DNA of 28,739 nucleotides from Candidatus Bathyarchaeota archaeon (GTDB taxonomy: Archaea > Thermoproteota > Bathyarchaeia > Hecatellales > Hecatellaceae). The stretch is from the NCBI GenBank assembly GCA_043811145.1, contig JBDRNN010000261.1:1-28739 (forward strand), given 5' to 3'. Shown piece by piece: positions 1-28,739 of the stretch. Position numbers and translations under genes: made by a program. How positions within the stretch are numbered: position 1 is the first letter of the stretch; the number at the start of each line of letters is the position of its first letter. Below the pieces are notes generated by a model. It saw nothing but the letters and a program-made list of their open reading frames with translations. It searched no databases and was not told the origin of the DNA.

Positions 1-165
1 GGTGTGGTAAGTCCTGTTTTCTGCTAATTTTTCTATACCACGATGAAGATAACCGATTTGAGGTATTGCATCAACTATAATTTCCCCATCCACCTTAACT
101 TTCAGGTCCCAAAGTCCATGTCCGAAGGGATGCTGAGGACCCATGTTTATCCACATTTCAGGCAT
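1..165 (-). CDS. nuoD: NADH:quinone oxidoreductase / Fpo-like subunit D, 5' part (runs off window edge)
   Basis: Manual translation from ATG at 165: [53 protein letters not shown]. This matches the NuoD N-terminal NMGPQHP...GYLHRG.EKL motif and follows nuoC. Not in the supplied ORF track. Confidence 0.92.
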
Positions 166-175
166 CAAGAACACC

Positions 176-622
176 CTATTTTAGCTTGTACTCCTTCCTC
201 AAGGGAAAATACTCCCATCCTGGGGGAGTTAAGATCCTCTCTAAGTTTGGATGGTTTTCAAAAACTATTCCAAAGAGGTCGTATGTTTCACGTTCATGCC
301 AGTTAGCACCACCCCAAAGTGGAGTTACAGAAGCGACCGTGGGGTTTTCTTTAGGAACGTCCATATTCAGAGTAACCGTGCATCTTCTAGAGTAGCTATA
401 GATATGATAGACCAAACTAAAATGATCACCATAGTCTACTCCTGAGATGGAAGAGATATGATTGAAGTGCATCTTCTCTTTAAGGTGATGACATATATCT
501 AAAAGATTCTCAAGTTGAATTTTAACGGTTATGAGCCTAGACTTTACAATGGCTATTTCACTCATCAAATTTGAAAAATTTTTCGTAAATTCTTCCACAA
601 TTTTTTCTTCATTTGATGTCAA
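176..622 (-). CDS. nuoC: NADH:quinone oxidoreductase subunit C
   Basis: SISGVDY and [29 protein letters not shown]...FPLRKEY motifs. Confidence 0.95.
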
Positions 623-645
623 AAACTAATCACACCACTTGACTA

Positions 646-1212
646 TTATCGTATCTCTAAAACCTCTGTTTTTGTTCTCTTAATTTTCTCCTGCAATACT
701 CTGACCGCATATATCTGAGCCTCAGGTCTAGGTGGACAACCGGGTACATATACATCAACTGGGAAGAGCCTATCGACACCTTGAATCACGCTGTAGGAAT
801 CATAAAACGGACCTCCGGCAATTGCGCACGAGCCAAGGGCTATAACATACTTAGGTTCAGGCATCTGCTCGTAAAGTAATTTTATTCGATTCGCCGTTTT
901 TTTTGTAACTGTCCCAGTGACAAACAGAAGGTCACATTGCCGTGGAGATGAGCGCGCTAGAAGACCAAATCTTTCCTGATCAAATCTGGATGCACCCATA
1001 GCAGCCCATTCTATAGAACAACAAGCTAAGCCGATATGCAATGGCCAGAGAGAGTTTCTTCGCCCCCAGTTAAAGAAACGCCCTGCTATCCAGTTAATCA
1101 GGTCTTTAATGAAGGTAACCGTAACAAACCATCTTAGAATTTCTGCTATACGTTCTGAGATGGTGCCTGTGAAAGTTTTCTTCTCTTCAATCCCATGATC
1201 TTCATTTATCAA
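646..1212 (-). CDS. nuoB: NADH:quinone oxidoreductase subunit B
   Basis: [33 protein letters not shown] and [14 protein letters not shown] (N2 cluster ligands). The TTG start overlaps the nuoA stop. Confidence 0.96.
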
Positions 1213-1574
1213 ACCCAGATCTTAGCCTCCTTTTTGAGCGCATAGGATAAACCTGTAACGAGAATCCCGACAAAGATAGCCATTTGAAGTTTAGCTATGA
1301 CAGTCAGGCTGGGGAGAGACACCGCCCATATTAACAGGAAAATAGAGACAACATCAAAAACAACGAATATTATAGCGAACATATAATATTGAAACCTAAA
1401 TTGGATCATAGCTTCTCCTTCGGGAATTTCCCCACACTCATAAGTGCTGAGCTTCTTCGGATTAGGCTTGAAGGGAGAAAGCCATCTAGAAACCAATATG
1501 ACCAGAACCACACCCACTATTGCTATAATGAATAGAAGAGCTACTGGCAGATAGCTTGCAAATACGGAAACCAA
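1209..1574 (-). CDS. nuoA: NADH:quinone oxidoreductase subunit A
   Basis: Three TM helices, [11 protein letters not shown] loop, [14 protein letters not shown]. Confidence 0.95.
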
Positions 1575-1761
1575 TTTTGACCCCCTTTTTAGAATTTGAA
1601 ACCGACCGTTAGTTTCACATTCTAACTTTTGTAAAAATGAATGTTTTGAAGATTTTTAAAAGCTTTCTTTCATTACAAATTCTCAGAAGGCTTTAAAAAA
1701 CCTAATTGAAACTGAAAAGAGAGATTGAAAAACAGTAGAAGCATTGCCTTGTAAGCTACAC

Positions 1762-2985
1762 TTAACTGGATGATGGAATAGCTCCTGTTAGTTCTGCGAA
1801 CAGATCAATCAAGTCCTTCAATTTCAATTTAGTGTTAATAGCTTTTATAGCGTCATTAAAGTTTACAACACAGAAAGGACATGATGTGGTTAACATAGAT
1901 GCTTTCGTAGCTATTGCTTCATCTACACGTCTCTTAGCGATGTTAAGAGCTAAGTCAGGTACACCTGATTTCAGCCCTCCACCAGCGCCACAACACCTAG
2001 AGTTTGACCGATTATTTTCCATTTCAATAAAACCTTTAATCGGTAAATTTTCAAGAATTTTCCTAGGTTCTTCGAATACGCCTACATGCCGACCTAAATG
2101 ACACGGATCGTGATAAGTTAAAACATCATCCAACTTCTTGACATATTTAACACGCCCGCTGTCAATTAATTCAGCTATAAATTGTGTTGCATGAACCATT
2201 TCGAAGGGCAAACGCTTACCGTAAAATCTAGGCCAATCTATAGTACCAGTTCTGAAGCAGCCTGCACAAGGAGTGACAACTCTCTGAACCCCCCTTGCAG
2301 CGAAACTTTCAACATTATGTACTATTGTATCTTTAGCGATGTCAAGAAGACCAGTTCTAATCAATGGAGAACAGCAACAATACTCTTCAGGACCCAAATA
2401 AGTAAATTTTACATTAAATTTATCCAGAATTTTAGCGAAATTAACTGCAAACCACTTTGTTTTATATGAAGAGGTACACCCAGCGAAAAACCCGATTTCA
2501 GCTTTGTCAACAGGTTTAATGTCTGGTGGCAACCAGTTGGGTCTGTTTTCCGGTAGCTCATCATAAGGGTTATGTTTTACCTTAATCCTAGGAGTGAACC
2601 CCGCATGCCTAGGAAGCGGCCCCTTCCCTAGTTTAACAAGCTCAGCTCGGAAAGCTTCCCATAACTCGATAGTGTCGATCCTTGCTTCACATACCTCTTT
2701 ACAAATTCCGCATACAGAACATTGGTACGAGTAATCCACTAGATTGCTTAAAATTTCATCGGCTTTTTTACGTTTGGGCCCAAAAAGCATTGCTGAGGGA
2801 CCGTACATCGCATTTGCATACGATTTTATCAGTCGGATACGCCCTCTGGCTGAGTTGTACTCGTTACCTGTCTCAGTGGTAGCGGGGCATACGGTTACAC
2901 ATTCACCGCACCTTGTACAGGCATCTAGCTCCATAAGTTGCGTTCGTGAGAGATGATAGGGGGAAAGTTTTCTAGTACTAAACAT
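1762..2985 (-). CDS. HdrD/GlcF-like Fe-S oxidoreductase (2x[4Fe-4S] plus two CCG domains)
   Basis: CTRCGECVTVCP and CSVCGICKEVC ferredoxin motifs. CCG motifs: FAGCT, EYCCCSP, TPCAGC, YHDPCHLGR, RCCGAGGG, TSCPFC. Confidence 0.9.
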   Translation of the reverse strand: MFSTRKLSPYHLSRTQLMELDACTRCGECVTVCPATTETGNEYNSARGRIRLIKSYANAMYGPSAMLFGPKRKKADEILSNLVDYSYQCSVCGICKEVCEARIDTIELWEAFRAELVKLGKGPLPRHAGFTPRIKVKHNPYDELPENRPNWLPPDIKPVDKAEIGFFAGCTSSYKTKWFAVNFAKILDKFNVKFTYLGPEEYCCCSPLIRTGLLDIAKDTIVHNVESFAARGVQRVVTPCAGCFRTGTIDWPRFYGKRLPFEMVHATQFIAELIDSGRVKYVKKLDDVLTYHDPCHLGRHVGVFEEPRKILENLPIKGFIEMENNRSNSRCCGAGGGLKSGVPDLALNIAKRRVDEAIATKASMLTTSCPFCVVNFNDAIKAINTKLKLKDLIDLFAELTGAIPSSS

Positions 2986-2994
2986 AAACCCGAT

Positions 2995-3741
2995 TCACCT
3001 CGCTAAGGGAACCTCAATGTAAGGTTCGGTTTTTATTTCATAAACCCATAATATCAGTGCTTTAGCAAACATGTGCATAAATTTACTGAAGGGTAGATAT
3101 GCCACAAGGGAGAAGGAGATAAGAGCGTGAACCAGATAGAGCGCTGAGTATAGGCTGGGGTCTATAATTGTCCATCGGCTCATCTCCACGAGGAAACCTG
3201 TACCTAAGCTAGCTAAAATCCAGGATGGAAAGGTAACATCGAATTCGACTGTGGTTGATCTAACCTTACCAATAACCGCCCTCCTGACTAAAGCGATGGT
3301 GCATCCTACCGCAACCATCATGCCGAAGAAGTCTAGGAGTATTTCTATAAACTCGGTAACTGTGAGAGTGGGAATTAGGTGAAGAGCAACAGCAGCGGGA
3401 GTTACTCCCAATAACACAGGTATCAAGGGGAGGGACGGAGGAACAAAAAACTCGAAATAGAAGAGAGCAAAATCCATGCTTACAAGACCAATTATTCCCC
3501 AAAAAATTAGCAGATGTACGACCCATCTAAAGTAGCTACGTAAATAAATCTGCCTCATCAAAAAGAGATCGACAATTAGAACTTTTAATAGAAGATAAAT
3601 TGCCTTAGGAAGGGAGACTTTAGTTCGACGATTTGTCTCAGGTGAAATACCACTACTCCACCGATAGAGGTTGAGAAGTATCCCTAGCGTTAAGACGGTT
3701 ATGGATGTAGTGCAAAGGTATATTACGTACCACGGAGCCAA
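2995..3741 (-). CDS. NarI/HdrE/DsrM-like membrane b-type cytochrome subunit
   Basis: About five TM helices with His in RWVVHLLIFWG, LVHAL and PFSKFMHMF. Lies 9 bp upstream of the HdrD-like gene. SD-like GAGGTTGGTG precedes the TTG. Confidence 0.85.
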   Translation of the reverse strand: MAPWYVIYLCTTSITVLTLGILLNLYRWSSGISPETNRRTKVSLPKAIYLLLKVLIVDLFLMRQIYLRSYFRWVVHLLIFWGIIGLVSMDFALFYFEFFVPPSLPLIPVLLGVTPAAVALHLIPTLTVTEFIEILLDFFGMMVAVGCTIALVRRAVIGKVRSTTVEFDVTFPSWILASLGTGFLVEMSRWTIIDPSLYSALYLVHALISFSLVAYLPFSKFMHMFAKALILWVYEIKTEPYIEVPLAR

Positions 3742-3806
3742 AGGACACCAACCTCGTCAAGATATTTACTCACAGTCTTAAAAATATATCATCAAACAAA
3801 GACTAT

Positions 3807-3821
3807 TATAACATTGTTATA
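3807..3821. promoter_or_regulatory. Palindrome TATAACA-T-TGTTATA in the promoter region of the HdrE-like gene
   Basis: Perfect 7-bp arms 66 bp upstream of the start codon. The DNA is AT-rich, so it could be chance. Confidence 0.3.
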
Positions 3822-3947
3822 TTCATAAATGATACTACGTACAATTAACATTACGGTTAGGCTTGCTCAAGAAAAACATCATTAACTTTTGACTGCAAAT
3901 ACCCCGATGCTTTAAGCTTATTGAAGTCAATCTCTTAGAATTGGAAT

Positions 3948-3974
3948 TTCAATATTTTGGGTAGCCAACATTTA
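3948..3974 (+). repeat. att-like direct repeat, left copy: TTCAATATTTTGGGTAGccAACATTTA
   Basis: 17-bp exact match and 25/27 overall match to 12433-12459. Confidence 0.9.
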
Positions 3975-3979
3975 GCTAA

Positions 3980-3997
3980 CACAATGTTTTAGAACTT
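3980..3997 (+). repeat. Internal inverted arm CACAATGTTTTAgAAcTT (pairs with 12411-12428)
   Basis: 3980-3991 is the exact reverse complement of 12417-12428. The match is 16/18 over the extended arm. Confidence 0.85.
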
Positions 3998-4142
3998 TTT
4001 ATGACAGAAAACGTCGGAATCAAAGTGACAACCCCCTGGGGGTGCTGAGATGGGAGGCGATCATTATGACATGAATCCGGTGGAGGATTCTCAGAATAAA
4101 AATATGTGTAACAAAAGTTACATTAGATAAAAAAGGGGAAGT

Positions 4143-5015
4143 TTAGAGCTCCTTTTTGAAACTGACTGCCGTTGCTACTCCGCCCAGAACTAACATGACT
4201 ATGCCTGCTATCATCAGCAGGGATATGTTGAAGGGTGAAGGCAATGGTGGCGATGTGAAGTTGTCGTTGGTGGTTGTGAAGAAGCTGAGTTTCAGGAAGT
4301 TTTCTCCGCTGACCCACTGCATGTAGCCGTAGACACGCCAGTCACCATCATTGGGTATAGTGTAGGATTTTGTCCAGTGGCTGTCTGTGTCTTTTGTGAG
4401 AGTCACGGTTGTCAGGGGTTCAAAGGTCTGCGCATTTTCAATATCCACATATACCTGAGCTATGTCCTGGGGATCTCGGGTGGCGACGAACTCAAAGTTG
4501 ATGTTTAACGTGTTCAGCTTGATTACCTGATCCGCAGAGGTCACGTCTATGCCGTTGACTCTGAAGTAGCCGTCAGGCTGCCCGGTTATGGCGTAGGTTG
4601 TATGTTCAAGGATGTTGGCTGGAGTCCAGCCGTCCCGGATAACCCAGTTGAATTGGTACAGGACACCGTTCCCGTTGGGAATTGTCCACTGCCATGAGTA
4701 AGTTTGGCTTCCATCCGGGTTAGTTGGCCAAGAAGATTTGGATGGTGTTGAGCTGTATCCAGTGGATGTTATTGTTAGGTCCGCACCTGCACCATGAACG
4801 TCATAAACCGTGATTGAGAGCTGTATCTCTGACCCAGCGTGAATGAGGTTAGCCGTGTTCGGGTCTGTGGAGTCGGGATAGATGGAGCGGATTTCAGGCG
4901 GAGTCGAATCTATTGATAACATGGACTGTGCTGGTGTGCTTGCGTCTGCTGCAAGAAGAACTGATCCGACAAGCAGCATGAGTACTCCTGCAAAAAAAAG
5001 TTGCTTAGATTTCAA
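4143..5015 (-). CDS. Hypothetical secreted protein with N-terminal signal peptide and C-terminal Pro-rich/TM/basic anchor
   Basis: Hydrophobic N-terminus (LFFAGVLMLLVGSVLLAADA), Thr/Asp-rich beta-type body and PPLPSP-TM-KK tail. GC-richer than the backbone. SD-like AGGTAA upstream. Confidence 0.8.
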   Translation of the reverse strand: MKSKQLFFAGVLMLLVGSVLLAADASTPAQSMLSIDSTPPEIRSIYPDSTDPNTANLIHAGSEIQLSITVYDVHGAGADLTITSTGYSSTPSKSSWPTNPDGSQTYSWQWTIPNGNGVLYQFNWVIRDGWTPANILEHTTYAITGQPDGYFRVNGIDVTSADQVIKLNTLNINFEFVATRDPQDIAQVYVDIENAQTFEPLTTVTLTKDTDSHWTKSYTIPNDGDWRVYGYMQWVSGENFLKLSFFTTTNDNFTSPPLPSPFNISLLMIAGIVMLVLGGVATAVSFKKEL

Positions 5016-5205
5016 GTTGATTACCTACAATAAAAATGGTTGCCAAATTATATTGCACCCAAAATTATAACAGCAAAAGCTACGAGGCCTTATTGGAAGG
5101 GCAAGAGGAAGCAGAACATAAAAACAGGAACAGTCTAAAGAAAAAACAATTACGATAGTACGGGATAAGGACGGGTAGTTAAATAATAAGTACCAAGTTT
5201 CTGTC

Positions 5206-5241
5206 GTGTGTGTGCATACCGAGGTACCCACACACACTTTT
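5206..5241. terminator. Stem-loop GTGTGTGTG...CACACACAC followed by a T-run
   Basis: 9-bp perfect arms (5206-5214 / 5229-5237) with an inner TACC/GGTA pair, then TTTT. Function unproven. Confidence 0.35.
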
Positions 5242-5267
5242 ATAACGATAGGTTCTTTATCTCGCAG

Positions 5268-5319
5268 AAAAGTTAAAAAATAACTTTTTATAGTTTTTAT
5301 CCTTTTTACGCAGTAATTT
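5268..5319 (+). repeat. Conserved non-coding site, copy A (AAGTT-N7-AACTT core plus TTAC-N3-GTAA box)
   Basis: 39/52 ungapped identity with 9377-9428 and identical spacing of two palindromic modules. Confidence 0.6.
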
Positions 5320-5355
5320 TGAAAGATTAAATTCCTGAAGAGGACAGATATTTGT

Positions 5356-6018
5356 ATGCGTGTTGTTGTTTCTTGGAGTGGCGGTAAGGAGAGCGGTCTC
5401 GCCTGCTATGAAGCCATCCATAAAGGTTTTGAAGTTGCCTATCTTTTGAATATGATAACTGAAGACGCAAAGGTATCTATGACTCACGGGATAAGTTCAA
5501 AATTACTCCATACACAATCGCAGGCTATAGGGATCCCGATAGTTCAAAGGAGCACAACCTGGAATACCTACGAAAAAGAATTCAAGAAGGCAGTATCTGA
5601 ACTAAAGCAGCAGAATGTAGAAGGTGTGGTTTTCGGAGATATCGACCTTCCGGAACACAGAAGTTGGAATGAGAGGGTTTGCAATGAGTTAAATGTTAAA
5701 CCCATTTTACCTTTATGGGAACAGAAACGTGAGCAAATACTCAACGGTTTTATAGATAAAGGATTTGAAGCACTCATAGTTAGCGCCAAAGCTGATTTAT
5801 TCGAGAATGAATGGGTTGGACATAAAATAGACAGAAACCTCATGGAATATTTACACGAACACAAGATTGACCTATGCGGCGAGTCAGGAGAATACCATAC
5901 ATTTGTTACCAACGGCCCGATATTTAGAAAACGCATAAAAATACTTGAGAGCAGAAAGATCATTAGGGACGGGTACGGGTTTCTGGATATTTTAAGATAC
6001 GAAATTCATGAGAAATAA
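5356..6018 (+). CDS. Diphthine-ammonia ligase (Dph6)-like PP-loop ATPase
   Basis: SWSGGKES PP-loop, VVFGDI and DLCGESGEYHTFVTNGPIF. Confidence 0.88.
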   Translation: MRVVVSWSGGKESGLACYEAIHKGFEVAYLLNMITEDAKVSMTHGISSKLLHTQSQAIGIPIVQRSTTWNTYEKEFKKAVSELKQQNVEGVVFGDIDLPEHRSWNERVCNELNVKPILPLWEQKREQILNGFIDKGFEALIVSAKADLFENEWVGHKIDRNLMEYLHEHKIDLCGESGEYHTFVTNGPIFRKRIKILESRKIIRDGYGFLDILRYEIHEK

Positions 6019-6152
6019 TCTAGCATTGTGCGTGTTACAGCAATGGTGCAGCCACCGAGATTTAAAACGGAAAGATCCAATTATTAACAATAAAGATCAT
6101 GAATGGTTCTTAACCGATACAGGCAAAGAAGTACCTTAAACACGGAACAGCA

Positions 6153-6840
6153 TCATGCAGCCGACAGGATAATAACTGAAACATTGAAAAAACTGTGAGC
6201 CATAACAGCAATGAGCACGCTTCCCTTGGTGTCGGAGATGCCGTCGTATTTTGGTAGTTTGTATGCGAGGAAATACCAGAGGATCCCCACGGCAAAGGCC
6301 ATGATTACGTAGAGTGGACTGAAGCCGGATAATGATGGTGTGGAAGACTGCCCAGATTCCGATGGAGGTGCCGGCTGCGATAAATTCGTTTTTTGTCCGC
6401 ACCAGCAGTGCGAGGATCATGCTGATTTTTAGGAATTCTTCAGCCGGAGCAACGAGGACCAGCTGCATGAGGCTTTCGCCCATGATTTGTGAGCCGAATG
6501 CGGCGATGCCGAACTGCGGAACATATAATAAACTGTTCACTGGGAAGACTAGGCCTGAGACGGCGACGTTTATCCAAGATATGAAGAAGGCACCAGCCAC
6601 ACCCAGTCCAGCATAAACCCAGTTGATTGTCGGCATGTTTCCTAGAAAAGATGGAATAGAATCGGTGGAGTCTTTCATGAAGACATGGAAGGCGATTACA
6701 GCTAGAACGCTGAACATCAACATGATGCTGAAGCTGACAACCACAGAGAACTGGCTGAACTGAAAATAGAACAACAGCAGAAACGAAATTACGTAAGGGA
6801 TGAAACAGAGAAAAACTGTTATGTCTGTAGCTGGTCGCAT
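6153..6840 (-). pseudogene. CPBP (CAAX/Abi) family intramembrane glutamic endopeptidase with a single-base frameshift near 6330
   Basis: APAEEFLK and IWAVFH motifs lie in one frame. After a one-base shift the frame reads SGFSPLYVIMAFAVGILW...SVLIAVMAHSFFNVSVIILSAA-stop (6153-6155), supplying the CPBP HxxxN motif. Confidence 0.8.
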
Positions 6841-6928
6841 TGTTAGTCAAATAAAAAATACTGTTGCTCAGTTCTACGACCAAGCTCTAAGCAGTTTTTA
6901 TATAGAAATGATGCATGTTCAGGAAAAT

Positions 6929-7135
6929 ATGGCCGACACCAGCCAAAGAAACGCCCGAGAAAACAATAATGCAGAAGATGAGATTGATGATGCGTTGAGA
7001 TGGCTTATCGCCTACACTCCGGACAGTTCTGGCAAATATGCGGAATGTCTTGAAAAGTTGCAGAAAAAAATCAGAGAGCTGAAAAAGCGGATCATAGATT
7101 TGGAAAGAAAGTCTGCTCCGCAATCAAATGAATAA
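6929..7135 (+). CDS. Small hypothetical protein with a C-terminal coiled coil
   Basis: The ATG at 6929 lies about 30 bp after a TTTATATA box and avoids overlap with the CPBP gene. Heptad-like LEKLQKKIRELKKRIIDLE. Confidence 0.5.
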   Translation: MADTSQRNARENNNAEDEIDDALRWLIAYTPDSSGKYAECLEKLQKKIRELKKRIIDLERKSAPQSNE

Positions 7136-7271
7136 ATTACAACGTTTTTTTGAAAAAATGTATAACCATAAAAAAGATGACGACTGGTAGCCTACCCAGC
7201 TAGTTTACGTATATTATCAGCAATTTTATCGATAACTTTAAAAATAAAAGATAGGGGAGGTTTATCTTCCT

Positions 7272-7499
7272 TTACCATGTGGGACTGACTGTCCTTCCAT
7301 GGGTTGTTGAAACCGTCCAGTGGGAGATGTCGACAGAGTTTGAGCTTGGGTTGTAAAGTTCAACCTACTCATTTCCAGAGTCAGTGCCACTCGGATTTTG
7401 CTCAACTTCAACCTTAAACTGCGACCCATTAAACTTAAAAATATAAGAATTAGAGTTCTGTAAAGCTGTTGCTAGATTAATCTGACTGGTAAAATTCGT
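7272..7499 (-). pseudogene. Lamin-tail-domain (LTD) protein remnant
   Basis: Manual translation EVEQNPSGTDSGNE*VELYNPSSNSVDISHWTVSTTHG matches the LTD NE...P....EWVELYN...VD.SGW pattern. TAG replaces the Trp codon at 7365-7367. Confidence 0.75.
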
Positions 7500-7542
7500 C
7501 TACTTTAAGAACAGTTAGGTATGGGATAGAATAGGGCTTAAC

Positions 7543-8469
7543 TTGCAAGAGATACCAATTACATTTTGGATAGCATTCCATGTTATAGTTGCTTTATTAC
7601 TCTTTATAGATCTGTCATATCATGGAAGAGCTTCTAAACTTAACTTTCGGCGAGATGTTATTTGGAGCATTATCTGGATAGCTGCAGGATTAGCATTTGG
7701 AGTTTTTATCTTTTGGTACTTCGGCTATAGAGGAGGTTTAGAATATTTTACAGCTTATATTGTAGAAAAATCGCTAAGCGTCGATAATCTTTTTGTTTTC
7801 ATAGTGATATTCAATTATTTTGCAGTTCCATTTGTTCACCAGCATAAAACTTTATTTTTAGGGATTCTTGGTGCCATGATTTTCAGGAGCATTTTTATAT
7901 TTGCAGGAATAGCTCTTTTGGGACAATTTAACTGGATGATTTACGTTTTTGGCGCTGTTTTATTGTATTCTGGATATGCGCTAGCTCGAGGTAAGATGGA
8001 GCGGGTTGATCCTGAAAAGAATAGGATAGTTAAGATTGCTAGAAGATTCCTTCCGATATCGTCTCAGTATGTTGGTGGCAAGTTCACATCTAAAAAGAGT
8101 GGAAAAATCATATTCACTCCTTTGATTCTAGCTCTGCTTGCAATAGAGACAACTGACATATTGTTTGCATTTGATTCAATTCCAGCAGTTTTGGCAATAA
8201 CTCAGGAATTTTACATAGCGTACACTTCAAATATAATGGCGATATTAGGCTTGAGAGCCCTATATTTTGTTCTTGCAAATGCTTTGCGTAGACTTGTTTA
8301 CCTAAGTAAAGGCTTAGCGATAGTTCTCTCATATTTAGGCTTTAAATTCATAGTATCTGCTTTTGGAATAGAGATACCCACTTTGCTCTCATTATTTGTT
8401 GTTTCAGGCATTGTTCTAATCTGCATATTGGCTTCTATATTTAAAGAGGTCCGTCACAGTCGTATATGA
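7543..8469 (+). CDS. TerC/Alx family metal-homeostasis membrane protein
   Basis: YIVEKSLSVDNLFVF, GILGAMIFR, IETTDILFAFDSIPAVLAIT and YTSNIMAILGLRALYF. Confidence 0.93.
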   Translation: MQEIPITFWIAFHVIVALLLFIDLSYHGRASKLNFRRDVIWSIIWIAAGLAFGVFIFWYFGYRGGLEYFTAYIVEKSLSVDNLFVFIVIFNYFAVPFVHQHKTLFLGILGAMIFRSIFIFAGIALLGQFNWMIYVFGAVLLYSGYALARGKMERVDPEKNRIVKIARRFLPISSQYVGGKFTSKKSGKIIFTPLILALLAIETTDILFAFDSIPAVLAITQEFYIAYTSNIMAILGLRALYFVLANALRRLVYLSKGLAIVLSYLGFKFIVSAFGIEIPTLLSLFVVSGIVLICILASIFKEVRHSRI

Positions 8470-8613
8470 GAAAAACTAAAGGTCACACCTATTTTATAAA
8501 CCCAATAAAATTTCTTCCTTACTTTAAAAACTACATAATGCAATATGCAGAACTATGAAAAAAGTTTAAGATCTGGCTCCGTTATCTACATGTCCTAAGA
8601 GTAGAGTAAAACA

Positions 8614-9075
8614 TTGAGTTTTGTTGAACTAATTCAAGTTACATTGGCGCCTGTTGTACTTATCACAGCGGTTGCTTTAATAAACATCTCACAATACGCC
8701 CGATACGGACGTATCCATGACAGGATAAGACAACTTCTTAAAGATGTTGAAAAAATAAATCTCGCTAAGATCTCTGAAGAGATACGAAACAAAAAGATTG
8801 CCGTCTCAAAGGATCAGCTAAGAATTTTTTTGGAAAGAGCTAGACTTGCTAAATGGTCATTAGTTTTAATGCAGCTTTCGTTAGTAGCTTCTGCGATAGA
8901 TGCCATCTTAATTTTTATTAATGTTGCAGTGCTTGTAGAGCTAGGTTTTGTTATAATCATAATATTTGGGTTTAGTGTTTTGCTAATTTTAATCGGAGCT
9001 ATTTTAGCAGCATTTGAAATATACAAATCATTAAAAGGGTTACATCTGGAAATTGAAGCAGTCATTAAGAGCTAG
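8614..9075 (+). CDS. DUF2721-like membrane protein
   Basis: IQVTLAPVVLI...RYGRIHDRIRQL followed by two TM helices. Confidence 0.7.
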   Translation: MSFVELIQVTLAPVVLITAVALINISQYARYGRIHDRIRQLLKDVEKINLAKISEEIRNKKIAVSKDQLRIFLERARLAKWSLVLMQLSLVASAIDAILIFINVAVLVELGFVIIIIFGFSVLLILIGAILAAFEIYKSLKGLHLEIEAVIKS

Positions 9076-9153
9076 CTTCTTTTAGTTTAAAGTTTAAGTT
9101 AAGGAATTTAGTAATATATTCTGGAGGCTAACCTTTGTCTAAGATGTTTGCAA

Positions 9154-9677
9154 TTACTCGTGTACGAAAGACACGGAAGAAAGATGAAGGCAGACACAAA
9201 GCCAAGAAGAAAAAGCTAGTTGACTAGCTTAATTTGGAGTCAAATTGTCCTTTCACTCGATATCATGATTTTATTTCATTTTTCTCGGCGATAGCGGCGA
9301 TTAGCCGCCTCAGCTCGGCGACCTGAAACATTTTCCCTGAGATTTGACTTTACCGAGTAAATTGGCGGAAACTATAAAAAGTTAAAATTTAACTTTTTTA
9401 CTGTTTTCCCTATTTTACCGAGTAATTTGTGAGTTAAGGAGAAATGTTTCACGAGTAGTTTTTAATAAAGAACGGAATGGGAAATAGCTTTAAATTCGAT
9501 AAGCCTGCATTGAAAAATGGCAAATATGAACAAACCCCCCCCCTCAAAATAAAAATTGGGGAAGATTTCAAGTGGTCTCCCTTTTCAAAAAATAAATACG
9601 GTGAGAAATTTTTAGATTTTAACTTTTAACCGTTTACTTCTTTCACTCGAGAATAATATTTCAAAGGGGGTTTTGTT
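9154..9677. repeat. Repeat-rich non-coding region
   Basis: TTTACCGAGTAA x2 (9349, 9414), CTTTCACTCGA x2 (9250, 9640), six ACTCG/CGAGT cores, a central palindrome at 9376-9398, and facing C9 (9535-9543) and G5 (9666-9670) tracts. Confidence 0.6.
9377..9428 (+). repeat. Conserved non-coding site, copy B
   Basis: Direct-orientation homologue of 5268-5319. Confidence 0.6.
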
Positions 9678-9781
9678 ACAAATTATAACGACATTGGAAG
9701 TTTGAGATTGGAAAAGAGTGGATATGTAAAAGTTAATCTGGGTTTCTATCTTAACCGTTTATGACAGGTTGTTTTTGTAAC

Positions 9782-10360
9782 ATGTTCGATGAAATCACGA
9801 TAATATTTCTTTCGTTATTTTTAATAATGGATGCATTTGGCAGTATGCCTATCTTTCTTTCTCTGACTACCGATGTTAAAACGAGGCGTAAACAAGCGTA
9901 TGTTACGAGCTACGCAGTCCTAGTTGCGGGGTTGGTATTATTTGTTTTTCTTTTCTTTGGCCAAGATATCTTAACTGTGTTTAAGATTCATCTTTCATCA
10001 CTCAAAATTGCGGGAGGTATGGTATTGGTGGCACTAGGCTTTGAGATAGTAGTTGGGATAGGTTTTATGCGTACAAGTTTTGGCTCATCGCCTGCAATAA
10101 CGCTGATAGGTACCCCGTTACTAACAGGACCAGGAGTAATCGCAACCACGATGATTTTCGTGCAGGAGTATGGATATTTGGTTACCGTTCTCGCCTCTCT
10201 TGCCGTTCTAGGTTCTAGCTGGGTTATTCTTTTTACCGCAAAATATCTGCGCCGTGTACTAGGCAAAAGTGGTTTGGATATTATTTCCAGAGTAATAGGT
10301 CTCCTACTGATTGCTATAGCGGTTGAACTCATCATCGATGGATTAAAGGCAGCCTTTTAA
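9782..10360 (+). CDS. MarC family membrane protein
   Basis: LFLIMDAFGSMPIFLSLT, LKIAGGMVL, GTPLLTGPGVIAT and IISRVIGLLLIAIAVELII. The ATG at 9782 is preferred over 9761. Confidence 0.93.
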   Translation: MFDEITIIFLSLFLIMDAFGSMPIFLSLTTDVKTRRKQAYVTSYAVLVAGLVLFVFLFFGQDILTVFKIHLSSLKIAGGMVLVALGFEIVVGIGFMRTSFGSSPAITLIGTPLLTGPGVIATTMIFVQEYGYLVTVLASLAVLGSSWVILFTAKYLRRVLGKSGLDIISRVIGLLLIAIAVELIIDGLKAAF

Positions 10361-10725
10361 GCAAACATTCGAAGAAATTAAAGCGCAGACTCAACTCATA
10401 GCCATTCAGAAGGTTACAAGGCTTTATTGATTATAAAGCAAAATGGGTTGGAGTCCCAACTGTTTACGTGAATGCTATGGACAGTTCAAGAACATGCTCA
10501 ATATGCGAGTTTAAAACAGACCTGGAAGAGCAGGAAAATCTCAACTGCCCCCAATGCGGCGTCACCATAAACAGACAAGTGAATGCCACTTTAAACCTCC
10601 TCAAAACTCAAGATGACACCCTAAGGTTCAGGGTGGATAGCCTCTCAAACGTAGAGATGCTCAGACCCTTAAACAAGGCTGAAATCCAAAAAGAGGAGGG
10701 AATTATTCAGCCATATGCCGAATAG
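10360..10725 (+). pseudogene. tnpB: IS200/IS605-family TnpB C-terminal remnant
   Basis: The frame extended upstream reads [42 protein letters not shown]...CPQCG...NRQVNATLNL. W is replaced by TAG at 10399-10401. The N-terminal part and tnpA are absent. Confidence 0.85.
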
Positions 10726-10750
10726 TTACCAAACAAAAAAATATACCTTT

Positions 10751-10766
10751 GTCCCCTCCGGGGGAC
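10751..10766. terminator. GC hairpin GTCCCC-TCCG-GGGGAC between convergent genes
   Basis: 6-bp perfect stem with T-tracts nearby on both strands. It could instead be the IS right-end hairpin. Confidence 0.4.
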
Positions 10767-10789
10767 TAGGCTTTTGAAAGTTTTCAGGG

Positions 10790-11815
10790 TTATGCGGAAT
10801 ATTGTACTGCGTCGCTTATGCTTACTGGCGATCCTGTCGAGTCAAGTCCGGTGACTGTTAGCGTGGCCGTGATGACGTCGCTGGTTGCCAGGTCCCAGAC
10901 AAGTTTGCCAGTCGCATCGAACTTGTTTATCTGGTTCACACCATAGTCAAGACGTTTAGCTGTGTCCACTGTGCTGCCGACGGTGTAGGTGTAGATCGTG
11001 TTGGTGCCATCCTGGGATAATGTGAATGATGTCAATGGGATGTATCCAACGCCGTGTAGGTAGACTGCGGATTCAGATGCCACCAGTTTCGTTTTGTCGG
11101 TTGAGTTGTATTTCAGCTCGTACTGGTAGAGCAGATGGCTGCGTTTGGTGGTGGTGAAGTTCAGATCCCATCCGGCAAATTTTGTGACTTTGGCTGTGCC
11201 GACGCTTGCTACATCATCCGGACTGGTTTTGAATGCGATTGCCTCATAGGTTCTCAGGAAGCCTTGTATGTTGACTGTTGGGTTTCCAGCCTCAGTGACA
11301 TACTTATCACCGATATAGACGGGTACTACGTAGTCTTTGATCTGATCATTTGTTACATCTTTGAATTCCCAGTCGTCGATGCGGGTGGTTACCTGGTTCA
11401 TTTTTTCAAGGTCCCAGTAGTATGTTTGTCCAGATTTGGGTGGTACGGTGAGGACGGCGTAAACGTAGCCTCCGTCTTGTTCGGTTACTTCCGCATCTGT
11501 CACGTCTCCGCTGCCTAACAGAACCCAGTTGCCGCCACGGTAGGCGTACCAGTAGAAGTCATAGTTGGTTCCTGATGTCAGTGCGGAGAGATCGAATGCG
11601 TCGTAACATGCTTCGTTGAGGTTGATTTCGCCGACGTAGAATGTTTCACCTGTAGTTGTTGTTCCTGTTTGTCCGGTGCCTGTGCCTGTTCCTGTTTGTG
11701 ATGTTTGCTGTGCTGGCCCGAAGGACAGATTGCCTGTTACGGCTGTAAAACCTAGCGATGCGATGATGACGAGTAGAAGAGCTCCGAGTACTGTGTTTTT
11801 AGTTCCTGCTTTCAT
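10790..11815 (-). CDS. Hypothetical N-terminally anchored/secreted protein with Thr-Gly linker and beta-rich ectodomain
   Basis: N-terminal TM, QTGTGTGTGQTGTTTTG linker and acidic/Thr/Tyr-rich body. Intact ORF in the GC-richer part of the island. Confidence 0.8.
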   Translation of the reverse strand: MKAGTKNTVLGALLLVIIASLGFTAVTGNLSFGPAQQTSQTGTGTGTGQTGTTTTGETFYVGEINLNEACYDAFDLSALTSGTNYDFYWYAYRGGNWVLLGSGDVTDAEVTEQDGGYVYAVLTVPPKSGQTYYWDLEKMNQVTTRIDDWEFKDVTNDQIKDYVVPVYIGDKYVTEAGNPTVNIQGFLRTYEAIAFKTSPDDVASVGTAKVTKFAGWDLNFTTTKRSHLLYQYELKYNSTDKTKLVASESAVYLHGVGYIPLTSFTLSQDGTNTIYTYTVGSTVDTAKRLDYGVNQINKFDATGKLVWDLATSDVITATLTVTGLDSTGSPVSISDAVQYSA

Positions 11816-11842
11816 GATGATATCCTTCTAATATAAAAATGG

Positions 11843-12145
11843 TTACTTTTTCCTTGCGTAGTAGGCTCCTCCACCAGCCAGTGCGATGCCGAATGCGATG
11901 AAGACTGCCTGAATTGGGCTTATGGGAATTGGGTTTGCTCCTGTGTCAACGAACAGTGACATCAAAGTGAAGCTGTCGCCGAAGACCGTGTTGATCTTCC
12001 CGATGACGTGGAAGTTTCCTTCAGCTGGAAACGTGTACTGTACACTCCATAATGTGTCCGCTGTCGTCTCCGCCAAAGTTGGTGTTGCTATGATGCGCCA
12101 TTCAGGGATGACTCCACCGTAGAGCTGTTTGACGGTGACCTGAAC
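11843..12145 (-). pseudogene. 5'-truncated C-terminal fragment of a paralogue of the 4143-5015 protein
   Basis: Open frame from 12145 without a good start. 13/36 ungapped identity to the 4143 protein, plus the same Pro-TM-RKK tail. Confidence 0.75.
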
Positions 12146-12386
12146 TCAAGGTCTCTTGTCGTCTGATCCAATTTTGAAGTGTATCTATGTGCTTGTAGAG
12201 TTCTTTTCCTTTCAACTGTTCGAATTCTTCAAGAACATCTTCGGGTGAACGACCCAGTCGTGTGAAATAGTTGTATGCGAAAACTGATGCAAAATACTTG
12301 TTTCCGAGGGAATCCAGCCATTTGGATATGGACGGGTGGGATGCTATCCATGGTTTCACGTTTGAGTTGCGGGTGTCAAGGACCAA
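12102..12386 (-). pseudogene. Probable N-terminal (core-binding) fragment of a tyrosine recombinase/integrase
   Basis: SISKWLDSL...YFTRLGRSPEDVLEE...HIDTLQNW resembles N-termini of archaeal site-specific integrases. It starts 47 bp inside the att repeat, behind a TATA-like TTTTATAAG. No catalytic domain is present. Confidence 0.5.
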
Positions 12387-12410
12387 GGTGAAACTAATTT
12401 CCGCAGCTGG

Positions 12411-12428
12411 AACTTATAAAACATTGTG
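12411..12428 (-). repeat. Internal inverted arm (pairs with 3980-3997)
   Basis: TAAAACATTGTG at 12417-12428 is the exact reverse complement of 3980-3991. Confidence 0.85.
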
Positions 12429-12432
12429 CCAA

Positions 12433-12459
12433 TTCAATATTTTGGGTAGAAAACATTTA
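12433..12459 (+). repeat. att-like direct repeat, right copy: TTCAATATTTTGGGTAGaaAACATTTA
   Basis: Overlaps the last codons and TGA stop of the 12434-13993 gene and has an 11-6-11 imperfect inverted architecture. Confidence 0.9.
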
Positions 12460-13993
12460 TGATGAACCTATAGGCCTTTGTGATCCATCCTAAAACTATC
12501 AGACCTATGTTAAAAACAATGGCTGCTGCGGGGAATCCAAGTTCATCCTCTATCCACTTGTCAAATCTAAGCCTTGTTCTAACAGAGACTGTTTTGCTAG
12601 GGTTGAAACTGTTTTTTTTGTCGATGCTCATCTTAACAAGCTTCATGAACTCGACAGCCGGTTGTCCTTTACCTAACCTCATAAAGAAATAGTTCCATAA
12701 ACCTGCTCCGTAGGGCTTCCCGTTACATTTGATTCCCAAGTTAACAATATCTTTAGATAGAGGGTAAGAAAGTATAAACTGAAATTTTCTCTTCTCGCTT
12801 AAAAAAAAGGACGGCATCATAACCATGGAGTTATGGGCGGCTACAAAACCCTTTACTGCAACATGTGCACGATAAAGCCGAGAATATCTATGGCATTTTT
12901 TTATGAAAAACTCTATTTTATTTAGAGGTATAATTACCTCTTCACCGAGAAATGAAGGTCCTAACCTCTTAACCCGAAGAGGCATAAATCTTCCTTCCCA
13001 AAGACCTTCTCCTGCTGAAGGCAAGAATGCAGCTTTACCTTCTTCAATTAGATTAGCGCAAAGATCGTGGAAAGTTTGAGATCCCCTCTCAACTTCCAAG
13101 TTTTCTCCTTCAAAAATAATTAAAAGGAGGGCGTCAGCCTCAGGTAGCTTTAGTTTTAGTTTCTTGCTCATCTCAAGGCAGCCTTGATCCAGAAACTCTA
13201 CATGGAAAGGTTTGATGTTGGAATGCAGTAGATTTATTAGGAGAGTTTGAGCGTCTGCTAAACTTTTGAAACTGTAGGCTAAAGGAAGAATCCTGTCATG
13301 TTTTGGATAAACTTTAATGACAGCCTCTGTAACTGTTCCTAAAGTTCCTTCAGCTCCTATGTATAGCCAGTTTAGGTTATATCCTGATGCGAAAAGTATC
13401 TGATTATTATTTGTTGTATTGATAATTTCACCTGTAGGAGTTACAACCTTTAAACTGGTCACTTGCTCTCCAACTGAACCGTATTTTAAGCTACCAATAC
13501 CTAAGCCTCCAGTTGATATCCATCCACCTACAGTTGCTGAAGGGGCGCTACTAGGATATGCGCCTAACATATAGCCTCTCGTATTAAGGTAGTCTTGAAG
13601 GTCCTTCCATCGCACTCCAGCTTGAACCTTCACTACCATCTCGTTCTTGTCAAAGTCTAAAATCTCGTTCATACCTGTCAAGTCAAGTAAGAGACCACCC
13701 CTACCTGGAACCGCCCCCCCGAAAGATGCGGTAGATGCTCCTCTGGGTGTAATAGGAATTCCAACTATATGCGCCCGACGAACAACTTCTGATACTTCGC
13801 TTGCAGTGTTAGGCCTGAATATTATGTCAGGGATCATTCGGAAAAATATTCTAATAACAGTAGTTCTAACTGGGCCTATAACTGGCGCTAAATCATGACT
13901 ATAAGCAATTCTTTCAAGTGTATCAGTTGTAACCTTCTCAGCTCCAAAATCTTTCAATAAACCCTCATAAAGTTCTAGCCAGTTTGTTCTCAA
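12434..13993 (-). CDS. FAD-binding oxidoreductase (GlcD/D-lactate dehydrogenase, VAO/PCMH-type fold)
   Basis: PITPRGASTASFGG, VQAGVRW, YPSSAPSATVGGWISTGGLG, IGAEGTLG and DKKNSFNPSK. Confidence 0.9.
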   Translation of the reverse strand: MRTNWLELYEGLLKDFGAEKVTTDTLERIAYSHDLAPVIGPVRTTVIRIFFRMIPDIIFRPNTASEVSEVVRRAHIVGIPITPRGASTASFGGAVPGRGGLLLDLTGMNEILDFDKNEMVVKVQAGVRWKDLQDYLNTRGYMLGAYPSSAPSATVGGWISTGGLGIGSLKYGSVGEQVTSLKVVTPTGEIINTTNNNQILFASGYNLNWLYIGAEGTLGTVTEAVIKVYPKHDRILPLAYSFKSLADAQTLLINLLHSNIKPFHVEFLDQGCLEMSKKLKLKLPEADALLLIIFEGENLEVERGSQTFHDLCANLIEEGKAAFLPSAGEGLWEGRFMPLRVKRLGPSFLGEEVIIPLNKIEFFIKKCHRYSRLYRAHVAVKGFVAAHNSMVMMPSFFLSEKRKFQFILSYPLSKDIVNLGIKCNGKPYGAGLWNYFFMRLGKGQPAVEFMKLVKMSIDKKNSFNPSKTVSVRTRLRFDKWIEDELGFPAAAIVFNIGLIVLGWITKAYRFIINVFYPKY

Positions 13994-14004
13994 GATTCGG
14001 TCAC

Positions 14005-15456
14005 CTAGATTCCCATCCTAAGCCTTTCCTGACTGAAGAGTTTTCGAGGATTTAGTATCCCATGGGGGTCGACTCGTTCCTTTATCGAACGCATTATTCT
14101 GGTCTGTGAAGGAAACACTTGTTCTAACAACCCGATGTTTACTAAGCCAATTCCATAGGGAAATGCTCCTAGTCCGCTTAACTCGATCCTGAGCCTTGAT
14201 GATAGACCATTGAATGCTTTCATTGAAACCTCGTCGGATCTATTCACCTTCGTTGAAAAACAAAACAGATTTTCGGCGTTTGATATTGAGCATACCATGG
14301 AAGCGATATTCAGAGAGGTATCTTTGCATATGTTGGCTTTTATGGCAATTGCCTCTGAGATTTTGTTATTAGGCGTTTTTATCTCTTCAACGATGGAGTG
14401 GTTCGATTCCTGTTGAGTGAAATTTGATCCCACGGATAGGATCTTCCAAGCCACTTCAGCCAAGTGAGGTTCTAACTTCTCTCCTTTTTTAGTAAGCATC
14501 GAATCATAAAATTCGGCTCTATTTTTATTTAACTCAGAGTCATCCTCATCAATTACAACAAGCAAATAATAAGACTGTGCAGAGAACAATTCTGCAGCTT
14601 GAAGCTGTTTCAGATATGCATCGTCAAAGATAGAGACAAAGTAGGGAAGTCTTCGACTCGACATAACTTCAGTATAAGCCTCTGAAGCATCTAATTCACT
14701 CTGATAGCGATATAGAACATATGTGGGAGATGCGTGTATGAGTTTTATGGCAAGAGTGATCTGGGTTATTACTCCCAAAGTGCCCTCCGATCCTAAGAGA
14801 AGCTCTTTGAGGTTGTACCCAGAGCCATAAGTTGAAACTTTTCCTCCACCAGTGCTAATTATGGGATCCTTTTCGGTTTGATAATAATAGGAAACTTTAG
14901 GATGAACAAAAAGGTAGTTGTAAATGCGATTTATGTCAATATACGGGCAAACAAAATTCATATGAAGAATCTCAGAGGCTACTGATCCGTGTTTTAGGGT
15001 GCCAATACCTAAACCTCCTTCTGCAACAAAACCTCCGATAGTGGCGTTTATGCCTTTCAAAGGAAGAATTCGAACTTTATATCCTTCTTCTGTTAAAACA
15101 CGAGTTAGTTCAGCATAAGTGGTTCCGGGTAAAACCGAAACCGTTAAGTTATCATGATCAATCTCCTTAACACCGGATAAATTGCTTGTGTCGAGAGTTA
15201 TTCCTCCCTCCACAGGAATGGCCTGACCTCTCATACTCGTAAGATTTCCAATTGGAGTTACTGGAATTTTGTTGTCTAGGCAATATTCCAGTATTTTTAA
15301 AACTTCTTTGCTGGTGAAGGGTTTTACGTTAATTATATCGTGCTTACTCGTCTCCAGGATATATTGTGGGGGATAGCTTAACCTTGAAATATCAAACTTT
15401 TCGACAGCATCATTCCCAGATAAAGATGCAAGCTGGTTAGCTATCCAGGTTACCAA
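14005..15456 (-). CDS. FAD-binding oxidoreductase (second, divergent paralogue)
   Basis: PVTPIG, ATIGGFVAEGGLG, LLLGSEGTLGVIT and KERVDPHGILNPRK. Confidence 0.88.
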   Translation of the reverse strand: MVTWIANQLASLSGNDAVEKFDISRLSYPPQYILETSKHDIINVKPFTSKEVLKILEYCLDNKIPVTPIGNLTSMRGQAIPVEGGITLDTSNLSGVKEIDHDNLTVSVLPGTTYAELTRVLTEEGYKVRILPLKGINATIGGFVAEGGLGIGTLKHGSVASEILHMNFVCPYIDINRIYNYLFVHPKVSYYYQTEKDPIISTGGGKVSTYGSGYNLKELLLGSEGTLGVITQITLAIKLIHASPTYVLYRYQSELDASEAYTEVMSSRRLPYFVSIFDDAYLKQLQAAELFSAQSYYLLVVIDEDDSELNKNRAEFYDSMLTKKGEKLEPHLAEVAWKILSVGSNFTQQESNHSIVEEIKTPNNKISEAIAIKANICKDTSLNIASMVCSISNAENLFCFSTKVNRSDEVSMKAFNGLSSRLRIELSGLGAFPYGIGLVNIGLLEQVFPSQTRIMRSIKERVDPHGILNPRKLFSQERLRMGI

Positions 15457-15528
15457 GTTTATCAGCTCCTAAAGTGGATGTGGAAATTTCTTCCGGTTTT
15501 CTTGTAAGGGACAATTAACATTAACACC

Positions 15529-16500
15529 TTAGATTGGCAGTAGTGCACCGTATATAGTAGCCATGATGAACCCTGCCAGTGCAAGGGAGAATACAAGTAT
15601 CCAGTATTTCCTTTTACTTGGATGTCTTTCTTTCCCTCTATCCAAAAAGGGAAGAAGTCCAAGTATTACTATGATTCCTATCAGGATTAAAGAATTGAAG
15701 CCTGCAAAAGTGGGCATTAAACGCTGAAATACAAAAAGCCATAAAAGCCACCAATGGGGTTTAACCATTTCGACGGTGCTACCTAGAAGTATCTTATCGC
15801 CTAATGGAAGTGGAAAAACAGCAGACAGAACAACCAGCACGACTAAAACAATCATTATAGTTACCAAACGGTTTATGAGGTAGTTTGGAAAGTAAGGTAT
15901 TTCTCTTTCATAGGTAGGTTTCTCTCCTCCATTGCTTAACTGGAGTATAGGCCCAGATAACCCGTATTTTCTAATTTGATAGATGTGAGCAATCAATAGC
16001 AAGCCTAGAGCCAGGGGTAGGAAGAAGAAGTGAGCAAATACCGACTGTATAATAATATCTCCGGTTAGAAAAACTCCAAAAATATCAGCAATGAAATAGG
16101 TAGCTCCATAACCTTCAACATCCAAACTTAGAGGCGAACCAGTTAAGGCTAGAGAAAAAACAATTAAGAGAAGACCTACACCGCTCAACCAAGTAAATTC
16201 CCTTGGATGCTTATAGGTACCTACGAGAAAACCTCTAGCTAAGTGTAATATGAGGACGATAATTACTGCATGAGTTGACCATAAATGTAGGCTTCTAAAA
16301 AACTCACCTAAAAAAAACTGGCTTGAGATAGAAGCTACACTTTCATATGCAAGATTAGTATCGGGCACGTAAAATATGGCTAAAACTATCCCTGTAATTA
16401 AAAGAACAGCTAAGCAGGTGAGGGTTATGCCTCCTAAGAAATAAGTAAAATTAACCGTGTGCTTCGACACAGTTCTTTTGTGCAAGCCGTAAGCAACCAA
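15529..16500 (-). CDS. Cytochrome b (b/b6 N-terminal plus subunit-IV-like C-terminal, single polypeptide)
   Basis: YFLGGITL, RSLHLWSTH...LHLARG and HFFFLP...AHIYQIR (four heme His), REFTWLSG and PYFPNY. KPHWW sits at the PEWY position. Confidence 0.9.
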   Translation of the reverse strand: MVAYGLHKRTVSKHTVNFTYFLGGITLTCLAVLLITGIVLAIFYVPDTNLAYESVASISSQFFLGEFFRSLHLWSTHAVIIVLILHLARGFLVGTYKHPREFTWLSGVGLLLIVFSLALTGSPLSLDVEGYGATYFIADIFGVFLTGDIIIQSVFAHFFFLPLALGLLLIAHIYQIRKYGLSGPILQLSNGGEKPTYEREIPYFPNYLINRLVTIMIVLVVLVVLSAVFPLPLGDKILLGSTVEMVKPHWWLLWLFVFQRLMPTFAGFNSLILIGIIVILGLLPFLDRGKERHPSKRKYWILVFSLALAGFIMATIYGALLPI

Positions 16501-16563
16501 TAGTTCAACCTCACAAGTGAAACTTCATAACGAAATAAACCTCTTAAATCTTTTACGCCAATC

Positions 16564-17289
16564 TCAACTCTTTGCGTAGATAACTATCAAACACCCAAAA
16601 TAGTGCTCGTTCTTTTTAATTGATTTGAACTGTTTAGAAATTTTATCAAGAAGCTTGGAATTAGATGGGAGGTTATCATACGTGTGATATAGCCAGGTCC
16701 ATGGGTTAGATTTAAGCTTAGTTCCTAAGGCGAATCGTGCAAGAGTTGGAACAATAAGTTTCCAAAATAAAGCATAAACACTTCGGACGACCAAGTTGTC
16801 CGGCTTTCCAACTTCGACAATAAGTAACTCCCCATTACTGCAGATAACTCTCTTAAGATCAGCAAGAGAAACATCCATATTAATGGCATCACGAAAAGAG
16901 AAGCCGCATATCACACCATTAAATATACCTTCGCGAAACGGTAAAGCTTCAAAAACTCCGTTAACTGGAAGGATGTTTATGTTATTTGTTTTTTTAATGT
17001 TTTCGCAAACTTTTTTCAACATTATACAAGAAGCATCTAGACCTACGATTAATTTTGGGTTCGAAAATTTTTTCGCTGTGATTGACATACCGCCAAGTCC
17101 TATTCCAGCATCTAGAATGTTCATACCGTCTATCGAAAAACTTCGTAATCCCTTCTCTCGCCATCGCTGAATTTGGCCGAAAGAAATTATAGAGTTTACA
17201 AAATTATAGAAAGGTACACTTTCATCAAGGGCTAGAATGATTTTCTTCCAAAAATCAAGTTCTTTCTTACCTGTAAGTTTGGGATTCAT
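16564..17289 (-). CDS. UbiE/MenG-family quinone methyltransferase
   Basis: YNFVNSIISFGQIQRWR, ILDAGIGLG, EALPF, GFSFRD and WLYHTYDNLP. The ATG at 17289 is preferred. Confidence 0.8.
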   Translation of the reverse strand: MNPKLTGKKELDFWKKIILALDESVPFYNFVNSIISFGQIQRWREKGLRSFSIDGMNILDAGIGLGGMSITAKKFSNPKLIVGLDASCIMLKKVCENIKKTNNINILPVNGVFEALPFREGIFNGVICGFSFRDAINMDVSLADLKRVICSNGELLIVEVGKPDNLVVRSVYALFWKLIVPTLARFALGTKLKSNPWTWLYHTYDNLPSNSKLLDKISKQFKSIKKNEHYFGCLIVIYAKS

Positions 17290-17373
17290 GTCTCTGCTCC
17301 CTAAGATAGCGGAACCAACCCTTTTTAAGATGAGTAAAATTAATACATTAAACATTTACTTGGGGCCAGATTA

Positions 17374-18657
17374 ATGACCAAAAGTTATGATATAATAGTC
17401 GTAGGAGCTGGGCCTGCTGGATCCATAGCTGCGAAGATGGCTGCAGAAAAGGGCTTAAAAACGCTCATATTTGAAAGGGGAAAATATTTAGGTCAAAAAA
17501 GCGTAGGTGGCGAACTTCTTCCTATAAGTATATTCAAGGAATTCCCATGGATGAAAAAAGGACCTGTTGAGAGAGCAATCAACAAGTGGTCTTTCTTTTT
17601 ACCTTACGAAGATAAATGTACAGAGTTCTGCTACAGCAGAAGGGAAGAGTATGGGTACACGGTACATAGACCAAAGTGGGATTTTTGGGTTGGACAGTTC
17701 GCAAAAGAGGCTGGAGCTACCGTAAAAACTTCCACATTGGTGAAAAATCTGATAGTCAGTAATCAGGGGGCCATTAGAGGAGTTGTTACAGATAAGGGAG
17801 AAAAATTCTACTCAAAGATTGTAATTGGAGCAGATGGTGTTAATTCAATTGTTTCTAGGCGAATTGAATCTAGGAAAAATTGGTCTACTAGATCACTTGC
17901 CCTATGTGTAAAGTATACGTTTTCTTTACCATCGAAAGAGATTACTAAAAGGTTCAGTGATGAAATCGGTACTGGAGTCGAAATATTTTATGGGAAAAAA
18001 ATTTGTCCTAGAGGTTTTGCTTGGATGTTTCCTTCAAAGGAGGATTTTTGCATAGGCATCGGATGCGGGCTAGATACTATGAAGCATAATATGTTCCAGT
18101 ATCTTCAGAACGTCATTAAACTTCCTCAAGTTAAGAGAAAAATTAGAAATGCGAAATTAGCCCAATATTCAGCTCATTTAGTCCCTATATATGAAACAGT
18201 CGAAAGAACGTATGGTAATGGAGTGCTCCTCACAGGTGACGCAGCAGGATTCGCCTGCCCATTTGATGGAGCCGGATATGAGGCTGCAGCTGTTTCGGGA
18301 AGGATTGCTGCTGAAGTTGCAGAGGAAGCTATAAATTCGGGAGATACTTCATCTAAAAAATTACGGAAATATGAGACCACATGGAAAAATAGTTACATTG
18401 CAGGAGACCTGCAGTATGGACAATTAGCTCAGGACTATATATTAAAAGAGGTGGGTTTGGATACCTTCAACAGGATGATGTATGAAATAGGCACTACGAT
18501 TATGAAACATGGATGCTTCGTGAGGAAGTCTCATGCAGATGCAATCGGAGAGTTAATGACTAAATACGCACCTTTATTTTTGGGGTTTCTAACTCGGCTG
18601 GCTCCATTACATACTCTTTCGCTTGAAGAAGTTATGAAAGCAGCTTTTCAAGGATAA
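17374..18657 (+). CDS. FixC / geranylgeranyl-reductase family FAD oxidoreductase
   Basis: DIIVVGAGPAG, ERGKYLGQK, YTVHRPKWD, IGADGVNS and LLTGDAAG. Confidence 0.88.
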   Translation: MTKSYDIIVVGAGPAGSIAAKMAAEKGLKTLIFERGKYLGQKSVGGELLPISIFKEFPWMKKGPVERAINKWSFFLPYEDKCTEFCYSRREEYGYTVHRPKWDFWVGQFAKEAGATVKTSTLVKNLIVSNQGAIRGVVTDKGEKFYSKIVIGADGVNSIVSRRIESRKNWSTRSLALCVKYTFSLPSKEITKRFSDEIGTGVEIFYGKKICPRGFAWMFPSKEDFCIGIGCGLDTMKHNMFQYLQNVIKLPQVKRKIRNAKLAQYSAHLVPIYETVERTYGNGVLLTGDAAGFACPFDGAGYEAAAVSGRIAAEVAEEAINSGDTSSKKLRKYETTWKNSYIAGDLQYGQLAQDYILKEVGLDTFNRMMYEIGTTIMKHGCFVRKSHADAIGELMTKYAPLFLGFLTRLAPLHTLSLEEVMKAAFQG

Positions 18658-18681
18658 CAACCTCCCAGCTCAATGTGCTAA

Positions 18682-18972
18682 TTACCCAAGCTTGGAGATT
18701 ATTCCCTCTCCTCCAAGAGGATAACTCCAATCAATTGCTTTGACAACGCACAGATTGAAACATGTTCCACATTCAAGGCAGAATTCCATACCGTACTTCC
18801 AAGCAGCTACATCTTCCATCTCCCAAGAACCGCTCGGACAGAACTTAACACAAAGACCACAACCAGTACATCTTTCATTTATAACTTTGATATGAGATTT
18901 TGTTTTCTGCGTACGCTGTGTTAATCTCTTTACTGTTTCTCTTAGCTGGGTTCTAGAAGATTTTGACAACAT
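18682..18972 (-). CDS. FixX-like ferredoxin
   Basis: SHIKV, CTGCGLCVKFCP, CLECGTC..LC and the FixX-typical W.YP.GGEG tail. Confidence 0.85.
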   Translation of the reverse strand: MLSKSSRTQLRETVKRLTQRTQKTKSHIKVINERCTGCGLCVKFCPSGSWEMEDVAAWKYGMEFCLECGTCFNLCVVKAIDWSYPLGGEGIISKLG

Positions 18973-19025
18973 TTATCGCAATATTATACTGTAAGTTTAA
19001 GCTAAAAAAGTTTAAAGCTAAATTG

Positions 19026-19041
19026 TGCATGTAAACATGCA
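19026..19041. promoter_or_regulatory. Palindrome TGCATGT-AA-ACATGCA between divergent ferredoxin and mobB genes
   Basis: Perfect 7-bp arms in the shared promoter region. Confidence 0.4.
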
Positions 19042-19085
19042 AATCGCTTATTAGAGGATTAAAGTTACATCGGAGACAAGCATTT

Positions 19086-19646
19086 ATGACGAGAAAAACG
19101 TCGCCGATTATGGCTGTAATTGGAAGCCAAGCGTCAGGTAAAACGAAAGTAGTTGAATTTTTAATAGCGAACCTTACAAAAGAAGGTCTAAAAATCGCTT
19201 CATTGAAACATATCCATGATGCTGATTTTACGATTGACACGCAGGGAACAGATAGTGAAAGATACGCTAGGGCTGGAGCAAAAATCATCTCAACTGTAGC
19301 GCAAAAAGAAATAACCATAATCCGGAAAACTGAAACCGTCCAGAAGGATTTGGGTAAGATATTAGATTTGTTTTGGTGGGAAGAGCTGGATCTTATAATT
19401 TTAGAGGGATTTCGAAGTCTGATTTTTAATAAAAATCTGCCTAAAATTGTTACGGCTAAAGAGAAAGCAGATTTAGAGGGGTATATCAGAGAAGCTACGC
19501 CACCTGTGTTGGCTATCTCAGGTTTAATCGCTGAGAAGAGTACGGTTTTTTCTGAAATACCTATCATTGACTATAAGCGAGAAGGACAAAAACTACTGCA
19601 GATTGTTAAGAATCTTCTAGTTACTAACAATTCTATAAGCAAATAA
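19086..19646 (+). CDS. mobB: Molybdopterin-guanine dinucleotide biosynthesis protein B
   Basis: GSQASGKT P-loop, LKHIHD, DTQGTDSERYARAGA and ILEGF. Confidence 0.9.
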   Translation: MTRKTSPIMAVIGSQASGKTKVVEFLIANLTKEGLKIASLKHIHDADFTIDTQGTDSERYARAGAKIISTVAQKEITIIRKTETVQKDLGKILDLFWWEELDLIILEGFRSLIFNKNLPKIVTAKEKADLEGYIREATPPVLAISGLIAEKSTVFSEIPIIDYKREGQKLLQIVKNLLVTNNSISK

Positions 19647-19726
19647 CGAAATTTTCTCTTGTTTGATATCTAGATCATGTTTGAGCAGAATGTTTACAAG
19701 TAGCTAGTGTTTTAAGTGATATAAGT

Positions 19727-19863
19727 GCCGGGATGGCTGAGTGGTCAAAAGCGCAGATTCAGCTCGAATCCACCGAGCTAAAGCGGAAGCCTTGAGTTTG
19801 ACCTATAAAGAAAGCCTGTGGCCCTTCTGGGTCTCGCGGGTTCAAATCCCTCTCCCGGCGCCA
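19727..19863 (+). tRNA. tRNA-Ser(UGA) with two introns (29/30: 19757-19788; 37/38: 19797-19812), CCA encoded
   Basis: Acceptor GCCGGGA/TCCCGGC, G73, GGTTCAAATCC T-loop and a long variable arm. The anticodon stem CAGGC/GCCTG with loop CT-TGA-GA forms only after both inserts are removed. Confidence 0.88.
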
Positions 19864-19882
19864 TATATTTAGTTTGAATCGT

Positions 19883-20410
19883 TTACATTCTAGCGAAGCA
19901 CAGGAAAAGTAACTTAAACCGCTCTACAGCCTTGAATCTTTTCCCAGCAGAATAATAGAGAAGAATCAAGGTAGCCAGCCTTAGCATAAGCGTTAGCTTC
20001 AAGCGAGCTAGATTTGACATGGAGGAGAATTTAATGGCGAAAACCATTTTATGTTCATAAAGATGGCCGTATCCTTTGAATCGTTTTGTTATGTAACTCT
20101 TGTTCTGAAAATATTTTTTATGCATCCCTATCAGATGTCTCTGATATGGATTTGGAAAAGGCAATTTTGCTATGTAATCATCATCCTGTGGTACAAACAA
20201 GGGAAATCTAGCGTTTAACGGAACTTTCTCTATATTTGGGCTTTCAACAAGCTCGGGCAAGTAAACATCGCACCCGACCCTGAAGTTTCTCAAGGGTGTA
20301 GTCGGTGGATTCCAACCTACGCCCACTTCAAGGATAGTATAACTGGGGGGAGTGACCTTTTCTAACAGGCCAGTTAACCAGTTACGAATTATCCTACTAA
20401 CCTTGGTCAA
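19883..20410 (-). CDS. Hypothetical protein, possibly a degenerate class I SAM methyltransferase
   Basis: ILEVGVG followed by VGCDV and later LPF resembles SAM motifs. The C-terminal half is not recognisable. Confidence 0.35.
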   Translation of the reverse strand: MTKVSRIIRNWLTGLLEKVTPPSYTILEVGVGWNPPTTPLRNFRVGCDVYLPELVESPNIEKVPLNARFPLFVPQDDDYIAKLPFPNPYQRHLIGMHKKYFQNKSYITKRFKGYGHLYEHKMVFAIKFSSMSNLARLKLTLMLRLATLILLYYSAGKRFKAVERFKLLFLCFARM

Positions 20411-20493
20411 TTCATTGTTATTAATCTCTTATACATAGTGAGATTTCATAAATCCTGTAAGCAAAGTTGTTAATGGTCCTTCGTAAAATTTTT

Positions 20494-21477
20494 CTATATG
20501 TCATCTATGTGTATAAGGCTTCCAAAATCAATCAGTTGCTCGATAGCTTTTGTTCCTATTGCAATTCCTTTCTCGTTCACAGCAGCTAACGGATTTGTCC
20601 CCCCAATTAACGCTATACCCGACAGATTAGTGCCGACTGGCATTTCAAATACTGGTTCATTAGGTTCTCCAATTTTCAACATCCCATCAATTTCATATTT
20701 ATTAGCCTCATGTAAACATTCCCTTGCTTTATGGATTGCATTCATTGGAATTTCACGCAAGTTGGCTAACACATGCCCATTTCCTGTTTCTACAACTTTT
20801 AAAACAGAACTTAACCCTTTCATGGCAAACAAGTCAAGGGGATCGAGAGTTGAACCCGTATAGCATATAGCTTCAGTGAATCTCTTTGGTTCACCGTTCA
20901 AAAATTGAAGAACCCCCCCCAACTTCGGAGTTACCGGAACGCCTACTTTATGCAATATGCCATCTAAGGTTATGCTACACAGTGTTGCAAGTATTGCCTT
21001 TCCTTTTGGAACAGTGTATTGGTTAAATTTTTCTCCTTCATCAAAAATTCTTATTCTTGGACAGACAGCAAAACCCGATTTTATAACCCGCCTAATAATC
21101 GACAAGACTTTTTTTAGGTTGCCTTTATCAATAACAGCCAGATTAACAATCACTTTACCTTTACCAGTTTTAACATCGAAATCCATGTTAAAAATTAAAG
21201 ACCCGATCTTTGTTATTATGAAACCCATACGGTCAGAAGGCAAGGCATTTTTTATCTCTTCGAGACCTTTAGACGTAATCATTCGACCATCGTAACCGAG
21301 ATTTTTTGTTAAACCTCTTTCATCCAAAATTCTCATATGATACCGTACCGTCCTTTCGTCTAGCTTGTATCCTCTTTCGCTCAGCTGTTTAGCTACCATG
21401 CGAGCGCCTATCGCTTCTCTTTGTTCACTAAGTATTTTCAAGACCTCGATTAGCTTTCTCTCTGGAAAATAACTCAT
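20494..21477 (-). CDS. nrpR: NrpR-type nitrogen regulatory repressor (wHTH plus one NRD domain)
   Basis: GY.LDERTVRYHMRILDERGLT, ATLCSITLDGIL, YTGSTLDPL, LANLREIP and GGTNPLA. The ATG at 21477 is preferred. Confidence 0.9.
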   Translation of the reverse strand: MSYFPERKLIEVLKILSEQREAIGARMVAKQLSERGYKLDERTVRYHMRILDERGLTKNLGYDGRMITSKGLEEIKNALPSDRMGFIITKIGSLIFNMDFDVKTGKGKVIVNLAVIDKGNLKKVLSIIRRVIKSGFAVCPRIRIFDEGEKFNQYTVPKGKAILATLCSITLDGILHKVGVPVTPKLGGVLQFLNGEPKRFTEAICYTGSTLDPLDLFAMKGLSSVLKVVETGNGHVLANLREIPMNAIHKARECLHEANKYEIDGMLKIGEPNEPVFEMPVGTNLSGIALIGGTNPLAAVNEKGIAIGTKAIEQLIDFGSLIHIDDI

Positions 21478-21516
21478 AAGTCGCTCATATTGTGTTATGC
21501 ATAACTGATATATATA

Positions 21517-21530
21517 GGAAATCACTTACC
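21517..21530. promoter_or_regulatory. Putative NrpR operator GGAA-ATCACT-TACC
   Basis: One mismatch to the methanogen NrpR consensus GGAA-N6-TTCC, embedded in an ATATAGG...CCTATAT inverted repeat between nrpR and the glutamate synthase gene. Confidence 0.7.
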
Positions 21531-21559
21531 TATATCCTGTTTGTTAGAGTATGATATAG

Positions 21560-23149
21560 ATGAATTTGAGAAGACCGAATGCCAATGAAGCAACAGGAAC
21601 ATATAACCGCACAAGAAATGTGGTTCCTATGTCCGGAATATGTACAACTTGCCTTGACGGATGTAGAGGTAACTGTGAAACTTTTGTAGCAACATTCAGA
21701 GGTCGTGAATTAATTTATCCAGGACCTTTTGGAAGTATAACTGCTGGTGCAGACAAAAACTATCCAGTAGACTATTCTCACATTAATATTCAAGGTTATG
21801 CCTGCGGAGCAGAGGGATTACCTGAAGGAGTTGAGGCTGGACCTGATACTGCACTATTCCCCATAGTTAATACATCAACAGAATATGGATGGGAAAAAAA
21901 GACTAAGATGCGCTTACCCATTTTCACGGGTGCATTAGGATCCACAGATATAGGTAGAAAAAATTGGGAGCATTTTGCAGTAGGAGCCGCTATCTCAGGT
22001 ATCACGATTGTGTGTGGCGAAAATGTATGTGGCATAGATCCCCTACTTGAACTGGACACTAATGGCAAGATTACTAAGTCTCCAGACATGGATCGCAGAA
22101 TAGAGACTTATAAAAAATTCTACGAAGGCTACGGTGAAATCCTTGTGCAGATGAACGTAGAAGATACAAGGATAGGAGTAGCAGAATACATATCAAGAAA
22201 ACATGAACTTGAAACAATTGAACTGAAATGGGGACAAGGTGCTAAATGTATTGGAGGAGAAATAAAAGTTAGCACTCTAGAAAGAGCACTTGAACTCAAA
22301 AAGAGAGGATATATCGTAACACCTGAACCAACACTTCCTGAAGTCCAAAGAGCCTTCAATGATGGAGCAATCAAAGAGTTTGAACGACATTCGCGTCTCG
22401 GTTTCGTAAGTAAAGAATCTTTCATGGAGGAGGTAGACCGTCTACGCAGAATTGGGTTTAAAAGAATAACACTCAAGACAGGAGCATACTCGGCAGTAGA
22501 ACTTGCAATGGCACTACGCTATGGGGCAGAAGCTAAGTTGGATCTTATTACAATAGGTGGCGCTCCAGGTGGTACAGGAATGAGCCCATGGTCTATGATG
22601 AATGAGTGGGGCATCCCAACATTCCATCTTGAAGCTCTTACCTACAATTTCTGTAAAAAACTTTCAATGAATGGAATAAGAGTTCCGGATATTGCGATTG
22701 CTGGAGGATTTTCAACGGAAGATGGAGTATTCAAAGCAATTTCCATGGGCAGCCCATATGTAAAGGCAGTTTGCATGGGAAGAGCCCTAATGATACCAGG
22801 TATGGTAGGAAAGAACATCGAAAAATGGTTGAAAGAAGGCAACTTACCTAAAACAGTTTCGAAATACGGTAACACAGTAGAACAGATTTTTGTCTTGTAT
22901 GAGGAACTTAAAGAAAGGTATGGGGATGCGGTGAAAAAGATTCCTCTAGGCGCAATAGGTATCTATACATTCTGCCAGAAAATGAGAGTGGGATTACAAC
23001 AATTAATGGCAGGTAGCAGAAACTTTAAGATCTCAACGATCTCAAGAAAAGATCTGATGTCTCTCACAGAAGAAGCGGAAAAAATCTCTGGAATTCCTTA
23101 CGTGATGAACGCCTATAAAGAAGAAGCGGATAAAATCTTGACGTCTTAG
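21560..23149 (+). CDS. FMN-binding glutamate synthase family protein (stand-alone FMN domain type)
   Basis: SGICTTCLDGC, PIFTGALGST, ELKWGQGAKCIGGE, LKTGAY, GGTGMSP and AVCMGRA. Confidence 0.9.
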   Translation: MNLRRPNANEATGTYNRTRNVVPMSGICTTCLDGCRGNCETFVATFRGRELIYPGPFGSITAGADKNYPVDYSHINIQGYACGAEGLPEGVEAGPDTALFPIVNTSTEYGWEKKTKMRLPIFTGALGSTDIGRKNWEHFAVGAAISGITIVCGENVCGIDPLLELDTNGKITKSPDMDRRIETYKKFYEGYGEILVQMNVEDTRIGVAEYISRKHELETIELKWGQGAKCIGGEIKVSTLERALELKKRGYIVTPEPTLPEVQRAFNDGAIKEFERHSRLGFVSKESFMEEVDRLRRIGFKRITLKTGAYSAVELAMALRYGAEAKLDLITIGGAPGGTGMSPWSMMNEWGIPTFHLEALTYNFCKKLSMNGIRVPDIAIAGGFSTEDGVFKAISMGSPYVKAVCMGRALMIPGMVGKNIEKWLKEGNLPKTVSKYGNTVEQIFVLYEELKERYGDAVKKIPLGAIGIYTFCQKMRVGLQQLMAGSRNFKISTISRKDLMSLTEEAEKISGIPYVMNAYKEEADKILTS

Positions 23150-23289
23150 ATTATAATCTACATTTTTTTATTTTTGTGTGAATCCACTAAAAATAGAAAT
23201 ATTATTTTTTAAAAATCTATTGCAGAAGAGAGAAGAGTAACCTTTCTAGTTTAGAGAATTTTATAAATGGTTAAAAAAAGTTTTTAAAA

Positions 23290-23598
23290 TTATATGAGAC
23301 TGATCTCAATGAAAACGTCGTCGGGAACTCTGACCCGCATAACTCTACGCATCAATCTTTCGTTAGCCTCAACTTCGATAAGACGTTTATGAACTCTAAG
23401 CTCAAATCTATCCCAAGTCGAGGTGCCTTCGCCACAAGGGCTCTTTAGAGTTGGCTGTAGAATACGTTTGGTAGGGAGCGGTATAGGACCTGTAATTTTA
23501 GTTCCTATCTTGTCAACTATGCCTTTTATTTCTCCACAAACTGCGTCCAACTTCTTCTGGTTGGCACTTGTGAGACGAATTCTAGCCTTTTGAACCAA
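23290..23598 (-). CDS. rpsJ: 30S ribosomal protein S10 (uS10)
   Basis: [31 protein letters not shown]. Confidence 0.97.
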
Positions 23599-23653
23599 AG
23601 ATGAAAGCCTCTATGTAACGATTCAGCATCAACTGAAAAAGGAAGTGTTTTTT

Positions 23654-24952
23654 TTATCCTTTTTGTGTTATCTCCTTAACTATTCCAGCTGCAATAGTTG
23701 TACCCATATCTCTTATGGCAAATCTTCCCAGCTGAGGTATATCTGCATAGGGTTCTATGGCCAACGGTCTTATCGGAGCAAGCTTCACTAAAGCACCGTC
23801 TCCTGTCTTGAGGAATGCGGGATGTTCTTCCAAAGTCTCGCCTGTTCTGGGGTTAATCTTCCTAATCAGTTCAGTGAATTTACATGCCATTTGAGCTGTG
23901 TGAGCGTGAAGTACAGGAGTGTAGCCCTGAGCAATAGATGTAGGATGATAGACTACGATTATTTGACCTATGAACTCATTAGCAACAGTTGGAGGATTTG
24001 CAGCAGGCCCACATACATCTCCACGTCCAATATCGCCCTTCCCCAGGCCTCTTACGTTGAAGCCGATATTGTCTCCAGGTACAGCTTGAGGCATGTTTTG
24101 GTGGTGGCTTTCAATAGATTTTATATCGCCTTTTTTGTTTGATGGCATAAAGATAACGTTATCGCCAACTTTCATAACGCCTGTCTCAACTCGACCTACA
24201 GGTACCGTTCCTACACCCGTAATGGTATAAGCGTCTTGAACTGGGACTCTTAGTGGTTTATTTATCGGCTTTTGTGGAACTTCAAAGGTTTCTAAAGCTT
24301 TTTCTAAGGTTAGTCCCTTATACCATGGCATTTTGTCACTAGGTTTTGTTAAATTATCTCCCACGTAGGCTGAGACGGGTATGAAGTTTATTTTAGAGAC
24401 ATCGAAACCTACTGTTTTTAGGAGATGTTCAACCTGTTGTTTACATTCTTCAAACCGTTTTTGGCTGTAATTAACGGTTGCATCGTCCATCTTATTGATA
24501 GCTACAACAAGCTGATTCACACCGAGGGTCTTCAACAAGAAGGCATGCTCCCTTGACTGTCCTCCAGCTTCAACGCCAACCTCAAACTCTCCTTTCCTCG
24601 CAGAAGAAACGAGGACTGAGCAGTCAGCTTGACTGGCACCGGTAATCATGTTTTTGATAAAGTCTCTGTGGCCGGGGGCATCGATAATTGTAAAGCTGTA
24701 CTTAGAAGTTTCGAATTTCCAGTAGGAAAGATCTATGGTTACTCCTCTTTCTCGTTCTTCCTTCAATTTGTCCATTACCCATGCAAATTTGAAGGTCTCT
24801 CCAGCTCCAGTCTTTTCAGATTGATCGGCATATTCCTTTATTGTACGCTCGCTAACTGCATTCGTCAAGAAGAGCATATGACCCATACAGGTGGATTTTC
24901 CATGATCGACATGTCCTACTACAACTATGTTTAAATGGGGTTTGTCAGCCAA
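23654..24952 (-). CDS. tuf: Elongation factor 1-alpha
   Basis: GHVDHGKST, ERERGVTID, DAPGHRDF, NKMD and GRFAIRDMG. TTG start at 24952 behind a GGAGGT SD. Confidence 0.98.
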   Translation of the reverse strand: MADKPHLNIVVVGHVDHGKSTCMGHMLFLTNAVSERTIKEYADQSEKTGAGETFKFAWVMDKLKEERERGVTIDLSYWKFETSKYSFTIIDAPGHRDFIKNMITGASQADCSVLVSSARKGEFEVGVEAGGQSREHAFLLKTLGVNQLVVAINKMDDATVNYSQKRFEECKQQVEHLLKTVGFDVSKINFIPVSAYVGDNLTKPSDKMPWYKGLTLEKALETFEVPQKPINKPLRVPVQDAYTITGVGTVPVGRVETGVMKVGDNVIFMPSNKKGDIKSIESHHQNMPQAVPGDNIGFNVRGLGKGDIGRGDVCGPAANPPTVANEFIGQIIVVYHPTSIAQGYTPVLHAHTAQMACKFTELIRKINPRTGETLEEHPAFLKTGDGALVKLAPIRPLAIEPYADIPQLGRFAIRDMGTTIAAGIVKEITQKG

Positions 24953-25213
24953 TAATTTAACCTCCACGTAATTCCATGTTTACAGATTTACTTTATAAAG
25001 CCTTTCGGCCTGCTATATACTTTTTCCGTTATTTACTTTTTCACTTAGCCTTTGATAGCGGTGCTAGATTATACAACAGTATGTTGATTTAAAACTTTCC
25101 AGTCTTAATTTAGCAATGTTAGGTTATCCGTCAGGACATTACTCCCTGTGTGTAAATGCTTAAATCCTGGCTCTAAAAAAAGAGAATAGAAGAGTTAGAT
25201 ATGATGCGCTGAA

Positions 25214-25804
25214 GTGGACAGATTGACTGAAGTTGAAACGTTATCAATTAAGCTATTCGGAAAATGGAGTTTCGAAGGGATTGAGATTAAGGATCCTGGA
25301 CTAGCGCGATACATTAACCTAAAACCCATATACCTTCCCCATTCAGGCGGAAGACATGAAAATCAGCGATTTAAAAAATCGCAAATCTCAATTGTAGAGA
25401 GGATGTTAAATCAGCTAATGAGACCTGGACCCAATGGAGGGAAAAAGCTGAGAGCGATACAAATGGTTAAGAATGCCTTGGAGATAGCTCATCTGAAAAC
25501 TGGAAAGAATCCATTAGAGATCTTGACACAGGCCATTGAAAATTCAGCACCCTGCGAGGATACAACTAGAATAGGCTATGGTGGGATAGTGTATCATGTT
25601 GCAGTAGACATCGCTCCTCAGAGAAGGATAGATTTAGCGTTAAGATATCTAAGCGAGGGAGTTAGGAAAGCTTCTTTTAGTAACATAAAGACAGCGGATG
25701 AAGTATTGGCGGATGAAATAGTCCTTGCCGCTCAAAATGATAGTAAAAGCTACGCAGTTTCCAAGAGAAATGAAAAGGAGAGAGTTGCTCTAGCCTCACG
25801 TTAA
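25214..25804 (+). CDS. rpsG: 30S ribosomal protein S7 (uS7)
   Basis: [32 protein letters not shown] and KERVALASR. Confidence 0.97.
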
Positions 25805-26226
25805 CGTGCTGGCTTCTGTTTCCTTCCTGCAATAAGCTCCTTTAAAGAAACATTGTTAACGGCGATTACCTGATAACGCACACCGGGTAGGTCACCGTAA
25901 GATTTACCTCTCGGACCACCAATTCCGCAGATTAAAACTTCATCATGCTCCTCCACGAAATTCATGGCACCATCCCTTGGAAGGAAAGCTGTGACGGTTT
26001 TTCCATTTTTTATAAGTTGAAGTCTAACACATTTTCTAACGGCACTGTTGGGCTGTCGACTTTCAATTCCTATCTTCTGTAGGACAATTCCTCTGCCCAT
26101 AGGAGAACCTGCGAGAGGATCGGCTTTGATATCGAGGTTCAAAATCCTCCGGCTGTAGTATCTATCGCTCCACCTGAAGTGCTGTTTACTTGTTTTCAGC
26201 TTTCTTGCAGCAAATTCACCGGGCAT
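25801..26226 (-). CDS. rpsL: 30S ribosomal protein S12 (uS12)
   Basis: [30 protein letters not shown] and [10 protein letters not shown]. Confidence 0.97.
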
Positions 26227-26333
26227 TTTCAAAACCTTTTCGGAAGTTTAGATATGAAGGCCACCGTATATTAAGATTATCTGAGAGAAGTCTGCATGAA
26301 GCGTTATATAAAACGGCCCATTCATCTACCAGT

Positions 26334-27884
26334 ATGAGTGCTGCAGCAGAGGCCACATCACCTCCCAGTATTAGGGTGGCGAAGGGGGCATCGTGGGCTT
26401 TCACTCAAGGCTTGGTCAGCAGCATTGCCATCCTGGCCTACTACGCCTTTGCCACTAGGATTCTCTCAGTTACTGAGATAGGGGTCCTTGTAGCATTATC
26501 TATGATTGCTCTGCTGTTTGTAGAGATAGGAGCTCTTGCCTTACCTTCAGCTGCAACAAAATACATAGCTGAGAACATCGGTAAGGGAAGGCTGGATGTC
26601 GCGAAGGGAATTTTTCAGGGAGTTTCTAAATATGGATTAGTTTCCAGTGTTGTTTTGGCTTTAATATGTTTTGGGGCTTCAACTTTTATATCTAGATTTG
26701 TTTTAGGCACTGAAGCCTATCAAATTTTGTTCAGCATATTGGCTCTGGATATCTTTGCTATGCTTTTCACTCGTTATCTCGCTGGTTCCCTCTATGGTTT
26801 AGGAAAACTTAGGGAGGCATCTTTGGCGTACATTGCGCTTAGAATGGTTAGAGTTGGTGGTGCTATATCGTTCCTTCTGCTCGGTTATGGGTTAATGGGT
26901 GTTGTGATTGGGTGGGTGATAGGAGACTTTGTAGGATTAGGGTTGATGTCACTATTTGTATCCAAACCTTTCAAAGTAAAGCCGGTAGCGTTTCCATCGA
27001 GAGAGTTACTCAGATATTCTATTCCACTTTATGCCACGGAGATGTTGGCCTATTTTTCACTCTACATCGAAAGATATTTAATACTGGGTTTAGGTGAATT
27101 TTCAATTTTAGCTATATTCACAATGGCAATTGCCGCGTCCAATATTCCAATGCTGGCTTCAAGATCCATTGGCTTAGCACTGTTTCCTCAGCTCTCAGAG
27201 ATGTATGGTCGACGAGGAGTGGATACCCTAAAAAAAGCCGCCCTCAAGGCTTCTAGATATGTTTGCTTTATTTTTGTGCCGTGTGCTGTTGGATTAGCTG
27301 CGATTGCTTATCCGGATATTTTACTTTTTGTGGGAAGCCAATACTTGGATGCTGCTTTGCCTCTGGCTATAATTTCAGGTGCTGCAGCTTTAGTATGTAT
27401 GGAAACAATAGTTTACAACCTCATGTTATCGTTGGGTAGGACAAGGATACTTCTTGAGGCGGGCGTATTTGCGATATTAGTGGATGTGGCTCTGTTCATA
27501 TTGTTGTTGCCACCTCTAGGAATTATTGGAGCAGCTTTCGCTAAGGCAGGTTTGATTGTTGTTCTTTTCGTATATCCCAGCATTAGGTTGAGGAAGTTTT
27601 TCGAACTTCGTTTTGATAAAGGTGCATATGGGAAAGCTTGGGTCGCATCTTTGGTGATGATGACTGTCTTAATTGCAATTCAGGCTTTATGGATGACCCC
27701 ATGGCTGTTGCCTCTTTATGTAGTTGTGGGGGGCGGGGTTTACCTAGCAGTGTTGAGAATTTTGAGAGCGGTGAATGCAGAGGATTTTGCGCTGGTTAGA
27801 CAATTTCTCCCAAGACGTCTAAGCGGAAAAAGCTTGAACGCGATTGCGAAGATTCTAGGGGTAAGGGAAGAGGTTACTAAATAA
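26334..27884 (+). CDS. Oligosaccharide flippase / polysaccharide biosynthesis (MOP/Wzx-like) protein
   Basis: 12-14 TM helices, AATKYIAE, ELLRYSIPL and LFPQLSE. The ATG at 26334 lies about 25 bp after TTATATAAA. The longer ORF overlaps rpsL. Confidence 0.88.
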   Translation: MSAAAEATSPPSIRVAKGASWAFTQGLVSSIAILAYYAFATRILSVTEIGVLVALSMIALLFVEIGALALPSAATKYIAENIGKGRLDVAKGIFQGVSKYGLVSSVVLALICFGASTFISRFVLGTEAYQILFSILALDIFAMLFTRYLAGSLYGLGKLREASLAYIALRMVRVGGAISFLLLGYGLMGVVIGWVIGDFVGLGLMSLFVSKPFKVKPVAFPSRELLRYSIPLYATEMLAYFSLYIERYLILGLGEFSILAIFTMAIAASNIPMLASRSIGLALFPQLSEMYGRRGVDTLKKAALKASRYVCFIFVPCAVGLAAIAYPDILLFVGSQYLDAALPLAIISGAAALVCMETIVYNLMLSLGRTRILLEAGVFAILVDVALFILLLPPLGIIGAAFAKAGLIVVLFVYPSIRLRKFFELRFDKGAYGKAWVASLVMMTVLIAIQALWMTPWLLPLYVVVGGGVYLAVLRILRAVNAEDFALVRQFLPRRLSGKSLNAIAKILGVREEVTK

Positions 27885-27902
27885 CACGAATGAGGTTTTT
27901 GG

Positions 27903-28739
27903 TTAGACTAGCTGTTTTTGTTTCTCACCTGACGATAGACTGGAGAGTCGTACACCTATAAGTCGGATTTTTCTGTCAGGGTGCAGGTAGTCTTTAACAA
28001 GTTCGCGAGCGGTTCTTTTTACATCGTTTAGTTGATTTGTAAGGAAAGGCAGTGTTTTGCTGTGAGTGTGGGTCTCAAAATTTTCGTATCGAACTCTTAT
28101 TGTAACTGTTTTGAAGGTGAAATGAGATTCTGTTAGCTGTTTGTGAACATCCTCTGAAAGCGCATCTAAAGTTTTAAAGATGAGCTCAGAGTCAGCTGTG
28201 TCTTCTTCGAAGGTTGTATCTCTACTTATTGACTTTATTTCTGATCGTTCTTGAACCTTGCTTCTGTCGATTCCCTGTGCTGAAAAACCTAATTGTATAC
28301 CCATAGCTCCGAGCTTTTCTTTCAATATTGATGCGTCGTAGTTGGCCAGATCGCCTATTGTTTGGATGCCCATCTCATTGAGTTTTTGCTCCGTTTTTAT
28401 ACCAACCCAGAGCAGTTTACGAACAGGCAGAGGAGAGAGAAACGTTTTCACATTTTTCTCCTCGATTACTGTTAAGCCGTCGGGTTTCTTGTGGTCGCTA
28501 GCTATCTTGGCCACAAGCTTATTCGGTCCAACACCGATGGAGCAGGTTAGCTTTTCTTTTTCATAAATTTCATTTTTAATCTCTTGCGCCAATTTTATAG
28601 CTTCAGAAAAAGTCTGAACCCGTAAAGTCACATCAAGAAACGCTTCATCGATACCCCAACCTTCAAACCTATCTGCATGACTGCGAAGGATTGTCATGAT
28701 TCGAGCAGAAATCTCTTTGTATAAAGGGAGATTGACGGG
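27903..28739 (-). CDS. dinB: DNA polymerase IV (Y family), 5' end beyond window
   Basis: The frame is open to the window edge (PVNLPLYKEISARIM). GIDEAFLDVT, SIGVGPNKLVAKIASDHKKPDGL and IRLIGVRLS. Confidence 0.95.
   Translation of the reverse strand, partial: PVNLPLYKEISARIMTILRSHADRFEGWGIDEAFLDVTLRVQTFSEAIKLAQEIKNEIYEKEKLTCSIGVGPNKLVAKIASDHKKPDGLTVIEEKNVKTFLSPLPVRKLLWVGIKTEQKLNEMGIQTIGDLANYDASILKEKLGAMGIQLGFSAQGIDRSKVQERSEIKSISRDTTFEEDTADSELIFKTLDALSEDVHKQLTESHFTFKTVTIRVRYENFETHTHSKTLPFLTNQLNDVKRTARELVKDYLHPDRKIRLIGVRLSSLSSGEKQKQLV

Follow-up and report, generated by a model that had tools for sequence, protein, structure and literature searches.

The window, by which we mean the whole 28,739-nucleotide stretch of Candidatus Bathyarchaeota DNA analysed here, contains a 27 bp direct repeat of the form TTCAATATTTTGGGTAG(CC/AA)AACATTTA, whose copies at 3948–3974 and 12433–12459 enclose an island of 8.5 kb. 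The two copies are identical over 17 bp and agree at 25/27 positions overall, as the initial annotation of this DNA had described. To simplify the presentation below we refer to the left copy as attL and to the right copy, which overlaps the end of a gene for an FAD-binding oxidoreductase, as attR. The features at the two ends are as follows.

1762–3741, minus strand: left chromosomal flank, with an HdrD-like CCG/Fe-S protein (1762–2985) and an HdrE-like membrane protein (2995–3741)
3948–3974, no strand: attL, the left 27 bp repeat copy, with the 17 bp identity block at 3948–3964
3980–3997, no strand: left inner inverted-repeat arm, perfect over CACAATGTTTTA (3980–3991) and 16/18 over 18 nt
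12411–12428, no strand: right inner inverted-repeat arm, perfect over TAAAACATTGTG (12417–12428)
12433–12459, no strand: attR, the right repeat copy, which supplies the TGA stop (12434–12436) of the FAD oxidoreductase and the 7 codons before it
12434–13993, minus strand: target FAD-binding oxidoreductase (GlcD/D-lactate dehydrogenase-like; FAD_binding_4/FAD-oxidase_C), 519 aa, intact after insertion

The repeats and the target gene

Read on the minus strand, attR gives N V F Y P K Y stop, the C-terminal end of the 519-aa protein, in agreement with the earlier reading, and we take this copy to be the native gene end because the C-terminal tail is conserved to its final residues in the nearest homologue (40% identity). 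For the left copy the corresponding reading is N V G Y P K Y stop, also as previously proposed, though a TAA stands in frame immediately ahead of it and attL is therefore part of no gene. The portion of attL at 3965–3974 (CCAACATTTA) appears to be derived from the element.

The 17-mer is found twice in the window when two mismatches are permitted, and none of 100 dinucleotide shuffles gave a matching repeat. A check of its frequency genome-wide had been suggested by the initial annotation; it is not frequent, with two exact copies in the whole 1.53-Mb assembly and one further site, at one mismatch, on contig C138. Exact-pattern scans of metagenome, viral and genome collections with the 27-mer, both variants permitted, returned no other copy, and by ARAGORN and Rfam the att sites coincide with no RNA gene, tRNA or otherwise.

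On the gene strand attR is a dyad, TAAATGTTTT-CTACCC-AAAATATTGA, with 8/10 matches and a 10-6-10 layout. The frequency of dyads of this layout that match at 8/10 or more is 7e-4 per position; the window holds 20, two of these at attR. The left inner arm is an additional copy of the core half-site; a perfect 12 bp inverted repeat arose by chance in 25 of 200,000 random pairs of 45-mers. The inverted repeats are separated by 5 and 4 nt from the 27 bp direct repeat, and by 15 and 4 nt from the 17 bp block, and they are symmetric in the circularised form only, where the arms are spaced 15+6+15 nt about the centre GGGTAG.

In one genome of the same family (G003) and one of the same class (G016) the HdrD-like gene lies ~70 bp downstream of the FAD orthologue, as its next neighbour. 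Both relatives are distant and lack the HdrE-like gene that sits between attL and HdrD here, and as the nearest target-gene homologue is 40% identical, the comparison is one of gene order only. The search for other elements at the 3' end of this gene, which had been suggested earlier, gave none: neither an integrase nor an island follows the FAD orthologues in loci L024, L025 and L026. The insertion interrupts a respiratory gene cluster, in which two FAD oxidoreductases are followed by the HdrE/HdrD-like pair and nuo genes.

The integrase remnant and its relatives

A short open reading frame starts 47 bp inside attR.

12102–12386, minus strand: integrase remnant, a 94-codon ORF that corresponds, over its first ~90 residues, to the core-binding N-terminal domain of a divergent tyrosine recombinase

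This ORF is 38–40% identical to the N-terminus of full-length proteins of 405 and 441 aa, encoded on contigs C179 and C164 of the same genome, and so represents ~90 of ~405 residues, with the catalytic domain absent. Searches of the window at E values up to 10 found neither a catalytic domain (R-K-H-R-H/W-Y residues) nor an integrase C-terminal half, and no such half lies beside an att copy in the window or the genome. The model of the C179 protein has a tyrosine recombinase fold (pLDDT 88), for which Foldseek returned IntI, Cre, archaeal XerA, lambda Int and SSV1 Int. The relation came from this fold search, a sequence search of the PDB with the integrase profile having given zero matches. 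K202, H292, R295, H318 and Y325 (K, H-x-x-R, H, Y) are invariant in the paralogue family, while the first catalytic Arg was not located. The clade scores 15.8–25 bits against Pfam Phage_integrase, under the cut-off of 27.1, and for its N-terminal domain the matching Pfam model is Ndc10_N. No member of the integrase family was found in IMG/VR viral contigs.

Related integrases adjoin tRNA-Lys (L047) and the 3' end of another tRNA (L056); when complete repeats were sought in 27 further integrase loci, these two alone had both ends inside the flanks fetched. In both, the integrase is whole while integrated and is bounded by 27–30 bp repeats with one mismatch, with inverted copies of the core half-site just within both ends. 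Orientation and spacing are the same as here: the target 3' end, the att site, ~50–80 bp, and then the integrase. The clade also adjoins the 3' ends of genes for deoxyhypusine synthase (DHS), 2-hydroxyacid dehydrogenase, rps10, PCNA and LonB. For the C164 and C179 integrases, second att copies sought on their own contigs and in the assembly gave chance-level matches only (11- and 14-mers). In relative G001 a gene that lies between rps10 and MarC was considered as a candidate integrase but set aside, as it looks like pyruvate kinase when its translation is judged by eye.

Gene content and composition of the island

4143–5015, minus strand: o290, a secreted protein of 290 aa, full-length and anchored at its C-terminus; the family has 155 cluster representatives and was found in 0/60 relatives
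5356–6018, plus strand: Diphthami_syn_2-family ATP-binding protein, a second paralogue of patchy distribution, with another copy on contig C191
6334–6840, minus strand: CPBP (Rce1-like) protease remnant; residues 4–167 of a 258-aa homologue are matched and the remainder of the ORF is out of register
7543–8469, plus strand: TerC-family membrane protein, in 0/40 relatives searched
8614–9075, plus strand: DUF2721 membrane protein, patchy in relatives (5/40), with 61% identity to one same-family genome
9761–10360, plus strand: MarC-family membrane protein, the sole copy in the assembly, set apart from the family's MarC clades by a very long branch
10468–10725, plus strand: C-terminal fragment (85 codons) of TnpB (Cas12f1-like TNB domain), an IS200/IS605-type remnant
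10790–11815, minus strand: o341, an intact 341-aa membrane-anchored protein, function unassigned, with homologues only in MGE-like loci beside an Rce1-like CPBP protease
11843–12097, minus strand: o290-family surface protein, C-terminal fragment (model positions 196–279 of 281)

The genes of the island are of accessory type. The fragment at 11843–12097 is the second o290-family gene of the island and abuts the truncated integrase. PHROG and Pfam gave no useful matches for o94, o77, o290 or o341, and a relation of o290 to o341 was rejected on comparison. GC content is 0.46–0.47 at the island ends, at the 98–99th percentile of the genome, and 0.36 in the middle, at the 5th; the tetranucleotide distance of the island lies at the 96–99th percentile and the flanks are typical. 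In related loci L071–L073 a single 159-aa gene lies between the o341 homologue and the CPBP protease, whereas here the two are ~4 kb apart with opposite-strand genes between them. MarC is found in 13/13 family relatives (the present assembly is 88% complete), and the branch of the island copy has a length of 4.25 against a median of 0.37. The element is dead and mosaic, not active, with a truncated integrase, a truncated surface-protein gene, a truncated CPBP gene and a TnpB fragment.

Origin of the island

Because of the repeats, the integrase remnant beside attR, the dyad, the inverted half-sites, the shared layout of L047 and L056, the adjacency of the flanks in relatives and the foreign composition, we propose that the 8.5-kb island is, very probably, a decayed tyrosine-recombinase element integrated site-specifically at the stop codon of the FAD oxidoreductase. 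The view of the initial annotation that the repeats are att sites and that the gene end was preserved is thus supported by the integrase remnant, the att layout of relatives, flank adjacency and composition. Its further suggestion, a family of elements directed at a respiratory flavoprotein gene, found no support: this is a single case, the att sequence had no further match in the three public collections scanned, and the neighbours of the integrase clade include tRNA genes and the 3' ends of unrelated protein genes.

In our model, a mobile element with a simple (Cre/Xer-like, two-domain) tyrosine recombinase would have used a 27 bp dyad-symmetric site overlapping the FAD stop codon. Strand exchange may have taken place in or beside the 6 bp centre GGGTAG; as this lies within the 17 bp identity block, the coding sequence and the stop codon would be retained. 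The two mismatches of the repeat would then distinguish an element-derived half-site, in attL, from the native half-site in attR, and the empty site before insertion would read ...GGAATTTCAATATTTTGGGTAGAAAACATTTATGA... (3947 joined to 12450). The element would later have been immobilised and rearranged, probably by a deletion that removed ~310 integrase codons and fused the remainder to the tail of a surface-protein gene, and by truncation of the CPBP protease gene. A low-GC, plus-strand block of membrane-protein genes with the TnpB fragment now appears to separate genes that are adjacent in a related element.

Other origins have to be set against this one. The repeat could have arisen by chance, or as a duplication with an unrelated function, in which case the interval would be a variable accessory region and the integrase fragment an unrelated relic. 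This would be in keeping with an integrase that is not functional and with an empty site and an excised form that were not observed; it is nonetheless very improbable, as no shuffle gave the repeat and the genome holds it nowhere else, the distance to the integrase start is 47 bp, with the orientation found in relatives, the dyad and flanking half-site copies of L047 and L056 are present here too, and the two copies exactly bracket the compositionally odd DNA. The inverted repeats near both ends, just within the direct repeat, could instead point to a cut-and-paste or casposon-like transposon whose terminal inverted repeats they are, with the direct repeat as a target-site duplication. However, they do not abut the direct repeat and acquire their symmetry in the circularised form only, the direct repeat is imperfect, Cas1, PolB and DDE transposase are absent from the island, where the sole transposase-related piece is the internal 85-codon TnpB fragment, and an integrase remnant stands at the element end; we reject this origin as scarcely credible. 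A wrong join of the island into the contig during assembly or binning might be feared in a fragmented MAG (284 contigs, 88% complete) and for an island whose composition is unlike that of its flanks, yet it is very unlikely. The exact repeat of 17 bp is shorter than the k-mers on which assemblers usually join, a mis-join would not yield two repeats, each with an inverted arm, around an integrase remnant, and the two flanks are neighbours in relatives.

A different proposal refines the integrated-element explanation and does not replace it, so that the chances of the two are not exclusive. Here only the high-GC, minus-strand ends (the integrase remnant, the o290-family genes, o341 and the CPBP remnant) come from the integrated element, and the low-GC, plus-strand block at ~6.8–10.7 kb (TerC, DUF2721, MarC and the TnpB fragment), perhaps along with the Diphthami_syn_2 gene, is a later arrival that came from a different element or from the chromosome of the host. 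We regard this as an evenly balanced question. The separation of o341 from the CPBP protease relative to L071–L073, the GC difference between middle and ends, the TnpB fragment at the edge of the block and the presence of MarC in 13/13 family relatives, but in this genome only within the island, all favour later entry, while the block has no delimiting repeats or IS ends. Against the host as the source, the absence of TerC from all 40 relatives and the position of MarC outside the family clades mean that neither resembles resident host DNA. Judged by its distribution, MarC could nevertheless mark part of the island as native DNA that arrived later.

Relation to known integrative elements

Integration of archaeal elements at the 3' ends of protein genes is already documented (PMC6563490, PMC8371274); in a 2019 study 14/68 elements, NitEve-E2 among them, use such targets, and the elements were validated by empty-site comparison (PMC6563490). 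With the NitEve-E2 type our element shares a tyrosine recombinase, short direct att repeats that overlap a protein-gene end or stop codon, and a cargo of cellular-like and unknown genes ('cryptic integrated element'). It differs in its Bathyarchaeia host, its target gene, its longer att (27 bp), a stop codon that is preserved and not replaced, and its decay. The present case is a clean, fairly ordinary example of a kind of event already known in archaea, and adds to that phenomenon while leaving it conceptually unchanged.

The layout resembles that of the pNOB8-type (non-partitioning) integrases (PMC8371274), in which the integrase lies beside att and not across it; it is whole in the integrated state at L047 and L056, and several members target tRNA 3' ends. 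The likeness seen is one of layout. This clade falls below the Pfam Phage_integrase cut-off and has an Ndc10_N-like N-terminal domain. The SSV-type 'suicidal' integrases (PMC7253208) likewise leave an incomplete archaeal integrase in the integrated state, but there att is contained in the integrase ORF, whose two halves remain at opposite ends. In the present element att precedes the start codon by 47 bp, attL has no C-terminal half and relatives are intact when integrated; these features do not fit a partitioning integrase of this type, and the truncation is probably a deletion.

To Xer/dif, archaeal XerA/dif and Cre/loxP, with their 11-6-11 or 13-8-13 cores, the likeness is in the predicted two-domain fold, which in the model has no separate arm-binding domain, and in the dyad, with half-sites of ~10 bp around a 6 bp centre. 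In contrast to these systems, the enzyme here serves a mobile element, its site is at a gene end, and the putative attP would carry extra half-site copies 15 nt either side of the centre.

A broader reading, which we offer tentatively and which may well prove wrong, is that the remnant comes from a clade, so far undescribed, of simple Cre/Xer-like integrases of archaea with an Ndc10_N-like core-binding domain and short dyads with a 6 bp centre, which moved repeatedly between tRNA T-arm/acceptor sites and look-alike stop-codon dyads and whose attP uses extra half-sites in place of arm-type sites. A 2021 review asks if attB sites in protein genes have the dyad symmetry required by tyrosine recombinases (PMC8371274), and this reading, if true, would answer that question. 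The locus provides a candidate attB/attP pair with a clear dyad architecture, and the integrase clade has intact copies in the same genome.

The island is also a well-delimited case of genes gained horizontally by Bathyarchaeia, from which hardly any mobile elements have been characterised, and brought in TerC, MarC and DUF2721 membrane proteins together with a surface-protein/CPBP module. Splitting of the respiratory gene cluster may affect co-expression. The hosts of the proposed clade would be Bathyarchaeia, Archaeoglobi and Nitrososphaerota, and its stop-codon dyad targets would include the FAD oxidoreductase, rps10, deoxyhypusine synthase and PCNA genes.

The terminal repeats and the dyad at the target gene end

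The repeats that delimit the 8.5-kb island lie where the initial annotation had placed them, at 3948–3974 and 12433–12459, with 17 bases exact and 25/27 matching overall. The features considered in this section are as follows.

12434–13993, minus strand: FAD_binding_4/FAD-oxidase_C protein of 519 aa, ending in the right repeat copy
3980–3991: inner inverted repeat CACAATGTTTTA
12417–12428: inner inverted repeat TAAAACATTGTG

The right copy is the gene end, as had been claimed, its minus strand reading N-V-F-Y-P-K-Y-stop. It is the native end, because the nearest homologue, a Bathyarchaeia MAG protein of 40% identity, aligns through the final residues. The left copy does read N-V-G-Y-P-K-Y-stop, but it is not a gene tail as an in-frame TAA directly precedes it; similarity there ends at the repeat boundary. 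The 17-mer, whose frequency across the genome had been raised as a concern, occurs exactly twice in the assembly (1.53 Mb, 284 contigs, 88% complete, with the present contig the longest). Allowing two mismatches adds no match in the window, and 100 dinucleotide-preserving shuffles produced none. The single additional site in the assembly (one mismatch) is within a surface-protein-like ORF on contig C138 (939–955, minus strand; 14 nt shared, CTACCCAAAATATT). Its flanks are dissimilar to those of the att sites, and it is probably a chance occurrence, but may be a secondary site.

On the gene strand the 27-mer forms a dyad, TAAATGTTTT-CTACCC-AAAATATTGA, matching at 8/10 positions. Dyads of this kind arise at 7e-4 per position, and 20 are present in the window, two of them at attR. 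When the island ends are joined, 18-nt arms (16/18 complementary) flank GGGTAG with an exact spacing of 15 + 6 + 15 nt. Perfect inverted repeats of 12 bp, the length of the two inner repeats listed above, arose in 25 of 200,000 random 45-mer pairs from the assembly. Core sites of simple tyrosine recombinases are laid out in this way. The identity block spans one half-site and the 6-bp centre, and strand exchange would be expected there.

Both flanks belong to one respiratory cluster, with two FAD oxidoreductases, cytochrome b and UbiE on one side, and an HdrE-like membrane protein, an HdrD-like CCG protein, nuoA and nuoB on the other. In a genome of the same family (G003) and one of the same class (G016), the HdrD-like gene follows the target-gene orthologue by about 70 bp, and on the contig of the closest target homologue the two are 2.5 kb apart. 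As far as gene order alone goes, this adjacency is that of an empty site. The correctness of the contig is argued from structure.

The integrase remnant and its relatives

12102–12386, minus strand: integrase remnant ORF, starting 47 bp inside the right repeat

The remnant has no match in Pfam or PHROG, but is 38–40% identical to the N-terminus of two full-length ORFs of the same assembly, on contigs C179 (405 aa) and C164 (441 aa). Only about the first 90 integrase residues are retained, and the catalytic part was not found elsewhere in the window. About 90 proteins of the collection belong to this family; they come from Bathyarchaeia, Archaeoglobus and others, and some are annotated as integrase or XerC. 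It scores slightly under the cut-off for Pfam Phage_integrase, and its N-terminal domain matches the Ndc10_N or Phage_int_SAM models. Modelled with AlphaFold (mean pLDDT 88), the C179 protein shows structural matches to IntI, Cre, archaeal XerA, Tn1549 Int and lambda Int, and also to the SSV1 Int catalytic domain. K202, H292, R295, H318 and Y325 are invariant, and R200 and R286 nearly so.

Family alignments at C179 residues 165–173 show G-(L/I)-A-E-F with the Glu invariant. The matching position in Cre is L-R-I-A-E-I, containing the first catalytic Arg; judging from the alignments this residue may be missing in the family or supplied from elsewhere.

Among 30 loci of the family gathered from species-representative genomes, at least 7 have a same-strand tRNA gene ending 70–150 bp upstream of the integrase. 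Both element ends were inside the fetched DNA at two loci.

Elements with both ends in the fetched DNA
L047: tRNA-Lys; 6.9-kb element; 28-bp repeat with one mismatch
L056: tRNA 3' end; 9.3-kb element; 30-bp repeat with one mismatch

In these two and in the window alike, the mismatch falls on the gene-proximal side of the exact block, and short inverted repeats just inside both ends repeat the core half-site motif (GTGGGTTCA in L056, GGTTCAAC in L047). The element is not of the SSV type, since its att is located outside the integrase ORF and relatives keep a whole integrase when integrated. Nor is it a casposon or a TIR transposon.

Protein genes beside the integrases

The initial annotation had proposed an element family aimed at the flavoprotein gene. 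This was not borne out: no further occurrence of the att turned up in the metagenome, viral and genome collections scanned, and orthologues in relatives are without the island. Members of the integrase clade are often immediately downstream of, and co-oriented with, various protein genes.

Integrases downstream of protein genes
C164 (L036), 954–2279, minus strand: full-length paralogue, 119 bp from deoxyhypusine synthase (DHS)
C179 (L035), 1071–2288, minus strand: full-length paralogue, 155 bp from 2-hydroxyacid dehydrogenase
Two Bathyarchaeota MAGs: 45–60 bp after rps10
Nitrososphaerota MAG: 43 bp after PCNA
A further relative: 112 bp after LonB
Junctions of the rps10, PCNA and LonB loci: L053 3103–3149, L064 3252–3313, L066 9423–9467, L059 4310–4423

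The DHS beside the C164 integrase belongs to an aIF5A-DHS pair. Second att copies for the C164 and C179 integrases were not found in the assembly, nor was one found for the rps10 loci; by their position, DHS and rps10 are putative targets. Dyads with 5–6-bp centres overlap the stop codons of both: CACTATC-TTAGC-GATAGT at DHS, with more GATAGT copies nearby, and ATATAAC-N6-GTTATAT at the rps10 junctions. A review of archaeal tyrosine recombinases gives further protein-gene cases, all of them untested according to its authors, and raises the question of whether dyad symmetry is present at sites of this kind (PMC8371274). At the window site it is.

Composition, decay and cargo of the island

The island is foreign and heterogeneous in composition. 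Measured in 1-kb windows, GC falls from 0.46–0.47 at both ends, the 98–99th percentile, to 0.36 in the middle, the 5th, and tetranucleotide distance reaches the 96–99th percentile, with ordinary flanks. A C-terminal fragment (profile positions 196–279 of 281) of a second gene of the o290 surface-protein family makes up the 77-codon ORF adjoining the integrase remnant, so that one deletion took most of that second gene and of the integrase. The intact membrane-anchored protein o341, of 341 aa, has homologues confined to MGE-like metagenomic loci containing integrase, methyltransferase, AAA_5 ATPase and many ORFans, where it is one gene away from an Rce1-like CPBP protease. The CPBP homologue in the window is truncated (residues 4–167 of 258) and lies 4 kb from o341, with plus-strand, low-GC TerC, DUF2721 and MarC genes and a TnpB fragment between them. 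The simplest reading is a minus-strand, high-GC element backbone that would later have received a secondary insertion.

Three metagenome contigs (L071–L073) keep the string 199-aa protein, o341 homologue, 159-aa protein and Rce1-like CPBP protease, downstream of integrase, DNA methyltransferase, AAA_5 ATPase and ORFans; they are candidates for a related element or provirus with the same surface-protein/protease module.

TerC was found in 0/40 relatives and the o290 family in 0/60. DUF2721 is present in 5/40, its identity to the G003 protein (61%) being unusually high, and the Diphthami_syn_2 gene is a second paralogue of patchy distribution. MarC is less clear-cut: it occurs in 13/13 family relatives, and the 88%-complete assembly has no copy besides that of the island. 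In the tree this copy has a terminal branch of 4.25 (median 0.37) and falls outside both family clades. A xenologue fits this better than a resident gene would, short of proof. In G001 (L078) rps10 is 1.7 kb upstream of MarC, with a gene resembling pyruvate kinase by eye in between, and in G030 (L077) MarC is near a homologue of window ORF 18682–18972.

A 52-nt sequence is present at 5268–5319 and 9377–9428 (also 9369–9397 and 9612–9635), the two copies being 4.1 kb apart (75% identity). It has an internal palindrome, AAAAGTTAAAA..TAACTTTT, and its copies lie upstream of plus-strand island genes (the Diphthami_syn_2 gene and a small ORF preceding MarC); it may be a shared operator/promoter or a relic of secondary insertion. 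Unrelated to the island, Rfam identifies a tRNA at 19727–19860 (plus strand; 35 bits) that ARAGORN missed, and which probably contains an intron given its length of 134 nt.

Follow-up and report, generated by a model that had tools for sequence, protein, structure and literature searches.

Recombination cores of the Cre/Xer type consist of two inverted recombinase-binding half-sites around an overlap of 6–8 bp in which the strands are cut, and in Cre/loxP this arrangement is 13-8-13. Extra copies of the recombinase's own motif are found beside the core in FLP/FRT (the third element), in integron attI (DR1 and DR2) and in the TnpI/IRS system of Tn4430, where these accessory copies are one-sided and/or direct repeats. 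In the "suicidal" type of archaeal integration, represented by SSV, attP lies inside the int reading frame and integration splits int into an N-terminal and a C-terminal part at the two ends of the element. To our knowledge, few archaeal integrases have been treated in the experimental literature. The archaeal XerA/dif site is 11-6-11 (PMC8371274). According to the same 2021 review, the arm sites of phage lambda do not share the core sequence; a distinct N-terminal domain recognizes them, they are distributed asymmetrically over ~240 bp, and they depend on IHF and Xis (PMC8371274). The review presents archaeal att sites as identity blocks with some extra nucleotides, reports that sequence beyond the strict identity block is required for recombination, and contains no accessory-site architecture; flanking inverted arms are described neither there (PMC8371274) nor in the SNJ2 paper.

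The window analyzed here, a 28.7-kb stretch of DNA from a Bathyarchaeia genome, contains an island that is best explained as a decayed 8.5-kb integrative element that inserted itself site-specifically, by recombination, into the final codons of a glcD-like gene. The explanation as a whole, including the binding, cleavage and autoregulation proposed below, is assigned a probability of roughly 0.7. Both ends of the island carry a copy of a 27-nt direct repeat, and the two copies agree at 25/27 positions. The left copy, attL (3948–3974, plus orientation), combines the chromosomal left part with the element right part of the repeat, and the right copy, attR (12433–12459), overlaps the final eight codons plus the stop of the target, which is the gene for a glcD-like FAD-linked oxidase (12434–13993, minus strand) and has its 3′ end rebuilt by the repeat. 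A repeat that rebuilds the 3′ end of a gene is a signature of site-specific integration, and the locus combines direct repeats at both ends, an int gene beside one end and a restored target 3′ end. The glcD-like gene and an HdrD-like gene, adjacent in 10/10 relatives, are split by the island here; the nearest relatives are ~37% identical in the target gene. The island body (3975–12432) carries two paralogous secreted or anchored proteins, a Diphthami_syn_2 protein, TerC, DUF2721 and MarC, together with a C-terminal fragment of TnpB (10402–10725). A split integrase of the "suicidal" SSV type was rejected, because the att site lies upstream of the int start and not inside int, and the left end contains no integrase-like reading frame or C-terminal piece.

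The centre of both the direct and the inverted repeats is GGGTAG (3959–3964, second copy 12444–12449), the putative overlap region. On its left lies the inner half-site CAATATTTT (3950–3958, second copy 12435–12443, plus strand). The half-site on its right is read on the minus strand and occurs in two versions, the element version CCAACATTT (3965–3973, a 6/9 match to the motif on that strand) and the chromosomal version AAAACATTT (12450–12458, minus-strand reading AAATGTTTT), which together with 12435–12449 forms a 9-6-9 attB-type imperfect palindrome that is 7/9 symmetric. The two repeat copies differ by a CC/AA mismatch directly right of GGGTAG, and the crossover must accordingly fall within the leftmost 17 nt, the identical block. 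A preliminary description of the locus had proposed a 6-bp crossover at GGGTAG; the position of GGGTAG within the 17-nt block is consistent with this proposal, and the cleavage points are those that we infer from the layout. The AATATT/AACATT half-sites named in the same description are present but match at just 5/6 positions, and are better represented as the 9-mers that abut GGGTAG (CAATATTTT on one side, AAAACATTT or CCAACATTT on the other), with fuzzy motif boundaries such that the inner pair fits 9-6-9 or 8-10-8.

Outside the inner half-sites, the sequence at 12411–12449 is AACTTA-TAAAACATTGTG-CCAATTCAATATTTT-GGGTAG and that at 3965–3997 is CCAACATTTAGCTAA-CACAATGTTTTA-GAACTT, in agreement with the joined junction as first described. 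The two 12-bp outer arms, TAAAACATTGTG at 12417–12428 (the int-proximal arm, minus strand) and CACAATGTTTTA at 3980–3991 (the int-distal arm, plus strand), are indeed perfect reverse complements, are brought 36 bp apart when the island ends are joined, and represent the only two copies of the 12-mer in the 1,525,582-base (1.53-Mb) assembly, one per island end. The exact 15-6-15 symmetry that had been put forward as evidence is not an independent observation, since every inverted repeat has a centre and the arithmetic holds whenever the spacer between the arms is 36 nt, which makes the argument circular. The non-trivial point is that the axis of the inverted arms (between GGG and TAG) falls on the centre of the direct repeat, 0.5 bp off the centre of the 27-bp att repeat.

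The arms might be a coincidence in AT-rich DNA, or they might be terminal inverted repeats left by a transposon that has nothing to do with the att repeat; the surrounding sequence is indeed AT-rich, and a 7/9 match of the inner half-sites would not by itself reach significance. Across two random 60-nt contexts of the source genome, a perfect inverted repeat of at least 12 nt arose with p = 2.4e-4, and with p = 7.5e-5 when the distances of the arms from the junction were allowed to differ by at most 6 nt (200,000 trials), and with the core fixed and the flanks randomized the observed score was reached in 0/3000 trials. The chance is thus about 1 in 10,000 random junctions, which bears out the earlier judgment that coincidence is unlikely. 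Furthermore, four of the five matches to CAATRTTTT in the window are at att sites, with 1.7 matches expected over the whole window. With p at ~1e-4 in the genome's own sequence, the 12-mer confined to the two ends and the layout recurring in six further elements (see below), this explanation is extremely improbable. Its transposon version was rejected: a transposase is lacking (TnpB is represented solely by an internal fragment), and the 27-nt repeat that rebuilds the gene 3′ end marks site-specific integration. The rebuilt junction is supported as a genuine attP-like unit.

The rebuilt attP contains four copies of the 9-bp motif CAATRTTTT in alternating orientation. From each end, an outer arm is followed by 8 bp and then by an inner half-site, and the two inner half-sites enclose the 6-bp GGGTAG; the whole attP covers ~60 bp with four sites versus ~24 bp and two inner half-sites around GGGTAG in attB. 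The arms do not constitute a separate arm-type motif but are extra copies of the core half-site, the int-proximal arm being a direct copy of the inner half-site located 32 nt upstream on the int strand. Judged from sequence, the arms are most likely extra integrase-binding sites specific to attP. Integrase protomers would occupy the inner sites, with strand exchange at or beside GGGTAG, and the outer arms would act as attP-only accessory sites for the same integrase, given that their sequence repeats the core half-site and no different motif. In the earlier proposal, too, the arms are accessory sites of the integrase; the identity of the protein on them is the part that we infer. In sequence, the attB fits a plan like that of Cre/loxP and XerA/dif, with a pair of putative inverted 9-bp half-sites separated by a 6-bp spacer. 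Unlike in those systems, two extra outer half-site copies make attP and attB unequal, and the integrase is larger. Unlike the accessory copies of FLP/FRT, attI and TnpI/IRS, the copies here are a mirror pair, one per side, each palindromic with its neighbouring inner site.

A TATA-like box of the int remnant (TTTTATAAG, 12413–12421, minus strand) overlaps the int-proximal arm by 5 nt and lies ~30 nt upstream of a TTG at 12386; the arm-then-TATA order is also found in ~25 homologous loci. Integrase bound to this arm may, through the overlap with the int TATA box, repress its own gene. The same overlap is what would be expected if the integrase acted on the inner sites only and the arms were bound by another factor (a transcription regulator, or a protein that controls excision or directionality) or served mainly as an operator of the int promoter; in the window as well as in the ~25 homologous loci, a TATA-like box is overlapped or directly adjoined by the int-proximal arm. 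An overlap of att regions with integrase promoters, accompanied by autoregulation, is documented for bacterial prophages (PMC2951348). However, the window offers no obvious gene that the distal arm could control, and the arms are similar to the core half-sites and vary along with the target, as one protein on four sites predicts; a separate arm-binding factor or operator is considered unlikely.

The int gene of the island is a remnant (12102–12413, minus strand) that corresponds to the N-terminal ~80 residues of its family, with 40% identity (E 9e-17) to residues 3–80 of a 405-aa paralogue on contig C179. As the catalytic domain is missing, the system is dead in this window, and there is no intact protein to which the specificity of the island's integrase could be assigned. 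Full-length homologues are present in 103 of 401 sampled Bathyarchaeia genomes (about a quarter) and also in Archaeoglobus, and the family comprises ~200 clusters at 50% identity (E ≤ 1e-30). It has been little studied, and profile scores characterize it as a family of divergent, uncurated tyrosine recombinases: PF00589 gives 15.8 bits against a cutoff of 27.1, the XerA model 24–26 bits against 220, and no curated Pfam or NCBIfam threshold is reached. The catalytic residues R200, K202, H292, R295, H318 and Y325, which make up the tyrosine-recombinase pattern R...K...HxxR...H/W...Y, are invariant in 10 homologues, in the region that is missing from the remnant. An AF2 model for the family (pLDDT 82) predicts a two-domain Cre/Xer-like fold, with IntI (2a3v), Cre and XerA (4a8e) as the best Foldseek matches (E 4e-6 to 1e-5, 330–370 aligned columns). 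In the model, the full-length integrases (405–460 aa) begin with an additional helical region and have a long helix at the C-terminus; the modeled N-terminus is all-helical, and a beta-sheet arm-binding domain is not seen. The locus resembles lambda in that attP exceeds attB, accessory sites lie outside the core and integration occurs at or near tRNA genes or gene 3′ ends. Unlike in lambda, the arms copy the core half-site and are mirror-symmetric within 60 bp, and the model has no arm-binding domain; the two features that define a lambda-type heterobivalent integrase, distinct arm sites and an N-terminal arm-binding domain, thus appear to be absent from sequence and model, respectively. As a separate observation, two paralogous integrases in the same genome have direct repeats 32–33 nt upstream, which is suggestive only, as their contigs end before the distal site.

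The architecture was verified solely in the minority of elements with mappable borders, six elements with homologous full-length integrases and tRNA targets (L047, L048, L052, L071, G223, and G401), which represent approximately five independent att types because L047 and L048 are close relatives. Their tRNA gene targets are shared with the archaeal tyrosine integrases of SSV1/SSV2, pTN3, pT26-2 and SNJ2. All six rebuilt attPs contain inverted outer arms 16–31 nt from an axis that is at most 2.5 nt from the repeat centre, with arm matches of 12/12, 13/14, 8/8, 8/8, 15/16, and 10/11 in the order given above. Compared with randomized flanks, P was <3e-4 in three elements and 0.02–0.035 in the other three, which have the short arm pairs (8–11 nt; 3 of 7). 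Each outer arm is the reverse complement of its adjoining inner half-site, and the rebuilt attB sites are without arms and score at the null level. In the tRNA-targeting elements the arms copy the 5′ half of the T-arm (GTGGGTTCA-like), both arms being jointly changed to GGGACTA in L052, whereas in the window element they copy the glcD-end half-site CAATRTTTT; arms and target therefore co-vary. A check for intact integrase-bearing elements with the same arms had been suggested, and the elements of homologues share the architecture but not the sequence. In 14 of 16 nonidentical tRNA-adjacent loci, the int-proximal arm repeats the inner half-site in direct orientation at a constant spacing of 32–34 nt (32 nt in the window); single arm-to-T-arm matches are too short for significance, and only the constant spacing is informative.

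Arm-arm complementarity that is kept when the sequence changes (L052 and G223) would also be explained by a stem, formed if the arms pair in single-stranded DNA and attP is a folded hairpin substrate like integron attC or the attP of CTX phage. Stem formation would explain neither why the arms are copies of the inner half-sites nor why their spacing is fixed at 32–34 nt, attB is an ordinary duplex 9-6-9 site and no rolling-circle or conjugation gene was seen in the island, all of which make a hairpin substrate very unlikely.

A search for the joined attP, as suggested in the preliminary description, recovered neither the circular form nor an empty attB nor a near-identical relative from the public collections searched, and the attP is therefore a reconstruction. 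The arm-N(30–42)-arm pattern had 0 matches in viral_contigs, a 22-base core pattern that would match attP, attB, attL and attR had 0 matches in metagenome_contigs and genome_contigs, and the integrase profile found no relatives in viral_contigs. Among 80 metagenome loci with homologous integrases there were 0 circular contigs and no enrichment of intact arm-core-arm palindromes upstream of int relative to random windows, the latter being the outcome that integrated elements should give; such loci (about 30–80) had no distal repeat within 10 kb.

For this family, the reading of the arms as attP-specific integrase-binding sites provides a conserved and testable site plan, in which inner sites surround an overlap, outer arms follow at a fixed spacing and one of these arms lies over the int promoter. 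It also supplies a concrete hypothesis of the means by which a recombinase with just two domains could discriminate attP from attB. The co-variation of arms and target offers a route by which specificity may shift from tRNA genes to the ends of protein-coding genes. A broader and more tentative proposal, put forward as a possibility, is that these integrases form a Cre/Xer-like archaeal family in which a compact mirror-symmetric four-site attP is paired with a two-site attB, and in which the inequality (4+2 sites in integration, 3+3 in excision) would set directionality and self-regulation, with no need for host factors or for an arm-binding domain of the lambda type. A joint change of all four 9-bp copies could then redirect specificity away from the tRNA T-arm and toward arbitrary gene ends, as appears to have happened in the element of the window. 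Compact unequal att sites are a property that is useful in genome-engineering integrases.

The island is bounded by a 27-nt att direct repeat (3948-3974 and 12433-12459, identical at 25 of 27 positions) composed of TTCAATATTTTGGGTAG, CC or AA, and AACATTTA. Immediately inward of the repeat lie two 12-nt arms, CACAATGTTTTA at the left end (3980-3991) and its exact reverse complement at the right end (12417-12428), which are spaced 36 nt apart once 12449 is joined to 3965 to rebuild attP. The end-to-end string reported for this junction in a preliminary description was confirmed on reading both island ends. No copies of the 12-mer besides the two arms exist in the whole assembly (1.53 Mb, 284 contigs). 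Based on 200,000 random pairs of 60-nt contexts drawn from the same genome, the probability of a perfect cross-junction inverted repeat of at least 12 nt is 2.4e-4, and 7.5e-5 if the arm-to-junction distances also differ by at most 6 nt; the observed score was reached in 0 of 3000 trials that retained the real core and randomised the flanks. The exact symmetry previously offered as evidence was rejected as uninformative because any inverted repeat possesses a centre. The informative feature is that the inverted-repeat axis, located between GGG and TAG, falls 0.5 nt away from the centre of the 27-nt direct repeat, an independent feature. The arm layout in the window is real and non-random.

Only two bases, directly right of GGGTAG, distinguish the repeat copies: they are CC in the element version (3965-3966) and AA in the chromosomal version (12450-12451). 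Assuming that the mismatch goes back to integration, the strands would have been exchanged left of it, in the 17-base block of identity whose last six bases are GGGTAG. Two differing bases likewise adjoin the central block in L047, one of the related elements described below. The CC/AA position agrees with the 6-bp overlap proposed earlier but does not prove it, as an 8-10-8 partition also fits the data.

The right repeat covers the final eight codons and the stop codon of the target, a glcD-like FAD oxidase gene (12434-13993, minus strand). An HdrD/TfrB-like iron-sulfur gene follows the glcD-like gene at less than 100 nt in 10 out of 10 relatives that possess the latter, and in the window the pair is split by the island and a QmoC-like membrane gene. 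The island cargo comprises two paralogous anchored/secreted proteins, a Diphthami_syn_2 protein, TerC, DUF2721, MarC, and a TnpB C-terminal fragment. A 103-codon open frame (12102-12413, minus strand) adjoins the right repeat and points inward; its residues 14-83 match the N-terminus of a 405-aa integrase encoded on contig C179 of the same genome (40% identity, E 9e-17). The remainder of a C179-type integrase, including the catalytic domain, is missing from the window. Since only this N-terminal remnant is present, the island is a decayed integrative element that is immobile by its own integrase. The earlier interpretation was right in outline, but the window's own integrase is a dead remnant without catalytic domain.

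The frame after the remnant (11843-12145, minus strand) encodes a product paralogous to the last third of the 290-aa anchored protein from the opposite island end (4143-5015, minus strand; 34% over 83 aa), and the integrase was probably lost when a deletion joined it to a shortened version of the anchored-protein gene. The TnpB-like zinc-finger C-terminal end, recognised by eye from the translation, occupies a stop-to-stop frame (10402-10725, plus strand) and would represent an IS200/IS605-type remnant within the island. A 52-nt repeat with the internal palindrome AAAAGTTAAAAnnTAACTTTT is located upstream of genes at 5268-5319 and 9377-9428, 4.1 kb apart, and probably acts as a promoter or operator common to both places.

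Across 10 sequences of the C179 protein and homologues, the tyrosine-recombinase residues R200, K202, H292, R295, H318, and Y325 never vary. The family lies below every curated model threshold searched (Pfam PF00589, 15.8 bits vs a cutoff of 27.1; NCBIfam XerA, 24-26 bits vs a cutoff of 220), and PHROG 1 is matched at E about 1e-7. An AlphaFold model (pLDDT 82) is all-helical in its N-terminal half and has an alpha/beta catalytic domain plus a long helix at the C-terminus; the integron integrase, Cre, archaeal XerA, and the Tn1549 integrase are its best structural matches. Matches to the C179 integrase (E<=1e-5) were found in 103 out of 401 sampled Bathyarchaeia genomes, Archaeoglobus MAGs also carry close homologues, and a profile search of 1.84 billion representatives returned 207 clusters at E<=1e-30. 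In most loci the integrase gene (int) starts 50-100 nt downstream of a same-strand tRNA gene. The window's own genome contains two full-length paralogous integrases, C179:1074-2288 (405 aa) and C164:1326-2282 (at most ~440 aa, 442-codon open frame); both are located downstream of protein-coding genes rather than tRNAs, on contigs that end at most 1.3 kb from the gene, and each displays a direct repeat at 32-33 nt directly before a TATA-like box. Upstream of the C179 integrase, a 2-hydroxyacid dehydrogenase gene (L002:1902-2888) is apparently in two frames (218 aa and a 50-aa N-terminal piece), which may reflect a frameshift or an assembly error.

Six further elements with full-length homologous integrases had both borders mapped, and all rebuild the same attP layout. 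These are L047 and L048 at the same tRNA 3' end (31- and 30-nt repeats, 8 and 9.3 kb), L052 (28-nt repeat, 15.3 kb), L071 at a tRNA-Lys (28-nt repeat, 6.9 kb), G223 at a tRNA in opposite orientation with tandem copies (24.7 kb), and G401 from Archaeoglobus (19-nt repeat, 51 kb); L047 and L048 are closely related, so the set represents about five independent att types. The repeat is flanked by inverted arms in 6/6 rebuilt attP sites (L047 12/12, L048 13/14, L052 8/8, L071 8/8, G223 15/16, and G401 10/11 matches), with axes at most 2.5 nt from the repeat centre and arms 16-31 positions outward from the axis (19-30 in the window). Compared with randomised flanks, P is <3e-4 in three elements and 0.02-0.035 in the other three, and the rebuilt attB sites (empty targets) score at the null mean. 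Border mapping was unsuccessful for most metagenome loci with homologous integrases, and the recurrence rests on the border-mapped elements; searches of metagenome, genome, and viral contig collections turned up neither a circular form nor an empty site nor a near-identical relative. Judged from these junctions, the four-site layout appears to be a family-wide architecture that is not peculiar to this island.

Tandem arrays at several tRNA targets (L047/L078, L052, and G223, which comprises L049, L169, and L170) contain three att core copies, with the arm-like motif TATCATGGGTTCAA again after the distal copies, which indicates that related elements integrated one after another into the regenerated tRNA. 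Among the metagenome loci L084-L133, many contigs have their start at the tRNA/att position, just 140-190 nt ahead of the integrase frame, suggesting that assemblies break at the att site.

In a 2021 review of archaeal tyrosine recombinases (PMC8371274), att sites are presented as identity blocks (8-243 bp) that require some additional nucleotides on their flanks, and inverted repeats are mentioned for no site other than the SSV core and dif. For SNJ2, conserved P/P' arms without inverted repeats are reported, and a Bathyarchaeia virus study names integrases without att analysis. No description of the integrase family or of a mirror-symmetric four-site attP was found in the open-access literature searched.

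In the tRNA-type elements the arms (TCGTGGGTTCAG or similar) equal the T-stem 5' strand and the start of the T-loop, a stretch that also forms the inner left site, and the acceptor 3' strand (GGCCCCAC) serves as the inner right site, an imperfect mirror of the left. On each side, outer arm and adjacent inner site together make a palindrome (GAACCCAC, 6 nt, GTGGGTTC in L047), and both arms of L052 are jointly altered to GGGACTA. When the 3' half of the tRNA was compared with the 40 nt downstream of the gene, the top direct match was a T-arm copy at a spacing of 32-34 nt in 14 of 16 non-identical loci next to a tRNA. The window follows this plan with an unrelated motif, CAATRTTTT, which occurs five times in 28.7 kb (1.7 expected), four times at att sites; in its int-proximal arm, the inner half-site lying 32 nt upstream is repeated in direct orientation. 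The predicted attB is a 9-6-9 imperfect palindrome, CAATATTTT-GGGTAG-AAAACATTT, and the chromosomal flanks, as read, show no arm-like sequence at the corresponding positions. The earlier reading of the arms needs correcting, in that both are additional copies of the core half-site. Because the arms copy the T-arm in tRNA types and an unrelated motif in the window, arms and target co-vary across the family, as would be predicted if one protein recognises all four sites.

At locus L092 a tRNA-Pro(CGG) intron upstream of a homologous integrase (L092:9857-9917) contains CACGATAAG, an exact inverted copy of the int-proximal arm start (CTTATCGTG) 43 nt away, so that arm, core, and arm are contiguous in the integrated state. 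This copy may relate to the proposal, cited in PMC8371274, that attP sites bring introns into tRNA genes.

The proximal arm on the int strand leads directly into TTTTATAAG, ~30 nt before the TTG at 12386, and homologous loci keep the order arm, TATA-like box, ATGCCnTACAAGG. Att regions that overlap integrase promoters, with negative autoregulation, are established for bacterial prophages (PMC2951348); by inference, the overlap of arm and promoter would allow int to be autoregulated here too.

Follow-up and report, generated by a model that had tools for sequence, protein, structure and literature searches.

A proposed decayed integrated element in a Bathyarchaeota genome, putative relic of an archaeal surface-protein module

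We think it somewhat probable that positions 3948-12459 of the window (the whole 28,739-nt stretch of a Candidatus Bathyarchaeota archaeon contig that was analysed) are a decayed integrated element, the relic of an undescribed archaeal surface-protein module that comprises a family of anchored proteins (represented here by ORF A and the fragment B'), a second protein that we call p341, and a CPBP protease. The element would have entered a FAD-oxidase gene at its 3' end and decayed afterwards, and the minus-strand, high-G+C genes for B', p341, the CPBP protease and ORF A may be the leftovers of a module whose genes lie side by side in related elements.

The island is 8.5 kb long, contains both ORF A and B' (Table 1), and is bordered by 27-nt direct repeats (two matches versus 0 expected, 100 shuffles), of which the right one takes in the 3' end of the FAD-oxidase gene; flanking repeats that overlap the end of the target gene are a feature of integrated elements made by tyrosine recombinases. 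About 90 N-terminal residues of a recombinase-like protein are left in the window; they align at 40% identity (E 8e-17) with residues 16-95 of an ORF of 420 aa from contig C179, an ORF that itself has a weak match to PF00589 (15.8 bits). The repeats and this integrase-like remnant speak for the mobile module that the first-pass annotation put forward as a candidate. An empty integration site was sought in 20 relatives, in which the flanking membrane-subunit gene was not found. The TATA-like repeats upstream of ORF A and p341 are putative promoter motifs.

Table 1. Features of the island and its borders (positions in the window)
Feature	Position	Strand	Remarks
Left direct repeat, att-like	3948..3974	.	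27 nt, 25/27 identical to 12433-12459
ORF A, intact, 290 aa	4143..5015	-	N-terminal helix, two Ig-like domains, linker, G-x6-G helix, KKEL tail
TATA-like motif (repeat D9)	5025..5041	-	9 nt upstream of ORF A start; 15/17 identical to 11828-11844
Diphthamide-synthase-like gene	5356..6018	+	PF01902, E 1e-57; G+C 0.401, host-like; separates ORF A from the CPBP gene
CPBP (Rce1-like) intramembrane protease gene	6153..6840	-	Two frames, one frameshift near 6340-6350
111-aa ORF	6800..7135	+	Weak matches, all under curated cut-offs
Plus-strand block: TerC (7543-8469), DUF2721 (8614-9075), MarC (9761-10360)	7543..10360	+	Pfam E 2.2e-44, 1.3e-20, 2.4e-39; G+C 0.354, 0.344, 0.407, respectively
TnpB remnant, C-terminal part alone	10402..10725	+	NF040570 positions 318-388 of 389, E 5.3e-16; PF07282
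p341, intact, 341 aa, predicted to be exported	10790..11815	-	Hits L052:1-870 at E 3.5e-43
TATA-like motif, second copy	11828..11844	-	12 nt upstream of p341 start
B', remnant of second family member	11843..12145	-	Partial second Ig-like domain, linker, helix, RKK tail
Tyrosine-recombinase-like gene, N-terminal remnant	12102..12413	-	Adjoins right repeat
Right direct repeat	12433..12459	.	Includes last 8 codons and stop of FAD-oxidase gene
FAD-oxidase gene	12434-13993	-	PF01565 + PF02913

The island is a mosaic, in which plus-strand genes with host-like or low G+C are interposed between the module genes on the minus strand. ORF A (G+C 0.494), the p341 gene (0.495) and B' (0.512) rank, with the CPBP gene, in the 97.6th G+C percentile or higher within the genome (a 1.53-Mb, 88%-complete assembly in 284 contigs), whose 1-kb windows have a mean G+C of 0.403 (sd 0.026). 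A CPBP protease gene of similar G+C had been pointed out in the same island from the letters alone, and it is indeed there, with a G+C of 0.474 versus 0.494-0.512 for the other module genes and with a frameshift. Among the interposed genes, TerC was not found at E<=1e-10 in 20 relatives. The diphthamide-synthase-like gene has a 33%-identical paralogue on contig C191.

The interleaving and the CPBP frameshift could be assembly artefacts (a chimeric contig plus a base-calling error), given the many contigs of this incomplete assembly, the sharp alternation of G+C along the island, and the conserved protease residues that remain intact past the frameshift, as expected of an error or a very recent change. 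We regard this as very improbable, as the direct repeats bracket the whole stretch, the module gene order is the same as in intact relatives, and three pieces from an independent run (4307-4589, 6357-6620 and 9329-9527) are 100% identical to the island, although none bridges a junction or the frameshift; the one sequencing run found contains 8% of the words, and its contigs span neither the frameshift nor any junction.

ORF A and B' are paralogous, with a sequence similarity beyond chance. A search of its own genome with ORF A finds 11876-12097 (E 1.9e-5, 36% identity, residues 199-276), and the family profile matches B' with an E-value of 1.3e-20 (1.5e-16 in a second profile search). The ungapped alignment originally proposed for the pair, 13 identities out of 36 positions, agrees with our count by hand, and the translations have the ends described for them, a linker with proline, a hydrophobic helix and a basic tail. 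The B' frame is open for only 100 codons, covering profile positions 188-281 of 283, i.e. the last third of the gene. ORF A is a real gene: 20 out of 32 listed differences from an ∼88%-identical variant, found in another run, fall at third codon positions (binomial p 6.9e-4; codon positions of the 32 sites were worked out by hand).

The ORF A family numbers 155 representatives at E<=1e-3 (62 at E<=1e-10), most of them 270-300 aa long and aligned end to end, and they share one architecture: a helix at the N-terminus, then two Ig-like domains, a linker that varies, a G-x6-G helix at the C-terminal end and a Lys/Arg tail. The AF2 model of ORF A (mean pLDDT 85.1) has two beta-sandwiches between terminal helices, with residues 266-289 helical, and the nearest folds found by Foldseek are tandem Ig/macroglobulin domains, which are generic (TM-score 0.43 or less). 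Neither ORF A nor p341 falls into a Pfam, NCBIfam or PHROGs family; for p341, the AF2 model is poor (pLDDT 52.1) and unfit for a fold search. Signal peptides of class III (pilin-type) were weighed as well, both for the family and for p341, and set aside, judged by eye only. The family is spread patchily, with near-full-length matches in only four of the 301 genomes available for the class, this one among them, and a word-index homologue search with ORF A returned only ORF A itself. Searches of the genome contigs with A2 and P0152 gave no confirmed match. In an Atlas look-up the nearest clusters were mostly from Thermoplasmatota (scores of 0.87 or less, to be taken as leads only).

The tails of this family are predicted anchors with conserved features of their own. 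A strong C-terminal helix is present in 139 out of 150 sequences and two or more K/R in 128, with a median tail of five residues; a helix followed by a terminal basic cluster is a feature that the family shares with the myxosortase-type CTERM signal. Inside the helix, G271 is kept in 98 and G278 in 95 out of 107 sequences; one proline ∼10 residues upstream is conserved in the 63 (out of 107) sequences having that column, and the K/R tail is also conserved. Cys occurs in 30 out of 139 family tails, inside the helix and at no fixed place, and is absent from both window tails. The conserved motif expected of these tails did not materialize: none abuts the helix in the family alignment, and the linker is variable.

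These tails could be a true CTERM-type signal, common to many element proteins, with a myxosortase-like CPBP protease removing the tail and re-anchoring the proteins. Such a reading can appeal to the helix and K/R cluster, to the frequency of C-terminally anchored ORFs (57 out of 207 in family loci versus 44 out of 1554 in the genome, family members counted), to the weak similarity of element CPBPs to MrtS, MrtJ and Mrt_core, and to precedent, as CPBP enzymes process MYXO-, JDVT-, Synerg- and CGP-CTERM signals according to the available part of 10.1101/2023.06.07.544157. Yet the family lacks an invariant Cys and a signature motif at the helix, and among NCBIfam models (CTERM sorting-signal models included, and with them those for archaeosortase signals such as PGF-CTERM) ORF A has no match at E<=1; B' matches the LPXTG anchor model with 14.7 bits (below the cut-off of 15.9) and no CTERM sorting-signal model at E<=1. 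Nor is the tail clearly common to other anchored element proteins: the G-x6-G pattern is found in 15 out of 18 family tails versus six out of 35 other element tails and eight out of 48 background tails, and on a family-tail profile the non-family element tails score barely above background (median 3.4 versus 2.7 bits, Mann-Whitney p 0.048, a crude comparison on our own ORF calls). Together with the element CPBPs falling far below the Mrt cut-offs, this leaves general CTERM sorting with little credibility in our view.

The window CPBP is, by homology, a member of the module's CPBP set. It is homologous to the CPBP of locus L052 (E 1e-12; 2.5e-15 with the profile of the L052 clade), and all of the closest CPBP clade (36 clusters) carry PF02517; a profile of G191/G095/G188-type CPBPs does not match it, so that the link came via the L052 clade. 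On PF02517 itself the window CPBP reaches 15.8 bits (6331-6474, first half only; the cut-off is 22.4), and neither frame alone has a match. The frameshift lies just after the FH motif, and the near-invariant residues are all kept across the two frames: E136, E137, K140 and H169 in the first frame, and the seven after the frameshift (H210, N214, A186, F187, G190, S202 and A206) in the second. The conserved Glu-Glu, His and His...Asn motifs, which we take to be catalytic, are thus present. The first motif of the clade is EExxK, whereas the canonical first CPBP motif is EExxxR, a difference from the myxosortase systems. No named NCBIfam CPBP family is reached by the clade; among element CPBPs the best Mrt matches are to MrtS (52 bits, cut-off 130) and MrtJ (33.8 bits, cut-off 75), and four out of nine have no Mrt match at all.

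The genomic contexts of family genes in related loci point to a real link with CPBP genes. A CPBP gene lies on the same strand as a family gene in 14 out of 24 non-window loci (11 out of 17 lineages), at a distance of 0-2819 nt; in 10 loci the gap does not exceed 80 nt, and of these seven have gaps of 0-4 nt (often overlapping) and three of 49-80 nt. Scores above the PF02517 cut-off come from L038, L046, L049, L052, L056, L057, L061 and L081, and by our own arithmetic there are 14 CPBP genes in 169 kb of loci versus two in the whole genome. The p341 family is found alongside family homologues in seven out of 24 loci, and its profile matches in 11 other loci. The co-occurrences anticipated from the window, with CPBP genes and with p341, are therefore both found; of the undescribed CTERM/CPBP system proposed there, the CPBP linkage stands, and the signature motif and a named Mrt family do not. 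The order in the window (B', p341, CPBP, A) matches that of L079 (family-like, p341, TM, CPBP) joined to that of L052 (p341, CPBP, 65 aa, 640 aa, family).

It is possible, though we hold it doubtful, that the CPBP protein gives the element immunity or superinfection exclusion and that the family proteins are left untouched and permanently anchored. Prokaryotic CPBP proteins have an 'Abi / self-immunity' role. Two family-bearing lineages lack a nearby CPBP gene (L047 and L050, for which 9 kb and 20.8 kb are available; L050 has no nucleotide similarity to the window), and no conserved cleavage motif is seen. In the available text of PMC11529989, a plasmid-like element of Asgard archaea encodes seven membrane proteins together with a CAAX-like protease that is annotated as self-immunity. 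On the other side, the tight same-strand arrangement in 10 loci and the family-specific helix glycines are easier to explain by a direct partnership in the membrane, although neither is decisive. The missing cleavage motif and the two lineages without a CPBP gene, with the non-adjacency of the module genes in the window, also count against the decayed-module explanation that we prefer. Under that explanation, the family proteins would be exported and held in the membrane by the C-terminal helix, with its conserved G-x6-G face, and the Lys/Arg tail; the module most likely serves attachment or recognition by decorating the host membrane and, should the element make particles, any membrane-derived particle as well. 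Within the membrane, the co-encoded CPBP probably acts on a module protein, the prime candidate substrate being the family's own glycine-bearing anchor, as a dedicated protease-substrate pair and not a general CTERM sortase.

The module had also been suggested to be the envelope module of a membrane-containing virus, which our searches neither establish nor exclude. Related loci encode an integrase and a HerA/DUF87-like ATPase (L042), and other related contigs encode Hjc, an XPB helicase and AAA ATPases, or a DNA ligase and a MoxR-like ATPase. A virus-like nature is unproven because no viral or conjugative hallmarks (or capsid genes) were recognised in any related locus and the viral contig collection holds no relatives of P0002, P0003, p341, A2 or P0152; a PHROGs search with ORF A, p341 and the L042/L043 module proteins yields an integrase and a single ATPase family of unknown function, and nothing else. 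One may still speculate, against rather long odds, that these elements are an unrecognised lineage of membrane-enveloped viruses without a capsid, or of plasmids that form vesicles, in Thermoplasmatota-like archaea, with Cys-independent CPBP maturation of their own, in which the EExxK clade would cut the G-x6-G anchor and so mature or release attachment proteins, the window being a fossil of one of them.

The window by itself, a decayed island, is a modest result. Its interest lies in three linked recurring families (the two-Ig-domain anchored proteins, p341 and a dedicated CPBP clade), all of which recur on contigs without counterpart in the viral collection; their profiles could mark such elements in metagenomes. 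Few mobile elements of Thermoplasmatota have been detected so far: the available part of one survey (PMC13573593) counts no more than 30 provirus regions across 5041 genomes of Thermoplasmatota and 2275 of Nanobdellota. Intact family-CPBP pairs are found in L046, L052 and L056, and if the anchors are indeed processed by CPBP, the reach of CPBP-based sorting would widen to include mobile elements and Cys-less signals.

We found no description of such a module in the literature on CPBP/CAAX proteases, archaeal viruses and proviruses, and Thermoplasmatota, and three known systems come near it. As far as the accessible portions of the sources go, myxosortase/MYXO-CTERM systems, including the archaeal CGP-CTERM with MrtA (10.1101/2023.06.07.544157; PMC11980579), are alike in that a CPBP-family protease is genomically linked to exported proteins with a linker, TM helix and basic tail. 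Unlike them, the module has a signal with neither invariant Cys nor signature motif, proteases below every named Mrt cut-off, and a place on mobile elements, where it apparently serves one protein family. The pleolipovirus envelope module has, in the partial text of PMC10599561 (which mentions CPBP/CAAX 0 times), a VP4 spike with a C-terminal helix anchor, a VP3 membrane protein and a conserved ATPase; the likeness lies in C-terminal helix anchors of ∼20 residues, small membrane proteins with a P-loop ATPase, a possible integrase, and the lack of a capsid gene. However, no PHROGs match was found to the VP4 spike, VP3 or the conserved ATPase, and the ORF A model has two tandem Ig-like domains, with no pleolipovirus spike among the PDB matches listed. 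Finally, the Atabeyarchaeia plasmid-like element, again as described in the accessible portion of its source (PMC11529989), resembles ours in being an archaeal mobile element that encodes a membrane protease of the Glu-Glu CPBP type beside several membrane proteins, which are read there as a possible conjugation/secretion system; its host is from another phylum, and the comparison is one of description, not of homology.

A surface module that is conserved among archaeal mobile elements is present in the window as a decayed copy. We found no description of this module in the literature searched, and as far as that literature shows it appears to be undescribed. Its genes here lie in an island (3948–12459) that holds ORF A, fragment B', a gene for an Rce1-like CPBP protease (PF02517) and the gene of a 341-aa protein, p341 (10790–11815).

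Features of the island and its right border
Feature	Position	Strand	Remarks
ORF A	4143-5015	minus	290 aa; N-terminal hydrophobic stretch; C-terminal end ...SPPLPSPFNISLLMIAGIVMLVLGGVATAVSFKKEL
B'	11843-12145	minus	frame open for 100 codons; C-terminal end ...NPIPISPIQAVFIAFGIALAGGGAYYARKK
Direct repeat, 27 nt	3948-3974 and 12433-12459		25/27 identical
Putative recombinase remnant	12102-12413	minus	adjoins right repeat; aligns with residues 16-95 of a 420-aa ORF on contig C179
FAD-linked oxidase gene	12434-13993	minus	last eight codons and stop inside right repeat
TnpB C-terminal remnant	10402-10725		broken gene

The first-pass annotation described ORF A and B' as paralogues. This is borne out: a gapless alignment of 36 residues has 13 identities (hand count), ORF A finds B' at E 1.9e-5 in a search of its own genome, and the profile of the family (anchored proteins with two Ig-type domains, including ORF A) matches B' at E 1.3e-20. 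These E-values put the likeness beyond chance, and the coverage of profile positions 188–281 of 283 makes B' the final third of a second family gene; the annotation's observation as a whole is confirmed. No other copies were found in this genome (1.53-Mb assembly, 284 contigs, 88% complete). A 17-nt TATA-like motif, identical at 15 of 17 positions, lies immediately 5' of the starts of both ORF A and p341.

A word-index search with ORF A returned no protein other than ORF A itself; an exhaustive HMMER search returned 155 representatives at E<=1e-3, 62 of them at E<=1e-10, mostly of 270–300 aa and aligning end to end. ORF A, B' and p341 have no match in Pfam, NCBIfam or PHROGs. The AlphaFold2 model of ORF A (from a 107-sequence alignment; mean pLDDT 85.1) has a helix at 2–23, beta-sandwich domains at about 40–145 and 147–248, a low-confidence linker and a helix at 266–289. 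With this model Foldseek retrieved only generic tandem Ig/macroglobulin-type domains (complement C3, filamin, SiiE), at E of about 1e-7 and TM-scores of at most 0.43. In the tail, helix glycines are found in 98 (G271) and 95 (G278) of the 107 sequences, a proline some ten residues ahead of the helix in 61 of 63 sequences having that column, and K/R is conserved at the C-terminal end. Among the 150 representatives listed, 139 have a strong C-terminal helix, followed by at least two K/R in 128.

Near-full-length members occur in four of 301 genomes of the same class (G000, the window's own, G095, G188 and G191) and in none of 40 closer relatives searched; a metagenome scan added 17 loci. Homologues were found to co-occur with CPBP genes: of the 24 loci outside the window that encode a family member, 14 have one on the same strand, separated from the family gene by 0–4 nt (seven loci), 49–80 nt (three) or 878–2819 nt (four). 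PF02517 is matched above cut-off in L038, L046, L049, L052, L056, L057 and L061, and the remaining CPBP calls rest on our own profiles. Both partners, family protein and CPBP, are intact in L046, L052 and L056. Grouping loci at a family-protein identity of at least 60% gives 17 lineages, 11 of which have CPBP. For four of the other six, no contig exceeds 3.5 kb; L047 (9.0 kb) and L050 (20.8 kb with L055) really have no CPBP gene nearby. By our own arithmetic, the loci have 14 CPBP genes in 169 kb, compared with two matches to PF02517 in all 1.53 Mb of the genome. L050 has two family members beside XPB-helicase and GINS-domain genes; no nucleotide similarity between L050 and the window was found.

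The CPBP gene of the window is split between two frames: one (6136–6846) is legible up to ...GIWAVFH and then degenerates, and the other (6153–6416) carries on with ...PLYVIMAFAVGILWYF...AVMAHSFFN. Homology links the first part with the L052 CPBP (E 1e-12) and with a profile built from that protein's clade (E 2.5e-15), which comprises 36 clusters, about 220 aa in length and every one with PF02517. Aligned together, the frames supply every near-invariant residue: E136, E137, K140 and H169 from the first, and A186, F187, G190, S202, A206, H210 and N214 from the second. Given these residues and the clade homology, the gene belongs to the module's CPBP set and is disrupted by one recent frameshift or an assembly error, at a site that no public contig spans.

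p341 represents a second family, matching L052:1-870 at E 3.5e-43; its profile has matches in 11 other loci. The suggested co-occurrence of p341 with the paralogues was also found, as it adjoins a family member in seven of 24 loci; in L079 and L081, both lacking a full family member, it lies beside CPBP. The minus-strand order in the window, B', p341, CPBP, A, is that of L079 (family-like, p341, membrane protein, CPBP) joined to that of L052 (p341, CPBP, 65-aa membrane protein, 640-aa anchored protein, family). Another genome carries further decayed remains of an element of this kind, in L080 (G095:C142), with a p341-family C-terminal fragment and a piece of the neighbouring membrane protein (7493–7960 and 5235–5450) amid ordinary chromosomal genes (EF-2, GMP synthase).

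The 27-nt direct repeat gave two matches where none was expected (100 shuffles). The remnant beside its right copy shares 40% identity (E 8e-17) with the 420-aa ORF, itself a weak match to the Phage_integrase family (15.8 bits), and is read as a truncated recombinase gene. Since its homology stops within about 20 nt of the start of B', a single deletion probably took out the remainder of this gene together with the initial two thirds of B. One part of the island has high G+C: A 0.494, CPBP 0.474, p341 0.495, B' 0.512 and the recombinase remnant 0.455. Ranked against the genome's 1-kb windows (mean 0.403, sd 0.026), none of these falls below the 97.6th percentile. Interposed between the module genes are plus-strand genes of host-like or low G+C: diphthamide-synthase-like (0.401), TerC (0.354), DUF2721 (0.344) and MarC (0.407).

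The stretches 5268–5319 and 9369–9428, which precede the diphthamide-synthase-like gene and the MarC block, share a direct repeat of 52 nt (AT-rich, 75% identical) and an inverted repeat of 29 nt (90% complementary), and contigs of the public sequencing run X1 touch both stretches; the repeats may be a common promoter, or a recombination scar bearing on the entry of the plus-strand genes into the island. The FAD-linked oxidase gene has a tandem paralogue (14005–15456, minus). Of the two, the downstream copy has the island at its 3' end and is split by it from genes for a nitrate-reductase-gamma-like membrane protein (2995–3741) and an HdrD-like CCG/4Fe-4S protein (1762–2985). Besides the divergent 420-aa ORF, the genome has ten Phage_integrase matches above cut-off (C115, C275, C46, C144, C56, C96, C18, C163 and C179), many for 1.5 Mb. 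A 134-nt tRNA at 19727–19860 (+) scores 35 bits in Rfam (gathering 29), and its length suggests an intron-bearing archaeal tRNA; ARAGORN did not call it at any position of the window.

The related elements are mobile: L042 encodes a tyrosine integrase and a HerA/DUF87-like ATPase, and related contigs carry genes for Hjc resolvase, XPB helicase with GINS domains, AAA ATPases, DNA ligase, a MoxR-like ATPase, DNA methylase and numerous small membrane proteins. Some close relatives lie on longer contigs, of up to 43.8 kb for cluster P0152 and of 20–68 kb for the CPBP clusters P0170, P0176, P0192 and P0199. By a crude criterion of our own that counts family members in, 57 of 207 ORFs in related loci have a C-terminal anchor and a basic tail, versus 44 of 1554 ORFs of the host genome. 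On the related contigs we recognised no hallmark of capsids, terminases or conjugation, and no relative was found in a viral contig collection; the elements may be viruses, as the envelope reading had it, or plasmids. The nearest Atlas clusters are from Thermoplasmatota (a lead only). Otherwise different proteins of one element, among them DNA ligase, share a short, very basic N-terminal motif, which could be a tag for packaging, targeting or binding DNA; one type occurs in the G191/G095/G188/L046 elements (L042:9265-12264, L039:1-2889, L040:178-1551, L043:6408-7244, L046:490-2328, L038:4771-5310) and another in L079 (12612-13655, 13673-14509, 14692-15474, 15491-17443).

The first-pass reading as a whole, which also offered an undescribed CTERM/CPBP sorting system, is partly supported: the synteny with CPBP and p341 stands; the general CTERM tail probably does not. 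Element CPBPs score far below the cut-offs of every named myxosortase (Mrt) family. Outside the family, 35 other anchored element tails barely exceed 48 background tails with the family-tail profile (median 3.4 vs 2.7 bits, p 0.048), and G-x6-G, found in 15 of 18 family tails, occurs in six of the 35 and eight of the 48; by these scores and counts this is probably not a general CTERM system. CPBP and the family protein would instead form a dedicated membrane partnership, which fits the tight operon link and the family-specific helix glycines. Substrates of intramembrane proteases commonly have glycines within the helix. The main rival to this partnership is that CPBP is an immunity factor of the element, a role put forward for the CAAX-like protease of a plasmid-like element from Asgard archaea (PMC11529989).

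Known CPBP-processed signals, according to the Haft preprint (10.1101/2023.06.07.544157), consist of a signature motif with an invariant Cys, a helix and an Arg cluster. The family tails have neither the signature motif nor the invariant Cys (Cys is in just 30 of 139, at no fixed position), which speaks against the proposed conserved sorting motif; what they share with these signals is the helix and the basic end.
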